From assembly GCA_965247635.1 (NCBI GenBank), contig CBDFHJ010000008.1, positions 252,381 through 316,380 of the forward strand: a DNA stretch of 64,000 bases, written 5' to 3'. Source of the DNA: Dehalococcoidia bacterium (lineage in GTDB: Bacteria; Chloroflexota; Dehalococcoidia; Lucifugimonadales; Australimonadaceae). Under the pieces are notes generated by a model that saw only the letters and a list, made by a program, of their open reading frames with translations, had not been told where the DNA came from and ran no database searches. Of the stretch, positions 1-64,000 are shown piece after piece (positions within the stretch are counted from its first letter, which is position 1; each line of letters opens with the position of its first letter). The position numbers were made by a program, and so were the translations under genes.

Positions 1-21
1 CTCTCATCACCCTACCTCCTG

Positions 22-780
22 TTAGCGGCGCGCCTTCCCCAAAAGGCCATCCGCACGAAAGCGTAGCTCATCCAGCTGCTCGGCATCTGGCGCTAACGCC
101 ATCTTTGGGTGGCGTTCGTTCCATGCCGCGGCCGCGGCCTCTAGTGGCATACCCGCCCGCGCCGTCAGGCACAGGATGGCCCAGGCGCGCACGGCCTCCG
201 CCGGGCTTTGGGTACCGCCCCCGTCGTCGGCCCGGTCATAGAAGAGGGCGGGCAGCCCGTGGCCGTTGATGAGGTTTTCGTAGAACTGTCCAACGTGTTT
301 CGCCGTGACGTTGGAAGAGAAGACGCGGATCTCCAGGCAGTACGGCCCCGAAGCCGTCTGCCGGACCACTGCCCTAATCGGAGGCGCGGACGGCACCACG
401 CCGAGGAAGAGGTACTGCTCCATCTCCCAGCGGGACAGCCCGTAGTCGCTGCTCAGCCGGTTGAGCTCTCCGCTGAACCGTTCAACCTCCTGCGCTCCCT
501 GCTCAGGCGCCATTCCCTTCTGCCGCCAGTTCAGGTTCTGGATCCACTGCTTACGTTTCTCATCACCCTCTTCGTTTACGGCGAAGGGCGCTTCTGGAGC
601 CCCCCAGAAGTGCTCCCGTATTGCCCGGACCCGATCGACGAAGTCCGAATAGTACAGCTCGAAAGTGAACGTGTTGTCGATCTGCTCAATCTGCCCTGCC
701 CCGCTCGGCTGCTTTGGTCCCAGGAGCGCGTCCACCTTCTCCCAGACCGCGGAGACTATGGCTGGTCCTTGTGTGCTCAT
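22..780 (-). CDS. hypothetical protein (252 aa)
   Basis: Long ORF with AGAGG-type RBS, directly downstream of the cNMP-binding gene on the same strand; no motif recognised. Confidence 0.7.
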   Translation of the reverse strand: MSTQGPAIVSAVWEKVDALLGPKQPSGAGQIEQIDNTFTFELYYSDFVDRVRAIREHFWGAPEAPFAVNEEGDEKRKQWIQNLNWRQKGMAPEQGAQEVERFSGELNRLSSDYGLSRWEMEQYLFLGVVPSAPPIRAVVRQTASGPYCLEIRVFSSNVTAKHVGQFYENLINGHGLPALFYDRADDGGGTQSPAEAVRAWAILCLTARAGMPLEAAAAAWNERHPKMALAPDAEQLDELRFRADGLLGKARR

Positions 781-825
781 CCTCTTGCTACCTCCTGCGC
801 CAATATCAAAGGCAGTACTTCGTGT

Positions 826-1287
826 CTAGATGTTGCTCGACACCCAGCGGTCCGCGTTTCGCACCATGGTTGCCAGGCCGGGGAGCATGGCCACGGCGAT
901 ACCCGGGTGCTCCTGGAGCGCGCTGAGAAAAGTCTCCCGCCCGAGGAAGTAACACTCCACGGGCTGCAGCGCCGTAACGCTGGCCGAGCGTGGCTCCCCA
1001 TCCAGCAGGCTGAGCTCTCCGAAGGTATTGCCAGGTCGGAGGATGGCCAGTACGGCCTCTATTTCCCCTGCGCCTGCCGCCTTGCTCACCCGGACCATTC
1101 CCGATTTGATGATATATAGACCGTCTGGCGGGTCGTTCTCCTTGATAATGGGCCCTTCCGGGAAGGAGAGGAGACGCATCTCCGCCGTCAAGCGCTCCAG
1201 GCCCTCCCGTTTCACGTACTTGAACAGGTCCACCGTAGCCAACGATTCGAGCGATTCCACCCGCATCCCTCCTGTCGTCAGAGTCAC
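826..1287 (-). CDS. stand-alone cyclic nucleotide-binding domain protein (Crp-type sensor, no HTH)
   Basis: Motifs LYIIKSG.VRV and GNTFGELSLLDGEPRSASVTA. The start may be the ATG at 1266. Confidence 0.9.
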   Translation of the reverse strand: MTLTTGGMRVESLESLATVDLFKYVKREGLERLTAEMRLLSFPEGPIIKENDPPDGLYIIKSGMVRVSKAAGAGEIEAVLAILRPGNTFGELSLLDGEPRSASVTALQPVECYFLGRETFLSALQEHPGIAVAMLPGLATMVRNADRWVSSNI

Positions 1288-1421
1288 GCCCTGGCCCCTT
1301 ACTGATGCCAGGATTATGCATGCGAGGATACATTATCAAGCCGTACTCCACCAACCAAGCCAGGCGCTAGCGCGGCAGCCCGCGTGTCGCACCTGAGGAG
1401 GGGTCTGGCCGACCGCGGGAG

Positions 1422-1450
1422 TTGAAGCGGGCCGAAGGGGCGTCTACAAT
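1422..1450 (+). promoter_or_regulatory. sigma70-type promoter of the MBL hydrolase gene
   Basis: TTGAAG-17 bp-TACAAT. Confidence 0.6.
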
Positions 1451-1500
1451 CCCCCCGGCGAGGGCCTGCATGAGTCACTCGAACGTTACGGAGGCAGTGT

Positions 1501-2262
1501 GTGAAGGTCACCGTTCTGGGAAGCAGCGCCGCCTACGCCGGTCCCGCCGACGCCTGTTCTGGATACCTCGTTGAGCACGGCGATGCCAAAGTCCTGCTGG
1601 ACTGCGGCACCGGCGTCATCAGCAGCCTGCAAGACCACGTCGAAGTCGGCGAGCTGACCCACATCGTCATTTCCCACATGCACGCCGATCATTTCTTCGA
1701 CCTCATCCCCCTTCACTACGCCCTCTGGCGCGGGTCGGAAAAGACCCGCCAAGCCAAGCCTCGGCTCCTCCTTCCGCCGAGCGGACTGCACGTCCTTCAG
1801 CAGGTGGGCGAGTTGGCCGGAAGCTCATTCGTTACCCTGGAGAACGTGTTTACACCGGAGGAGTACCGGCCGGGGGCGAGCCACGACCTTGGAGGTGTCG
1901 AGGCGGAGTTCACGCCTACGGAGCACTTCATTCCCGCCTACGCCATCACCTTGCGCGGCGGAAGCCGCCGGGTGACCTACTCCGCCGACTCCAGGCCCTG
2001 CCCCGCCCTGGTGCAGGCCGCCCAGGACGCCGACCTTTTCCTCTGCGAAGCGACCATCTTCGACGCTGCCGACACCGCGGGGCGTCGAGGGCACATGATG
2101 GCCCACGAGGCCGCCGAGGTAGCACGGCGCGCCGGCGTGGATTCCTTGGTGCTTACCCACTTCTGGCCTGACTGCGACCGGGCGCAAAGCCAGGACGAGG
2201 CGCGTTCAGTCTTCTCCGGCGCCACCGAGGTCGCGCACCAAGGCAGCTCCTTCTCTCTCTGA
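1501..2262 (+). CDS. MBL-fold metallo-hydrolase (RNase Z-like / cyclic-nucleotide phosphodiesterase type)
   Basis: SHMHADH, YSADS, LCEAT, GHM and LTHFWP motifs; GGAGG RBS before a GTG start. Confidence 0.9.
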   Translation: MKVTVLGSSAAYAGPADACSGYLVEHGDAKVLLDCGTGVISSLQDHVEVGELTHIVISHMHADHFFDLIPLHYALWRGSEKTRQAKPRLLLPPSGLHVLQQVGELAGSSFVTLENVFTPEEYRPGASHDLGGVEAEFTPTEHFIPAYAITLRGGSRRVTYSADSRPCPALVQAAQDADLFLCEATIFDAADTAGRRGHMMAHEAAEVARRAGVDSLVLTHFWPDCDRAQSQDEARSVFSGATEVAHQGSSFSL

Positions 2263-2384
2263 CCCCGCCAGGCCCTACGCTCCCAGCCCCGTGGGTCCCG
2301 CGGCCTGGAGGACCCGGGCAGCCACAGGCTCGGCCTTGCCCTTGAGCTCCAGGGTGCGCTGGGGGGCATCGGGGAACTGCGCGG

Positions 2385-3752
2385 GAGGTATCTTCAAGAA
2401 GTGTGTAAACAGTCAGGCGGTGTGCCCTCTCTCTGAACAACACGGGCTCGAGGCCCAAGAGAGGAGATAGACCGCCCATGAGGAAGGAAAGCACTGAGAG
2501 TAGGTCGGAGTCAAGGCCGGAGTGGGAGCAGTTGGAGGATTGGGTGCGAAGCCAGGTCCAGAGGCTGATCCAGGAGTTGCTGGAGGAGGAGGTGACGGCG
2601 TTTCTGGGAAGGGCGAAGTCGGCGCTCAGATCCGACTCGGACAACGATACCGGCTATCGGAACGGATACGGCAGAGCCCGGAGGCTTACGCTGAGTTCGG
2701 GAACGATACAGCTGAGGCGGCCGCGAGTCCGCGATACCGAGGAGCAGTTCGAGAGCCGGCTGCTGCCGCTGTTCGTCAACAGGACCAGGAAGGTTGCTGA
2801 GTTGATCCCCGAGCTGTACCTGCACGGTCTATCCGAAGGCGACTTCGATCTGGCTTTGCGGGGGCTGCTGGGAGAGGACGCACCGGTATCGGCGAGCACG
2901 GTGGCCCGGTTGAAGTCCAAGTGGAACGATGAGCTTGCCCAATGGCGCAGCCGGCCCCTAGATGACCTGGAAGTGGTCTACATGTGGGTGGATGGAGTCT
3001 ACGTCAAGGCTGGTCTTGAGAAGGAGAAGGCGGCAGTACTGGTGGTGGTGGCGGCCCTGAGCGACGGGAGCAAGGTGGTGGTGAGCGCTGTTCCCGGATA
3101 CAGGGAGTCCACAGAGAACTGGTCCGATGTGCTCAGGGACATGAGGCGCCGCGGGCTGGAGTGCCCGAGGCTGGTGGTTGGGGACGGACACCTGGGCATC
3201 TGGGGAGCTCTGCGCAACGTCTATCCGCAGGCGGCAGAGCAACGCTGCTGGAACCACAAGATCGTAAACGTGCTCGCCAAGCTTCCAAAGCGACAACAGG
3301 ACCAGGCCAAGCTCATGCTGCGTACTATCCCCTACGCGCCGACTCGGACAGAGGCTGAGCGGCTCAGGACGGTGTTCACCAGGTGGTGCGGCGACCATTC
3401 CTACGAGGCGGCCTCAGAGGCCTTGGAGCGGGACTGGGACCGCATGGTCACCTTCTATGACTTCCCAAAGGAGCACTAGGGGCACCTTCGCACGACGAAC
3501 CCGGTAGAATCACCCTTCGCGGCCCTCAGGCTTCGGACCGATGCCGCCAAGCGCTACAAGAGGGTCGATCGGGCGATAGCGGTGATCTGGAAAATGTTGA
3601 TGGTCGCCGAACAGCGCTTCAGGCGTCTGAAGGCCCCTGAGTTGATCGAAGACGTCTATCTCGGTGCACAGTATGCGGATGGAATCGCCATTGAGTCAAC
3701 GGCTGAGAAGGTCGCCGCCTGATGTCGTTTACACACCTATTGACGTAACCTC
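2385..3752 (+). mobile_element. IS256-family insertion sequence
   Basis: 26-bp imperfect TIRs (GAGGTATCTTCAAGAAGTGTGTAAAC at 2385 vs reverse complement of 3727-3752, 21/26 identical); 8-bp TSD CTGCGCGG at 2377-2384 and 3753-3760. Confidence 0.95.
2478..3722 (+). pseudogene. IS256 (Mutator) DDE transposase with internal TAG
   Basis: YRNGY, YMWVDG, VVGDG and QRCWNHK motifs. A TAG after ...FPKEH is followed in frame by GHLRTTNPVESPFAALRLRT...EKVAA*. Confidence 0.9.
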
Positions 3753-4585
3753 CTGCGCGGCCACCAGCCGGTACAACGCTTCCGTAACCAGCACCTCGCT
3801 GGACTGTGCCGCCCCCTGGAGCCGTGCCGCCGTATTTACCACGTCCCCGATCACGGTGAAGTCCCGGGTTTCACCTTCTCCCACGTTCCCCATGAACGCT
3901 TCACCGGTCCCCACGCCGCCACCCACGTGCAGCGCGTCTTCGCTCTCCTCCAGCGCCTCGACTCCGGCGACGATCTCCATCGCCGCCTGGACCGCCCGTT
4001 GTGGGTGGTCCTCGGACCGGAAGGGCGCGCCGAAGAAAGCCATCACCTGATCGCCCACGAGCTTATCGAGCGTGCCGTCCAGGTCGAACACTACCTGGGT
4101 GGCCAGACGATAGAACCGATTGAGGCGATTAACCACCTCGATGGGCGGGAGTCGCTCCGATAGCGAGGTAAAGCCGCGCACGTCCACAAACAGCACCGGC
4201 AGAGAGGTCTGGTCCCCTCCCGGGGGAGCCAGCTCGTATCATATGGTGCATAGGTTAGGGTTCTTCCGCGAAGGCCGCACTTGAAAGAGCCGAAGCGGCC
4301 ACGAAAAAGGCCCTTGGAAGGGCAAAAAGCACCGCTTGCATCGCTTGCCCGACGGGGACGCGGCGCCAGAGGAACCGCGCGCCCCGGTCCTGGCCTATGA
4401 GCGCACGCAGGCCAACGGCCGGCCAGACTAAGGGGTTTCTTACCATACCTCCCTGGGCCTATGGAGCGGAGCCGAGTTGCCAGCTACTGGACGTTACGCC
4501 GCTCCTACCGTGCCGATGGTACCAGCAATCGCCCGATCATGTGTAAGCTGGTCCCAGGGTAGCGGCGCCGCCGCAGAGGAAAGCA

Positions 4586-4620
4586 ATGGCCCCGTCCGGA
4601 CAAGCCGGAACGGGGCCATT
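4586..4620 (-). terminator. hairpin terminator after the dioxygenase pair
   Basis: Inverted repeat AATGGCCCCGT...ACGGGGCCATT just past the stop at 4638. Confidence 0.6.
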
Positions 4621-4637
4621 CACCGTAGCGAGCGTGA

Positions 4638-5588
4638 CTACTTCGCCGTTGTTGCTTCCGTGGGCCAGTAGGCCCAGCCCAGCCCCGTGACCGCGTGGTT
4701 GGCGGGCAGGTAGTCGATCACCTCGGCACGGCTGCCCATCTCCTCCAGCGCGCCGGCCACGGTAATCCAGGCCCGGTCCTCCCCGGTTCCGCCGCGCATG
4801 GTCAACGAGTCGAAGGCGTACATGGCCTTGGTGGCCTCCCCCTTGCCAGCGGCAATCTGGTCCAGGAACCAGCGGTCCAGCGGCGCGTCCACCCAGCCGG
4901 AGCGTGGCCCGCCGGGGTCGTGGGAGAGTCCGCCGGAGCCGTAGATGGCGATCCGGCGTGGGTCGTCCTTCAGCAGCCGCGCAAGCGCCCGGCCCAGCTC
5001 GTAGCAGCGCGCCGCCGATGGCGACGGCGGGTCGTACGTATTCTCGTACAGGATCACCGTCGGGATGTCCAGGTTGGGCATGAGCCACGGCGACGGGCGG
5101 ATGAAGGCGTGAGGCAAGCCCCGCTCAGGGTTGCCTAGGTTCACCTGCTCGCTGCTGAAGGAGGCGTCAAACCCCTCTTCGGTTACCAGCTTGTTCAGCA
5201 GCCATTGGGAGGTCTCCACGTCCACCTTCAGGCGAACGATATCCTCCTCCGACACTGGCTGACCGAAGATGGCGTTGTGGCCCCACGTCGTGTCGCCCAG
5301 GTAGACCATGAAGCAGGCCTTGTTGCTGGAGTCGAACATCTCGTTCTGGTCGCCGCCGACGATGATGAGCAGCTCCGCGCCCGACTCGGCCAGCTTGTCC
5401 CGTAGGACCCCGAAGGAGTGGCCCACCCGCTTGATGTAGTTGTTGAGCACCTCGGGGGTCTCCTTGGCCGCCTCGGGCGGCTGAGGCGTCGTCCGCTTTA
5501 GCCGCTGGTACGTGTCCTCCCAAGCATCCGGTGTGAACAGGTTTATCGAGGGTGCATGCGAGGATGCCAGTCCTAGTACGATGGGCAT
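4638..5588 (-). CDS. LigB/class III extradiol ring-cleavage dioxygenase family protein
   Basis: ASSHAP, GGDQ, PHAF, GSGGLSH and GGTGE.R.W motifs. Confidence 0.85.
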   Translation of the reverse strand: MPIVLGLASSHAPSINLFTPDAWEDTYQRLKRTTPQPPEAAKETPEVLNNYIKRVGHSFGVLRDKLAESGAELLIIVGGDQNEMFDSSNKACFMVYLGDTTWGHNAIFGQPVSEEDIVRLKVDVETSQWLLNKLVTEEGFDASFSSEQVNLGNPERGLPHAFIRPSPWLMPNLDIPTVILYENTYDPPSPSAARCYELGRALARLLKDDPRRIAIYGSGGLSHDPGGPRSGWVDAPLDRWFLDQIAAGKGEATKAMYAFDSLTMRGGTGEDRAWITVAGALEEMGSRAEVIDYLPANHAVTGLGWAYWPTEATTAK

Positions 5589-5627
5589 AATGGGACCTCC
5601 GTTTTCCTGAGTTCGACCGCTGCTCGA

Positions 5628-6626
5628 TCAGGCCTGGGCGGAAGCGTTTCTCCGGCTTCGCCCTCCGCTGGCCGTTGTCCTTCTTACCGGCGCGGCGCCG
5701 GCGATGGGCCAGTAGGCAAAGCCGATGCCCGTGGCTGCCGAGTACACTACGATGTAGTCTATCACAGTGGCCTTGGTATCAAGCGCCTCGCACGCACCGG
5801 CAACCGCCGCCCACAGCCGCATTTCCGCAACGCCTCCGTGCACGCTGTCCGACTCCACGTCGTACAACGGCCCCAGCGCGGCCCCCTTGCCCCGGGCCAT
5901 GTGGTCCAGCATCCACCGGTCCAGGAGGTAATCGACCCACCCAGCACGGGGGCGATGATGGTCGTGGGACAGCCCGCCGATGGCTACCAGGGCCACCCGC
6001 TCAGGCCGCTCTTGTAGGACTGCGCCCAGTGCCTGGCCAAAGGCGTAGCACCGGTGGCCGCTGGGCGCGGGGGGCACGTGCGCGTTCACGAAAATCGGCA
6101 CCACCGGCACGTCCAGTTTTGGCGTGAGTGCCCGGACCCCTGCCACCAGCGAGGCGGGAGCGCCGTATTCGGGCGCCCCCAGCGGCCGGAACGTATGCAG
6201 GTGGTTCATGTCGAACTCATGCTCGATGAGCTGCTGCTCGACGAACTGGGCCAGCTCCGGCGCGCACTTCAGCTGCACGATGTCATCCTCCGCCTTCTCA
6301 CCCAGCCCCGAGTACCGCGTGCTTCCCCAGATCTCTTCCCCCATGAAGCTGGCGAACTGAGGGACCTGCACCTGCGAAAACACACGGCCCGAGTCGGTCA
6401 CCAGCACCACCAGCGCGTCGGGCTTGTACGCCGCTAGCTGCCTGCAAAGCTCAGCGTACCCTGCCTCGATGGCCTTCCCGTGCCGCTGCACCACCTCCGC
6501 CGTTTCCTCCTCCAGCTCGTTCGGCAAGGGTGCGTTGCCCACCAGCCACTGGTGGATCTTGGGCCATTCTTCGGTGCCGCGGAGCACGGGTGGTGAATAG
6601 GAAGCTGCAATTCCAAGGCCGAGCAT
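5628..6626 (-). CDS. LigB/class III extradiol dioxygenase paralog (degenerate)
   Basis: Colinear with the neighbouring gene (GGLSHD, GWVD..LDRW, GG.AE.R.W). ATG at 6626 follows GGAGGAG. Confidence 0.8.
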   Translation of the reverse strand: MLGLGIAASYSPPVLRGTEEWPKIHQWLVGNAPLPNELEEETAEVVQRHGKAIEAGYAELCRQLAAYKPDALVVLVTDSGRVFSQVQVPQFASFMGEEIWGSTRYSGLGEKAEDDIVQLKCAPELAQFVEQQLIEHEFDMNHLHTFRPLGAPEYGAPASLVAGVRALTPKLDVPVVPIFVNAHVPPAPSGHRCYAFGQALGAVLQERPERVALVAIGGLSHDHHRPRAGWVDYLLDRWMLDHMARGKGAALGPLYDVESDSVHGGVAEMRLWAAVAGACEALDTKATVIDYIVVYSAATGIGFAYWPIAGAAPVRRTTASGGRSRRNASAQA

Positions 6627-6638
6627 AGGTGTCTCCTC

Positions 6639-6682
6639 CGTAGCGGCCACCGTAATGTGCGTAGCGGCCACCGTAATGTGCG
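6639..6682. repeat. 21-bp perfect tandem duplication
   Basis: CGTAGCGGCCACCGTAATGTG x2. Confidence 0.9.
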
Positions 6683-6756
6683 CCAAGAAGGGCATGTGGC
6701 CGTCGCCGAGCAAGAATAGCAGACCTGGGTTACCGCCGGAAGCCGTACCGCCAGGC

Positions 6757-7671
6757 CTATCCTTTCTTGTCCTTGCCTCTCGTAGAAAAACTGACCACGT
6801 GGGCCGAAGGGGTGGAGGCTGCTGCGTCGCCCAGGTGGACTGGCTGGTCGTCGAAGTAGATGTGGGGTTTGAAAGCCTGTAGCGCTTTCGTTTTGTTCAT
6901 TCCGCTCAGGAAGAACGACTCGTTGACGGTGACGCCCCACGATCGGAGCGTCTTGATGAACCGCAGGTGGGCCGGTGCGCCGCGTGAGGTGACCAAAGCC
7001 GTCCGGATAGGGCACTCTCTGGCGGGGAACCGTTGCTGAATGGAGCCGATCGCCTGGAGCAGGCCCTTGAACGGACCGGGGTTCATGGGCGTGTCCTCCA
7101 TGGCCCGCTCATGCGCGTTGAACGCTTCCAACCCCTCGTCCTGGTAGATACGTTCCGATTCATCGCCGAAGAGCACCGCGTCGCCATCGAAGGCGATGCG
7201 TACCTCGCTGACGTCCTCCGCCAAGGTCGTCGGTGGCGGGTAGGCCCGGCCCGCCGCGAATCCCGCCGCCAGAGCCGCGCTGACGTCGTCTTGGTGTGCC
7301 GACAGGAACAGGTCGCAGGAGAAGGTGTCGAGGTAGTGGTACGGGTCGCTGCCGTCGGTAAACGCCATCCGTGAGATGGACAGCTTGTGGGCTTCGATGG
7401 AGTTGATGATACGCAGGCCCGACTCCGCGTCATTGCGGGTGAGCAGCACCACCTCCACCATCGGCTCATGGACCCGCACGTTGATGGCCAGCAGCGCCTG
7501 GACCAGCGGGTAGCCCGTCCCCGGTTTCAGCGGCACGTCCTCGCGCTTTAGCTGGTATTCGCGGTACGCCGCTAGCCCTTGGCGCTCGTAGATACGGTGC
7601 GCCTCGTCCAGGTCGAAGAGCGCCCGCGACGTGATCGCCACCACCAGCTTATCGTCAAGGGTATCTGGCAT
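6757..7671 (-). CDS. 5'-nucleotidase (HAD-like, NT5C1A-type)
   Basis: VAITSRALFDL, RIAFDGDAVLF, TALVTSR.APAH and PHIYFDDQ motifs. Confidence 0.9.
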   Translation of the reverse strand: MPDTLDDKLVVAITSRALFDLDEAHRIYERQGLAAYREYQLKREDVPLKPGTGYPLVQALLAINVRVHEPMVEVVLLTRNDAESGLRIINSIEAHKLSISRMAFTDGSDPYHYLDTFSCDLFLSAHQDDVSAALAAGFAAGRAYPPPTTLAEDVSEVRIAFDGDAVLFGDESERIYQDEGLEAFNAHERAMEDTPMNPGPFKGLLQAIGSIQQRFPARECPIRTALVTSRGAPAHLRFIKTLRSWGVTVNESFFLSGMNKTKALQAFKPHIYFDDQPVHLGDAAASTPSAHVVSFSTRGKDKKG

Positions 7672-8153
7672 CGGCCGCCTTACCTCCAGTATAGCGGGCC
7701 GGGCACGGCTGGGTCAGGGCACCTTGTCTCTCACCACGACGAGTTCTCGACCAGGCGGTGCATCCGCCAGCCCACCACAAGCTGAGCCTATCGTATTCCG
7801 CTGGTATTCGTGCCTTAGACACCGCGTATCAAGGGGTATAATCGAGGCGCCTTTGCCTTTTCGTGGAGGTAGGCTAATATTTTCCTCGGCGTCGGCGTAG
7901 CGTTCAGCAAGGTTTACCCATCCTGGCTTGGGTGGTTCATTGCTTTGGTAGGAGTCCTTGGTGCCGCCACCGGGTTTGGCGTCGGCGTGGCTGGGACCAA
8001 CGACGCTTACCTGGTGGCCTTTATCGCTTCGCTCGCTCTCACCAGTGTGTGGGCGTTGCTCATGGGCGTCTGGACTGCCCGCAAGGCGTGGTAAGCTAAG
8101 CCACCCGGCGTAGCTGGGCCATCTGCTTAGCGGCCGCGCGGTAAGGGAGCGCC

Positions 8154-8372
8154 GTGGAAGAGATCATCACCATCGCCGACATGAACGAGGTCTACTCGGT
8201 CACCGACGAGCTTGGGATCGACCGAGAGACCATCCGGGTGGAGCTTACCAAGGAGGACCCAGGCTCCGTTCAGCGCGGCGCGGGCGGCACCACCGAGATC
8301 GTGCTGCCGCTGACGACACCCCTCGCGGAGTGGCTGCCCACGCTGCGGGCCGAGGTCGAGCGGCTCCTGTAA
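8154..8372 (+). CDS. small acidic hypothetical protein (72 aa)
   Basis: GGGAG RBS, GTG start, GC-rich third codon positions. Confidence 0.7.
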   Translation: MEEIITIADMNEVYSVTDELGIDRETIRVELTKEDPGSVQRGAGGTTEIVLPLTTPLAEWLPTLRAEVERLL

Positions 8373-8392
8373 TGCGCGCCGTCGCCAAGCGG

Positions 8393-8701
8393 CTACCCAT
8401 CCCCAACGGGTGGACCGGGCAGTAGCTCCGCCAACGCCGCGATCACCCACTCGGCCTCCTCCATTGAAAGCGCGAACGGCTTTCGGCTGGTGGACGGCAC
8501 CGTAATGTAGTAGCGGAAGCTCTCCCATACCCGCTCGGCGTCCACGCTGGCCGGCGACCGTAGGAGGGCGGGAAAGTACTGCCGAAAGAACCGGTCCAGC
8601 ATCTGCCACCGCGACGCCTCGTCTGGAACGAGGCCCGCCAGGGCGGCGTCCGCTCGGCGCAGCAGCGCGTCCGGTGGTGTCTCGCTGCGTTCCTCTGCCA
8701 T
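8393..8701 (-). CDS. hypothetical protein (102 aa)
   Basis: GAGGTG RBS before ATG; coherent ORF. Confidence 0.65.
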   Translation of the reverse strand: MAEERSETPPDALLRRADAALAGLVPDEASRWQMLDRFFRQYFPALLRSPASVDAERVWESFRYYITVPSTSRKPFALSMEEAEWVIAALAELLPGPPVGDG

Positions 8702-8807
8702 CGCACCTCTCTCGACAGACGGCTCCCATCATACGTCAGCCGTGGAAACCCTCCCTGTGGTAACCTTCTCCTCTGCGAACGACTACCTCGACCGACAGGA
8801 GGAAAGT

Positions 8808-9215
8808 ATGAGCATCAGCCATCAGGAAGCTAGGCGCATTCTCGACGCGGCCATCGCCAAGGCGGACGAGCTAGGGATCAAGGTCGGCATCTCCGTCGTT
8901 GACGACCACGCCGACTTGGTCGCGTCCATCGTCATGGGAGGCGCCGGGTTCCTCTTTCTCCCGCAGGCCTCCATGGGCAAGGCCATGGCCACCGTGGTCT
9001 GGAGAGGACAGCTCAGCGGCGCGCTCAACGAGCGGGCTGGCGCCCCCATGTTCCAGGCCGTGAACGCGATGTACAACAACAAGCTGGTCTACCAACAGGG
9101 CGCCGTGCCCCTCAAGCGGGGCGATGAGCTTATCGGCGCGGTGGGTGCGGGTGGCGCCTCCCCGCAGCAGGACGAAGAGGTCGCCGCCGCGGGCGCCGCA
9201 GCCCTCGAGGGTTAG
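8808..9215 (+). CDS. GlcG/HbpS family heme-binding protein
   Basis: ISVVDD, GKAMAT and GAVPL...IGAVGAGG...QDEEVA motifs; GGAGG RBS. Confidence 0.85.
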   Translation: MSISHQEARRILDAAIAKADELGIKVGISVVDDHADLVASIVMGGAGFLFLPQASMGKAMATVVWRGQLSGALNERAGAPMFQAVNAMYNNKLVYQQGAVPLKRGDELIGAVGAGGASPQQDEEVAAAGAAALEG

Positions 9216-9261
9216 GCGGTCCTGGGATCCAGCTTTCTGGAACGCTCTCCCTTTGAAGCAT

Positions 9262-9299
9262 TGTCATTCCGAGCTGTCGGAAACGGAGCAAGGAATCTC
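9262..9299 (+). repeat. half copy of the TGTCATTCCGAGC...AGGAATCTC palindromic element
   Basis: Same ends as the copies at 22710, 36832, 53279 and 62659. Confidence 0.6.
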
Positions 9300-9432
9300 G
9301 TCTTCATTGACTTAATCGGAGAAGGGTAGACTGAGGGTGACGGCGCGCGTAATGGCGTCTGTCGCACCAGACGTGCCCACTGCCGCATCCTACCTGATAG
9401 CATGGATACCACGTCCCGTAGGAGGAGACGCG

Positions 9433-9957
9433 ATGGAGGTCCGCGGAATCAACCACCTGGCCCTGGTCACCGGCGACATGGATGCCACGGTCCGGTTCTA
9501 CCGAAACGCGCTAGGCATGGAGGTGGTGGCCACCACGGGCAACCGGCCCGACTCATATCCCTTCCGCCACTATTTCTTCAAGCTGGGCCCGCATACCACC
9601 TTGGCCTTCTTCGAATGGCCGGAAATGATGGAGCCCTTTCACAAGCCCGCCGGCCTGCCCGCCAAGGGCCGTTGGCAGTTCGACCACCTCTCCTTCGACG
9701 TGGAGGACGAAAGCGCGCTGTTGACATTGCGCGGCCGGCTGGAGGCCCACGACGTCGAGGTCACGCCGGTGGTTGACCACGACTTCATTCAGTCCATCTA
9801 CTTCACCGACCCTAACGGCATCGCCCTGGAGGCCAGCTATTGGGTCAAGGATGCCACCGAGGGAGCGCCCGACCAGAGCGACGCCTTCCTATTCGGCGAC
9901 CCCGACCCGGTCCCGGCGCTGCAGGAGCGGCTGCCGTCGCAATCGCCCACTCGCTGA
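9433..9957 (+). CDS. VOC (glyoxalase) family protein
   Basis: GINHLAL, FDHLSF and SIYFTDPNGIALE motifs. Confidence 0.9.
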   Translation: MEVRGINHLALVTGDMDATVRFYRNALGMEVVATTGNRPDSYPFRHYFFKLGPHTTLAFFEWPEMMEPFHKPAGLPAKGRWQFDHLSFDVEDESALLTLRGRLEAHDVEVTPVVDHDFIQSIYFTDPNGIALEASYWVKDATEGAPDQSDAFLFGDPDPVPALQERLPSQSPTR

Positions 9958-10012
9958 TTGGTCTCGCTGAGCGACCCCACCAAGCGCTCTAACGGGGCGG
10001 ACCCCGTGGCGT

Positions 10013-13000
10013 TTACGGCTCCGCCAGGGCGAAGACATCCGTCCCCTGGAAGAGCACCTGCCGGGCATATGCTATTGGCTGACCGAAGGTGTCCTCGCCC
10101 GTGACCACCAGCGTCACCACTATCGTGTCACTGGGGTTAGGGTCAACGTTTAGGAAGTCCGCGTTAAGGGCCATCACGTCATAGCTGTAAGAGAACTCCC
10201 CGTCCTGGGCCGACAGCGGACCGCTTTCCAGCACCGTGCCCGTCATGTTGGTGGTGTAATGGACGGCAGTATCTGTAAGGTCAGATGGTAGATCACCGTT
10301 GATAGTGAAGCCGTAATTCCCATCAAAACGGGTTTGTCGAGTAAGTTCAGCTCCCGTACGTGCTGTGTCGATGGTGAGGAGGTTGGCGGAACCCTCAGGG
10401 CCCACGTAGAAGACGTATGACCCGTCGCTAGTCCCGAGAACGCCGCCTGTCGGGAACGGCTCCTCCACTTGGCCGGCCGAGGTCATTCCGTCGTGGGTGA
10501 CGCGCACGTTCACCGTGTAGATACCTGGTTCGGTCACCACGAAATCATCGTCGGAGTCGTAGAGGTAGCCGATCTTGTTGGCCCTGCCCTCCAATGCTAC
10601 GGTCCCACCGCTTGGGGTGGTGACCGTGGCCTCCGCCAAGGACGGAAGGGTGGGCCACATGGCTCCGCTGAAAGAGAAGGTGTCCCCCACTTCCAGCACG
10701 CTACCAGGCATCACACCTACGGGCGTCAAGAAGGTGTCGACCTCCTGCCCCTTGATGGTCAGGATTGGCCCGCCGCTGGGGCCTCCCGCCGCCCCCTGGA
10801 ACGGAGGAAAGACACGCTGGTTAAGGGGAGTGCCCGCGGGGATCATCACGGCCATGGACCCGTAGATGGCGTACTCGTTCACGCCGGAGTCCGCGTCTCG
10901 GTAGACGACGCCTCCATACTGAAGCTTGATATCACCGGGCCGATCCCCATCGTTACCGTTCCCAAGCTGTCCGTTGTACGGATCGCCGAGCTGCCAGTAG
11001 GACCGCTGCACGTCGCCCGTACCAATAAAGCTTCGGATCGTGACTCCGGGCCGCTGAACGCTGGTATAGAAGTAGGCCAACTCATCGGCGATCTCTGGAT
11101 ATTGCACCCCTGGGTATTCCCCTGGTTGGATTCTTGGAAACAGGACCTCCATCTCGCCCGTTGCCTCTTTCCTTTGGTTCCGAGGCTCTTCTCCAAGGTT
11201 GGTGACCCCCTCGGGGTCATGGACGGTAATAAAAGGGGGCGATGGCCACTCCGGCGTCCGAGGCCCACGCTATGTCTCCGGTGTGGTACGGGTAAAAGAG
11301 CTGGATGCTCGTCCCAGGTTCCTCTCCCGTCTGTCCTGGTGGATCAATGTTCTGCGCGAAGAACCACGGGGGAGTATCCTCCAGCTCCTGGCCTGGCAGC
11401 CTGAGACCCCGCCTCCCGTGGGCGACCAAGGTGGTGTCTGGGGTCTCCACTACCGATGTACCCCTCTCGGCTCCCATCCACAGGACACCCGACGAGTCGG
11501 TATAGCTGGCGGTGATGTCCACTACGTACTCACCTGGCGCCGTAATGGCGAGCTGCTCGGCATCGGTACCTGGGTGGAAGTAACCGAACGCGTTGGCTTC
11601 GCCGGTAACGGTCGTCGAGAGCACGTCCCCGGCGCTCGAATTGGGGAAGAGCTTGAGGACAATTTCTACGTCCGCCGGCACACCCGGCCTCACGTGGACC
11701 ACTGGGGACATCACGTCGCCCACCTCGAAGGGTGTGTTCAGGAAAGTACCAAGGTCCAGGTCGAGCGTTTCGGCGACATAGACGTCGTAGCTGCCCCCAC
11801 CCCTGTAGGTGGTGCCGGTGGCGTCCTGAATCCAGCCCTCCATGGTGACAAGGTACTGACCATACTCGTCGAACTGGTACTCGAAGGATGGGTCCAACGT
11901 AGTTAGTTCGTAGAGGGTTAGTAGCGAAGTTGGGCCGAAAAACCTCTCCTGGTTCAGAGCTTTTTTAGCGCGTCCAGAACGGAAGGGGGCTGTCCCCAGG
12001 TCGTCGGTCATTCCGTCAGGGCGGGTCACGGTGACGTGCAGCTCGCCTGAAGGGAAGAGGAAAGAGACGAGAGGCGGAGCCAGCCTGTCAGGCCCGCCTA
12101 TTAGATATCCAACGGTGGGCAGGAAGGGCTCCAGCCGGTAGGACAGGGGTTCCCCTGACTGAGGGTCATCCTTCGGGATGATGAACTTGTCGGCGTTGAA
12201 GGCAACCTTGGTCCCCAGCTCGAAGGTGCCCTCGTCCTCTCGGGCAACGGCGCCCCGAGTGCCGTTGCTTGAGGTATTAGCCAGGAGCATCCAAGGGATT
12301 GTGGGATCTGTCGCCACACCGATTCGGAAGGCTGGCAAGAGGGTCTGAGTGGCCGCGCTGCGCAGCAACAGTCCTTCTTCATTCCCGATAGGAGGTATAT
12401 CGGAGCGCCCTTCCGCCCATAGCGAACTAGGCATCCAATCGATTTTGCCAACGTAGCAGCCTGATGGCAGCCACTCTGGGATAGCGTAGGAAAAAGTGGC
12501 CCTGACGCCGACCGCAGTGCCGACCCGCTCAGGGCTCTGGAGAACTGTTTCAAATAGACGGGGGTGCCCCTCGTAGCCACTTCGAGAGAAGATGGGTAGT
12601 CCCGTAGGCGCCATGAGTACGGGCACTAGAGTGGCTTGGATCGGCTTTCCCTCGGCATCACTGATGCGGGAAAAGGTCAGTTGAGGTTGGGATCGAAGGA
12701 TCTCCCCGCTCAGATCCACGTCCAGCGTTTCATCGATGTTGGGAGAGGTGTAGGTCAAGTCGATGGCGTATTCGATAGTTTGCCCTTGCTGGAAGCTCCA
12801 GCCGTTCTGGACTCCCTCCGCGACCCAGTAACCCGTTCCGAACCGGTCTGGCGCAGCCGTGGTGAAGGGGATCTCCGTGGGCGATAGCGGCGTTTTCGGG
12901 TTTATGGTGATCTGAAGCACGGGGCTCCCCTGCCACCATGCCTGGGCATTATCGTCGCCATAGCTGATAGCAACTGTCGACGCGTCAGGGGCCAGCACTC

Positions 13001-13577
13001 GTGCCTCAAAACTACCGTCTGACGCTGAAGTCGTTTCGATGCTCGCACCTGTTTGCAGGCTCTGCAGAAAGACGGTGTAGCTCCCCGGCACCGCGCCTGC
13101 GGTTCCGTGCACCGTCACCATGTCGTCGGCGTCCACCGCGGAGAAGGTGATTTTGTTCAAGTCTGGTGGCGTGTAGAGCGGCTCACCGACAGGAGGCTGC
13201 AGTGAAGCCACAGTTACCGCTGGCCTTACGCCCGGCTGAGGGAGTGAAGGAGGAGTTGGTGTGGGCGATGGTGTCGGCGTGGGCGATGGTGTTGCTTTTA
13301 CAGTAGCCTCAGGCGTAGGGGTCTGCGTGGGAGTAGCAGTGGCAGAAGGCGTGCTCGTCGGCGTGGCAGTCGGCGTGGGCGTCGGTGTTGAGGTGGGCTC
13401 GGACGTAGGGGTCTGCGTGGGAGTAGCGGTGGCAGAAGAGGCGCCCGTTGAGGTGGCGGTTGGCGTGGCTTCAGACCCGGTGCAGGCCAGTAGCAATAGC
13501 GTGGCCCCTGCCAAGGCAGTCCACCACCAGGCCCATCGCGTTCCCCCTGCTGCCCTCGTGGCCCTAGTCACCCTCAT
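10013..13577 (-). CDS. large secreted lipoprotein with a Pro/Thr linker and beta-rich body, split by a +1 frameshift near 11230-11240
   Basis: Lipobox LLLAC and TP repeats. Deleting one base in CCCCCTTTT joins ...IAPF to ITVHDPEGVTNLGEE...MEVLFPR, giving about 1187 aa. Confidence 0.8.
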
Positions 13578-13743
13578 GGGAGCCTCCTTGTGTTTGGTCG
13601 GTCATCCCCATAGACTCCCGCGCAGTCTAGCACCCAGGAGGAGGGCATGAGGCCGAGGCGGTCGAGCATCGTGTGCCCACCCTCGTCTCAAGGCCTTAAG
13701 CTCGTGCCCGCGGGTTAACCGATCAAGTCTCGGCAGATAAGAA

Positions 13744-13774
13744 GGCCCCCTTCACAAGTGTTGTGAAGGGGGCC
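13744..13774 (-). terminator. perfect 14-bp stem hairpin
   Basis: GGCCCCCTTCACAA-GTG-TTGTGAAGGGGGCC downstream of the SRPBCC gene. Confidence 0.7.
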
Positions 13775-13827
13775 AACGCCATCACTGAATCCGATAGCCA
13801 CGGGCGGGACCTATCCAGCCCTGGCCG

Positions 13828-14310
13828 CTATCCCTCGGCGGCCTTCTTCAAGTTCTCCAGGGTCTTGTCCATGCCGTTGGCGACGTCTACGCCCCGCCCT
13901 GCTTGGTAGGCCTCCGTGCCCCCAAACATAGTGCGCCCTACATCGCCCAGGTCCACCTCCACCTCGTGCACCACCTGGGTGCCACCGCTCTGGGGAGTCA
14001 GATGGTGCCACCACTGGATGCGCCGGAGAGGAACGGGCGGCACCGGGATCCACGACATGCTTTTGGGCGCGTCGTAGTTGACCACCACGGAAGTGGCGGC
14101 GAACTCCATGGTCTGGTCTCCTATCGTAATCTTCTCATTCGCCTCGATCATCGTGCCCAGGCCGACCGGGCCCTTCGTGAGCTGCCGCACCTCCACCAGT
14201 TCGCCGCTGCCAGCCAAGTCCTTGTGCCGCGTTAGGTCGCTGATGATGCCAAAGACAACCTCCGCGGGCGCCTTAATAAAGGTCTCTTTACGGACCTGAA
14301 GGTCGAGCAC
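13828..14310 (-). CDS. SRPBCC/polyketide cyclase family protein
   Basis: IKAPAEVVFGIISD N-terminus and GMDKTLENLKKAAE C-terminal helix. Confidence 0.85.
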   Translation of the reverse strand: MLDLQVRKETFIKAPAEVVFGIISDLTRHKDLAGSGELVEVRQLTKGPVGLGTMIEANEKITIGDQTMEFAATSVVVNYDAPKSMSWIPVPPVPLRRIQWWHHLTPQSGGTQVVHEVEVDLGDVGRTMFGGTEAYQAGRGVDVANGMDKTLENLKKAAEG

Positions 14311-14451
14311 AATGGGTCTCCTATGGGTGGACAGAGTGACGCGACGATAGCAGCGGGGTGCCCGACTGTCAATGGCTGTTTTTCTGTATGAATAGCATTA
14401 GGGAGGCGACAGGCTTGGCCTCACGGCCTCATTCCCGGTCTTACCACCTCG

Positions 14452-15729
14452 TTACAGGAGGGTCGCCTGCTTCGTTATGCTCGAACGTTCCTCACCCTCT
14501 GGCCAGATGTGAACGGTCCCATACACGCCGTCGTACCCCGACTGCACCAACACCTCACCGTCGCGTACACGGCCCAGGCCCACCGCCACGCGCTCCCCCG
14601 CCACGGCCGCGATGCGCTCCAGCGGCGCCGACTGCAGCAGGTGCAACTCAGACCCTATCTCCTCCACCAGCCGTTGGTAGACCGACTGCACGGCCTTGCT
14701 TCCCGTGCCCTTTCCCAGCGCCGCGGCCAGCACTTCCTGGAGCGGCACCATCCGTATGAACGGGGGCCGTACCCCCGCCGGGTCCGTCAGCAGCCCCGGC
14801 TGCGATAACACGGCCTCTCCCCTGCCCGCCAGCGTCTCCAGCCGGTGGGCCACCCCCAGCGTTAGTCGCCGCCCACAATTTGGGCAGCGGTCGCCCTGCC
14901 GCAGCGTCTGGTCCGGCGACTGACACACCTGGCACCGCCGGTGACCGTTGAAGTGGTACTTGCCTTCCTCGGGGAAGAACTCGACGGTGTAGGCGATGCT
15001 CCCCGTTGCCAAAGCCTGCCGAAACCCCGCGTAGCTCAGCTCGCCGTCGAAGACCGTGACCTCTCGGCCAAGGCGTGCCGGGGAGTGGGCGTCGGAGAAA
15101 GAAACGATGGCCAGTCCGTCCAGCTCCGGCACCCGCCAGTTCATCGCCGGGTCGCTGGAAAGCCCTGTCTCCACCGCCGTGATCTGCGGCAGCATATCGC
15201 CGAAGCACTCCTCCAGCGAGTCGAACCCGCCCCTGGAGCCGAAGACGCCGTACCACGGCGTCCACGCGTGTGCCGGAAACACGATGCACCGGGGGTCGGC
15301 CTCCATCGCCATCTCCACCAGGTCTCGGCCAGACAGGCCGAGGGTCGGCCGTCCGTCGAAGGCCAGCTTGCCCCACGGTGCAAGGGCCTCGCACAGCCGG
15401 TCCACCGCCTCGAAATTGGGAGCGTAGAGCAGTAGGCGGATGCGCCGCGTTCGGCCACCCTGCGCGTACACGCAGCTCACCTCCGTGCCCAGGATGAAGC
15501 GCGGTCCCGGTGAGGTGGAAGCGCCGCTGGACAGGCTGAACAACTCGCCGGGGCTATCGTCGAGCTTCGTCCGCAGCTCCGCCAGCCAGGCGGGGTGGGT
15601 GAAGTCCCCCGTGGCCAACAGGTCGATTCCCTTGACTCGGGCCCACGAGTCCAGGGTCTCCAACGTTAGCTGCGGGCTCGTGCCCATGGCGTAGCGGGAG
15701 TGGATATGCAGGTCGGCAACGTAGCTCAT
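14452..15729 (-). CDS. endonuclease Q-like PHP-domain protein
   Basis: ADLHIHSRY, TGDFTHP, PAHAWTPW, ETGLSSDP, SDAHS, GKYH..GHR.C and CPNCG zinc-finger motifs. Confidence 0.9.
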   Translation of the reverse strand: MSYVADLHIHSRYAMGTSPQLTLETLDSWARVKGIDLLATGDFTHPAWLAELRTKLDDSPGELFSLSSGASTSPGPRFILGTEVSCVYAQGGRTRRIRLLLYAPNFEAVDRLCEALAPWGKLAFDGRPTLGLSGRDLVEMAMEADPRCIVFPAHAWTPWYGVFGSRGGFDSLEECFGDMLPQITAVETGLSSDPAMNWRVPELDGLAIVSFSDAHSPARLGREVTVFDGELSYAGFRQALATGSIAYTVEFFPEEGKYHFNGHRRCQVCQSPDQTLRQGDRCPNCGRRLTLGVAHRLETLAGRGEAVLSQPGLLTDPAGVRPPFIRMVPLQEVLAAALGKGTGSKAVQSVYQRLVEEIGSELHLLQSAPLERIAAVAGERVAVGLGRVRDGEVLVQSGYDGVYGTVHIWPEGEERSSITKQATLL

Positions 15730-15771
15730 GGCGCCGGTTGGATTATAGCCGGGCGCCGCCTCGGGTGCGGG

Positions 15772-15906
15772 TTGACAGGAAAGCAGGCTGGATGATACCG
15801 TAAACGGCATCGACATGGGATAAACGTGTCGTGCCATGTCCCGACGATGGGACCTGTGTCGCAACGAAAAAGCGTGGCCCTGTCCTTTCACGGACGGGCC
15901 TTTTTC
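15772..15906 (+). promoter_or_regulatory. ilvB promoter and leader ending in an intrinsic terminator (attenuator-like)
   Basis: TTGACA at 15772 and TGnTACCGT; hairpin GGCCCTGTCC-TTTCAC-GGACGGGCC followed by TTTTT at 15876-15905, 12 nt before the ATG. Confidence 0.65.
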
Positions 15907-15917
15907 TACGGTGGTGT

Positions 15918-17657
15918 ATGACGGACCGGATGACAGGCGCCCAAGCCATCTGCGAATCGCTCCTGCGGGAGGGTGTCGATGTCACCTTCGGCATCCCGGG
16001 CGGTGCCATCCTGCCCTTCTACGACGCCCTCTACCACTACCCCCAGCTGCGGCACGTGCTGATGCGCCACGAGCAGGCCGCCGCTCACGCGGCCACCGGC
16101 TACGCCCGTGCCGCCGACCGAGTGGGCGTATGCGTGGCCACCTCCGGCCCCGGCGCCATCAACCTCATGTCCGGTCTCGCCGACGCCAAGATGGACTCCA
16201 CGCCCGTGGTGGCTATCACTGGTCAGGTGGCCCGGCCGTTCCTCGGGACCGAGGCCTTTCAGGAGTGCGATACCACCGCCATGGCCGCACCCCTCGTCAA
16301 GAAGACCTACCTGGTGATGGACCCCAAAGAGCTGCCCGCGGTCATCCACGAGGCGTTCCAGGTCGCACGAGCGGGCCGTCCCGGGCCTGTCCTCATCGAC
16401 GTGCCCAAGGACGTTCAGGCCGAGACGGCTGAGCTCAGCTACCCGACGGATAAGGTCCAGTCGCCCTCTTCCGACCCAGCGATAGGCCCGCTGTTACAGA
16501 AGGCGGCCCGATTGCTCAACGAAGCAGAGCGGCCGCTCATCATCGCGGGCAACGGCGTTCACCGTTCTGGAGCCTCCGGCGATCTCATCGCCCTAGCCGA
16601 AAAGGCGAACATCCCGGTAATCAACACGCTCCACGGGACCGGTGCCTTTCCACGGCGGCACCCGCTGGCCCTGGGTATGCTGGGCATGCACGGCATGTAC
16701 TGGAACAACATCGCCACCGGCGAGTGCGACGTCCTCCTGGCAGTGGGCATGCGGTTCGACGACCGGGTCATCGGAAGGCCCGGCACCTTCGCCGCCAACG
16801 CCAAGGTCATCCACGTCGAGATCGAGCCGACGCAGGTCAACAAGCACGTTCCTGCCCACCTGGCCATTATTGGCGACGCCAAGCGCGTGCTGATGGAGCT
16901 ACTGCCCCTGGTCCAGAGCCAGCCCCGTACAAGCTGGTTCGCCCATATGGCGGACCTCCAGCGCGACCATCCGAGCATCGAGGTCCCCGAGGGCGACGCT
17001 CTAACGCCTCAGTTCGTGCTGGACCGGCTGAACGCCCAACTGCGGCGTCATGCGGACCCCCTCGTCGTCACCGGGGTGGGCCAGCACCAGATGTGGTCGG
17101 CCCAGTTCCTGTTCATCGACAAGGCCCACAGCTTTATCACCTCGGGCGGACTTGGCGTCATGGGGTTCGAAGTCCCCGCGTCCATCGGCGCGCAGGTCGG
17201 CAGGCCAGAGGCCACGGTCTGGACGGTGGCGGGTGACGGTGGCTTCCAGATGACCTTGCAGGAGCTGGCCACCATCGCCCAAGAGCACTTGCCCATCAAG
17301 TTCGTCATCATGAACAACGGCTACCACGGCATGGTCCGCCAGTGGCAAGAACTCTTCTACGACCACCGCTATAAGGCGGTGGCCTTCGCCCATCAGCTGG
17401 ACTACGTGAAGTTGGCCAGTGCCTTCGGGATTGCCGGTGCCCGAGTCGAGGGAAAAGCTGAGGTGGAAAACGCCCTGGTCAAGGCCGCTGCTCACGACGG
17501 GCCGTACATCCTAGACATGGCCATCACACCAGAGGAGAACGTCTACCCCATGGTGCCGCCTGGTGCGACCCTGGCCGAGACGGTGGAAGACCCACGAGTG
17601 GTGCACCTGCGCCAGCCGGTGACCGCCGCGCCAGAGGGTACCGTCAGCTATCCCTAA
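15918..17657 (+). CDS. ilvB: acetolactate synthase large subunit
   Basis: FGIPGGAILP, RHEQ, TSGPGA, AFQE, GMRFDDRV, GDGGFQM...NNG and MVRQWQ motifs. Confidence 0.95.
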   Translation: MTDRMTGAQAICESLLREGVDVTFGIPGGAILPFYDALYHYPQLRHVLMRHEQAAAHAATGYARAADRVGVCVATSGPGAINLMSGLADAKMDSTPVVAITGQVARPFLGTEAFQECDTTAMAAPLVKKTYLVMDPKELPAVIHEAFQVARAGRPGPVLIDVPKDVQAETAELSYPTDKVQSPSSDPAIGPLLQKAARLLNEAERPLIIAGNGVHRSGASGDLIALAEKANIPVINTLHGTGAFPRRHPLALGMLGMHGMYWNNIATGECDVLLAVGMRFDDRVIGRPGTFAANAKVIHVEIEPTQVNKHVPAHLAIIGDAKRVLMELLPLVQSQPRTSWFAHMADLQRDHPSIEVPEGDALTPQFVLDRLNAQLRRHADPLVVTGVGQHQMWSAQFLFIDKAHSFITSGGLGVMGFEVPASIGAQVGRPEATVWTVAGDGGFQMTLQELATIAQEHLPIKFVIMNNGYHGMVRQWQELFYDHRYKAVAFAHQLDYVKLASAFGIAGARVEGKAEVENALVKAAAHDGPYILDMAITPEENVYPMVPPGATLAETVEDPRVVHLRQPVTAAPEGTVSYP

Positions 17658-17943
17658 CCCCCGCCTCCGCCTATGCGCGTTTGTTATCATCGCGTCTGAG
17701 ACCTCTGTCTATTTACGGCTTCATGGGCCGGTAATTGCAGGTTCTCACTCGTCGAATTTTCTCCCTAAAATCGCACATCAGTTCCATTGACTTTGCCCCA
17801 TTCGGCCCCCTATGGTTCCACCATTGTTTGGGGGATTTCCCCCACCTCCTTGGTTGCAGGAGTGAGGGTTTTCACACCTCGAAAGTCTGCTCGAGGACCC
17901 TTTCCTACGACCGCTGATCATCAATCTTACCTGGGGATCTGCT

Positions 17944-18780
17944 ATGCGAGGCACCACCGCCGTCCACCTCTTATTCGATGGTCAAGCGAAAGTGGACGGA
18001 GGCGTGCTCTTCGGGCAAGTACCTAAGGGGCAGTGGCAAGAGTGGGCGCCCGCCGACCGGCGCAACCGGGTCCGCCTGGGGCTCAACTGTCTGCTGGTCC
18101 AGATCGGCGGCCGCAACTTTCTGATTGACACCGGCATCGGACAGAAGCTCTCGATGGCCATGCGGGATACTTACGGCGTCACCACCACCCATCTGCTCCA
18201 ATCGCTCAAGAGTCACGGCCTCGCTCCGCAAGACATCAACGGTGTCATACTCAGCAGCCTGCACTTCGAACACACCGGCGGCTGCACCAGATGGGACCGA
18301 CGAGGGGAGCTGGTGCCCGCTTTCCCTCAGGCCACCTACTACATCCAGTCCAAGGCGTGGGAGGAGGCCATGGCCCCGAACGAGCGCGATGCCGGCATTT
18401 ACTCCCCGGATGACTTCATGCCCCTGTACGAAAAGGGCTGTTTGGAATTGCTCGACGGTGATACTCAGTTGGCGCCCGGGCTCCAGGTCCGCTGCACTGG
18501 GGGGCCTTCCGCCGGACACCAGGTTGTCCTGATAGCCAACGGCGGTGAGTGGATCGGCTACCTGGGGGACCTCGTACCCACTCCGTTCCATCTCCAGCTT
18601 TCTTGTATCTCCGCCGCCGACCGCGCGCCGGAGGATACGCTGAAGGGCAAACGCCAGGTGCTAGCCGAAGCCTCCAGCAACGGTTGGTTACTCGTCTTTA
18701 GCCACGGCATCAATCAACGGTCCGGCTACTTGGAGCATCGCAACGGCCGCTCTTACCTCCGTCCGGTGGAGCTGAGCTAA
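17944..18780 (+). CDS. YtnP-like MBL-fold hydrolase with a degenerate metal motif
   Basis: DGG.LFG.VPK, LIDTGIG and GDLVP motifs; the HxHxDH motif reads SLHFEH. Confidence 0.85.
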   Translation: MRGTTAVHLLFDGQAKVDGGVLFGQVPKGQWQEWAPADRRNRVRLGLNCLLVQIGGRNFLIDTGIGQKLSMAMRDTYGVTTTHLLQSLKSHGLAPQDINGVILSSLHFEHTGGCTRWDRRGELVPAFPQATYYIQSKAWEEAMAPNERDAGIYSPDDFMPLYEKGCLELLDGDTQLAPGLQVRCTGGPSAGHQVVLIANGGEWIGYLGDLVPTPFHLQLSCISAADRAPEDTLKGKRQVLAEASSNGWLLVFSHGINQRSGYLEHRNGRSYLRPVELS

Positions 18781-18790
18781 CAGGACGCGT

Positions 18791-18856
18791 CCTGCACCCA
18801 CTTGCGGTGTTCCCCGTCGCCCGAAGCCCACGGAGCGCCGGCAAGCCCCCGCCGGG
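18791..18856 (-). repeat. copy of the CCGGCG.GGGCTTG...GGGGAC.CCGCAAGTRGGT repeat family
   Basis: Reverse complement matches modules at 30036-30215, 37084-37382 and 44808-45060. Confidence 0.7.
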
Positions 18857-18915
18857 CTGCTTCTAGGCAGCAGGGCTTTTACTCCCACCGAGCGAGCGTA
18901 TAGACGACGGACGCG

Positions 18916-18949
18916 AAAAAGGCCTGAGGCAAGCGCCCTCAGGCCTTTT
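18916..18949. terminator. bidirectional intrinsic terminator
   Basis: AAAAAGGCCTGAGG...CCTCAGGCCTTTT between convergent genes. Confidence 0.85.
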
Positions 18950-18973
18950 AACGTCATGCCGACGAAGCAGCGG

Positions 18974-20512
18974 TTAGCTTGGCTGGTTGTCCTTTAGGGG
19001 AATAACCACGCCCCCTTTACCAGTGCCCTCCAAGCTCCCTTTGATCTCGCCAAGCCGAGAGGTCACTTTGTCGCGCGCCTGGTCGGTCATCGCGGCGAGG
19101 CGTGCCCCGTGCACCTTGAACAGCCTAAATATCCGCTCGTACATCGTGTCCACGGTCCGCAGACGGCTGGTGTAGCGCTCGAACAACTCCCGCGACTCCT
19201 GCAAGCTCCAGCGTTGGTCCAGATGCACCAGTTGCCTACCGGTGTACAACTGGTAGGGGCGCATCTTCCCCGCCGGCAGGATGGAGCCGTCTTCATCCAG
19301 GGGCGTCAGCGTGTCCCAGTTGATCGTGGCCGGCAGGGGGGTTAGCAGGTTCGCTGTCTGGTACTTGCTCACCGTCCGGACCCAGTCGGCCATAGCCATG
19401 ATGCTCTCTTCCGTATCGTAGGGCAGGCCAATGATCGTCATGGCCGCCACCCAAAAGCCCAATGAGTTGAGCACCCGCAGGTCGTGGTCTACCTGGCCGG
19501 GCTCCTGACGCTTGCGGACCAGCTCCAGGTTCTTGGCGTTATCCGACTCGACACCCACGTAGAGCATCTTGAACCCAGCATCCATCATGGCCGAAGCCAG
19601 CTCTGGGTCGGAACCGACTTCCGCCCTTACCTGACCGATCATCCACGTGGACTCGGTGTGGCCCTTCCAGTTCCGCAACCGCGCCAGACGCTCATCGCGG
19701 AACTTGCTCGCCCGCAACGGAGGCGCGTGCAGGTCGTCGGACACGAAGATGCTGAACTTGCCTCTCCGATTGGTGTATATGAGGCCCTGGCTGGCCAGCC
19801 CTTCAAGTTGGGCAAGGCGCCGCAGCTCGGTCTCTCGAGGGATCATCCGATAACCCAAGAACTGTTGGATCACCTGGCAGTAGCTACAGTTCTCCACGCA
19901 GCCCCGGGTGGTCTCCATCACCCCGGCGGCCAGCGGGTTGCGGGGCGTCAGGTCGCGCATGGCGTAGAAGTCCGGCAACTCAACGAAGTCGGGCGCCACC
20001 AGGCCTCGCCGTGGCGTTTGGACCAGCCCGCCGTCCTCCAGGAAGGCGATCCCTGGGATCTTGCGAAGCTCACGCAGGAGGTCTGCGCCCTGATAGCTCA
20101 ACATCACGTCGCACAGGGGGCCGATGATGTCCTCACCCTCCCGCTGTGCAACAACATCGCAGCCGGTCTCCCGCAGGGTCTCGTCCGCCAAGGGGCTCAT
20201 GTGCGGCCCACCGCCGATAATCGGCATCTCCGGATAGTGCTGCCGTACCGCGCGGATGATTTCGTATGCCCTGGGGGCTTCGTTGATTAACGCCGTCACC
20301 AGAAGGATATCCGTACCCTTCAGGTCCTTCTCCGGGTTAATCTTGCCGTTGCGGTCCTCGTACCAGACCTCCCGGTCGTACAGGTAATCGCCCCTCCACT
20401 GCTTCAGTGCGCCGGAGAGGAACAACAGTCCCTGGCGGGGGATCGCCACGAACTCAAAGTTCCCACCGGTAGACTTTGGGGCTAGGAGGAGTGCTCGTTT
20501 CGTCTTCGCCAT
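18974..20512 (-). CDS. B12-binding domain radical SAM protein
   Basis: IIGGGPH, REGE, TTRGCVENCSYC (CxxxCxxC), YVGVES and IIGLPYDT motifs. Confidence 0.9.
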   Translation of the reverse strand: MAKTKRALLLAPKSTGGNFEFVAIPRQGLLFLSGALKQWRGDYLYDREVWYEDRNGKINPEKDLKGTDILLVTALINEAPRAYEIIRAVRQHYPEMPIIGGGPHMSPLADETLRETGCDVVAQREGEDIIGPLCDVMLSYQGADLLRELRKIPGIAFLEDGGLVQTPRRGLVAPDFVELPDFYAMRDLTPRNPLAAGVMETTRGCVENCSYCQVIQQFLGYRMIPRETELRRLAQLEGLASQGLIYTNRRGKFSIFVSDDLHAPPLRASKFRDERLARLRNWKGHTESTWMIGQVRAEVGSDPELASAMMDAGFKMLYVGVESDNAKNLELVRKRQEPGQVDHDLRVLNSLGFWVAAMTIIGLPYDTEESIMAMADWVRTVSKYQTANLLTPLPATINWDTLTPLDEDGSILPAGKMRPYQLYTGRQLVHLDQRWSLQESRELFERYTSRLRTVDTMYERIFRLFKVHGARLAAMTDQARDKVTSRLGEIKGSLEGTGKGGVVIPLKDNQPS

Positions 20513-20811
20513 ACGGCACCTCTATACCAGACGGGCCAGCACGCCCGGTGTCCGCTGAGACCCGTGCGTCTGGCCACGGCTCATTCTTCGCTACACGCAA
20601 GTGCCAAGCTTACGTTATCCGTTGATTATAGGCGAGCCATTGCCGCTTGGGAACCCCTTACGCACTCATCTGCTGAGGCGTCATCGAAGCACAGCGCACG
20701 GTCGCAGCACCACCGCCTGGGTTTCGAGCAATGCGCGTAGTACACTGGTGACGTGTCGTGGCCGTGGCGCCATGGCCTCCTGTCGACACTTACACCTTTT
20801 CGTGGTGCGCG

Positions 20812-22629
20812 TTGCCATACCAAGACATCCACGACTACGGCATTATCGGTGACATGCGCTCCTGCGCCCTCGTCGGGCGCGATGGCTCCATCGACTGGGC
20901 CTGCTTTCCACGCTTCGACTCGCCCAGCGTCTTCGCCGCCATCTTGGACAACGTTCGCGGCGGCCGCTTCCAGATCGCTCCCGCGAGCGATTATCGGTCA
21001 ACGCAGCGATACCTGCCCAGCACCAACGTACTGGAGACCTCGTTTAGCACGAGCACGGGCAGCGCCGCCCTGGTGGACTTCATGCCTCCCGCTCGCGCCT
21101 CGGAGGGTGAGGAGGCCCCGCACGAATTGCACCGTCTCGTCCGCGGCACCCACGGCGCGGTGGAGCTACGCCTGCGCTTTCAACCGCGGTTCGGTTACGC
21201 CCAAGACCAAGTGACTTTCACCTCGGCGAGGCATGGGGTCGTGGCCAAGGGCGCGACGGGCTCCATGGCCCTCGTCTCCGCTGTCCCGCTGCATGTAGAC
21301 GAGCATGACGGGACCACCGCCACGTTCGCTATTCAGGAGGGCCAAGAACTCCATTTCGTGGCCGTCTACGGCCTGGGCCGGACCCCGTCGGTGCGGTCTT
21401 TGGACTCGGTGGCCAAGCTCGCGCGTACCGTCCGTTTCTGGGAGGCCACCGTAGCCAAGGTGGAGTACGACGGCCTGTGGAGCGAGCAGGTCATGCGCTC
21501 CTTCCTCCTGCTCCACCTGCTGACGTACCACCCCACTGGCGCCATCGTCGCGGCGCCCACCACCTCTTTACCGGAGCGGTTGGGGGCCAACCGTAACTGG
21601 GACTACCGCTACTGCTGGCTGCGGGATAGCGCCTGGACGGTGGGTGTCTTGGCCCGCATGGGCGACCCGCACGAGGCCGAGGCGTTTATGGAGTGGATGG
21701 TGGACAACTGTCAGATGAGCGTGGACCACAGGCAGGTCCTTTACGGCATCACTCCGGAGAGCGAGCTTCAGGAGACCACCCTGGACCACTTGGAAGGGTA
21801 CGAGGCCTCAAGGCCGGTCCGTATCGGCAACGACGCCGCATTTCACCGCCAGATTGACGTCTTCGGCGAGGTGGTGCTGAGCATGGCCGCGTTCCACCAG
21901 TACCATGGCCATCTCCCTCGCGACGGCTGGCCGCTGGTGCAGCGCATGGCCGGCCTGGCCGCTCGGATGTGGCACCTGCCCGACCGTGGCATCTGGGAGG
22001 TCCGCGGACGGGAGCAGCACTTCGTTTACTCCAAGGTCATGTGCTGGGTCGCGTTGGACCGCGCCGCCCACCTGGCGGAGACCTACGGCTACGACGGCCC
22101 CGTGGAGTGGTGGCGACAGCAGGCCGCGAAGCTACGCGAGGAGGTCCTCCGCGAGGGGTGGAGCGAGGAGAAGCAGTCCTTTGTCCAGCGTTACGGCGCC
22201 GACGCTATCGACGCCAGCGCTTTGCTCATCCCCTTCGTCGGCTTCCTTCCTCCCGACGACCCTCGGGTCCGCTCCACTGTGTTGCGCGTCGCTCAGGAGC
22301 TTTCCGAGGGTCCCTTTGTCCGTCGATACCTGCCCCATGAGACCGACGATGGGCTGGGGTCGGAGGAGGGCGCCTTCTTCATCCTCAGCTTTTGGCTCGT
22401 CGGGGCACTGCTCTTCATCGGCGAGCGTGAGGAGGCCCTGGCACGGTTTGACCAGGTCATGGCCCAGACCAACCATCTGGGTTTAATGGCTGAGATGATC
22501 GACCCGAAGACCCACCGCGCCCTGGGCAACTTCCCTCAGGCCTTCAGCCACATCGGCCTGATCCACACCGCGCGCAACCTCAGCCAATCCCTAGCATCGG
22601 GCAGGGCTGAGCAGGAGTTGCTGGGCTAG
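20812..22629 (+). CDS. glycoside hydrolase family 15 (trehalase/glucoamylase-like)
   Basis: DYGIIGD, AAPTTSLPE, NWDYRYCWLRD, GIWEVRG and GNFPQAFSH motifs. Start (20758 or 20812) uncertain. Confidence 0.92.
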   Translation: MPYQDIHDYGIIGDMRSCALVGRDGSIDWACFPRFDSPSVFAAILDNVRGGRFQIAPASDYRSTQRYLPSTNVLETSFSTSTGSAALVDFMPPARASEGEEAPHELHRLVRGTHGAVELRLRFQPRFGYAQDQVTFTSARHGVVAKGATGSMALVSAVPLHVDEHDGTTATFAIQEGQELHFVAVYGLGRTPSVRSLDSVAKLARTVRFWEATVAKVEYDGLWSEQVMRSFLLLHLLTYHPTGAIVAAPTTSLPERLGANRNWDYRYCWLRDSAWTVGVLARMGDPHEAEAFMEWMVDNCQMSVDHRQVLYGITPESELQETTLDHLEGYEASRPVRIGNDAAFHRQIDVFGEVVLSMAAFHQYHGHLPRDGWPLVQRMAGLAARMWHLPDRGIWEVRGREQHFVYSKVMCWVALDRAAHLAETYGYDGPVEWWRQQAAKLREEVLREGWSEEKQSFVQRYGADAIDASALLIPFVGFLPPDDPRVRSTVLRVAQELSEGPFVRRYLPHETDDGLGSEEGAFFILSFWLVGALLFIGEREEALARFDQVMAQTNHLGLMAEMIDPKTHRALGNFPQAFSHIGLIHTARNLSQSLASGRAEQELLG

Positions 22630-22709
22630 CGGCCCTTGGCAATCCGCCCTAGCAAGCTACTAAAAACAGGTTTTCGTGCTTCGACAAGCTCTCTGACCAG
22701 ACGAGACCC

Positions 22710-22913
22710 TGTCACCCTGAGCGGAGCGAAGGGTCTCTCGGGAAGGGCCGGTGAGAGATGCTTCGCCCCGATGAATCGGGACTCAGCATGACAGGGGGGC
22801 CTAGCCCGCGCCGTTCACCCTGTCCGATGACGCTCTGCTCATCGGACTCTCGATAGCTCCGACTTGTCGGAGCGTATCGGAGAGCGAAACCGAAGCGAAG
22901 GGCGGCGCGGGCT
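22710..22913. repeat. cluster of nested palindromic elements
   Basis: TGTCACCCTGAGC...GAAGGGTCTC and GAGATGCTTCG[CCCCGATGAATCGGGA]CTCAGCATGACA; then CCGTTCACCCTG[60-bp insert]AGCG...CGAAGGG. Confidence 0.85.
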
Positions 22914-22926
22914 TTTCATCACCTTG

Positions 22927-23832
22927 CTAGAGCCGGCCCTGGATGAAGTTGGTAATGACCCTGTCGTGCTCTTCGGGGTGCTCCCACTGGGGCCAATGCG
23001 CCGCGTCCTTCATAAGGTAATGCTTGGCGTCGGGGATGAGACTGGCGAGGTGTTCGCCTACCTCCGGAGGGTTGCTGGGGTTGAGCTCCGTCCAGAAGAC
23101 CAAGGTAGGCGGTTTCAGTTTCGCGCAGTCCTCCTCTTCGTAGCGTGCCCGGCGGCCACCCGGCGGCGTGCTGAGCGCGGCGGTGAAAGCGGTCCGCATC
23201 GCCTCTCGGACGTCCGGCAGGGAGTAGAGCTGCAGGCGCACCTCCACCAGCTCATCGGTCACCCGGTCGGGCGTGGTCATCAGCCACTCCAGGCGGCTGC
23301 GAATGGCGGCTGGGTCGAGGCTGTCCAGGGCCTCCAGGCCAAGGCGCATGGCGTTTTCCACCGGATTGAGCGGTGGCGGGAACGTTCGCTTGAAATTGAT
23401 CTGGGCGCCGGTGTTCAGGATGAGCTTTCCACACCGGTCGGGGTGCTCCAGGCCCAGCCGGAACGTGATGTGAGCCCCCATGGACTCCCCTTCGACGTGG
23501 GCCCACGGGATCCCCTCGACGTCCATGAGTTCGACGACGGCCGCTACCGCGTGCCCTTGCCGGTCGTCGGTGTCCTTGGGCTCCTTGCTGGAGAGGCCGT
23601 GATACAGGACGTCAATAGCGTAGACGTGGAACTCCTTGGCCAGGTTCATGACGTTCCGTGCCCACGCCTCAGCGTGGCCTCCACTGCCGTGGATAAGGAT
23701 GAGCGGTTCACCGGACCCTGCCTCGATGACGCGGGTGGTGTACCGCTCGCCTTCGACAAACCGGGTCTGGCTGCCCATCAGCTCCACGTAGATGGATCGC
23801 CATTTCGTCTCCGTGCCAACGTTTGCAGCCAT
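22927..23832 (-). CDS. alpha/beta hydrolase (meta-cleavage-product hydrolase-like)
   Basis: LIHGSGG, GESMG nucleophile elbow and AAHWPQWEHPE motifs. Confidence 0.9.
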   Translation of the reverse strand: MAANVGTETKWRSIYVELMGSQTRFVEGERYTTRVIEAGSGEPLILIHGSGGHAEAWARNVMNLAKEFHVYAIDVLYHGLSSKEPKDTDDRQGHAVAAVVELMDVEGIPWAHVEGESMGAHITFRLGLEHPDRCGKLILNTGAQINFKRTFPPPLNPVENAMRLGLEALDSLDPAAIRSRLEWLMTTPDRVTDELVEVRLQLYSLPDVREAMRTAFTAALSTPPGGRRARYEEEDCAKLKPPTLVFWTELNPSNPPEVGEHLASLIPDAKHYLMKDAAHWPQWEHPEEHDRVITNFIQGRL

Positions 23833-23874
23833 GTCCCCTCCTCTATTGAAGCGTTTAGGAGCCTCTGCCGCCGC

Positions 23875-25230
23875 CTATCCCGTGGCGCTGACCGTGCTGG
23901 GTTCGCTCACCGGTGACTTGAGCGGCCTCGCCAGGAACATCAGCGCCGCGGCGCCCATCCACCCAACCAGCATGATCCAGAAGGCCGCGTCGTACGACCC
24001 CGTAGCGTCGCGGAGGAGGGCGATCCAGTACGGCCCTACGCCGAGCGACACCATAGAGAGCGTCGCGAACACGCTTCGGATGGCGCCGATGTTCCGCCGC
24101 CCGAAGTAGTTGGGCCATACCAGTTGCGAGATGGCCACGTAGCCGCCCAGCGTCAGCCCCATTATGGCGGTGTGGAGAAAGGCCAGCGGGGCGGAGTCTG
24201 TGTAGATCAGCATGAGCAGGGGCAGGCCCGTGGCGACGCTCAAGGCTATGAGCAGCGGCCGAATGTGGTACCGGTCGGCCATGATGCCCCAGACTATCCG
24301 GCCGATGATGGCGAAGAACCCATACGTGGATATCACCGCCGCGGCCGTGTCGGCGCTAATCCCGTTGTCGGTGAAGTGCGGGTACCAGCTCGACCCGAGC
24401 CCGATGGTCGACGGCCCGATGAGTACGCTGGCCAACACCAGGAACCACGTGGTTCGCTGGCGCAGGGCCTGCCGTACCGTGTAGTTGTACTCAGTGGCCC
24501 CCGAACGCACCCGGGGCCGAGGCGCCGGCTGAACTGGCCTCTCCACTCCATCCCCGCCGCCCAGCTCCGGCTGGTCTCCATCCGGCAACAGGCCGATGTC
24601 TTCCGGGGAGCGGTGCACCAGCAGCGATAGCGGCAGCACCAGCAGCAACATGATGACACCCAAGCAAACCCATGCCGTCCGCCAGCCGAATAGGTCAATG
24701 AGCAGACTCACGTACAGGGGTGAGGCCAGAGCCGCCGCCGCGCTGCCCATGGACCCAAAGCTGGTGGCCCGGCCCCGCTTGCGCACAAACCACTTCGGCA
24801 TGAGCGCCTGAAAGATTTGGCCGCCCGCTCCCGCCGAGCTTATGCCTCCGAGCACACCGAAGATGAGGTAGAACTCGGTCAGCGACTGGACCCTGCCCAC
24901 CGCCATGAGCGTCGCCCCGAACACGATGGTCGTGGTGACCAGGAGGGGCCGTGGCCACCGCCGGTGGTCCATGAGTCGGTTCGTAAACGGGAAGAGGACC
25001 ATGCCGATCAGGAATCGCATGGTCAGGGCGGCGAACAGCGATGAGCGACTCCACCCCAGGTCGTCTTCCATGGCCACCGCGAGCAGCGGAAAGGACCAGG
25101 GGCCGATGGCCAGCATCATCGCCAAAAACTGGGCGCCCACCAGGAGCCATCCGTAGTAAAACGGAAGCCGCCGCGCCCACGCGACGGGTGCCGCGGTCGC
25201 CGCTTGTGCCTGTTCCCCAGGGCTAGCCAT
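23875..25230 (-). CDS. MFS transporter
   Basis: About 12 TM segments; FYYGW, KWFVRKRGRA, PEDIGLLPDG and YFGRRNIGAIR motifs. Confidence 0.9.
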   Translation of the reverse strand: MASPGEQAQAATAAPVAWARRLPFYYGWLLVGAQFLAMMLAIGPWSFPLLAVAMEDDLGWSRSSLFAALTMRFLIGMVLFPFTNRLMDHRRWPRPLLVTTTIVFGATLMAVGRVQSLTEFYLIFGVLGGISSAGAGGQIFQALMPKWFVRKRGRATSFGSMGSAAAALASPLYVSLLIDLFGWRTAWVCLGVIMLLLVLPLSLLVHRSPEDIGLLPDGDQPELGGGDGVERPVQPAPRPRVRSGATEYNYTVRQALRQRTTWFLVLASVLIGPSTIGLGSSWYPHFTDNGISADTAAAVISTYGFFAIIGRIVWGIMADRYHIRPLLIALSVATGLPLLMLIYTDSAPLAFLHTAIMGLTLGGYVAISQLVWPNYFGRRNIGAIRSVFATLSMVSLGVGPYWIALLRDATGSYDAAFWIMLVGWMGAAALMFLARPLKSPVSEPSTVSATG

Positions 25231-25390
25231 GGACTCCTCTGGGCCAGGGGTGGACGTGAAAACGCCTCTCTCCGCGGCACCCGTCGCTGGCCCTACCCTT
25301 CAATCGATAGCGCCGGTCCGCCGCGCTGCCGCGACTGTACCATGCCACCGTGTTGTGTCAATGCAATGACGCGGCGTGGCTGTGGTCACA

Positions 25391-25422
25391 AAAAGGCCCG
25401 GAGGAGTGTTCCTCCGAGCCTA
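25391..25422 (-). terminator. intrinsic terminator
   Basis: AAAAAGGC.CGGAGGA...TCCTCCG.GCCT, with a U-tract on the minus strand. Confidence 0.6.
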
Positions 25423-25455
25423 TGCGCCTAGGCGGCTTTTGCTAGCAAGGGCTGG

Positions 25456-25773
25456 TCACGCGTGCTGCATCGCACCCTTAACGGCGGTGGCGACCCAATC
25501 GCGAGGAGGAGAGCCTTCAGGTCGCCCATCCACCCAGTAGAGCCGGCACTCCAGGTTGAAACCCTCGGTTGGAACGTCCGGCTCGACGTCGCGCTCGTCT
25601 ATCCGGATAGTGGGCGAACCCACGAACCGCAGCTGCCACGCATGTGCGTTGCTCGTCACTCTGACGAGGTTAATCGGCCCGTCCACTCCGTGCTCGGCTA
25701 AGACCGCTTCCAGCTCCCGTTTTGTCGCTTTCCAGTTGGGACAACCGTCAAAGTAGAGCAGTTCAACCTTCAT
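25456..25773 (-). CDS. small thioredoxin-fold protein (DUF2703-like)
   Basis: ELLYFDGCPNW, FVGSPTIRID and CRLY motifs. Confidence 0.8.
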   Translation of the reverse strand: MKVELLYFDGCPNWKATKRELEAVLAEHGVDGPINLVRVTSNAHAWQLRFVGSPTIRIDERDVEPDVPTEGFNLECRLYWVDGRPEGSPPRDWVATAVKGAMQHA

Positions 25774-25965
25774 ATCCGTTCCTCTCTTTTTCGTTCAGCA
25801 GGCTCTCAACTTCACGCTCGGCGCCGCTCGTGGCTCCCAGACCCTCGCGCCAGCGTAAGAGGCCCGATGGGTGAACCCACCGGGCCTCTACGGCAGTACG
25901 GCGGCCCCACTATTCCCCCTCCTTCCTCTTCACCAGCCTGCCGTCTGCCATCGAAGGATGACCGG

Positions 25966-26656
25966 CTATCCGGCCAATGCCTCCTCGTCTGCCAGCTCCC
26001 GGATCCGCCGCGACTGAAGCCGGATGACCGTCACAATGGTGGTCAACCCGAGAGAGATGGACAGGAGATAGACCGCGATACCAATCCGCCGCACTCCTTC
26101 CAGCCACGTGGCCCAGGAGGTTACCGACTGGACCGTGGCTGTGTCGCCGTCCAACACCGCGTCGCCTACGACAGCGGCGAGGACGAAGTGTGTAACGATG
26201 GCGAACAGTAGCATCATCATGCCCATCATCATGAGCGCCAGCATCGCTCGAGCGGTGTAGGGCATCACCAGGGTCAGCACTCGACGCCCCGTGCTCTCCT
26301 GGACGCTCCCGCCACCGTCGCGGAAGGCCCCAAGGATACGCGCGATGGCGAAGGTGATGGCGGAAAGGATGCCCATGAATCCGATGAACTGGACCGCCGG
26401 CACCACCTGTCCGAGCACGGCGATGGTGGAGGCGTCGCTGGTGGTAGCTGCCCCGCCGGCTATCAGGCTGCCGCGGGATAGCGGCCAGGATAAAGGCCGC
26501 GGGAAACGCCATAAGCCCCATGAGGAACATCGGGAGCCACAGGCGCCTCCCCAGTTGTTGCGGCAGGTTCATGCCGAGGTTGCGTCGGCTGACCTGGGTA
26601 TTGAACTCACCGTAGGTGACACGGTCTTGCGTGCGTGTTGCAGTGGCCATGGTCAT
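25966..26656 (-). CDS. multi-TM membrane protein, +1 frameshift near 26475
   Basis: Removing one C in ATCCCGCGG joins ...ILAAI to RGSLIAGGAATTSDASTIAVLGQ; paralog of the upstream gene. Confidence 0.8.
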
Positions 26657-26664
26657 TGTCCTTT

Positions 26665-27660
26665 CTATCGCCCGTCCGTGATCAGCTGGCGGATGCGCCA
26701 GAACTGGAACGGAAGGATCTTGGTTCCGATGGTTGCCAAAGCCAGCACAATGCCAGAGAGGATGAGCCCCAGGCTGATCTCCCGCAGCGGGCCCAGCCAG
26801 GCGAAGTAGGCCGCGATGGAAGTTGGGTCGTCCAGCGTCGCCACGTATGCGTAGAGACCGAACTGGACCATGGCGAGCATGAGCCCCACTATCATCAAAC
26901 CCACAAAGGCTTTGGCAATGTAGGACATGACCGGAGTCTTAACGGCCACGCCGAGCGACTCCTGGACTTCGCCACCGCCCTGACGAAGCGACCCGAGAAT
27001 GCTGCCCAGGATGAAGGCGATGCCTGAAAGGATGAACGCCTCACCCAAGAACTCCGTCCCCTGAGCCCAGGCGCTCAACGTCAGGTAGTCGCTCCTGTCG
27101 CCGTTGGCAACCCCGGCCTCAACGAGGGACAGGACCAGGCCGATGGCCGTGACCATAGCGCCCATCAACAGCATCGGAGACCACATGGTGAAGGCCATCC
27201 GGTGGAGAAGCAGTGGCCGCGGCGCTCGCTCGGTATGGGTTGCGGTGCCGTAAGGCGTGCTGACGCGCGATGAGCTGATCTCGGTCTTGTTGGGAACGTC
27301 GGGGACCAGCTTGGCCAGCCCCGCCTTCACGCTTTCCACCCGGACCCACAGCCGTCGAACGATACCCAGCAAGATCAAAGCGATTCCGATCTTCAGGATG
27401 CCCAGCCCGGCTGTCGCCACGCCGAAGGTCCATGCGTTGTTGGTCAGGATGTCCGTTTCGCTACCGTTGGTCGCCACCAGGTTGGCGTTGACCAGGCTGC
27501 CGATAAACGCGGCCATGGCAACCATGATTCCAACAAGGGCAACGACCACTCCAATTCGCGCAGGACTGGACTTGGAGTGGCAGTCCACTGTGGTTGAGGG
27601 CCTCAAAACGCCGCTAGGCCGGATGATACCCCTTTGCACCGTCGTAGCTTGTACCGTCAT
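26665..27660 (-). CDS. multi-TM membrane protein of unknown function
   Basis: About 6 TM segments; LRQGGGEVQESLG motif shared with the downstream gene; AGAGGAG RBS. Confidence 0.85.
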   Translation of the reverse strand: MTVQATTVQRGIIRPSGVLRPSTTVDCHSKSSPARIGVVVALVGIMVAMAAFIGSLVNANLVATNGSETDILTNNAWTFGVATAGLGILKIGIALILLGIVRRLWVRVESVKAGLAKLVPDVPNKTEISSSRVSTPYGTATHTERAPRPLLLHRMAFTMWSPMLLMGAMVTAIGLVLSLVEAGVANGDRSDYLTLSAWAQGTEFLGEAFILSGIAFILGSILGSLRQGGGEVQESLGVAVKTPVMSYIAKAFVGLMIVGLMLAMVQFGLYAYVATLDDPTSIAAYFAWLGPLREISLGLILSGIVLALATIGTKILPFQFWRIRQLITDGR

Positions 27661-27960
27661 ACGATCTCTCCTCTTATGCTTGGTAAGTCGACCTCAGACA
27701 CGAATTCGGTCCAACATCATCAAGGGCTATTCATCGCACAGCCTCCTCAGTTAGGAGTCCTGGCCGCTTCCACCGTCCACTCTGTGCTATCCGCGGTGTA
27801 CTCGTTTATTGGGATGCCGCCACGGCGTTGGGGGATGCATTCGCATCGACCCATCGCACGTCCGTGGAGCCGTCCTGACACGCAGGGGACGTACGGTGAA
27901 CAGCTGTGCGAATGTGCGCCTTACGCGGGTAGGTCGAGACTGATGCGCGCGGAAGCATGC

Positions 27961-28035
27961 AAAAAGAACGAGGGGAGCCCCGGTTTCGGGGCTCCCCTCG
28001 TTCTCGGCTATCGGGGCTCCCCTCGTTCTCGGCTA
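27961..28035 (-). terminator. glnA terminator with a 25-bp tandem duplication of one arm
   Basis: AAAAAGAACGAGGGGAGCCCCG-GTTT-CGGGGCTCCCCTCGTTCT; TCGGGGCTCCCCTCGTTCTCGGCTA x2 (27986-28035). Confidence 0.85.
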
Positions 28036-28051
28036 GGCGTGTTCCGTTAGG

Positions 28052-29491
28052 TTAAGCGTCCAGGTACAGGTAAAACTCGTAGGGGTGCGGGCGCAGCCTG
28101 ACCGGGTCCACCTCGTTCGTGCGCTTGTAATCAATCCACTTCTCGATCACGTCTGGAGTGAACACGTCGCCCTGCAGCAGGAAGTCGTGGTCCTCCTCCA
28201 AGGCATCCAGCACCTCTTCCAAGGAACCGGGCACCTGGCGCACCTTTGCCGCCTCCTCGGGCGGCAGGTCGTACAGGTCCTTGTCGATAGGTTCGCCTGG
28301 GTCAATCTCGTTCACCACGCCGTCCAGCCCAGCCATGAGCATCGCGGCGAAGGCAAGGTAGGGGTTGCACGTGGGATCCGGCGGACGGAACTCCACCCGC
28401 TTGGCGTTGGGGTTGGTGTTGTACACCGGGATTCGGGCCGCCGCGCTGCGGTTACGCTGCGAATACACCAGGTTTACCGGCGCCTCGAAGCCCGGCACCA
28501 GCCGGCGGTACGAGTTGGTGGTGGGGGCGATGAGCGCCAGGACGGCTGCCGCGTGCTTGAACAGGCCGCCGATGTAGTTCAGCGCCATCTTGCTGGTCAG
28601 CGCGTAGCCGCTCTCGTCGAAGAAGAGGTTGGTCCCTCCCTTCCACAGGCTCTGGTGCACATGCATTCCGGAGCCGTTATCCTCGAACAGCGGCTTGGGC
28701 ATGAAGGTTGCCACCTTCCCGTGAGACCGGGCCACGTTCTTGACGATGTACTTGTGCATCATCACCTGGTCGGCCATCCGAGTAAGGGTCTTAAACCGCA
28801 TGTCGATCTCGCCCTGCCCCGCCGTGGCCACCTCGTGGTGATGGACCTCTATGTCGATCCCGCTGTCTATCAGCTGCAGCACGCACTCAGACCGGATGTC
28901 CTGCAACGAATCCGTCGGAGGCGTCGGGAAGTACCCTCCCTTGTACTTGGGACGGTGCCCCTGGTTGGGGCGGTCACTCCTCCCTGAGTTCCAGATCCCT
29001 TCGTCCGAGTCGATGAAGTAGTACCCGCTGTGCTCGTTCTGATCGAACCGGACGTCGTCGAAGATGAAGTGTTCCAGCTCCGGGCCCCAGTTGCTGATAT
29101 CGGCGAGCCCCGTGGACTTCAGATACGCCTCCGCCTTCTGAGCTATGTGGCGCGGGTCTCGCGAGTATGGCCCGCCCGCGACGGGGTCGCGAACGTTACA
29201 CACAAAGCTTATCGTGGGTATCTTTAGCGCCGGGTCCACGAATACCGACGAAAGGTCTGGCACCAGCATCATGTCGCTTTCATCGATGCTCTGGAACCCC
29301 CGGATGCTGGAGCCGTCGAACCCCAGCCCTTCCGTAAACGACCCCTCGTCCAGATGAGTCAACGGCACGGAGAAGTGCTGCCACGTGCCGGGCAGGTCGG
29401 TGAATTTCAGGTCTGCGATCCGGATCCCGTGCTGCTCACAGTACGCACGAACCTCCTTCAGCGTCGTACCAATCTCTCGGGAACTGGCCAT
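28052..29491 (-). CDS. glnA: type I glutamine synthetase
   Basis: FDGSSIRGF, HHHEVATAGQ.EI, TFMPKP...NGSGMHVHQS and NRSAA.RIP motifs; adenylylation-site motif DKDLYDLP. Confidence 0.97.
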   Translation of the reverse strand: MASSREIGTTLKEVRAYCEQHGIRIADLKFTDLPGTWQHFSVPLTHLDEGSFTEGLGFDGSSIRGFQSIDESDMMLVPDLSSVFVDPALKIPTISFVCNVRDPVAGGPYSRDPRHIAQKAEAYLKSTGLADISNWGPELEHFIFDDVRFDQNEHSGYYFIDSDEGIWNSGRSDRPNQGHRPKYKGGYFPTPPTDSLQDIRSECVLQLIDSGIDIEVHHHEVATAGQGEIDMRFKTLTRMADQVMMHKYIVKNVARSHGKVATFMPKPLFEDNGSGMHVHQSLWKGGTNLFFDESGYALTSKMALNYIGGLFKHAAAVLALIAPTTNSYRRLVPGFEAPVNLVYSQRNRSAAARIPVYNTNPNAKRVEFRPPDPTCNPYLAFAAMLMAGLDGVVNEIDPGEPIDKDLYDLPPEEAAKVRQVPGSLEEVLDALEEDHDFLLQGDVFTPDVIEKWIDYKRTNEVDPVRLRPHPYEFYLYLDA

Positions 29492-29596
29492 GGGTACTCC
29501 CTCCCTTCATAGTACTCATACCCTTTGGAGCGGCCGCTTGCCACGGGTGTGCGCCCGGACGACTCCGGAGGGCTAGGCCAACCGTGGCCCGGCGCT

Positions 29597-29650
29597 ATTA
29601 TAGGTGGTCACGGCCGCTTTGGGAGAAACGCGCGTTACAACTTTGTAAAC
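29597..29650 (-). promoter_or_regulatory. glnA -10 box and candidate operator
   Basis: TATAAT on the minus strand at 29597-29602; palindrome TTACA-ACTT-TGTAA at 29635-29648. Confidence 0.5.
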
Positions 29651-29932
29651 TTTTTCACGCTGCCCTTGCCCTCCTCCCCGCTGGGAGAGAGGACGGGTGG
29701 CCCCGCAGCCAGATTGCCGCAGCCTCCCGTCGTCAGGCGTGGCGAACTTCGGGGACACCGCACTAGGAGGCATCCTGAGCAAAATCGAAGGGATGCCATC
29801 GCGCCCCGGCAACCGCTTGTAACGCCATGCGCCGCTGCCCTATCATGGGCGCGCCTAGCAGGGTGGAGAAAGCCCTTCCGCCCAGTCGTCCTTGTATCTT
29901 GAATGGAGGGTGAACCGGAGATTCAATCGGCG

Positions 29933-30215
29933 CCGTGGTTCGACAGGCTCACCACGAGCGGAAAGAGAGGCCCGTTCGTCCTGAGCCTGTCGAAGGACGA
30001 ACGGTACCGCGACCTTGTCCCTTTCTCTCAACAGGGCACCGGCGGGGGCTTGTGCGGGTCAGGCGGAAGTATGCGGCAGGGACACCGCAAGTAGGTGCAG
30101 GGGATTTGTTCGGCGTGCAGGGTTGAGTCTCGGTGGCGCTCCGGCGCGGGCTTCAATGCCTTCCGTAGTTAATAGCGATGGGGACCCCGCAAGTGGGTCC
30201 AGGGCCGCGCCCTGG
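29933..30215. repeat. palindromic-element cluster upstream of fabF
   Basis: GTGGTTCGACAGGCTCACCACG...CCGTTCGTCCTGAGCCTGTCGAAGGACG, plus GGGGACCCCGCAAGTGGGTCCAGGGCCGCGCCCTGG modules. Confidence 0.85.
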
Positions 30216-30231
30216 AAGGGTCACGACAAAG

Positions 30232-31518
30232 ATGGCGATAGGAGCATCACGAAAGAGTGCCCCGACAAGTCGGGGCCGCAATCCGGTGTACGTCACCGGC
30301 GCTGGCATGGTGACGCCCCTGGGCCTGGACAGCGCCTCGACGTGGCAAGCCCTGTTGCGTGGTACCTCTGGCATCGACCACATCACCGCCTTCGACGCCG
30401 AGGGGTTCGACACCACCTTCGCGGGCGAAGTGAAGGGTTTCGACCCCACCGACTACCTCGACCGCAAGCACGCGCGGCGGCTGGACCGCTTCGCCCAGCT
30501 AGCTGCCGCGGCCACGTATCAGGCGCTGGCCCAGGCGGGCCTTGACCTGAACAACGGTTCCGTCGATCCCCAGCGGGTCGGCGTGGTCATCGGCAGCGGC
30601 ATCGGCGGCATCCTTACCCTCTCCGAGCAGTGGGCGGTGCTGGCCGAACGCGGCCCCGACCGCGTCAGCCCCTTTCTGGTCCCCATGATGCTGGCGGATA
30701 TGGCCTCCGGACAGGTGTCCATCCTCTTCGGCGCCATGGGGCCCAACTACTGCGTGGTCACCGCATGCTCCAGCGGCGCCGACGCCATCGGCATCGCGGC
30801 CGAGATGGTCCGGCGCGGCGAGATCGACATCGCCATCGCCGGCGGCACCGAGGCGCCGATATGCCCAATCGCCGTGGCCGGGTTCAACTCCTGTCTGGCC
30901 CTCTCCACTCGCAACAACGACCCAAAGGGCGCCAGCCGCCCCTTCGACGCGGACCGCGACGGGTTCGTCATGGCCGAGGGCGCCGGGGTCCTGGTGCTGG
31001 AGAGCCAGGAGAGCATGGTGCGGCGTGATGCGCGGCCCCTGGCCGAGCTGGCGGGCTATGGCGCTTCCTCAGACGCCTTCCACGTCACCCAGCCTGGACC
31101 TGACGGTAAGAGCGCGGCCTTCGCCATGCAGAAGGCCATGGACCAGGCTAACCTGCAACCCAAGGACCTCAGCTACATCAACGCCCACGGCACCGGCACC
31201 CCGCTCAACGATAAGTTTGAGACCGTGGCCATGAAAGCGGTGCTGGGCGACGAAGCGTACAAGGTCCGCGTCAGCTCCACCAAGTCCATGATGGGCCACG
31301 TCTTGGGCGCCGCCGGCGGGATCGAAGCGGTCATCACCGTCATGGCTATAGACGAGGGTGCGTGTCCGCCCACCATCAACCTGGAGACCCCCGACCCGGA
31401 CTGCGACCTGGACTACACCCCCTACACTCCCTACCGTGGCGTGGTCGACGCGGCCATGAGCAACAACTTCGGCTTCGGCGGCCACAACTCCTCCCTCGTC
31501 TTCAAGCGGCCGGAGTAG
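30232..31518 (+). CDS. fabF: 3-oxoacyl-ACP synthase II
   Basis: TACSSG, INAHGTGT, STKSM.GH and NNFGFGGHN motifs. Start uncertain. Confidence 0.95.
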   Translation: MAIGASRKSAPTSRGRNPVYVTGAGMVTPLGLDSASTWQALLRGTSGIDHITAFDAEGFDTTFAGEVKGFDPTDYLDRKHARRLDRFAQLAAAATYQALAQAGLDLNNGSVDPQRVGVVIGSGIGGILTLSEQWAVLAERGPDRVSPFLVPMMLADMASGQVSILFGAMGPNYCVVTACSSGADAIGIAAEMVRRGEIDIAIAGGTEAPICPIAVAGFNSCLALSTRNNDPKGASRPFDADRDGFVMAEGAGVLVLESQESMVRRDARPLAELAGYGASSDAFHVTQPGPDGKSAAFAMQKAMDQANLQPKDLSYINAHGTGTPLNDKFETVAMKAVLGDEAYKVRVSSTKSMMGHVLGAAGGIEAVITVMAIDEGACPPTINLETPDPDCDLDYTPYTPYRGVVDAAMSNNFGFGGHNSSLVFKRPE

Positions 31519-31527
31519 CGCGACCCC

Positions 31528-33234
31528 GTGGCTGCGGCCCCACTCTATGCATTCCACGGACGACAGAAGCCCTGGCGCGTAGCCCAGCCGACCAACTCCG
31601 CCGACGCCAAGGCGTTGGGCGACTTGCCACCCCTGATAGCGGACCTGCTCTATCACCGTGGCCTGCGCACCGCCGCAGAGGTCCGTGAGTTCCTAGACGT
31701 CAGCGAGTCGCTCCTGGAGGACCCCGAGTCCCTTCCCGACATCGGCCTCGCGGTGGAGCGTCTCGAGGCTGCTAGGGACCGGGGTGAGTTGGTGGCCGTT
31801 TATGGCGACTTCGACGCCGATGGCGTTACCGGCACGGCCCTCATGGTCCGCGCCTTGGGACGCTTCGGCATCCAGACACTCCCCTACATTCCGCACCGTG
31901 TTGAGGAGGGCCATGGCCTGAACCCCATTTCCGTCCGCTACCTGCGCGAGCAAGGAGTCAACGTGGTCCTTACCGTGGACTGCGGCGTCTCCGACGTGGA
32001 CCCCATCGCGTTGGCCCGGTCTTTGGGAATGGACACCATCGTCACCGACCACCACACGGTCAGCGGGCCGCTGCCCGACGCCACCGCCATCATCAACCCG
32101 CGGGCCCCCGGCTCCGAGTACCCCTTCGACCACCTCACCGGCGTGGGCATGGCCCTGAAGCTGGCCCAGACCCTTCTGGAGCCGGCGGACGGCGCGGAGT
32201 GGGCGGAGGGCCTGCTGGAGCTGGCGGCCATCGGCACCGTCACCGACATGGCGCCTTTGGTCCACGAGAACCGGTACATCGTGCACCGGGGCCTGGGCCA
32301 GCTGCGCCGCACCACGACCCTTGGACTTCAGGTCCTCATGCGCGCCGCGAGAGTCGAGCCATCCACGTTGGGCGCCGAGGGCATCGGCTTCGCCATCGGG
32401 CCCCGCCTGAACGCGGCCGGCCGACTGGACCACGCCATGGACGCCTACCATCTTCTGGCGACCCAGGACCCCGCGGAGGCCGAGGCGTTGGTAGCCCAGC
32501 TAGAGCGTCACAACGACCAACGTAGGTACCTCACCGACGAGACCCTCGAGGCATGCCGTCAGGCCATCGCCCAAGCAGGAGGCCCCGGCGACCTCATTCT
32601 GGAGGGCAGCCCGGAGTACAACCCAGGCGTCGTTGGTCTGGTAGCCGGCAGGCTGGCGGAGGAGTTCGGCGTTCCGGCGGCTGTCTACGCCCTGGACGGA
32701 AACCTGGTCCGGGCCAGCAGCCGCGGCGCGCCCAGCTTCCATTGGGCCCAGGCCTTGGCCTCCTGTGACGACCTCTTGGAGCGCTATGGCGGTCACGCCC
32801 AAGCCGCCGGGTTTACCTGCGACGCCGCCAATCTGCCCGAGCTGCGGGAACGGTTGCTAGCCATCGTCCACGAGCGTCTGCCCGGGGGCCCCGTTGGCCC
32901 AGAGGGCTACGTCGACGCCGAAGTGGAGCTTCCGCAGCTCATGGGGACGACCTTGCAAACCCTCCGCCAGCTGGAGCCTTTCGGTGTCGGCAACCCGGCG
33001 CCCGTGTTCTTGACCAAGGACGTTTTGGTGGAGAACGTCCGCACCATGAGCGCCGATGGCCAGCACTTTCGGATGCGCCTGCGCAGCGGTGGCGCCACGT
33101 GGAACGCGGTGGCCTTCCGCCAGACGTGGCAACCGGGAGTCGAGCGCGTCGACATCGTCTACTCTTTGGACGTGGACCACTGGGGCGGCACGTCCCGCCT
33201 TCGCCTCACCATCCACGACTACGCGCCGGTGTAG
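31528..33234 (+). CDS. recJ: ssDNA-specific exonuclease RecJ
   Basis: YGDFDADG, TVDCG, TDHH, PRLNAAGR, GGHAQAAG and LEPFG.GNP motifs. Confidence 0.95.
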   Translation: MAAAPLYAFHGRQKPWRVAQPTNSADAKALGDLPPLIADLLYHRGLRTAAEVREFLDVSESLLEDPESLPDIGLAVERLEAARDRGELVAVYGDFDADGVTGTALMVRALGRFGIQTLPYIPHRVEEGHGLNPISVRYLREQGVNVVLTVDCGVSDVDPIALARSLGMDTIVTDHHTVSGPLPDATAIINPRAPGSEYPFDHLTGVGMALKLAQTLLEPADGAEWAEGLLELAAIGTVTDMAPLVHENRYIVHRGLGQLRRTTTLGLQVLMRAARVEPSTLGAEGIGFAIGPRLNAAGRLDHAMDAYHLLATQDPAEAEALVAQLERHNDQRRYLTDETLEACRQAIAQAGGPGDLILEGSPEYNPGVVGLVAGRLAEEFGVPAAVYALDGNLVRASSRGAPSFHWAQALASCDDLLERYGGHAQAAGFTCDAANLPELRERLLAIVHERLPGGPVGPEGYVDAEVELPQLMGTTLQTLRQLEPFGVGNPAPVFLTKDVLVENVRTMSADGQHFRMRLRSGGATWNAVAFRQTWQPGVERVDIVYSLDVDHWGGTSRLRLTIHDYAPV

Positions 33235-33236
33235 GC

Positions 33237-33356
33237 TGGGAGGCCCTTTCTTGCGAGAAAGGGCCTCCCAGACCCTCCCCAAAGAACCCTAAGTGTTCAC
33301 GCTGGAAAGTTTCTGGAAGGGGTTTGGGGGAACTTCTTTGCAAAGAGGTTCCCCCA
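33237..33356. repeat. composite palindromic element between convergent recJ and lgt
   Basis: GGGAGGCCCTTTCT-TGCG-AGAAAGGGCCTCCC and GGGGGAACTTCTTT-GC-AAAGAGGTTCCCCC hairpins. Confidence 0.75.
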
Positions 33357-33357
33357 C

Positions 33358-34131
33358 TCACCGGACGCCCTGCCGATACCACCGCCAAAGCAACACCCCA
33401 CCCGCCACCAGCACCGCGATCCCCACCACCTGCGCCTGCTGTAGCCCAAGCACCAGCGTCGGGTCCAGCCGAGCGAACGAGATGAGGGTGCGGCCCGTCG
33501 CGTACCCCACCAGGTAGGCCACGAACAGCGCGCCGTCCGGACGCATCCGTGTCCGGAAGCGCCATAGCACAACCAGTAGCGCGGCGTCCCATAGCAGCTC
33601 GTACAGGCCCACCGGATGCAGCCGCGTTAGCTCGCCGGTATACGACACGCTATCCGGATGCGTATAGGTGATACCCCACGGCAACGATGTCGCCTTGGCC
33701 AATCGCTCACCCGTCAGCACGTCGCCGACTCGGGCCACGGCCTGCCCCGCCAACGCCGCCAGCGCGGCCACGTCGGCCAGCCTCCACACGGGCATGCCCG
33801 CCCGCCGGGCGTACAGGCCAGCGCCCAGCGCCCCTCCCAGGATGCCACCCCACAGCGACAGCCCGCCGGTCCACACGTACACGGCCTGAAACGGCGCCTC
33901 GGAGTAAAAGCTCCAGTAGTCCAGCACGTGCAGCAGCCGCGCGCCCACCAGCCCCCAGACGACGGCCTGGAGCACTACCCCATAGGCGGCCCCGGCGCCG
34001 ATCCCCAGTTGCGCTGCCCATCGCACCGCCAGTCCTCCGCCCACGACCAGGCCCGCGAGTATGAACAGCGTTACCAATCCCACCGGCAGAGGGCCGATGG
34101 CAACGATGGCCGGGTCAAGTCCAATGCTCAT
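33358..34131 (-). CDS. lgt: prolipoprotein diacylglyceryl transferase
   Basis: GARLLHV, GGLSLWGG, T.LPWG..Y and HPVGLYE motifs; somewhat divergent. Confidence 0.85.
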   Translation of the reverse strand: MSIGLDPAIVAIGPLPVGLVTLFILAGLVVGGGLAVRWAAQLGIGAGAAYGVVLQAVVWGLVGARLLHVLDYWSFYSEAPFQAVYVWTGGLSLWGGILGGALGAGLYARRAGMPVWRLADVAALAALAGQAVARVGDVLTGERLAKATSLPWGITYTHPDSVSYTGELTRLHPVGLYELLWDAALLVVLWRFRTRMRPDGALFVAYLVGYATGRTLISFARLDPTLVLGLQQAQVVGIAVLVAGGVLLWRWYRQGVR

Positions 34132-34269
34132 GTCTACGAGCGCCCTTGTGCGAGTTACACGAGTAGCAGCCAGTCTAGCAGGGTGTCAAACCGCTACCTT
34201 CCCTCTTACAATGCAGTCAGCCTTGCAAAACCCTCTCCCATCAAGGAAGAGAGGCTAGGGTGGGAGTGC

Positions 34270-34569
34270 GTGTACATCCTTAATTACGAAGACGACGTGC
34301 GGCTTACCGGCCAGGACGGCACTCGCGTCACGGCGCGGCTCACCGGCGTCGTGGAGCCACGAGACGCCTACGAAGCGGGCCTCGGCCACGCCGAAGTGTC
34401 GCTGGCCTTCCAGCGTTGGCGCAGCCTGCGCGTCACCACTCAGCAGCCGATACCCTTTACGGCGGTCTCGCTTACTTTCGTCGACGGCTCCAGCAGGGCG
34501 GCCAGGCTTGCTCCAGAGGCTGACGCCGATGGCGCCTACACCTACGCCGTCGAGCTGACGGACGGCTGA
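34270..34569 (+). CDS. hypothetical protein (99 aa)
   Basis: GTG start after GGGAG; YILNYEDDVRL...; ends 19 bp before xerD. Confidence 0.65.
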   Translation: MYILNYEDDVRLTGQDGTRVTARLTGVVEPRDAYEAGLGHAEVSLAFQRWRSLRVTTQQPIPFTAVSLTFVDGSSRAARLAPEADADGAYTYAVELTDG

Positions 34570-34588
34570 AGCGTTCCGGCTTTCAACC

Positions 34589-35542
34589 ATGGACCGCTAC
34601 GACGCCAGCACCAGCGACCACCAGGTAGAGGTTTTCCTCAACCACCTGAGCGCCGAGCGCGGCCTCTCTCCTCACACGGTGGCCGCCTACCGCGGTGACC
34701 TGGAGCAGATGATCGCGGTCCTCCACGAGATCACTCAGGTTGCACAGCCTGTTCAGTGGGAGCGGCTCAATCGAGACACGCTAGAGAAGTACAGCCTGGC
34801 CTTGCAAAAGCGGGGATACTCGTCCACGACGTTGGCGAGGAAGACCGCCGCGGTGCGCTCCTTCTTCCGTTTTCTGGCCGAGGAGGGCGTCATACCAAGG
34901 AGTCCCGCCGAGTCCCTCCAGGCGCGGAGGCCCCAGCGCACGCTGCCGGACATCCTATCGGTGGACCAGGTCGTCGCGCTGCTACGCGCCACCGACGCGA
35001 CCCCCGGTCCAGAGGGCCTGCGCGACCGCGCCATGCTGGAGCTCACCTACGCCGCTGGGCTGCGGGTCTCCGAGGTTGTCGGGCCCCAGGGACTCGACCC
35101 TGCCAGCATCAACACGGAAACGGGGTGGGTCCGCTGCATAGGCAAGGGCTCCAAGGAGCGATTGGTACCCTTGTACCCCGGCGTTGTGGAGTGCGTGCGC
35201 CGTTACGTGACCGAAGCCCGGCCCCAGCTACGAGCCCGCGTCCGGGACAGGCTGGCCCACAGCACTACGGCCCTGTTCCTCAACAGTCGGGGCCGCCCTC
35301 TTACGCGTCAGGGGTTCTGGCTCGTCCTCAGGCGGCACGCTCGGCGGGCGGGCATCCGCACTCGCCTCACACCCCACGTCCTTCGCCACACCTTCGCCAC
35401 CCACCTTTTGCAGGGCGGCGCCTCGCTTCGGCATGTGCAGGAGATGCTGGGCCATGCTAACATTACAACGACTAAGATCTATACCCACCTGACCGACGCC
35501 CAGGTGCGGCAGGTCTACGAGAAAGCCCATCCCAGGGCGTAG
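34589..35542 (+). CDS. xerD: site-specific tyrosine recombinase XerD
   Basis: ERGLSPHT, GLRVSE, GKGSKER, TRQGFW, HVLRHTFATH and LGHA..TT.IY motifs. Confidence 0.93.
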   Translation: MDRYDASTSDHQVEVFLNHLSAERGLSPHTVAAYRGDLEQMIAVLHEITQVAQPVQWERLNRDTLEKYSLALQKRGYSSTTLARKTAAVRSFFRFLAEEGVIPRSPAESLQARRPQRTLPDILSVDQVVALLRATDATPGPEGLRDRAMLELTYAAGLRVSEVVGPQGLDPASINTETGWVRCIGKGSKERLVPLYPGVVECVRRYVTEARPQLRARVRDRLAHSTTALFLNSRGRPLTRQGFWLVLRRHARRAGIRTRLTPHVLRHTFATHLLQGGASLRHVQEMLGHANITTTKIYTHLTDAQVRQVYEKAHPRA

Positions 35543-35570
35543 GCGAGGGTAGCGTCTTGGAGAGACGCAG

Positions 35571-35696
35571 ATGCGTATGGCGGTTGGTAGCGACGAAGCA
35601 ACTCACCCGACAGCCCTTGTCGTGGGTGAGCTAAGCCGCCGGGACCACGATGTGGAGCTATTCACGTTGGTGGACCAGGCGGCGGCAGGGGGGTGA
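35571..35696 (+). pseudogene. N-terminal fragment of an RpiB/LacA-family sugar-phosphate isomerase
   Basis: MRMAVGSDEATHPTALVVGELSRRDHDVEL...* (41 aa) resembles the RpiB N-terminus. Confidence 0.55.
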
Positions 35697-35702
35697 GCGC
35701 GC

Positions 35703-36422
35703 ATGCCAATCGTAACCATTACAGGCATGGTTGGGAGCGGTGCGCCGGAGATAGGGGCCCAGGTGGCCCGGCAGTTGGAGTGCGACTACGTAGACCGTCA
35801 GGTCCTAGCGGAGGCGGCACGGAAGATCGGCACCTCCGTGGACGTCGTAGCCGAACGGACCGAACGGCTTCCGTCGCTGGGTGACCGGGTCGGCGCCTTC
35901 TTCCGCAGGGTCTTGGAGCGGTCGGCGATGGCCGGGACGGGGGGTGACCCCTACTTCGGCGCCGGCGCCGATGCCTTGCTCGTCCGCGAATACCGGGAGC
36001 TAGCGGATGCAGTTATCGAGGGCAGCGAAGGCGTTTCTGATGCCCAACTCCTGGAGGTCACCCAGAGCGTGATAACCGACTTGGCCCAGTCCGGTCACGC
36101 CGTCATCATCGGCCGCGGCTCCAACATCATTCTCAAGGACTGGCCGGGAGCCCTTCACGTGGGGCTTCACGCCTCCTTGGAGGCCCGTGTAAAGCGGGTC
36201 ATGGTGCGCGAGCAGCTAGACCAGGCCGAGGCCGAGCAATACGTGTCCGATATGGAACGCGGCTACATCGCTTACTTCCACCGGTTCTTCCACACCGAGA
36301 TCCATGAGCCGCTCTCCTACCATTTGCAGCTCAACACCGATTGGGTGGATGATTACAGGGCGACTGACCTCATCGTCGCGTCCGCCAAAAGCCTGGACTC
36401 CGGCCCGGCGGCTACACCGTAG
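35703..36422 (+). CDS. cytidylate kinase-like family protein
   Basis: IVTITG..GSG..EIG, VIIGRGSN and YHLQLNT motifs. Confidence 0.85.
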   Translation: MPIVTITGMVGSGAPEIGAQVARQLECDYVDRQVLAEAARKIGTSVDVVAERTERLPSLGDRVGAFFRRVLERSAMAGTGGDPYFGAGADALLVREYRELADAVIEGSEGVSDAQLLEVTQSVITDLAQSGHAVIIGRGSNIILKDWPGALHVGLHASLEARVKRVMVREQLDQAEAEQYVSDMERGYIAYFHRFFHTEIHEPLSYHLQLNTDWVDDYRATDLIVASAKSLDSGPAATP

Positions 36423-36448
36423 CCCTGGGAGGCATGTGAAGGAGACCT

Positions 36449-36820
36449 ATGCCCAGTAAAAAGGGCCAACGGCAAGCCGCACGGCAAACACAGCTCAGCG
36501 GAAGGTCCAGACATCGGGCTGGACCGCGACTCACCGAAGCGCAGCTTCGCGGGCCCGTCGAAGACGCCGAGGCTGCATCGGCTGAGCCTACCCGTCACTC
36601 CGAGTCCAGCGAGGAACCGCGTGCTGAGCCCACCACGGCCATAGTCGCAGCGCCGCAGTCACCGCCCGTCATGACTTTGCGGGCCCGCCGCGAGCGGCAG
36701 GCCATCGCCTTGCAGGCAGGTCCCAGCCTGCGGTCCGAGACGCTGCGTATCGGCATCGTCACCGCTGTCGTTGTCGCCGTCCTGCTCGGCCTAAAGCTCG
36801 GTAGCGACTTCGGCGCGTAG
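36449..36820 (+). CDS. hypothetical protein with a C-terminal TM helix
   Basis: AGGAG RBS; hydrophobic C-terminus. Confidence 0.7.
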   Translation: MPSKKGQRQAARQTQLSGRSRHRAGPRLTEAQLRGPVEDAEAASAEPTRHSESSEEPRAEPTTAIVAAPQSPPVMTLRARRERQAIALQAGPSLRSETLRIGIVTAVVVAVLLGLKLGSDFGA

Positions 36821-36912
36821 CCCGACACCCGTGTCATTCCAAACGGGGTGAGGAACCTCTCAGGGTATTGTTCCAGGTCTAGTAAAGAATCTCGTCCCTT
36901 TAGAGGAGAGCC

Positions 36913-37005
36913 ATGCGGCGTTTGATCGTGCCCCTAGTCCTCCTAGTAGTGGTGGTGTTCCGGCTCTTGCGACGGTCCTCCCGGCGACGTGACTCAGAAG
37001 AATAA
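36913..37005 (+). CDS. 30-aa small membrane protein
   Basis: GAGGAG RBS; MRRLIVPLVLLVVVVFRLLRRSSRRRDSEE*. Confidence 0.55.
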   Translation: MRRLIVPLVLLVVVVFRLLRRSSRRRDSEE

Positions 37006-37083
37006 GCTCCTACCCCCCGCGTTCGTCAGGCTGTGACTCGCCAGTCCCATTAGCCGTGTCATTCGCCCAGGGCTGCGCCTAAC

Positions 37084-37382
37084 TGGCGTACCGGCGTGGG
37101 CTTGAGCGCGCTCCGTTGATTAAAAAGCGCTCGGGGCCCCTCAAGTAGGTCCAGGGCCGCGCTCTGGTGGCGTACCGGCGTGGGCTTGAGCGCGCTTGCT
37201 GTCCATCGGCCATTGGGACCCCGCAAGTGGGTGCCCCGACGAGTCGGGGCCAAGTAGGTCCAGGGCCGCGCCCTGGTGGCGTACCGGCGTGGGCTTGAGC
37301 GCGCTTGCTGTCCATCGGCCATTGGGACCCCGCAAGTAGGTCAGGGGAAACCCTGCCAAGTAGGTCCAGGGCCACGCCCTGG
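37084..37382 (+). repeat. three-unit modular repeat array upstream of uvrC
   Basis: TGGCGTACCGGCGTGGGCTTGAGCGCGCT at 37084, 37168 and 37277; CAAGTAGGTCCAGGGCC.CGC.CTGG at 37142, 37251 and 37357. Confidence 0.9.
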
Positions 37383-37394
37383 TACAATAGGCAC

Positions 37395-39587
37395 ATGGCC
37401 ACTGCCACCAAACCCCGCGACTTCGCCGGCCGGTTGAAGGCTACCCCCACGCAGCCTGGCGTGTACCTCATGCGCGACGTCAAAGGCGACGTCATCTACG
37501 TGGGTAAGGCCGCCAGTCTACGCAATCGCCTCCGCTCCTACTTCCAGACCCCCTCAGGTAAAGAAATCAAGGTCCAGCGCATGATGGGCCGGATCGCCGA
37601 CTTCGAGTACGTCGTCACCGAGACCGAATCGGAGGCGCTCATCCTCGAGAACTTGCTCATCAAGCGCCACAGGCCCTTCTACAACGTCCGGCTCAAAGAC
37701 GACAAGACCTATCCGTACATCAAAATCGACCTCAACGAGGAGTTCCCGCAGCTCTACTTCACCCGCCGGGTCCTGACCGACGGCGCCCGTTACTTCGGTC
37801 CCTTCGCCAGCGCCGGCTCCGTCCGCAAGACCATGGACCTGCTCAAGAAGCTCTTCCCCTACCGGTCGTGCACGAAGGTCATCACCGGCACCGACGAGCG
37901 CCCCTGTCTGGAGTACTACATCCACCGCTGCGTGGCCCCGTGCATCGGCGCCGTGGACCGCGACGAGTACCGGGAGGTCATCCGCCAGGTCATCATGTTC
38001 CTGGAGGGCGATACCGACCCGATCCTTCATGACCTGCAGCGCAAGATGCGGCTCGCCTCCGACTCCACGGAGTTCGAGCGGGCCGCGGCCCTCCGCGACC
38101 AGGTCCGCGCCATCGAATCGGTCACCGAAAACCAGAAGATCGCCTCCAGCAAGGACGAGAACGAAGATGTCCTCGCCTTGGCCGCTGACCGGGGCGAGGT
38201 GTGGGTCGGGCTGTTCAACATCCGACGCGGCAAGCTGGTGGGCCGCGACCACTTCATCATGGAAGGCGGCGAGGGTGAAGAGCCGCCCGCGCTGCTGGAA
38301 GGGTTTGTCCAGCAGTTCTACGACGACGCTACCGCCGTGCCCCCTGCCCTCCTGGTCCAGCACCCCATGCCCAACGCCGCGCTGGTGGAGGCGTGGCTCA
38401 CCGCCAAGCGTGGCGGTCGCGTATCGGTCCGGGTTCCCCAGCGAGGCGAGAAGCGGCGCCTGGTGGCCATGGTTGCCGAGAACGCCCAACAGGGCCTCGT
38501 CCAGCGCCGGATCAAGTGGCTCTCTCAGTCCGACCAAGTCCTGCAGGCCATGGGCGAAATCCAAGAGGCCCTAAGCCTGCCTGAGCTGCCCACGCGCATC
38601 GAGTGCTACGACATCTCCAACATCCAGGGCACCAACCCCGTCGGCAGCATGGTGGTCTTCGAGGACGGCCGCCCCAAGAGCTCCTACTACCGTCGTTTCC
38701 AGATCAAGACCGTGGAGGGCGTGGACGACTACTCCATGATGCAGGAGATGCTCCGCCGCCGCTTCAAGCGTCTGGGCGAGCAGCGCCAGCACGCGCTTCA
38801 CTCGCCAGGCCACACTGAGCCTGCCCTGAGCGCAGTCGAAGGAGTTGCCGAAGGGTCCCGCCTTGAAGAAGTACCCGTTCGTGGTGAGCCTGTCGAACCA
38901 CGAACTACTTCCGCTGAGGACGACGGCCAAGAGCCCTCCATGGGCACCGCCCGTGTCAAGCGTCGGCGTCGTCGCTACGCCCGCACCGGCGCCATGGCGC
39001 CCGACCAGCTGGCCGCTTGGGGTCCTGGGGGCGTGGCAAACGGCCCCGAGCATATCCAGGGTTCTGGGGGCGTGGCAAACGGCCCCCAGCAGGACAAAGC
39101 AAGCGTGACCCCGCAAGAGTCGTGGGGCTTGGTCCCCAGCCTGGTACTCATCGACGGCGGCAAGGGTCACCTCTCCGCGGTCCAGCAGGTCTTCCTGGAG
39201 CTGGGCGTCACCGACATCCCGCTGGCCAGCATCGCCAAGCAACAGGAGGAGATCTTCCTGCCACACCAGCCGGAGCCGGTACTGCTCCCGCGCGCCTCAC
39301 AGGGTCTGTACCTGGTCCAACGCGTCCGCGACGAGGCCCATCGCTTCGCCATCACCTACCACCGTCAGCGCCGCAGCAAGGCCTCCACCCGCTCCGCCCT
39401 CGACTCGGTGCCGGGCGTCGGCCCCAAGCGCCGACGTGCGCTGTTGCGGGAGTTCGGCAGCGTGCCCCGGATCCGTGAGGCCTCGCTCGACGAGCTGGCC
39501 GCCGTCCCCGGCATGACCACTGCCCTCGCCCACCGGGTCAAGGACGGGCTGGGGGGTAGGGACCAAGGCGTTGAGCGGCCTGCATAG
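37395..39587 (+). CDS. uvrC: excinuclease ABC subunit C with a ~110-aa insertion
   Basis: GIY-YIG domain (PGVY...IYVGKA), UVR domain, IECYDISN, LIDGGKG, RDEAHRFA and HhH motifs. Confidence 0.97.
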   Translation: MATATKPRDFAGRLKATPTQPGVYLMRDVKGDVIYVGKAASLRNRLRSYFQTPSGKEIKVQRMMGRIADFEYVVTETESEALILENLLIKRHRPFYNVRLKDDKTYPYIKIDLNEEFPQLYFTRRVLTDGARYFGPFASAGSVRKTMDLLKKLFPYRSCTKVITGTDERPCLEYYIHRCVAPCIGAVDRDEYREVIRQVIMFLEGDTDPILHDLQRKMRLASDSTEFERAAALRDQVRAIESVTENQKIASSKDENEDVLALAADRGEVWVGLFNIRRGKLVGRDHFIMEGGEGEEPPALLEGFVQQFYDDATAVPPALLVQHPMPNAALVEAWLTAKRGGRVSVRVPQRGEKRRLVAMVAENAQQGLVQRRIKWLSQSDQVLQAMGEIQEALSLPELPTRIECYDISNIQGTNPVGSMVVFEDGRPKSSYYRRFQIKTVEGVDDYSMMQEMLRRRFKRLGEQRQHALHSPGHTEPALSAVEGVAEGSRLEEVPVRGEPVEPRTTSAEDDGQEPSMGTARVKRRRRRYARTGAMAPDQLAAWGPGGVANGPEHIQGSGGVANGPQQDKASVTPQESWGLVPSLVLIDGGKGHLSAVQQVFLELGVTDIPLASIAKQQEEIFLPHQPEPVLLPRASQGLYLVQRVRDEAHRFAITYHRQRRSKASTRSALDSVPGVGPKRRRALLREFGSVPRIREASLDELAAVPGMTTALAHRVKDGLGGRDQGVERPA

Positions 39588-39594
39588 AGCAAAC

Positions 39595-39632
39595 TCCCTT
39601 CCCCTCTATGCGGGGGAAGGTTAGGATGGGGG
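39595..39632 (+). repeat. CCCTTCCCC...GGGGAAGGTTAGGATGGGG-type hairpin element
   Basis: Related hairpins near 29668, 34231, 57738, 57953 and 63841. Confidence 0.6.
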
Positions 39633-39633
39633 C

Positions 39634-42510
39634 ATGACCTTCCTCGCCGCCTTCAATTTTTCCCGCGTCGGAAGGGCCATCGCCATCCTTGTCCTCATCG
39701 CCTTCGTCGCGCTGCTGGCCGCGTGCAACGGTGGCGGCGCTGCCGCTACCGTCACGCCAACCACTGGCGGCACCACCGTGACCCCCTCCGACCTTCCGGC
39801 CACTCCATCGCCGTCGGCAACCCCCACGGCGACAGACGACTCCCAGGCAGCCTCGACACCCACACCCACCGTTCCGGGACGGCCCGGACCCACACCCACA
39901 CTCACGGTCACCGCCACGGCGACAGCTACGGCAACTCCTGTCCCAACACCCGCCGCCCCTTTGCCGAAGCGTGAGGTGGCCTTCACCGTGCACGCGCCCG
40001 ACAACACACCAGCCGGCGATACTGTCTACCTTCTCGTAAAGCCCTTTGTCGACTGGCACTGGGAGGCTGAAGACCATATTGGCCTGGCCCCGCAAGGCGA
40101 CGGCCTGTGGACGGGCACCGCTTCGGTTCCGGAAGGGGCCGTTGTCCACTACGTCTACGACCGCTGGAACGAGCAGGAGTGGGGCCAATTCAAGCGCACT
40201 CGTGAGGGCTTTGGCGCGTCGGTCGAGATCGAGAGCCGCCTGCTGCTGGTCACCCCCGACCTTGACTTGGTCGAAGACACCATCGAGACGTGGAACGACC
40301 TGCGTGCCTCCGCCCTTACGGGCACCATCACCGGCCTCGTGACCGACGCTGCTACCGGCGCTCCCCTCATGGATACCAACATCGCCGTGGGCGGCATTCA
40401 CACCGCCACCGACTACGACGGCCGGTTCAAGGTCGAGGGCATCGCCGCCGGGAGTCAGCGCCTCACTTTCTACCGCACCCTGGGCGACTATCAGCCTACC
40501 GCAGCCATGGTCCAGGTGCCCGCCTCCGACGAGGCGCAGGTTGACGTGGCCATGGACGCGGCGGCACGAGTGGCAGTTACCTTCGACGTAGCGCTGCCTG
40601 AGGACACACCCCCCGAGGCCCAGGTCCACCTTCTGGGTGGCGTGTACCAGGCTGGGGCACGCGCGATTAGCCACAACAACTATCCCTTCATGCTAAGTGG
40701 CCGCTATCCGCGCTTGGAGCGCGTGACGCCGGACCGGGCCGTCGTTACTTTGGAGCTGTACGAGGGGACGTACCTCCCGTACTACTACTCCATCGGCGGC
40801 GAGTCGAGGGGCAGGGAATTCAATGGCCAGGGCCGCGTGGTGTTTCGGGGTATGGTGGTCGGCGCTTCGCCACAAGAGGTACGCCACGACCGAGTGACGA
40901 CGTGGTGGGTGGAATTCTGGCCGCGCATCACCTTTCGTCTGACCGTGCCCCCAAACACTCCGCCGGGCGTACCCATCAACTCGAACCAAGGGATGGTCCA
41001 GACCGGCCCGTTTGAATGGGCCTCTTGGATGCACAACATCCCCAACGATACCCTCTCGTACAGCTACATGCTCGGTAACGACGCCCTCGACGCCGACGCT
41101 ACCCCTGGCCTAGCAGGCGCTGACCGAACGGTCGCCATCGACGACGAGGACATCGTAGTAGAGGACTTGGTGACACGGTGGGCAGGCCTGCCGGCCGCCA
41201 CACGCCCGCCCGACGGGACCTTGGTGCCCGTCACCTTCCGTGTGAGCGTGCCGAGCACCACCCCGCGCGACGCCGTTGTGAGGTGGGTCGGAGGTGACGA
41301 GGTAGCCATGACGGTGGCCATGACACCGCAGCAGGGCAATCCCTGGCTCTATGAGGCCACCGTGGACCTCCCCGTGGGTCAGACCGCCGGCTACAACCTG
41401 GAGCTCGCCACCGACCCTCCGGCCTTCGGCTCGGTCCGCGCTTTAGCCGTGGAGCACGATGCCCATGTGGTCGACGACTGGGTCACCGTTTGGTCGAACG
41501 AGCCTTTGACTGGACCCATGACGGGTGCAGGCACCCGCCCCGATTTCGTCACCGGCATCTACACTCCCGATTATTGGAGCCCCCACTTCCTGCCGCTATC
41601 CGACACAACCTTCCAGCGGATCGGCGAGCACAACGCGGAGTGGGTGGTCGTCTCTTCGGTCTGGAGTTACGGCCAGACCTACCCGGTGCCGGTAGTCGAG
41701 CCGCGGCCCGTCAACGCCGGGAGCGTCTTCACGCCCAAGGAGGAGATCGTCGCCCAGGCCGCCATCGCCCGTCAGCATGACCTAAGGGTCATCCTTGGCC
41801 CTCAGTTCAACATGGAGATGTCCCCCGAGGGCCCCGAGCCCGTGTGCGGCGCCCACTCGCAAGCGTGGTGGGATGCCTGGCTCGGCGAGGCCGACCGGCT
41901 GTGGATGTGGAACGCCATCGTTGCCGAGGAGATCGACGCCGAGGCGATGGTCCTGCCCGGCCCCTGTTTCCACGTCTTTATCGGCGTGGGTGACGGCCCC
42001 GGCGACCCCTACTTCACGGAGTTCGATCAGCGTGTCGCCGCGCTCGTCGCCAAGGTGCGGGGCGTGTACGACGGCAAGCTCATCATCAGCGGCGGGATTC
42101 GCGACTTCGAGTTTCCCGGCCTGGCCGACTTCGTGGGTGTGACCGCCTACGGCACCGGCCATCCGGACCTGCCTTACGACGCGACCGTGGACGAGTGGCG
42201 CGATGCCTACGACGCGCGCTTCACCCAGGCGGTGGACCCCCTTTATGAGCGCTGGGGCAAGCCCGTCATGTTCTACCAATTCCACCTGCCGCGCCACGTG
42301 GACGACCCCGACCCCACCGGCCAGGAGTTCCAGGCTCGGCGACTGGAAGGAGCCCTTCAGGCGCTGGAGCAGCGTCCGTGGCTGGCGGGCTTTCTCTCCT
42401 GGTCCTACGCAATGGTCGACGCTCCGCTGGCCAACGAGGACGGCCTCCGCGCCCGCCTTGCCGAGGCGGTCCTAGCCAAGTACTACGGCGTCTTCACCGG
42501 CCGCGACTAG
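39634..42510 (+). CDS. lipoprotein with CBM20-like beta domains, a carboxypeptidase-regulatory-like domain and a C-terminal GH113-like TIM barrel
   Basis: LLAAC lipobox, PT linker, repeated V.F.V..P..TP modules, ITGLVTDAATGAPL, and KVRGVYDGKL...WGKPVMF. Confidence 0.75.
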   Translation: MTFLAAFNFSRVGRAIAILVLIAFVALLAACNGGGAAATVTPTTGGTTVTPSDLPATPSPSATPTATDDSQAASTPTPTVPGRPGPTPTLTVTATATATATPVPTPAAPLPKREVAFTVHAPDNTPAGDTVYLLVKPFVDWHWEAEDHIGLAPQGDGLWTGTASVPEGAVVHYVYDRWNEQEWGQFKRTREGFGASVEIESRLLLVTPDLDLVEDTIETWNDLRASALTGTITGLVTDAATGAPLMDTNIAVGGIHTATDYDGRFKVEGIAAGSQRLTFYRTLGDYQPTAAMVQVPASDEAQVDVAMDAAARVAVTFDVALPEDTPPEAQVHLLGGVYQAGARAISHNNYPFMLSGRYPRLERVTPDRAVVTLELYEGTYLPYYYSIGGESRGREFNGQGRVVFRGMVVGASPQEVRHDRVTTWWVEFWPRITFRLTVPPNTPPGVPINSNQGMVQTGPFEWASWMHNIPNDTLSYSYMLGNDALDADATPGLAGADRTVAIDDEDIVVEDLVTRWAGLPAATRPPDGTLVPVTFRVSVPSTTPRDAVVRWVGGDEVAMTVAMTPQQGNPWLYEATVDLPVGQTAGYNLELATDPPAFGSVRALAVEHDAHVVDDWVTVWSNEPLTGPMTGAGTRPDFVTGIYTPDYWSPHFLPLSDTTFQRIGEHNAEWVVVSSVWSYGQTYPVPVVEPRPVNAGSVFTPKEEIVAQAAIARQHDLRVILGPQFNMEMSPEGPEPVCGAHSQAWWDAWLGEADRLWMWNAIVAEEIDAEAMVLPGPCFHVFIGVGDGPGDPYFTEFDQRVAALVAKVRGVYDGKLIISGGIRDFEFPGLADFVGVTAYGTGHPDLPYDATVDEWRDAYDARFTQAVDPLYERWGKPVMFYQFHLPRHVDDPDPTGQEFQARRLEGALQALEQRPWLAGFLSWSYAMVDAPLANEDGLRARLAEAVLAKYYGVFTGRD

Positions 42511-42595
42511 CGGAACCACCCGCTTGCTGGCACCCCGTACCGGCCTCTAAGATGGCCTAGGTAGCTCATAAAAAGGCTGTATTGGGGGTTGGCCA

Positions 42596-43297
42596 ATGGT
42601 TCGTTACAGAGCCATTCTGTTCGATGCCGATAGGACCCTCTGGTATTCGCCGACCTCTCCGGATGGGGTCTGGCGCAGAATACTTACAGACCTCGGGCTT
42701 GACGTGCCGTCGGAGCAGGTCGAAGCAGCGTGGGAGAAAGAATGGAGGCTACTTGCACGCGAGTTCGCAGTTTTCGAATCCTCAAGGCATCCGAACGAAC
42801 AGTTAGCCGTCGAAAGCATGTGGCCAGCTTCGGAGAAGAGGATTATTGAGGGCCTAGGCCTCACCGTCGACCTGGACAGATTAAGACGAGTCGCTGATGA
42901 CCGATTTGCCGCCAACGCAGACCTGTACCCGGAGACGCTAGACGTATTGACACGGCTCAGCACGATGGGTATGCGGTTCGCTATAGTCTCCAATGGCGTC
43001 AATCAGGAGCAAACGGCTGGACGGCTCGGCATAGACGGTTACTTTCACGCAATTGTCGGGTCGGTCCATGTGGGATTCGCCAAGCCCTCGCCCGAGATAT
43101 TCCACCTGGCCCTGTCCGCGCTGGGTATCGGATCTGAGCAGGCCATCATGGTCGGCGACAACTGGGAGGCCGATGTCCTGGGCGCCAAGGGTGCCGGTAT
43201 CAGAGGCGTTCACTTGGCCCGAGACGGAGACTCCCCAGGCTCCGACTCCATGAAGGATCTCCGGGGGCTGATCGATATCCTGACCCCAAACACGTAG
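42596..43297 (+). CDS. HAD-family hydrolase
   Basis: ILFDADRTL, IVSNG, KPSPEIF and MVGDNWEADV.GA motifs. Confidence 0.9.
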   Translation: MVRYRAILFDADRTLWYSPTSPDGVWRRILTDLGLDVPSEQVEAAWEKEWRLLAREFAVFESSRHPNEQLAVESMWPASEKRIIEGLGLTVDLDRLRRVADDRFAANADLYPETLDVLTRLSTMGMRFAIVSNGVNQEQTAGRLGIDGYFHAIVGSVHVGFAKPSPEIFHLALSALGIGSEQAIMVGDNWEADVLGAKGAGIRGVHLARDGDSPGSDSMKDLRGLIDILTPNT

Positions 43298-43474
43298 TAG
43301 CCACTCTAAAGGGCTAGGCACCGATTGAGGAGGGTGCAAGGAACCTCGGTTCCCTGTCGGGGGTTCTGAAGGGGGACACCCCCTTCTTTTCAAAAGGTTA
43401 CGAGGGCGGAGTGGGTGGGAGCGGCAACGTCAGCCCAATAATGCCCAATGAACGGGACGTGGTACCCTACGCAC

Positions 43475-44221
43475 ATGATCCCCCTCTCGGACCCAGACCT
43501 ACAGCACTACCGCGACAGACCCGTTGTCACCATTACCCTCATCGCGCTGAACGTCCTGGTGTTCCTGTACATGGTCGGCCTCGACTCGGTTGAGCAGTTC
43601 ATCTTCACCTACCGCTACGGCGTTATCCCCGTCGAGCTGACCGGCGGTGAAGAGCTGGGCCGTGCGTTGCTGGGTTCGCAGCGGATCCCCGTGGACCTCA
43701 GCTCTCCCGTGCCAACCTGGGCCACCATGTTCACCTCCATGTTCCTCCACGGCGGCTGGATGCACCTGGGCGGCAACATGCTCTTTCTCTGGGTCTTTGG
43801 CGACAATGTGGAGCACCGCTTCGGCCATGTGCGCTACCTGCTCATCTACCTGGGCACCGGACTCGCCGCGGTCTGGGCCCAGGTCCTGATCAATACCGAT
43901 TCGGACGTACCCATGATCGGCGCCAGCGGTGCCATCGCCGGTGTCCTCGGCGCCTACCTGCTCCTCTTCCCCTACAGCCGGGTCAATACCCTCCTCCTCC
44001 TGGGATTCTTCATCATGTTTCGGCGTCTCCCGGCGGTTTTTCTCTTGGGGTTTTGGATGCTCCTTCAAGCCTTCAGCGGCATCGGCTCCCTGGGGATTTC
44101 CACCGGTGGGGGCGTGGCCTACTTCGCTCACATAGGAGGCTTCGTTGCTGGCCTAGCGGTGGTGGCTACCTTCCGCCTGTTTCGCGGCGAGCGCATCTGG
44201 CACCCACGCCGTTACTGGTAA
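43475..44221 (+). CDS. rhomboid intramembrane serine protease
   Basis: SMFLHGGWMHL.GNM, GASGAI and AHIGGF motifs. Confidence 0.93.
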   Translation: MIPLSDPDLQHYRDRPVVTITLIALNVLVFLYMVGLDSVEQFIFTYRYGVIPVELTGGEELGRALLGSQRIPVDLSSPVPTWATMFTSMFLHGGWMHLGGNMLFLWVFGDNVEHRFGHVRYLLIYLGTGLAAVWAQVLINTDSDVPMIGASGAIAGVLGAYLLLFPYSRVNTLLLLGFFIMFRRLPAVFLLGFWMLLQAFSGIGSLGISTGGGVAYFAHIGGFVAGLAVVATFRLFRGERIWHPRRYW

Positions 44222-44329
44222 CACGTACGCCACGAGAGCTGCTTGCTGGAGGATGTGGCGTGGGGCACGTACGCGCCGTTCCGCGACACCGACGGCAACG
44301 AGTTTCTTCTCAGGGGCCCGTGACCTCCT

Positions 44330-44722
44330 CTACCCGTCCACCACCAGGACCGCCTCGATCTCCAACAGGTAGTCCGGGTTGGCCAGCCCGCTCACGATGA
44401 GCAGCGTGTTGGCCGGCGGGTCCGTGGACCACAGCTCCCCTCGCGCCGCCCGCAGGTCCGGAATGTAGCGAGGGTCCGTCAGGTAGGTGGTCAGCTTCAC
44501 CACGTCCTCCATCCGGCCACCGGCGGCCTGCACCGCGGCCCTGAGGTTGGCGTACACCTGCCGCGCCTGGGCCGGGAAGTCGGCCTTCCCCACGACGTTC
44601 CCCTCCCGGTCCGCCGATGTCTGCCCGGCGATGAACACCAGGTTCCCCGCCTTTACCACGTGGGTATACCGTCCCGTCGTGTCCACCAGCTCTGGAGGGC
44701 TGATGTGCTGCACTTCCGCCAT
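44330..44722 (-). CDS. RidA/YjgF family protein
   Basis: VFIAGQ, DVVKLTTYL and PANTL...LLEIEAV motifs. Confidence 0.9.
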   Translation of the reverse strand: MAEVQHISPPELVDTTGRYTHVVKAGNLVFIAGQTSADREGNVVGKADFPAQARQVYANLRAAVQAAGGRMEDVVKLTTYLTDPRYIPDLRAARGELWSTDPPANTLLIVSGLANPDYLLEIEAVLVVDG

Positions 44723-44807
44723 AGCGGTCCTCCTGGATTAAACTACCGGCCTCGACGCCGGCGTGCTCAGTATAGGCCTCCGTGTGACCGGCGAGTCTGT
44801 AAGGCCG

Positions 44808-45175
44808 CTCACCAGGGCGCGGCCCTGGACCCACGTGCGGTGTCCCCATCGTAATCTTGAGCGGAGCGTTTGCAAGCCCACGCCGGGTCGCCTCGACTTG
44901 TCGGTGGCGCCCTCACTAGGGCACGGCCCTGTCCGATGATGCTTCGCTCATCGAGACTCTCGATAGCCCCGATCTATCGGGGCTATCGGAGGACCTCCGC
45001 CTTAGGCGTGCGGTGTCCCCACCGTAATCTTGGGCGGAGCGTTTGTAAGCCCGCGCCGGACCGCCTCGACCAGCAGGCCGGCCGAAGTTTATCCTGAGCC
45101 TGACGAAGGGGGATGAGCCGGGTGAGTAAAATAGCTTCGGAGCTGGGGGCCGTTCGCCACGCCCCCAGACCCCAG
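44808..45175 (-). repeat. two-unit repeat array with nested insertions, plus a GGGGGCGTGGC.AACGGCCCC element
   Basis: Units at 44808-44897 and 44912-45070 share CAC.AGGGC.CGGCCCTG, GTGCGGTGTCCCCA.CGTAATCTTG.GCGGAGCGTTTG.AAGCCC.CGCCGG and CGCCTCGAC. Confidence 0.85.
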
Positions 45176-45183
45176 GGCACGAC

Positions 45184-45222
45184 AAAACGAAACGGGGCAG
45201 GTACATGACCTACCCCGTTTCG
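45184..45222 (-). terminator. intrinsic terminator
   Basis: Minus strand CGAAACGGGGTAGGT-CATGT-ACCTGCCCCGTTTCG followed by TTTT. Confidence 0.8.
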
Positions 45223-45360
45223 AACGCCACGGGAGTGATCTCTTTTTAGGCACCGGGCCTACACACTGGGGGCCGCTCGCCGCCTGCCCTCCGAAGGAGT
45301 CCGGAGCCCTTCGGACCGACCTGTCGGTGGCGCCCCCCGACCCCAACGGTGCAACCGACG
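45184..45360 (-). ncRNA. candidate structured non-coding RNA
   Basis: Long imperfect hairpin of about 110 nt (45251-45360), paired by eye, followed by a terminator; no convincing ORF. Confidence 0.35.
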
Positions 45361-45453
45361 TTAGGTACTCCTATCACACCTTCCTAGCCAGAGCAAGTTG
45401 GGCCTGACGGTCCAGTCCGCTTGGCTTTTGCGTAACTGTAACTGAGGGCCCGC

Positions 45454-46230
45454 CTAGGCCCTCCTTGACTCCTCGCCCACCATCATGCCCACCGGGTTCC
45501 GCGCCTCTTGCGGCACGGAAGGCGTCGTGTCCTCGACCGCTTCCACCGTCTCTTGAGCGAGTGTCCCTCGGCTTTCCACCTCGGCTCGGAGCGTCGTCAG
45601 CAGTCCGATGGCGACGTCGATGTACTCCGTGGTCAGGGGCGAAGAGAAGTGCAGCTTGCCCGCCCCCACCACGAGTCCGTCGATTTCGGGGCCCGACGGG
45701 TACCCGGTGCCGCCCCAGCCGGTACTCTGGGAATTCCTAGAATACTCTGCGGTTTTATCTGCCTCTGTAAGCCGGCCCAGCACCCGGACCGCGTCGGTCA
45801 GGTGCTTCTGGATAAGGGAGGACCTACGCAGGACCTCTTCTCGGGGTGCTTTGGTCAGCTCCTCCAGCCCTATAAACAGGCCAAGGTCGTCCGGTATCTC
45901 TCCCTCGAAGCGGTGGTAGAGCTGGCGGAGCAACTCCACCTTGTGAAACGCCTCCGCCCGGGCCTGACGGCCTTCTTCCGGTGAAGCAGGTTGAAGGATG
46001 CGCTGGGCCAACGGCGAGGTGCGCAGCTCTCCCCTGCCCTCGATCAGGCCGAAGTCACGCAACGCCGCCACCTTCGCGAACAGCGTCCCGCTTCCCTCCG
46101 CCATGCCAAGTTCCCACGCCAGACCCTTCACGCTGACGGTCCCCTTGAACCTGGTGAAGATGCGTCCCGCGATCTCGACCGCGTCCCCAAATCGGATGTC
46201 TGGGTAGGTAAAGGATCCTAGCTTCGCCAT
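45454..46230 (-). CDS. hypothetical protein with a probable winged-helix N-terminal domain
   Basis: LAWELGM...SGTLF.KVAALRDFGLIE...R.SPLA.RIL; GGAGG RBS before the ATG at 46230. Confidence 0.75.
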   Translation of the reverse strand: MAKLGSFTYPDIRFGDAVEIAGRIFTRFKGTVSVKGLAWELGMAEGSGTLFAKVAALRDFGLIEGRGELRTSPLAQRILQPASPEEGRQARAEAFHKVELLRQLYHRFEGEIPDDLGLFIGLEELTKAPREEVLRRSSLIQKHLTDAVRVLGRLTEADKTAEYSRNSQSTGWGGTGYPSGPEIDGLVVGAGKLHFSSPLTTEYIDVAIGLLTTLRAEVESRGTLAQETVEAVEDTTPSVPQEARNPVGMMVGEESRRA

Positions 46231-46276
46231 GTGTCCCTCCTGGGCCCTCCCTGCGCGCCAAGTGCAGAATGGGGCC

Positions 46277-46305
46277 AGTGTAACCACTTCTAGCTTGCTT
46301 GTCAA
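46277..46305 (-). promoter_or_regulatory. near-consensus sigma70 promoter
   Basis: TTGACA-17 bp-TACACT on the minus strand. Confidence 0.75.
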
Positions 46306-46416
46306 GAGGTTTATCTAGTTTTTGCTGGAATTAATAGCAAAATAGTAGCTGAAATGCAGATTGTTTGTGTTCTGTTAAGATCCTCTGACTGAGTTCGAAT
46401 GGTAAGCCACGTAGGC

Positions 46417-46445
46417 TTGCCTAATTAGCATGCAAACCTTACAAT
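46417..46445 (+). promoter_or_regulatory. sigma70 promoter of the mod regulator (probably leaderless)
   Basis: TTGCCT-17 bp-TACAAT, with GTG 7 nt downstream. Confidence 0.7.
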
Positions 46446-46452
46446 TGCGCCC

Positions 46453-47595
46453 GTGCCACGTTTAGACGTATCTCTCCGAAGGTCTCGTGTCGCCCTTGAG
46501 CTTAGCCAGGAGGCGCTGGCGCGGGCGGCGGGCATAAGCCGTCAAGCCTACGCCGCCATCGAGACCGGTGGAGCCACGCCTTCCACCGAGGTGGCGCTAC
46601 GCTTGGCGCGCGCCCTGGACACGTCGGTGGAAGGGTTGTTCAGCCTGCCGGACGGCCCCGCGTCTGTGGTGGAGGCGGAGCTGGTGTCGGGACCAGGGCC
46701 CCTGGGAGAGACGCAGGTACGGGTACAGCTCCACCAGGTGGGAGATCGCTGGCTGGCCAGACCCCTTCAGGGCGAACCGTGGGGCCCAAGCATCAGCCAC
46801 ACCCTGCCGACGGCCCAAGGCTTGGCACGTGGTGGCGACGTAGACGGCTCCATGGGGCGCCGGGTAGCGGTGGACGTGTGGCCCAAGGGACAGGGCCGGG
46901 GCGCTGAATTAGTGGTGGCCGGGTGCGACCCGGCCATGGGCGTGGTGGCGGCTTACTTGCAACCCCAAGGCGTGGAGCTGGTCCCGTTAGAGCTGGGTAG
47001 CCGCGCGGCCCTGGAGCAGGTGGCGCGTGGCCAGGCCCACGTGGCGGGCTGCCACTTGATGGATGAGGCCACGGGCCAGTTCAACGTGCCGTGGGTGAAA
47101 CGCATTCTCCCCTTCCCTGCCACGGTGGTCACCTTCGCGGTGTGGGAGCAGGGACTGCTGGTGCGTCCGGGCAACCCGAAAGGGGTGCGTGGCGTAGCGG
47201 ACCTGGCCCGGCCCGGTGTGTCCATGGTGAACCGGGAGGCTGGCTCCGGAAGCCGCGCCCTGCTGGACGCAAAGCTGCGGGAGGCGGCGGTCCCGGTTCA
47301 GGAGGTGGCGGGCTACGGCGTGGAGGCGCGGAGTCACCTGGTGGTTGCCGAGGTCGTGGCCATGGGCATGGCGGACGTTGGCGTCGGGGTGAAGGCTGCG
47401 GCGGTGGCTGCCGGCCTGGACTTTGTATCGTTGGGCCAAGAGCGATACGACCTGGTGGTCCCCGACCATTTCCTTGGACTACCGGCGGTGCAGCGGCTGC
47501 TGGCGGCGCTCCGGCGGCGTGAGCTTCGGCGACAGGTGGAGGCCCTGGGCGGCTACGACACGTCGGTCATGGGCGCCGAAGCACCGGCGGCCTAG
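46453..47595 (+). CDS. XRE-type HTH plus PBP-like domain regulator of molybdate/tungstate uptake
   Basis: LSQEALARAAGISRQAY..IE HTH; GCDPA, HVAGCHL, VNREAGSGSR and ERYDLV motifs. Confidence 0.85.
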   Translation: MPRLDVSLRRSRVALELSQEALARAAGISRQAYAAIETGGATPSTEVALRLARALDTSVEGLFSLPDGPASVVEAELVSGPGPLGETQVRVQLHQVGDRWLARPLQGEPWGPSISHTLPTAQGLARGGDVDGSMGRRVAVDVWPKGQGRGAELVVAGCDPAMGVVAAYLQPQGVELVPLELGSRAALEQVARGQAHVAGCHLMDEATGQFNVPWVKRILPFPATVVTFAVWEQGLLVRPGNPKGVRGVADLARPGVSMVNREAGSGSRALLDAKLREAAVPVQEVAGYGVEARSHLVVAEVVAMGMADVGVGVKAAAVAAGLDFVSLGQERYDLVVPDHFLGLPAVQRLLAALRRRELRRQVEALGGYDTSVMGAEAPAA

Positions 47596-47608
47596 GAAGG
47601 CGGGGCAT

Positions 47609-48433
47609 GTGCGGTTGCTGGCGACGGCATCCATCCTTATGGCCATGGCCGGTGCATGCGGCGGTGCTGGATCATCTGGCGAGGATGAACTGTTGGTAGG
47701 CGCCGCGTCCAGCATGGAGCCGCTGTTCAGCGAGCTGGGACCGGCTTTCGAACGGGAGAGCGGCGCAAGCCTTACTTTTGTCTACGGATCGTCCGGCAGC
47801 CTGACCGTGCAGATCGAGCAGGGCGCGCCCCTGGACGTCTTCGCGTCGGCCGACTCTCACTACGTCAATCGCTTGATGGGCCAGGGCCTCGTCCTGAACA
47901 ATCGGGGACGAGTCGTCGCCGAAGGGCGGCTGGCAGTCCTTACCACCATCGAGCTAGACTCGGGCGCCACGTGGCGCGACGCCGTCACCGACGATCGCGT
48001 GCGGTATATCGCCATTGCCAATCCGGAGGTAGCGCCCTACGGCTTAGCGGCCCGAGCGGCATTGAACGATCCAGACCTATGGGAGGTGGTCCAGCCGAGG
48101 CTGGTGTACGGCGAGAACGTGGCTCAGGTACTCCAGTTCGTCCAGAGCGGGAACGCGGACGTGGGCGTCGTGGCGCTGTCGTTGGTGGCGCCGTCGCCTC
48201 CTGAGGGCGTGACGGTGCTCCCGCTTGACCCGTGCGACCACGGTCTGATACTGCACGCCGTGGCCGCCGTGAGGAACCCCAAGACCGCCGCGTACCCGGA
48301 GCTGGCGGAAGAGTTCATGGCGTTTATGGGCAGCGCTACTGCGAAGGCGCTCCTGGAGCAATTTGGCTACGATCCCCCCGTGCATGGAGGAGGACGAGGA
48401 GGACATCGTGGTGAGCCAAGGCGGTGCGAGTAG
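47609..48433 (+). CDS. modA: molybdate ABC transporter substrate-binding lipoprotein
   Basis: AASSM, GSSG.L..QIEQGAP.DVFASAD, IANPEVAPYG and GENV motifs. Confidence 0.92.
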   Translation: MRLLATASILMAMAGACGGAGSSGEDELLVGAASSMEPLFSELGPAFERESGASLTFVYGSSGSLTVQIEQGAPLDVFASADSHYVNRLMGQGLVLNNRGRVVAEGRLAVLTTIELDSGATWRDAVTDDRVRYIAIANPEVAPYGLAARAALNDPDLWEVVQPRLVYGENVAQVLQFVQSGNADVGVVALSLVAPSPPEGVTVLPLDPCDHGLILHAVAAVRNPKTAAYPELAEEFMAFMGSATAKALLEQFGYDPPVHGGGRGGHRGEPRRCE

Positions 48434-49107
48434 CGATGGACCTCTTCCCGTTGGCTATGAGTCTGCGAGTGGCGCTGGTGAGCACGGTCCTCGCCGTGGT
48501 AGTCGGCTTGCCGCTGGCGTGGGGCTTGGCGCGGCTGCGCTTCTGGGGCCGCGACCTTGCCTCCAGCGTGGTCTTGCTGCCCATGCTGCTACCGCCGACC
48601 GTGCTGGGCTACTACCTGCTGCAGCTGGTGGGCCGCCAGAGCGCGATCGGGTCGCTTCTGGAGAGCACGCTCGGCTTCTCGCTGGTGTTCCACTGGAGCG
48701 GGGCCGTGCTGGCGGCCTTCGTGGCCTCCGCCCCCTTCCTAATTCGCACGGCTCAGGCGGGCTTCGAGGCCGTGGACCCTGCGTACGAGGAGGCGGCCAG
48801 GACGCTCGGCAGGTCGGAGGTAGCCGTCTTCCTTACGGTGACCGTGCCGTTGGCGTGGAAGGCGATCGCGGCGGGCGTGGCGATGGCGTTGGCGCGGGCC
48901 ATGGGTGAGTTCGGCGCGACGCTGATGTTGGCGGGCAACGTTCCGGACCGGACCCAAACCATGTCGGTGGCCATCTACGACGCGGTCCAGGCCAACCGCA
49001 TCGGTGAAGCACAGGTGATGGCGGTCACCCTAACCTTGGTGACGCTGGGCCTGCTGGTGGGCATCGGCATGTTGGGCGCGGGCAGGGGGTTGATGTGGCG
49101 GCGCTGA
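48424..49107 (+). CDS. modB: molybdate ABC transporter permease
   Basis: LPPTVLGYYLL, EEAARTLG and ARAMGEFGATLMLAGN motifs. Confidence 0.95.
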   Translation: MRVAMDLFPLAMSLRVALVSTVLAVVVGLPLAWGLARLRFWGRDLASSVVLLPMLLPPTVLGYYLLQLVGRQSAIGSLLESTLGFSLVFHWSGAVLAAFVASAPFLIRTAQAGFEAVDPAYEEAARTLGRSEVAVFLTVTVPLAWKAIAAGVAMALARAMGEFGATLMLAGNVPDRTQTMSVAIYDAVQANRIGEAQVMAVTLTLVTLGLLVGIGMLGAGRGLMWRR

Positions 49108-50282
49108 CGGTAGACGTCCAGACCAAGGTCGGCGACTTCCTGCTGGACGTCCGGTTCGACGTAACCGGAGGGACCGCCGCCGTCTTGGGTGCGTCGGGAG
49201 CTGGCAAGACGCTGACGCTGCGGAGCATCGCCGGGCTGGTACGGCCGCAGGCGGGGACCATCGTGCTGGGCGGACGAACGCTGTTCGACGCCACAACGGG
49301 GGTCCGCGTGGCCACTCGGCACCGACGCCTGGGCTACGTGTTTCAAGAGTACGCCCTCTTTCCTCATATGCCCGCGCGAGGCAATCTCGCCTACGGCCTC
49401 ACGGCGTGGACGAAGGAAATGGCGCGACACCGCGTCGCGGAGCTGGTGACCATGCTCGGCTTGGAGGGCCTGGAGGACAGGCACCCTAACGAGCTCTCGG
49501 GTGGCGAGCGTCAGCGGGTGGCCTTGGGCCGGGCCTTGGCCCCGGCACCCGAGCTGCTACTGTTGGACGAGCCGTTCTCGGCGCTGGACACGCCCACCAG
49601 GATCGCCCTCATCGAGGAGTTCCAGGCGCTGCAGGAGCGGCTCGGTTTCACCGCGCTCCTGGTAACGCACGACGTGGCGGAGGCTTACGCCCTCTCCACC
49701 TACTTGGTGCTGCTGAGCGGCGGCAACGTGGTCCAAGCGGGGCCGCGCGACGAGGTGTTCCACCATCCGCAGTCCCCAGAGGCGGCGCGATTGGTGGGGG
49801 TCCGGAACCTGCTGCCCGGCCGAGTGATCGCCGCCGACGGAGAACAAACGATGGTGGAAGTGGAGGGGGTGCGACTGGCAGGGCGTGCACCCCATGCAAG
49901 TGCGGTATCTTCATCCTTCGACAGGCTCAGGATGAACGGAATAAGTACCGCTCGTGGTGAGCTTGTCGAACCATCAAGCCCGCGCCGGACCGCCCTAGGC
50001 GCGGGTGATGCCGTGACGGTGGGCATCCGTCCGGAGGACATAGCGGTGAGGCCGGGGTTCGCCCCAGACCCACAAAAGCCGTCCCTATCGCCTGAGCTGC
50101 CCGCCACGCTGGTGCAGGCCACGGACCGGGGGACGCGCCGGCGGTTGCTGCTGGCGCTCCGCGGCGATGGAGGTGCCGGGCCGCAGCTCCACGTGGAGAC
50201 GGACCAGGCGGCGGGTCCGCTGTCCAGCGAATGGACGGTGGTGGTCCCACCCGGCGCGGTACACGTGTGGCCCAGGGGGTAG
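49095..50282 (+). CDS. modC: molybdate ABC transporter ATPase with an in-frame palindromic insertion
   Basis: GASGAGKT, FQEYALFPH, LSGGERQRVA and LLLDEPF motifs. Confidence 0.9.
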   Translation: MAALTVDVQTKVGDFLLDVRFDVTGGTAAVLGASGAGKTLTLRSIAGLVRPQAGTIVLGGRTLFDATTGVRVATRHRRLGYVFQEYALFPHMPARGNLAYGLTAWTKEMARHRVAELVTMLGLEGLEDRHPNELSGGERQRVALGRALAPAPELLLLDEPFSALDTPTRIALIEEFQALQERLGFTALLVTHDVAEAYALSTYLVLLSGGNVVQAGPRDEVFHHPQSPEAARLVGVRNLLPGRVIAADGEQTMVEVEGVRLAGRAPHASAVSSSFDRLRMNGISTARGELVEPSSPRRTALGAGDAVTVGIRPEDIAVRPGFAPDPQKPSLSPELPATLVQATDRGTRRRLLLALRGDGGAGPQLHVETDQAAGPLSSEWTVVVPPGAVHVWPRG

Positions 50283-50335
50283 CTCGTGCCACTCAGGAAC
50301 TCTAACCCTAGAGAACCCCTGCTATAATGCGCGGC

Positions 50336-52010
50336 ATGCGGACGTTCTTACGTCTAGCTCTTGTTGGTGTGTTATGTGTGCTGCTCCTCGCGGCATGCGG
50401 TGGTGGGTCGCCTGACCCCCAGAAGATCCTGAACGAATCGTTCACGGCCATGGAAGGTTTGGAGTCGATTCACTTTGAAACGCGCATGGAGTTCCTACCG
50501 AGCGCAGAGTCGAGCGAAGGTGACCCCGGCATTTCCGAGCCGTTTACTATTACTACCATTGGGGACTTCCAAGGCCCAGACCACATGCGCTTTGCGACTT
50601 CGGGGGTTTTCGCGCGGGAATTCATTACCATCGGCAGTACCCAATACTCCAAGTACCCAGGAGGTCAATGGGTATCGAAGGAGGCCAGTGCCGAAGACCA
50701 AGGAGACCTGTTCGCCCTCTGGACTATTCTCGATCCTTCCCAGATTCGGGACCTGATTTACGCAGGCGAGGAAGCCATTAGCGGTGTTCCCACGCACTAC
50801 CTGACGGGCCTGGTGCCGGAAGGGAGCATGCCTGACCTCGAAACCGACCTAACCATCGAATTCTGGGTGGGAGTGGAAGATAACCTATGGCGACAGGTAC
50901 GATCGGAAACTGAGCTAGCCTCTCCAGAAGGCGTAAGCCAAATCAACACCCTGCAATTCGCTGCCTTCGGAGAGTTCATAGCGATTGAAGCCCCTGAGCC
51001 GATCGCACTACTATTGCAAATCTTGTCCATTTCGCCGACTCAAGCACGCCCGGACGAGCCGTTCACCATCTCGTTTACCGCGCAGAACGGCATCGATGCA
51101 CCGCTCAGCACCACCGTTGACCTCCTCATCAACGACGAGACGGTCGAGACGTTCACTGTCTCGGACCTTGCTCCCGGTGCCTCCCAAACCTTTGACCTGG
51201 AGGTGGCGCGGTCAGAGCCAGGTACTTATCGGATGCAGATCGCCGGCGGTCCGTCCTTTACCCTTTTGGTGATGGGGCTGCTTGTGACGGACCTATCCAT
51301 TTCAGCGGAGACGGTAGGTCCGAACAAGCCGGTCACCATAGAGCTTGTGACGGAGAACGTAACCGATGCTGCGCTCAGCACCACCGTTGACCTGCTCATC
51401 AACGATGCGACAGCCGAGACGTTCACCGTCTCGGACCTCGCGCCCGGAGCTTCGCGGACCTTCACCACCGAGGTTGCACGCGCACAACCGAGGAGCTATA
51501 GGGTGGAGGTCGAGGGACCAGTTACCGGGGTCCTTGTACTTTCCTTCAGCCTCCTTTACCGTGACGGAGCTGGTGATATCGGACTCTTCCGTTACGCCTC
51601 AAGAGGTTCCACCGGACGCGCCGGTCACGGTGGAGTTTGTGGCGCGGAACGTGACCGATGCACCCCTCAGTACTACCGTCGACATCCTCATCAATTACGA
51701 GACGGCCGAGACCCTCACGGTCTCAGACCTCGCTCCCGGCGCTTCCCAACGCTTTAGCCTGGAGGTGGCGCGGTCAGAGCCAGGTACTTATCAGGTGAAC
51801 GTCAGGGACACCTATGCCTCCTTTACGGTGACTTCAGGCATACCCGATCCCACGGCGATTCCGGCGGAGGACACGGTCCCTGTCGGAGAGGCAGTAGCTG
51901 TCGGGGCGACGCCGCCACCCACGCCCACTCCGGCGGAGGACACGGTCGCCATCAAGGAGGCAGTAGCTGTCGAGGCGACGCCGCCACCCACGCCCACTCC
52001 GAATCCCTGA
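50336..52010 (+). CDS. lipoprotein with an LppX/LprAFG-like N-domain and three CARDB-like Ig repeats; +1 frameshift near 51541
   Basis: LLAAC lipobox; three LSTTVD.LIN....T.TVSDLAPGAS repeats. Removing one T in ACTTTCC joins the two ORFs. A 60-bp tandem repeat lies in the tail. Confidence 0.78.
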
Positions 52011-52266
52011 GCCAGCAGTACCAACCCTGACGCCTATCCTGAGAACGGCAGAGTGAAGACCAACCCAAGGTAGCCGTGCATGCAGGAATGCCAGTGAGGC
52101 GAGCCATCGTCAGTATGAATCCCCACGACGAGTGCGCTCATCCAACCATACGAAAGCGCGATGAGACCTATCTAGCGGCCGGTTGCCCGACGTAGGGCAT
52201 CTCCCCCGCAAGCGCTAACGTACTCCCTTACAGGATGCCGGTGTTAGGTATACTTGTTAGGGTAGT

Positions 52267-53193
52267 TTGGGGGAAAGAGAGAGCGGGGTGAGGGGAGTGG
52301 CATCTATAGTAGGTGGACGCAGCGTGGCGCGGACCATGTTGTGGCCGGTGGCGCTGCTGGTGCTGGCCTTGGGTGCGGCGCTGGTAGGCGCGGTGATCAC
52401 GGGTACCGAGACCGGCGCGGTCACGGGCGGCGTCGAGTCGTTCTCCGCGTCAGCGAGCAACCGCCTGGGCTCGCTCAGCGATTTCCTTCCCTTTGGTTTC
52501 GCCTTTGCCGCCGGCATGGTGTCCTCGGTCAATCCGTGCGGGTTCGCCATGCTGCCGGCGTATCTGGGGCTGTACTTGGGCGACGATAAAGCGACGCAGG
52601 GACGGCTGCAGGCCCTAGGCAGGCTTCGCCGTGCACTGATAGTGGGGTCGGTAGTAACGCTCGGCTTCATTCTGCTCTTCGGCGTGGTGGGAGTGACCAT
52701 CGGCGCCGGCGCCCGGCCGCTCATCAAGTACTTTCCATGGATCGGCCTGGGGGTTGGCGTGCTCCTGGCGGGGGCCGGAGCGTGGCTGATCGCGGGTGGC
52801 TCGCTGTACACGGCGCTGGCGGAGCGGTTGTCGGTCCGCATGGGCAACGCTGGGCAGCGAGGGATTCAGGGCTACTTCGCCTTTGGCTTGGGCTACGGGA
52901 CCGCGTCGCTCAGCTGCACGCTGCCGATCTTCCTCACGGTGGTGGGCAGCACATTGACCCTGGGCACGTTGGTGGACTCAGTGGTGCAGTTTGTAATGTA
53001 CGGTCTTGGCATGGGCATGGTGATCATGGCCCTAACGCTGAGCATGGCCCTGTTCCAGGGGGCAATGGTCAAGGGAATGCGCCGGGCCCTACCCTACATC
53101 CAGCCGGTGAGCGCCGTGCTGCTGCTGATAGCCGGCGCCTACATCGTCTACTACTGGCTCACGCTGGGAGAGCTCCTCGACTCGTTCACCTAG
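52267..53193 (+). CDS. ccdA: cytochrome c biogenesis CcdA / DsbD-TM family protein
   Basis: NPCGFAMLPAYL and SLSCTLPIFL Cys pair; multi-TM. Start uncertain. Confidence 0.85.
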   Translation: MGERESGVRGVASIVGGRSVARTMLWPVALLVLALGAALVGAVITGTETGAVTGGVESFSASASNRLGSLSDFLPFGFAFAAGMVSSVNPCGFAMLPAYLGLYLGDDKATQGRLQALGRLRRALIVGSVVTLGFILLFGVVGVTIGAGARPLIKYFPWIGLGVGVLLAGAGAWLIAGGSLYTALAERLSVRMGNAGQRGIQGYFAFGLGYGTASLSCTLPIFLTVVGSTLTLGTLVDSVVQFVMYGLGMGMVIMALTLSMALFQGAMVKGMRRALPYIQPVSAVLLLIAGAYIVYYWLTLGELLDSFT

Positions 53194-53240
53194 CCGGGGA
53201 GAGTTTCAGAGCCCTCCGAAGGGGTCCGGAGTCCTTCCGA

Positions 53241-53424
53241 CCGTTCATGGTTCGACTGGCTCACCACGAACCCCCTTCTGTCACCCTGAACGAAGTGAAG
53301 GGTCTGGTACCAGATTCCTCGTCCTTCCCCGGAAGGACTCGGAATGACAGGCGCTACAGGTATTCCTGAGCTTGTCGAAGGATGAGTGGATTATGTCCCG
53401 ACAGGTCGGGACTGACTCACCACG
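53241..53424. repeat. composite nested palindromic cluster between convergent genes
   Basis: GGTTCGACTGGCTCACCACG; TGTCACCCTGAAC...GAAGGGTCT / GATTCCTCG[TCCTTCCCCGGAAGGA]CTCGGAATGACA; CCTGAGCTTGTCGAAGG; GTCCCGACAGGTCGGGAC. Confidence 0.85.
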
Positions 53425-53982
53425 CTACGTGAATGTACGCTCAATCCAGGCGATACCGTAGCGGCCGGCCAGGGCTAAGGCCGTGACTTGCACTATCTTT
53501 CCCGCGGTGGTGTAGAGCAGGAAGCGCCACAGCGGGTAGCGGACCGAGCCTGCCCAGATGCCTGCGACGTCGAAGGGAAGCGGGGTCGCGGCGAAGACGA
53601 AGAAGGTTACTCCGCCCCAGCGGTTGGTGAAGGAGCGCAGGACGTTGTAGTACCTATGCTCCCTGACTCCCGCACGATGTCCGCCGACGCCCACCACGTA
53701 TCCAACAATCTCGCCTAACGCAGCCCCGATGCCCCCGATCAGGCCAAGCAACCAGGGGTTCAGCGTGGCCGCGAAGCCCACGATGAACGCCTGGCCTATG
53801 GCAGGCACCAGGATGGTGGCGCTGTTGATGACCTGGCTGAGGAAGGCTCCGAGGTACCCCCAATCGCCCATGCGTCCGAAGGCGTCCCGGTAGTAGACCA
53901 GGACCGCTGTCACCACCACTGACAGCCCCAAGGCTCCGAGGAGGAAGATCCAGTCGGTCCGTTGTTGGACTCCGGTGCGCAT
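53425..53982 (-). CDS. VTT/SNARE-associated (DedA-like) membrane protein
   Basis: GAALGEIVGY and P.PFDVAGI.AG..RYP..RF motifs. Confidence 0.85.
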   Translation of the reverse strand: MRTGVQQRTDWIFLLGALGLSVVVTAVLVYYRDAFGRMGDWGYLGAFLSQVINSATILVPAIGQAFIVGFAATLNPWLLGLIGGIGAALGEIVGYVVGVGGHRAGVREHRYYNVLRSFTNRWGGVTFFVFAATPLPFDVAGIWAGSVRYPLWRFLLYTTAGKIVQVTALALAGRYGIAWIERTFT

Positions 53983-54083
53983 GACGCAACCCTTCCTGCG
54001 TTGACGCCGGTCTTTTATCAAGCCCGGGTGCGGTCTTCAAAGGGGCAGATGAAATACATCCAGGGATGAAAAGGGAATGCCCT

Positions 54084-54497
54084 CTACCCGCCAGGCTCCG
54101 CGGCCGGGGCCAGCTCACGCAATAACGCGGCCACCTTGGTTTCGATCTGGTCGCGCACGCGCCGGACCACCGTTAACGGTTTACCCGCTGGGTCCTCCAG
54201 GCCCCAGTCGTCTGACGGAACGAACGTCGCTGGACACGTCTCGTCGATGGTGCAACCCATGGTGATCGCGCGGTCGGCCCGGTCCACCATCGCTTGGGTG
54301 ATGACCTTTGGCCTGTGGTGGGAGATGTCAATCTTCCGCTCGCGCATGGCCGCCACGACCATCGGGTTGATAGCGCCGCCAGGCATGGTTCCCGCCGACT
54401 CGGCCGCCACGACGCCGGCGCTTAAGTGACGGGCGAAAGCCTCCGCCATTTGACTTCGCCCCGAGTTGTGGACGCAGACGAACAGGACGCGTGCCAT
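54084..54497 (-). CDS. arsC: LMW-PTP-fold arsenate reductase
   Basis: CVHNSGRSQMAE, TMGC....CP and WGLEDP motifs. Confidence 0.9.
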   Translation of the reverse strand: MARVLFVCVHNSGRSQMAEAFARHLSAGVVAAESAGTMPGGAINPMVVAAMRERKIDISHHRPKVITQAMVDRADRAITMGCTIDETCPATFVPSDDWGLEDPAGKPLTVVRRVRDQIETKVAALLRELAPAAEPGG

Positions 54498-54647
54498 GTT
54501 CGATCCTCCCAAGGATTCTCTCGTAGGTTACCAAATGTGGGGCGCAACCGGGCAACCCTGCGTGCTACCATAGCCTTCCACTCGTAGCGGCGGTAGCAGT
54601 GGGACGCGAAAGGCCGCCGTGGCGCGGTGCGCTGACAGGAGGTGGCC

Positions 54648-55118
54648 ATGGCACGCCGATACTGGCTGTTCAAGTCGGAGCCTGAGGCCTACTCGTACCA
54701 GGACCTTGAGCGCGATGGCGTAGCGGAGTGGGACGGCGTCCGCAACTACCAGGCGCGAAATATGCTGCGCGACGACATTCAGGAGGACGACGGGGTGTTG
54801 TTCTACCACAGCAGCACCGCGGAGCTGGGCGTGGTGGGTACCGCCACGGTTGTCCGCGCGGGCTACCCGGACCACACGGCATGGGACCCAAACTCCGAGC
54901 ATCCTGACCCTAAGAGCACGCCGGAAAACCCAACCTGGTACATGGTGGACATCAAGCCGACGGGAAGGCTCGCAGGGCCGGTGACGCTGGAAAGTATGCG
55001 AACGGCGCCAGAGCTGCGGGAGATGATGCTGCTGCGCCGAGGTATGCGGCTGTCCATCCAGCCAGTGACGGAGGAGGAGTGGAAGGTGGTCTGCCGTATG
55101 GGCGGCGCTAACCCATAA
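54648..55118 (+). CDS. EVE domain protein
   Basis: YWLFKSEP, WDGVRNYQARN, FYHS and RLSIQPV motifs. Confidence 0.95.
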   Translation: MARRYWLFKSEPEAYSYQDLERDGVAEWDGVRNYQARNMLRDDIQEDDGVLFYHSSTAELGVVGTATVVRAGYPDHTAWDPNSEHPDPKSTPENPTWYMVDIKPTGRLAGPVTLESMRTAPELREMMLLRRGMRLSIQPVTEEEWKVVCRMGGANP

Positions 55119-55186
55119 CCCATAACCCTTACCCTTGCGTGGGTCTGTGGCTATCGGGGATTAGCACAAGCGTCGCAGGATGAAGG

Positions 55187-55381
55187 CTACTCGGGCGTGG
55201 CGGCGTCTAAGTTGAGGTGGTACTTGTCGCCTGTGCCGGGCCCATCGACGATGACGACCTCGTGGACGTAGTCGCCGGTGGTCTCAATGTGCAGGGAAGT
55301 GCCGGTGGTCTCCACCAGGATGCCGCTGGGGCTTTTGAAGCGCAGGCCGGCCTCTACACTCTCCGATTCGACGTAACTCAT
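55187..55381 (-). CDS. small beta-rich hypothetical protein (64 aa)
   Basis: AAGGAAC RBS; coherent codon usage. Confidence 0.65.
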   Translation of the reverse strand: MSYVESESVEAGLRFKSPSGILVETTGTSLHIETTGDYVHEVVIVDGPGTGDKYHLNLDAATPE

Positions 55382-55405
55382 GTTAGCTTCTTTGTTCCTT
55401 TCTCT

Positions 55406-55488
55406 TGACTTCGCGTAGCGAGGAGGGTGACTTCGCGTAGCGAGGAGGGTGACTTCGCGTAGCGAGGAGGGTGACTTCGCTCAGCGAG
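55406..55488. repeat. 22-bp tandem repeat, 3 perfect copies plus 1 variant
   Basis: TGACTTCGCGTAGCGAGGAGGG at 55406, 55428 and 55450; the variant at 55472 overlaps the stop of the upstream gene. Confidence 0.92.
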
Positions 55489-57217
55489 GGAGGTCCACGC
55501 CGCAGGTCAGGAGGGCCTGGATCTCGGCAAAGGTGGGCGTCCGGTCCCCGGAGACAACCTCCTCCAGGGCATCGACCCCTATGGCTTCTTGGAGGCACCC
55601 GAGCTGGGTGTCGGTGAGGTTGTGCTTCGGTGAATCGTCGTCACGATGCTGCCCCGATGAGCCGTCGTCAGAGCGACTCGGTATGTCGCCGGTGGGTATG
55701 GCCACGCCGCAGCCCACGAAGGCCTCTAGCTCAGCAGTGGTGGGGTGACGGGCCCCTGACGTAATCTCCGCCAGGACATCGGAGCCCAGAGCCTCCTCGA
55801 GACACGCCTTCTGTCCGTCGTCACGATGCTGCCCCGATGAGCCGTCATCAGAGCGACTAGCTCTATCGCCAATGGGCATGGTTACGTCACAGTTCGTGAG
55901 GGCTGCTTGTTCATCGGCGGTGGGGTGGCGGTCTCCGGACGCGATCTCCGCCAGGGCGTCGGAGCCCAGGGCGTCTTCGAGGCACTCCTTCTGTTCATCG
56001 TCAACGTGTTCCCTCGATGAATCGTTGTTGCGCGAGGTAGATATGTCCACCTCGCAGTCCACGAGGGCCTGCAGTTCGGCGGGAGTGGGAGGCCCTCCCT
56101 CATCGCTTCTCTGGAGGAAGTCGGGGCCCAGTACATCCAAGAGGCACTGGAGCTGACCCGGAGTGAGGTCGTGGCCTTCGCCGCCGCTGTCGTCGCCGAT
56201 GGGAATGGCTACGCCACAGTCCAACAGGGCCCGCAGCTCGGCGGGAGTGGGAGGATGGTCCTGATCGGTGCTCTGGAGGAAGTCGGGGCCCAGTGCATCC
56301 AAGAGGCACTGGAGCTGACCCGGAGTGAGGTCGTGGCCTTCGCCGCCGCCGGTGGGTATATCCACGCCGCAGTCCAGTAGGGCCTGCAGCACGGCGATGG
56401 AGGGCGCTGTGTCCCCGGAGCCCAGCTGAAAGTCAGGCCCTAAAGCGTCTACGAGGCACTGGAGCTGCGCGGAGGTGAAGTCGGGGCCGTCGCCATCACC
56501 GGTGGGTAGGTCCACCCCGCAGTCCAGCATGGCCTGCAACACCTCGAGGGGCGGCGCTTCGTCCGGCCCGTCGCCGAGCGCTAAGAGAACGCTGAGGTCC
56601 ACGGCTCCGGTCACGCACCGCAGTTGCGTTACGCTGATCTCCGCGTCTCCGAAAAAGCTTACGTCGGCCCGGGCGGCCTCCGCGTCGTTGAGGCAGAGGA
56701 GCACCGTGAGGATAATGGCTGCGCCACCTTCTATATCCTCACCTGGGCCAAAGGCTAGGGAGGCAAGGTCCGCGTCGGCCAATGAGTCCTGCATGCACGC
56801 GACGGTGGCATTACTCAGGGGTCCGAATTCGCTGGAGAGGCCCCCGATGACTATGCGAGACATCGACTCTCCGCTTAGGCAGCCGATCACGATGTCCTCG
56901 TGGTCCGAGGGAACGTCGTCTTCCGAGCCCAGCTGGAGGACCTGGTTGTAAGCCGCCTCTCCTAGCGCGTCTTGGATGCATTGCTGCTCGCTGGCGGGCA
57001 GCTGGCTGAGAATGTCTCCGATACTCGACGAGTCGCTCACAGAGAGCGGAGACAAGGGCGTTGGGGTAGAAGTTGGGTCCGCATCACTGCCGCACGCCAC
57101 GGCCATCAGGGCCAGCGTCAGCACCAAGGCGCCAATAATGGCTGGCAGCACCCTTCCGTGGATGCCAGAAGGGGCTTTCGTACTGTTTTCGCGCCTAGTT
57201 CTCTGGAGTAAAGACAC
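55481..57217 (-). CDS. acidic lipoprotein with nine Cys-pair helical repeats
   Basis: GGAGGT RBS plus GTG at 57217; AVAC lipobox; repeats of Q..CL..ALG...PT..E..AL..CGV. Confidence 0.8.
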   Translation of the reverse strand: MSLLQRTRRENSTKAPSGIHGRVLPAIIGALVLTLALMAVACGSDADPTSTPTPLSPLSVSDSSSIGDILSQLPASEQQCIQDALGEAAYNQVLQLGSEDDVPSDHEDIVIGCLSGESMSRIVIGGLSSEFGPLSNATVACMQDSLADADLASLAFGPGEDIEGGAAIILTVLLCLNDAEAARADVSFFGDAEISVTQLRCVTGAVDLSVLLALGDGPDEAPPLEVLQAMLDCGVDLPTGDGDGPDFTSAQLQCLVDALGPDFQLGSGDTAPSIAVLQALLDCGVDIPTGGGEGHDLTPGQLQCLLDALGPDFLQSTDQDHPPTPAELRALLDCGVAIPIGDDSGGEGHDLTPGQLQCLLDVLGPDFLQRSDEGGPPTPAELQALVDCEVDISTSRNNDSSREHVDDEQKECLEDALGSDALAEIASGDRHPTADEQAALTNCDVTMPIGDRASRSDDGSSGQHRDDGQKACLEEALGSDVLAEITSGARHPTTAELEAFVGCGVAIPTGDIPSRSDDGSSGQHRDDDSPKHNLTDTQLGCLQEAIGVDALEEVVSGDRTPTFAEIQALLTCGVDLPR

Positions 57218-57297
57218 CGTTACCTCCGCAGGCTCAAACGCATAATAAATTGGTCGTGTCGTCAGTAGAAGTCGTTGGGTGCGGCTACTCCCTGGGC

Positions 57298-57714
57298 CTA
57301 GCTTCCCGAGACCGCCCCGAGCTGCTGCATGAGCCCCATCATATCCATGCTCTCCCAATGCTCTACGACCTTGCCATCCTGAATCCGGTCGATCTCGATT
57401 CCTTCTATTGCTATCTGCTTACCGGTAGCGGCAATGCCCATGAAGTCGCCCTGGTGTGTGCCGCGCGTGGTGTACCGGACCGCCACCCTATCCCCTTCGG
57501 CTATGAGGTCCTCAAGCGTGCCGTTCAGGTCGGGGAATGCGGTGCGGAACATGGTCAGCATTTGCTTGATCCCCTCAGGGCCGGAAGGGAGTCCGGGTGG
57601 AGCCGAGTGATCGACAACAGAAGGTGAGGTGAGCTCGTCTATGACGCTCAGGTCCCCCTTGTTGATGACCTCATCTATGAACCGGCGAACGAGGGCCTTG
57701 TTCTCTTCAGACAT
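57298..57714 (-). CDS. SnoaL-like ester cyclase
   Basis: EENKALVRRF, AFPDL, AEGDRV, GTHQGDFMGI and EHW motifs. Confidence 0.93.
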   Translation of the reverse strand: MSEENKALVRRFIDEVINKGDLSVIDELTSPSVVDHSAPPGLPSGPEGIKQMLTMFRTAFPDLNGTLEDLIAEGDRVAVRYTTRGTHQGDFMGIAATGKQIAIEGIEIDRIQDGKVVEHWESMDMMGLMQQLGAVSGS

Positions 57715-57812
57715 GGCGTATCCTCCTCCTGCGAATGCCCTCCCCCTTGGCGGGGGAGGAGGCGGTACTCCAGTACGGATGCAGGCCTAGCAACGAGCGC
57801 TAGGCCTGGCGC

Positions 57813-57841
57813 ATTGTAAGGCTGCCCCAAGGGGAGGTCAA
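57813..57841 (-). promoter_or_regulatory. sigma70 promoter
   Basis: TTGACC-17 bp-TACAAT on the minus strand. Confidence 0.7.
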
Positions 57842-58122
57842 CGGGTGCCGAAGGGGTAGGCGGCGAGATTCCTCGCCCGCCTTTCGCGGACTCGGAATCT
57901 TCGATGTACTGAACATGGCACCGGAGAGGATGAAAATGCGGCTCCACGAGAGTCCCTTCCCTCTCGATGGGGAAGGCCAGGATGTCCCGACGTGTCGGGA
58001 CAACTGAGGAGTGATAAATTAAGGGCTCAGCGCGCCGGCCACAGGTTGGCCTTTCTCAGCGCTGCTCAGAACGACGTGTGGGGGTGCCGGGCGCACGCAC
58101 GGCTACGCAGTGGAGGGCCCGC

Positions 58123-58551
58123 TTACGCGCCTGGCGTGGGGATGGCGTCGATCTGCTGCAACATACCGAGCTGGTCAAAGACGCCCCAATGGTCGGTGCA
58201 CTTGCCCTCGACGATGCGAAACACGTCCATGCCTTCAATTTCGACGGTCTTGCCGGTGGGAGCTATGCCCATGAATTCGCCCTGGTGCGTGCCTCGAAAC
58301 GTCTTGTGCGTGACGACCCTATCCCCTTCGGCGACCTGATTGTTGATAGTAGCGCGGACGTCGGGGAAGGCCACGAACATCATGCCGAGGAACGCTTTGA
58401 AGCCCTCGACGCCGGGCGGCAGAGATACGCCCGTCGCCTCGCTATGGTTGACGATGTCGGGGGCGAACAGCTCGTCTAGCACGTCGAGTTTGTGCTGGCT
58501 CTGGACCTCATCAACGAAACGGCGAACGATAGCCTTGTTCTCTTCGGACAA
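58123..58551 (-). CDS. SnoaL-like ester cyclase (paralog)
   Basis: EENKAIVRRF, AFPDV and GTHQGEFMGIAPTGK motifs. Confidence 0.93.
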   Translation of the reverse strand: MSEENKAIVRRFVDEVQSQHKLDVLDELFAPDIVNHSEATGVSLPPGVEGFKAFLGMMFVAFPDVRATINNQVAEGDRVVTHKTFRGTHQGEFMGIAPTGKTVEIEGMDVFRIVEGKCTDHWGVFDQLGMLQQIDAIPTPGA

Positions 58552-58590
58552 GGTACACCTCTTCAACGTGAAGGACTGAGCTTAGCCGGG

Positions 58591-58887
58591 CTACTTAAGC
58601 TCCACCAAGATGACGTGGAGGTCCGAATCGCCGATGTTCTCGGTGGCGTGCTCCGTGGCGTCCATGTGCATGGCCGTGCCGTCGGGTAGATCCGCCTCCA
58701 TGGTCTCACCGTTGGGAGAGGTGAAGCGGACCTTGCCGCCCTGCAGGGCGTAGGCGACCACCGCTGGATGGCCGTGCATTTCCGTCTTGTCACCGGGCTT
58801 CATGGTGGTGTCGAGCACCCGGACTTGGTCGTTCTCCAGGATGGGCTTGTAGACGTGGGGCGCGATCTTCACTGCGTCTTCGGCCAT
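58591..58887 (-). CDS. cupin domain protein
   Basis: LENDQVRVL, MHGHP, HATENIG and VELK motifs. Confidence 0.88.
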   Translation of the reverse strand: MAEDAVKIAPHVYKPILENDQVRVLDTTMKPGDKTEMHGHPAVVAYALQGGKVRFTSPNGETMEADLPDGTAMHMDATEHATENIGDSDLHVILVELK

Positions 58888-59007
58888 GGCGTGCTTCCCT
58901 CCTTGACTGAGCTTTGTGGGACCCGACGTGTCGGGGCGCGGAGGCAAGGATAGGGCGGCGTCGACGGGGCGTCAAGCCGCGAGGTGGGGGGGTTGGCACC
59001 GGGACCG

Positions 59008-60081
59008 CTACGGCACCAATTCGCCGTGGGTTCGGATGATCCTTTCGAACTCGTCTAGCACGAACCGCCCCAGCCGTTGCTGCGTGGCGATGGCCGTGGG
59101 GTTAGTCTCATCAGCGTCACCTATAACGACGATGTTCTCGTCGTTCAGCGCGGTGGCTGGCTGGGTGTAATTGAAGCTGCCAGCGATGACCACCTGACCA
59201 TCGATGACCATCAGTTTGTGGTGCAGTTTGTTGAGGCCTCCGGTGTGTCGAGCCAGATACAGCTCGACGCCGTTACTACTCAAAGGACGCGTCGCCGCCC
59301 ACCGCTGGTTCCCCTGGGCGGAGTCGATGACCCCCCTCACCTGGAGCCCGGCGCGACGCAGCGCGATCATGGCGTCGTCGATGCCTGAAGACTGGGAGAA
59401 GGTGAATACGGCGAAGTCGACTCGCTGTTTGGCCTTGAGCATCTGCTTCATAATTTCCATCTCGGGAGCGTGGTCCGGCGCAAAGAGCACTTTCACCTTT
59501 ACCTTTGAGACGGTGTAGGTCCGGGGGCTCGGGTCATGACGCATGCGCGTTTGCCCGAACGTTCCCTTCCAGAGCTCTTCGAACTCATCACTGTAGACGC
59601 CGGCTGTGCGCTTACCTTTCACGATCAACACGTGATTGAGGTTGGTGTTCGTCCCCGACGGCGTGAAGTTGGTTGACCCGGTGCGGACCGCGGCCCTTGT
59701 GCTGGTGTCGGCGTCGCGCACGATGAATTTCTGATGGAAGATCTGCGGATTCAGGTCGCTGACGATTGGCACTTTGGCGCGGAGGAGGGCGGCGTACGTC
59801 TCGCGGTTCGATTCGTTCTGCCCGCCAGGCGTCCACGGATCGGTGAGCGCGGTGCGCAAAGTAAGGTATGCGCCCTCGAGTACGACACGCACGCTCACGC
59901 CGCGGCGACGCGCTGCGATGATCGCTTCCGCGATGGGTCGGGATTCGAGCTCCTGGACGGCGACATCCAGGGTGTTCCGTGCCCTTCCGATGAAGTCGAC
60001 GATAACTTGTTCCAAGTCATCTTGAGCACCCAGGGCCCGCGGCCCCATGTACATCTCGATGCTGCCAACATCGATGGCCAT
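59008..60081 (-). CDS. phospholipase D-family protein with two HKD motifs
   Basis: HQKFIVRD...GSTNFT and HHKLMVID...GSFNYT. Confidence 0.9.
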   Translation of the reverse strand: MAIDVGSIEMYMGPRALGAQDDLEQVIVDFIGRARNTLDVAVQELESRPIAEAIIAARRRGVSVRVVLEGAYLTLRTALTDPWTPGGQNESNRETYAALLRAKVPIVSDLNPQIFHQKFIVRDADTSTRAAVRTGSTNFTPSGTNTNLNHVLIVKGKRTAGVYSDEFEELWKGTFGQTRMRHDPSPRTYTVSKVKVKVLFAPDHAPEMEIMKQMLKAKQRVDFAVFTFSQSSGIDDAMIALRRAGLQVRGVIDSAQGNQRWAATRPLSSNGVELYLARHTGGLNKLHHKLMVIDGQVVIAGSFNYTQPATALNDENIVVIGDADETNPTAIATQQRLGRFVLDEFERIIRTHGELVP

Positions 60082-60138
60082 CCCTACTTCCTTTTCTTAC
60101 AGGGCACTGGGGGACTGCTTTCAAAAGAGCGCTGTCGC

Positions 60139-61272
60139 TCACCACTGAACGAACATGGGCATGACGACGTGGACGTAGTTATCGCCGTCCACCGGCCTGA
60201 TGACGCCGGGGCTGGAGGAGGTGGTCATCTCCAGGGCTACTTTGTCCTTGCCGATGACCGCCAGCACGTCGCTGAGGTAGCGGCTGTTGAAGGCGATCTT
60301 GCCGTCGGCACCCTCGACCTCCGCCTCGATGTCGCCCGTGTTCTCACCCACCTCCTCGGCGCGCGAGGAGATGATGAGCTTGCCGGGCTGTCCGCCGGCC
60401 TCGGTGGCCATCTGGAGCCGGATGATGCCGCTGCCGTCCTTGGCGAAGATGGAAGCGGTCCGGGTGGCCCGCTGGAGGTCGCCCAGGTCCACCACCGCCC
60501 GCGTGTCGTGCTTGTCTGGAATAAGCTGGTTGTAGTTGGGGAAGGTGCCCTGGATAAGCTGGGACACGATCTCGATGTCCTTCATCCGAAAAAGGATCTG
60601 GCTGCGCTGAGGAGTCACAACCACGTCGATGGGCTCCTGTTGGCCTTCGATGAGCCGCTCCACCTCCTGCAGCGTCCTGGCCGGAATGATGACCGACAGC
60701 GGCTCCTCCACCGGCTTGAGCAAAGTGCTCTCGTGGACGGCCAGCCGGAAGCCGTCGGCCGCGGCCAAGGTGAGCTTCTCGCCTTCCATATTGAGGCTCA
60801 CGCCGGTCAGGACGGGGCGCGAGTCCTCGACGGCGGCGGCGAAGACGACGTGGTGGATGGCGTCGCGCAGCTCTTGCGGTCCGAGCTGAGTGGCCACGCC
60901 CTCGTCAACGGCCGGGATGGGCGGGAACTCGTTGGGATCGGCGCCGTTGATGCGGGCCTCGACGCGGGCGCAGTGCAGTTCTAGGAGCTTGGTGTCGGCG
61001 GCGGTGCGCGCGGTGATGTTGTCACGGGACAGCGAGTTCACAAAGTCGGTGAGCAGGCGCGCCGGCACCGTGACGGCGCCCTCCTCCTCAACCTGCGCGC
61101 CGATCCAGGTGGTGATGGCTATCTCCAGGTTCGTGGCGGAGAGTTTGAGGCGCGATGCGTCGGTGGCGAACAGGACGTGCTGGGTGATTGGGAGGGTGGT
61201 TCGCGTGGCCACCGCCCTACCCACCACGCTCAGTCCATGGCTCAGGTTCTCTTGGAGACAGCTCAGCTGCAT
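60139..61272 (-). CDS. dnaN: DNA polymerase III beta sliding clamp
   Basis: ATNLEI, VPARL, SRPVLTG, AADGFRLA, GTFPNY and VVMPM motifs. Confidence 0.96.
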   Translation of the reverse strand: MQLSCLQENLSHGLSVVGRAVATRTTLPITQHVLFATDASRLKLSATNLEIAITTWIGAQVEEEGAVTVPARLLTDFVNSLSRDNITARTAADTKLLELHCARVEARINGADPNEFPPIPAVDEGVATQLGPQELRDAIHHVVFAAAVEDSRPVLTGVSLNMEGEKLTLAAADGFRLAVHESTLLKPVEEPLSVIIPARTLQEVERLIEGQQEPIDVVVTPQRSQILFRMKDIEIVSQLIQGTFPNYNQLIPDKHDTRAVVDLGDLQRATRTASIFAKDGSGIIRLQMATEAGGQPGKLIISSRAEEVGENTGDIEAEVEGADGKIAFNSRYLSDVLAVIGKDKVALEMTTSSSPGVIRPVDGDNYVHVVMPMFVQW

Positions 61273-61465
61273 AGGGCCACCTCGTGGGCTTAAAAAAGGG
61301 GTGTTGATTCAGGCGACAGTATAGGGTTGGGGTGACGAAGGGTCAACGGCGAGCGGGCCTTTGCCGCGCGACTTTACCCAAGCAAACCGAACGGAAAAGC
61401 GACGCGTTGCGGGACGACGCGGCGGACCAACTGTGAGGGGCCAGTGCGAGCGTTGCGTGGAGAGG

Positions 61466-61972
61466 CTATTGGAGGGTGAGTAGGTAGTCCACGAGAGCGT
61501 CGATTTGCTCCTCGGAGAAGAGCTCACCGAAGGTCGGGATCATGGTGTCGGAGGGGCACGGACCACCGGGACAATCGGTGGCGATGACAGCGTTGGGGAA
61601 CATAATGGACTCCCTGAGGTACTCCTCGCCTTTGAGGCCGACCTGAGAGAGGTTCGGGCCTACCTGTCCCCCGGCCAGGGGCTCGTCGTCAATGGTATGG
61701 CAGATAAAGCAGGTGCCCTGGCCCAGGAAGATCGAGCGGCCGTCGGTGTCTCCATCGTTACCCGAGCCACCGTTACCGCCTCCATTCGACGGCGCCAGAG
61801 TGGGAGTGGGGGTCGGGAGTGGAGTCCCTTCAGTGGTACACGGAACGGCCACAAGCTGGCCGTCCTCGGGTGCAAGGCAGTCGCCTTCGGCCAGTGCCTC
61901 GCCGCAGGCTACGGCCACGAAGAGAAGGCCGAAGAGGGCGATTCCCAGCAGGGCGGGCGTTGGTAGGCGCAC
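61466..61972 (-). CDS. monoheme c-type cytochrome lipoprotein
   Basis: AVAC lipobox, CFICH, GPNL, YLRESI..P and a distal Met. Confidence 0.88.
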   Translation of the reverse strand: MRLPTPALLGIALFGLLFVAVACGEALAEGDCLAPEDGQLVAVPCTTEGTPLPTPTPTLAPSNGGGNGGSGNDGDTDGRSIFLGQGTCFICHTIDDEPLAGGQVGPNLSQVGLKGEEYLRESIMFPNAVIATDCPGGPCPSDTMIPTFGELFSEEQIDALVDYLLTLQ

Positions 61973-62218
61973 CGGCGCTCCCGTGAGTGAAATCGGCGCA
62001 AAGGACGGGGCCCACCCGCAGGAGAACCCCGTTTGCTTGGCTCTGCGCCGCTACGTGTGGCCGTAAGGTCTTGTATCACGGGGACGATGGCCTGTCAAGA
62101 CGATAGGCCACCACCGCGTCGACACGGTGGCGCAGGCATGGGTGCCAATCCCTCACCACCGTGAAGTCGAATGAAAAATACACACTCCGGTGTACAGTAG
62201 CACCGTTGTGGTGTCGCC

Positions 62219-62443
62219 CTAGCTGGTCCGCTTGACCTCGAGCGATTCGCCCGGGGCCAAGGCCACGCGCCGGACGTTGATGCCCAGCTTGAGGAGCCAG
62301 TATCCCAGGGTAGCCTTGCTCACTTCTAGGGAGAGAGCGGTGGACGAGAGACCACGGTCGTTGATCATCTCAGGCAACAGCCGCTCCAAGGGCTGCTGAT
62401 ACCGCTCCTCGACCTGTTGCATCAGACGGGTCTTTCGCGCCAT
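62219..62443 (-). CDS. small HTH-like hypothetical protein (74 aa)
   Basis: GAGGAGG RBS; GLSSTALSLEVSKATLGYWLLKLGI helix-turn-helix pattern. Confidence 0.8.
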   Translation of the reverse strand: MARKTRLMQQVEERYQQPLERLLPEMINDRGLSSTALSLEVSKATLGYWLLKLGINVRRVALAPGESLEVKRTS

Positions 62444-62482
62444 GCGACCCCCTCCTCTTGCGACAGTTCTAAGATTTCTCCG

Positions 62483-62552
62483 AAAATAACATATGTTGAA
62501 ATTGTTGTCAATACCTTTGCTATACTTTGTCCTAAATTCTGGTTGGTACAAT
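62483..62552. promoter_or_regulatory. AT-rich divergent promoter region
   Basis: Minus strand TTGACA-17 bp-TATTTT; plus strand TGnTATACT (62518-62526) and TGnTACAAT (62544-62552); palindrome AACATATGTT. Confidence 0.6.
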
Positions 62553-62658
62553 GGATAGGATTAGTTTGAGAAACGTTCAGAACGCTCACGGCATACCCTT
62601 TCTGGTATCCTTATTTGGCGCATGGAGAAGCCCGGCCTGGGCTGCCTGGGGACTTGAT

Positions 62659-62740
62659 TGTCATGCCGAGCGGACCGAAGTGCCTCTTAAGAAAGTAGTG
62701 AGCGACGCTTCGCCCGCCTTCGGCTCCCTCAGAGTGCCAA
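62659..62740. repeat. degenerate TGTCAT..CGAGC...GCTTCG...CTCAG palindromic element
   Basis: TGTCATGCCGAGCGGACCGAAG ... GACGCTTCG...CTCAGAGTGCCA. Confidence 0.5.
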
Positions 62741-62802
62741 ACAGCCTCCTCTGAGCTGGGTCCCAAGACCTGGACAGCCGTCGGACCGTTTGAAGGACCC
62801 CT

Positions 62803-63273
62803 ATGCCCGACGAACTCGTCACTTTCCTGACCTCGATGACGCCGATAGGCGAGCTGCGGGCGTCCATCCCCCTGGGCCTGGTGACCTTCGACATGCCCAT
62901 ATGGTCTACGTTCCTGCTCTCCGTCACCGGCAATATGGTCCCGGTCCCGTTCCTCATACTCCTCCTGCGCAAGGTAGGGACCTGGCTGGAACGGCAGGAC
63001 AACCCGCTGGGAGCGTTGCTGCGGTGGCGGACGAATAACGTCCGGTCGCGGTATGGGCCACGGCTGGCCCGCTATGGTCCGATGGCCCTGGTGTTGCTGG
63101 TGGCCATTCCGCTGCCGGTGACGGGGGCTTGGACGGGGTCGCTGGCGGTCTGGGCGCTCCATATGCCGCTCCGGCAGGGCCTAGCGGCGATAGCCGCCGG
63201 AGTACTGATCGCCGGTGGTGTGGTTACCGGCCTGTCCGTGGCGGGAATAGAGCTGTTCTCGCAGTTGGCGTAA
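62803..63273 (+). CDS. small multi-drug export family membrane protein
   Basis: PIGELRASIP, GNMVPVP and VAIPLPVTGAWTG motifs. Confidence 0.9.
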   Translation: MPDELVTFLTSMTPIGELRASIPLGLVTFDMPIWSTFLLSVTGNMVPVPFLILLLRKVGTWLERQDNPLGALLRWRTNNVRSRYGPRLARYGPMALVLLVAIPLPVTGAWTGSLAVWALHMPLRQGLAAIAAGVLIAGGVVTGLSVAGIELFSQLA

Positions 63274-63342
63274 GGAGGAGGCGGGCCGCCTGCGGGCGTG
63301 GCGGAGTGCGGTACAATAAGGACGTCGTCAGGGAGGGGTGCC

Positions 63343-63831
63343 ATGAGCCTTTGGGACCGGGTCCGCAGGAACCACGCTCTGGAGCACGGGACTATCACGC
63401 TGCTGCTTCAACGAGCGCCCTTGCACCGGGTGGTGGCGGGCAACGCCATGCCGGGCGGCTTCTTCGTGTACGGGGACGTGCCGACCGAGACGCTGGGCGC
63501 GTGCGCCACCGACGCCATGGAGCGGATGCGCCAGGGCGAACGGGACCTGGCCGTCTCGCCGTTCTGCGGCACCAACATCGTGGTGGCGGCGGCCCTGGCC
63601 ACGGTGGGCACGCTGGCGGCCCTGCACTTCTCCGGCCGCGGGCCGAGCGGATGGGCCCGGGCGTTCTCCAACGCTATCTGGGCGCTGGTGCTGGCCCGGC
63701 CACTCGGAGGGGCCATCCAGCGTCGCTACACGACCCTGGCGGAGATGGAAGGGATGGCGATCAAAGGCGTTTCCCGGTGGCAGTTGGGCCCAGTGGTCGC
63801 CCACTGGGTGTCTACGTCGCAGGAGGGATAG
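63343..63831 (+). CDS. DUF6391-like protein
   Basis: RRNHALEHGTI and LAVSPFCGTN motifs. Confidence 0.75.
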   Translation: MSLWDRVRRNHALEHGTITLLLQRAPLHRVVAGNAMPGGFFVYGDVPTETLGACATDAMERMRQGERDLAVSPFCGTNIVVAAALATVGTLAALHFSGRGPSGWARAFSNAIWALVLARPLGGAIQRRYTTLAEMEGMAIKGVSRWQLGPVVAHWVSTSQEG

Positions 63832-63890
63832 CGTCTTATCCCTCACCCCCTGCTCTCCCCCACCAAGGGAGAGGGAGTAACAGTGGGCGC

Positions 63891-63966
63891 GTCCCAGTAG
63901 CTCAGTGGACAGAGCGGCTGCCTTCTAAGCAGCGGGTCGCGGGTTCGAATCCCGCCTGGGGCGCCA
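63891..63966 (+). tRNA. tRNA-Arg(TCT)
   Basis: Acceptor stem GTCCCAG/CTGGGGC, D arm TAGCTCAGTGGACAGAGC, anticodon arm GCTGC-CTTCTAA-GCAGC, GGTTCGAATC T loop, encoded CCA. Confidence 0.97.
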
Positions 63967-64000
63967 AGCTCGTGACGAAGCCGTAAACGGCGAAAAGCGC

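Follow-up and report, generated by a model that had tools for sequence, protein, structure and literature searches.

A family of small two-hairpin modules nested in palindromic repeats of a Dehalococcoidia genome

Two units of equal length, each made of two hairpins, lie in different repeats of one genomic region and are preceded by the same five nucleotides, which raises the question of whether they are mobile elements and, if so, of what kind of enzyme moves them. The region is a window of 64,000 nucleotides, the whole stretch of DNA analysed here, which corresponds to C8:252381-316380 of a 2.81-Mb assembly in 10 contigs with a completeness of 93.5% (G000). A sequence-only reading of the window had described the units as 60-bp insertions 3' of CCCTG and had attributed their mobility to single-strand HUH (Y1) transposases. 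Both units were present as described, copy A at 22823-22882 and copy B at 44932-44991, each on the plus strand and directly 3' of CCCTG. In copy A, hairpin 1 (22823-22846) consisted of the arms TCCGATGA and TCATCGGA together with a single bulged base and a mini-stem, GC..GC, and hairpin 2 (22847-22882) read CTC(T)CGATAGC ... GC(G)TATCGGAG around the inner palindrome TCCGACTTGTCGGA. Its complete 60-mer had identical matches at three other places of the genome. Copy B belonged to a subfamily with TCATCGAGACTC and the inner palindrome CCCGATCTATCGGG, and was located in the spacer separating two minus-strand ORFs. Pairwise alignment of the two copies with 20 flank bases each gave a match that opened with CCCTG followed by T and closed with ...TATCGGAG, the flanks being unrelated. 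As single-stranded DNA, both copies were predicted to fold into two abutting hairpins on either strand; plus-strand folding energies were -20.2 and -21.5 kcal/mol for the two copies (z about -5.6), and none of 200 shuffled sequences was as stable.

Structure and distribution of the module family

The motif derived for the family was matched 43 times in this genome, versus no match of the same motif read backwards in any of the 301 genomes searched, and chance could therefore be excluded. Full long-form copies numbered 21 in the genome, and the canonical first hairpin was present in 48 copies; in nine further copies another TCC...GGA palindrome served as first hairpin, the second hairpin and both junctions being the same. 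Modules were about 42-74 bp long and had a common layout, a TCC-hairpin-GGA followed by a GACTC-hairpin-GAG. The copies of this genome were pooled with 65 loci fetched from other genomes, which gave 118 head matches; ten were dropped as chance matches or because of odd second hairpins, and 108 were parsed. Two size classes predominated, one of 41-43 bp (n = 42) and one of 59-62 bp (n = 50). The length of exactly 60 bp noticed earlier thus held for both window copies but not for the family, where it falls into one of two classes. In the short form, hairpin 1 is followed by GACTC(N)CGAC-nnn-GTCGGAG; a variant carrying GTCCCGAC..GTCGGGAC in the loop of its first hairpin reaches 54 bp. The long form, of up to 74 bp, has an extra palindrome within the loop of hairpin 2.

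Edges were highly uniform. All 108 parsed copies, which represented 85 distinct sequences, started with TCCG, and 101 of them ended with GGAG, in agreement with the earlier description of a non-autonomous element with exact boundaries. Among 29 distinct long forms, 97.8% of the cells paired in the two-hairpin structure versus 27-41% when the partners were slid. In hairpin 1, nine of ten pairs were invariant across genomes of several taxonomic families. Compensatory changes among the long forms (three pairs, 19 cells) all fell within the inner stem of hairpin 2, and the inner palindrome of this hairpin occurred with at least seven different stem sequences. Each hairpin contained a single bulged base, on its 5' arm. 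Linear and circular folds predicted for the type of copy A left no unpaired base at the ends or between the hairpins. A hammerhead-like reading of CCGATGA was rejected by eye because GATGA lies within the stem and a GAAA core is lacking.

The inner palindrome of the long form resembles a free-standing mini-palindrome, CCCGAY-n(2-5)-RTCGGG, which had 151 copies in the genome versus seven matches for the reversed control and which fills the loops of many host hairpins. One of these, CCCGATGAATCGGG at 22767-22780 of the window, is located in the loop of another host hairpin and is of the same kind as the one filling the loop of hairpin 2 in long forms. Nesting reached up to four levels, with a mini-palindrome in a module, the module in a host hairpin and the latter in an IS5-type MITE. 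The 43 motif copies of this genome were found on both strands (24/19), and many copies were intergenic. No association of copy orientation with local GC skew was seen (16/12 against 10/10), a skew that is itself weak in this assembly of 10 contigs. A solitary hairpin 1 of 22 bp was also observed at C9:49686-49707 of G000, following CCCCTG. No second hairpin accompanied it and its neighbours were ordinary genes; this copy may have been truncated or may be one-ended.

Of 301 genomes of the order, 17 were found to carry the module, and these represent 16 of 128 genera. The 13 other same-family genomes in this sample all lacked it; six copies were found in G003, a genome of the same family from outside the sample. 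In metagenomes, at least 121 module loci were found, including further hairpin 2 subfamilies. A single match in viral contigs, whose loop was AT-rich and which lacked a second hairpin, was read as a chance match. The spread of the family through Dehalococcoidia is patchy.

Filled and empty sites

Evidence for insertion was obtained by excising the 48 copies one by one in silico and by searching the joined flanks against the genome. A gap-free empty paralogue was found for 29 of them. Flank identity was 97.7% over 130 bases between the filled site C10:697008-697049 and the empty site C10:431712-431841, and 98.1% over 106 bases between C8:552499-552541 (filled) and C9:536080-536185 (empty). Two empty sites lie in the window itself. 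The first, at 22694-22789 on the plus strand with the junction 22719|22720 (CACCCTG^AGCGGAGCGAAGGG), was the best empty paralogue of the host of C8:553675-553734, to which it aligned without gaps through the junction at an identity of 95.8% over 96 nt; a filled duplicate of that site exists at C10:846060-846119. An empty CACCCTG^AGC site had indeed been noticed at 22713, but it had been assigned to the host of copy A, to which it does not belong. The second, read earlier as GGCCCTG^GACC at 44821, was correctly recognised as the empty site of copy B: the adjacent tandem unit (44794-44905, plus strand) aligned across the junction 44827|44828. Empty junctions of this type numbered 25 genome-wide. 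The host repeat of copy B is about 110 bp long and forms two tandem units (44794-45060), which are distinguished by the 60-bp module and, a short way downstream of the junction, by a 9-bp indel.

A 54-bp module was also found in frame within a HAD hydrolase gene (C10:123857-124603), where it adds 18 residues. These residues were missing from nine of nine orthologues of relatives, and no residue was duplicated. The same hydrolase contains a second insert of eight residues, GSSAGEPG, which was fully absent from eight of the nine orthologues, the ninth having two residues there. Another in-frame 54-bp module, at C9:466204-466257 of G000, was observed in a 175-residue ORF located directly downstream of an ORF resembling, by eye, a partial IS3/IS481-type transposase.

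Since near-identical repeats differed only by the module and the HAD insert was absent from orthologues, these data support insertion without target duplication, as had been proposed. The filled and empty pairs, the HAD orthologues and the tandem unit beside copy B left at most one ambiguous G, the one-base slide of the boundary that the sequence-only reading had correctly pointed out. Because this G is the sole ambiguity, a 1-bp duplication is indistinguishable from none. The same edges were retained in contexts without shared homology, for example CCTG^AGC loops, CAGG^GGGATGG close to a MITE terminus, the end of a CAGGGC..GCCCTG hairpin, TTCCG^AG, AGG^GGTGTCC hairpins (as in G052), GCCCTG^GACC and the HAD coding sequence. 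We consider it probable that the module is an independently inserted mobile element, mobile now or recently. A search of the assembly for the junction of an excised circle or tandem, GGAG|TCCGATG, gave no match. Public runs were identified through a 9.5-kb stretch with two further module sites, and four runs from one sample were compared with an 18-kb stretch with three module sites; all consisted of Logan contigs, which broke at each repeat, and none bridged a module.

Flanks of the 108 copies fell into 67 distinct contexts of 6+6 nt. A fixed 5' CCCTG target, as read from the two window copies, was not borne out because only 26 of the 67 contexts ended in CCTG; others ended in CAGG (12), TAGG (6), GAGG (5) or various tetranucleotides (18). 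Only the G at position -1 was constant (66 of 67 contexts). Position -2 was mostly T (32) or G (30), position -3 C (36) or A (27), position +1 G (31) or A (30) and position +2 G (47), which can be written as a local rule K-G^R-G at the junction. Inspection of the flanks by eye placed the usual insertion point at the 5' edge of a GC-rich hairpin loop, or just 3' of such a hairpin, and these host hairpins support the earlier view that the module sits in other palindromic repeats. About 15 or more mutually unrelated kinds of sites could be distinguished when flanks were grouped by eye. Many of the 67 contexts are related repeats. Moreover, much of the filled and empty variation among near-identical MITE copies could result from gene conversion rather than from fresh insertion, and independent insertions must consequently be far fewer than 67.

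Host MITEs and candidate mobilisers

Copy A lies within a composite of about 280 bp that resembles an IS5-type MITE (22649-22930, no strand assigned). The right end, the reverse complement of CTAGCAAGGTGATGAAAAG at 22912-22930, was found by the end-motif search; the left end, CTAGCAAGCTACTAAAAAC at 22649-22667, was read by eye and has five mismatches to the family consensus, which placed it under the search threshold. By eye, the two ends match at 14 of 19 positions. The CTAG of the right end overlaps the stop codon of a minus-strand alpha/beta-hydrolase ORF. The immediate host of copy A (gcgccgttcaCCCTG ... AGCGAAACCGAAGCGAAGGGcggcgc) had nine copies, and since all nine copies of this IS5-type MITE host carry the module, copy A is regarded as a passenger spread by hitch-hiking; no empty form of the host was found in the genome. 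Both window copies are thus inside host repeats, as had been read, but copy A is part of a larger fixed repeat, the nine-copy MITE, an outcome that the sequence-only reading had listed as counting against it, and copy B sits by itself in a different tandem repeat.

The ends of the MITE superfamily, CTAGCAGGSTGMTGAAAAA (CTAGCA(A/G)G..T.AAAA), were matched 77 times in the genome with at most four mismatches. They were mostly paired at distances of 130-270 bp, and three pairs lay about 1.36 kb apart (C7:303791-305148, C6:3111-4475 and C9:283427-284784). One of these longer units, which represent the parent IS, encodes a 372-residue protein with DUF772 and DDE_Tnp_1 domains, that is, an IS5-family transposase. 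Host ends match those of this resident 1.36-kb IS, which can move the IS5-family MITEs that carry modules. In this genome, much of the module copy number was shown to be due to hitch-hiking inside IS5-family MITEs. Across the sample, the MITE end was present in 12 of 17 module carriers versus 17 of 284 non-carriers (p = 2.6e-10, a value to be read with the reservation that related genomes are not independent).

Such a strong association between carriage and the MITE, the complete filling of the host of copy A, a correlation between module variants and host types and a loop homology common to most hosts (CCTG^AGC...CGAAGG) are all in keeping with a modular hairpin, itself immobile, which was acquired by a few repeat families in the distant past and has since been spread by MITE transposition, gene conversion and template switching. 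This explanation is nevertheless unlikely. It does not account for identical edges in contexts lacking homology, including the unique HAD coding sequence, nor for G062 and G052, which carry 21 and eight copies, respectively, without that MITE end. Template switching, furthermore, predicts variable edges or bases from the donor flanks, and neither was seen. The explanation that we prefer is that of a micro-element inserted in trans and amplified in part by hitch-hiking in MITEs.

In the window, a Pfam scan of 60 ORFs revealed only four kinds of nucleic-acid enzymes, an IS256-family transposase, a Xer-like recombinase, UvrC and RecJ. No mobiliser of the module's own was found there, in keeping with the earlier statement that the window encodes no mobiliser. 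The IS256-family ORF (Transposase_mut) is located at 2478-3476. An autonomous version was not found either: no copy longer than 74 bp with module ends existed among the 108, and no gene was bracketed by inverted module copies.

The Y1 hypothesis of the sequence-only reading implies a derivative of the PATE or REPIN type, moved by an IS200/IS605 TnpA or a RAYT that would be unassembled, extrachromosomal or too divergent for Pfam. Hairpins at both ends, the lack of target duplication and the single bulged bases in both stems would suit such an origin, as would the 93.5% completeness of this genome and a slight enrichment of Y1_Tnp among carriers (4 of 17 versus 23 of 284 non-carriers; Fisher p = 0.054, related genomes not being independent). 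On the other hand, 13 of the 17 carriers had no Y1_Tnp match. Pfam searches for this domain were negative in G000 and in the heavy carriers G025 (19 copies), G062 (21 copies), G003 and G096; three of these four are assemblies of 2-5 contigs. It had also been suggested that Y1 or RAYT genes flanked by the same hairpins be looked for; around the Y1 genes of the four carriers that have them (G052, G065, G072 and G079), no module-like hairpins were present within the 3-4.5 kb fetched around each. The 5' flank, moreover, is not one fixed tetranucleotide. Elements of the IS608 type use guide bases located 5' of the hairpin foot, and the hairpin feet of the module abut its ends, leaving no room for such bases. 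Y1 mobilisation therefore received no support from these searches, and we regard it as distinctly unlikely.

Other enzyme classes were surveyed in G000. The IS110 DEDD profile had no match in this genome, nor did the PDDEXK_3 profile, which would be expected for GxxExxY hairpin cassettes. For the TnpB zinc ribbon, one match below threshold was obtained, with an internal stop. The Y2_Tnp/IS91 profile had no match in G000 and none in control genomes either, so that this negative carries no weight. Serine recombinases gave 17 matches in this 2.8-Mb genome, and the loci of the two small ones were scanned, neither of which had a module. About 14 of the 17 fell in open reading frames that span 439-627 residues, a length typical of large serine recombinases. 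A Replic_Relax relaxase was rejected as mobiliser because it does not discriminate, being present in four of five carriers and in four of five non-carriers.

A DDE enzyme acting on the module itself deserves consideration because shifting the boundary by a single base turns the ends into exact inverted repeats, with a G on both sides of the filled site and one G at the empty site. The module could then be a very small MITE with 6-nt TIRs (TCCGAT ... ATCGGA) and a 1-bp (G) target duplication. We know, however, of no DDE family with a 1-bp duplication, the searches found no longer element with module ends, and these ends are unlike those of the resident IS5-type and IS256-type elements, so that we give this possibility little weight. 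Finally, although its stem sequence is strongly conserved across families and many of its copies lie between genes, the module is most improbable as a mainly selected cis-element (protein-binding site, terminator or RNA structure) kept for its function, given that only 17 of 301 genomes carry it, that it occurs in both orientations (24/19) and in a coding sequence, that no Rfam 15 family matches it (E up to 10 around copies A and B) and that exact insertions would be left unexplained. With the whole window included, Rfam 15 yielded only a tRNA at 63891-63963 and one chance-level match outside the module.

Proposed mechanism and comparison with known systems

The reading preferred above, namely that of a micro-element inserted in trans and partly amplified by hitch-hiking in MITEs, is in our opinion the best overall explanation of the data and is held with moderate confidence. 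According to it, the 60-bp unit would be the long form of a micro-element without a transposase. Predicted folds suggest that its single-stranded form may adopt a nearly closed dumbbell with the two host junctions side by side, because both hairpin feet lie exactly at the ends of the element. Insertion in trans would be carried out by a sequence-specific enzyme acting on this folded single strand. Such an enzyme may recognise the invariant stem of hairpin 1 together with the GACTC...GAG foot, and would cleave the DNA at both neighbouring junctions and join it again. Presumably, it would not be a recognisable Y1 (IS200/IS605 or RAYT), IS91 or IS110 protein. A single-strand strand-transfer mechanism of this kind is proposed only tentatively. 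It is more speculative still that the family belongs to an undescribed class of dumbbell single-stranded micro-transposons, whose enzyme, outside HUH Y1, IS91 and IS110, might recognise a pair of bulged hairpins and, without target duplication, place the element at the 5' border of the loops of other hairpins (K-G^R-G). The K-G^R-G rule is loose for a sequence-guided enzyme, and this counts against the preferred explanation.

Several known systems share part of these features. REP and REPIN sequences, associated with RAYTs (Y1 HUH), are short GC-rich hairpin repeats that are high-copy, non-autonomous and mostly intergenic, with inverted stem motifs (PMC2817692, PMC3337134, PMC3116915). The module resembles them in being short, GC-rich, hairpin-forming, high-copy, non-autonomous and mostly intergenic, and in its inverted stem motifs. 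It differs in that neither GTAG nor CGTC was seen by eye on either strand of its consensus, in that searches of this genome and of most carriers revealed no RAYT and no gene was flanked by the repeat, and in that its insertion point is exact to the base. As reported by Di Nocera et al. in 2013, CGTC-tagged REPs exist without an associated transposase, and GTAG-23 REPs of Thermomicrobium roseum (Chloroflexi) are located in CCGSSCC(n3-4)GGSSCGG palindromes, hundreds of which stay empty (PMC3733652). The module shares with the former the lack of a dedicated transposase and with the latter an insertion inside host palindromes of which many are empty. Unlike the repeats described there, it bears no tag, has two bulged hairpins versus one stem-loop, and its edges were established from filled and empty pairs.

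PATEs of the IS200/IS605 group have subterminal hairpins at their ends, produce no target duplication and insert beside a short motif on what appears to be single-stranded DNA. The module is similar in its imperfect hairpins at both ends, in the absence of target duplication (1 bp, a G, being possible) and in inserting beside a short motif on DNA that may be single-stranded. It is dissimilar in that its target is not fixed, its hairpins are terminal and no cognate TnpA was found. From DDE-derived MITEs it is distinguished by an inverted repeat of only 6 nt, a duplication of 0 or 1 bp and the lack of a parent IS in our searches. Among very small repeats, SDR4-6 of Nostocaceae, attributed to Elhai and colleagues in 2008, are reportedly nesting hairpin repeats without a known mobiliser. 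Rickettsia palindromic elements (RPEs) are very small hairpin repeats found in frame within genes (PMC3733652). Tiny nested hairpins, the lack of a known mobiliser and in-frame carriage are features that the module has in common with RPEs and SDR4-6. The sequence is unrelated, however, and the lineage (Dehalococcoidia), the two-hairpin dumbbell and the hitch-hiking in IS5-type MITEs set the module apart. The module family is closest in kind to small palindromic repeats of the REP or RPE type without a dedicated transposase. No description of it was found in the literature searched.

How the smallest palindromic repeats without RAYTs are copied, whether CGTC-type REPs, RPEs or small dispersed repeats of cyanobacteria, is an open question in the field. 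The present family offers clean material in this respect, with edges fixed to the base, many filled and empty pairs and one insertion into a unique gene. Its putative recognition features (the hairpin 1 stem, GACTC and the terminal GGAG) are strongly conserved, and the patchy distribution makes the family suitable for phyletic profiling aimed at the mobiliser. We consider the family of moderate interest, mainly as good material for identifying the kind of mobiliser on which such elements depend; should the mobiliser turn out to be a known protein, the family would be a well-defined but unremarkable new group of repeats. For the annotation of metagenome-assembled genomes of Dehalococcoidia, nested repeats are to be expected, including in-frame inserts of 18 residues in enzymes. 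In the window, the UvrC ORF (37305-39584) is 760 residues long and its matches to the RNase H endonuclease domain fall into two stretches; this ORF may hold an in-frame repeat insert.
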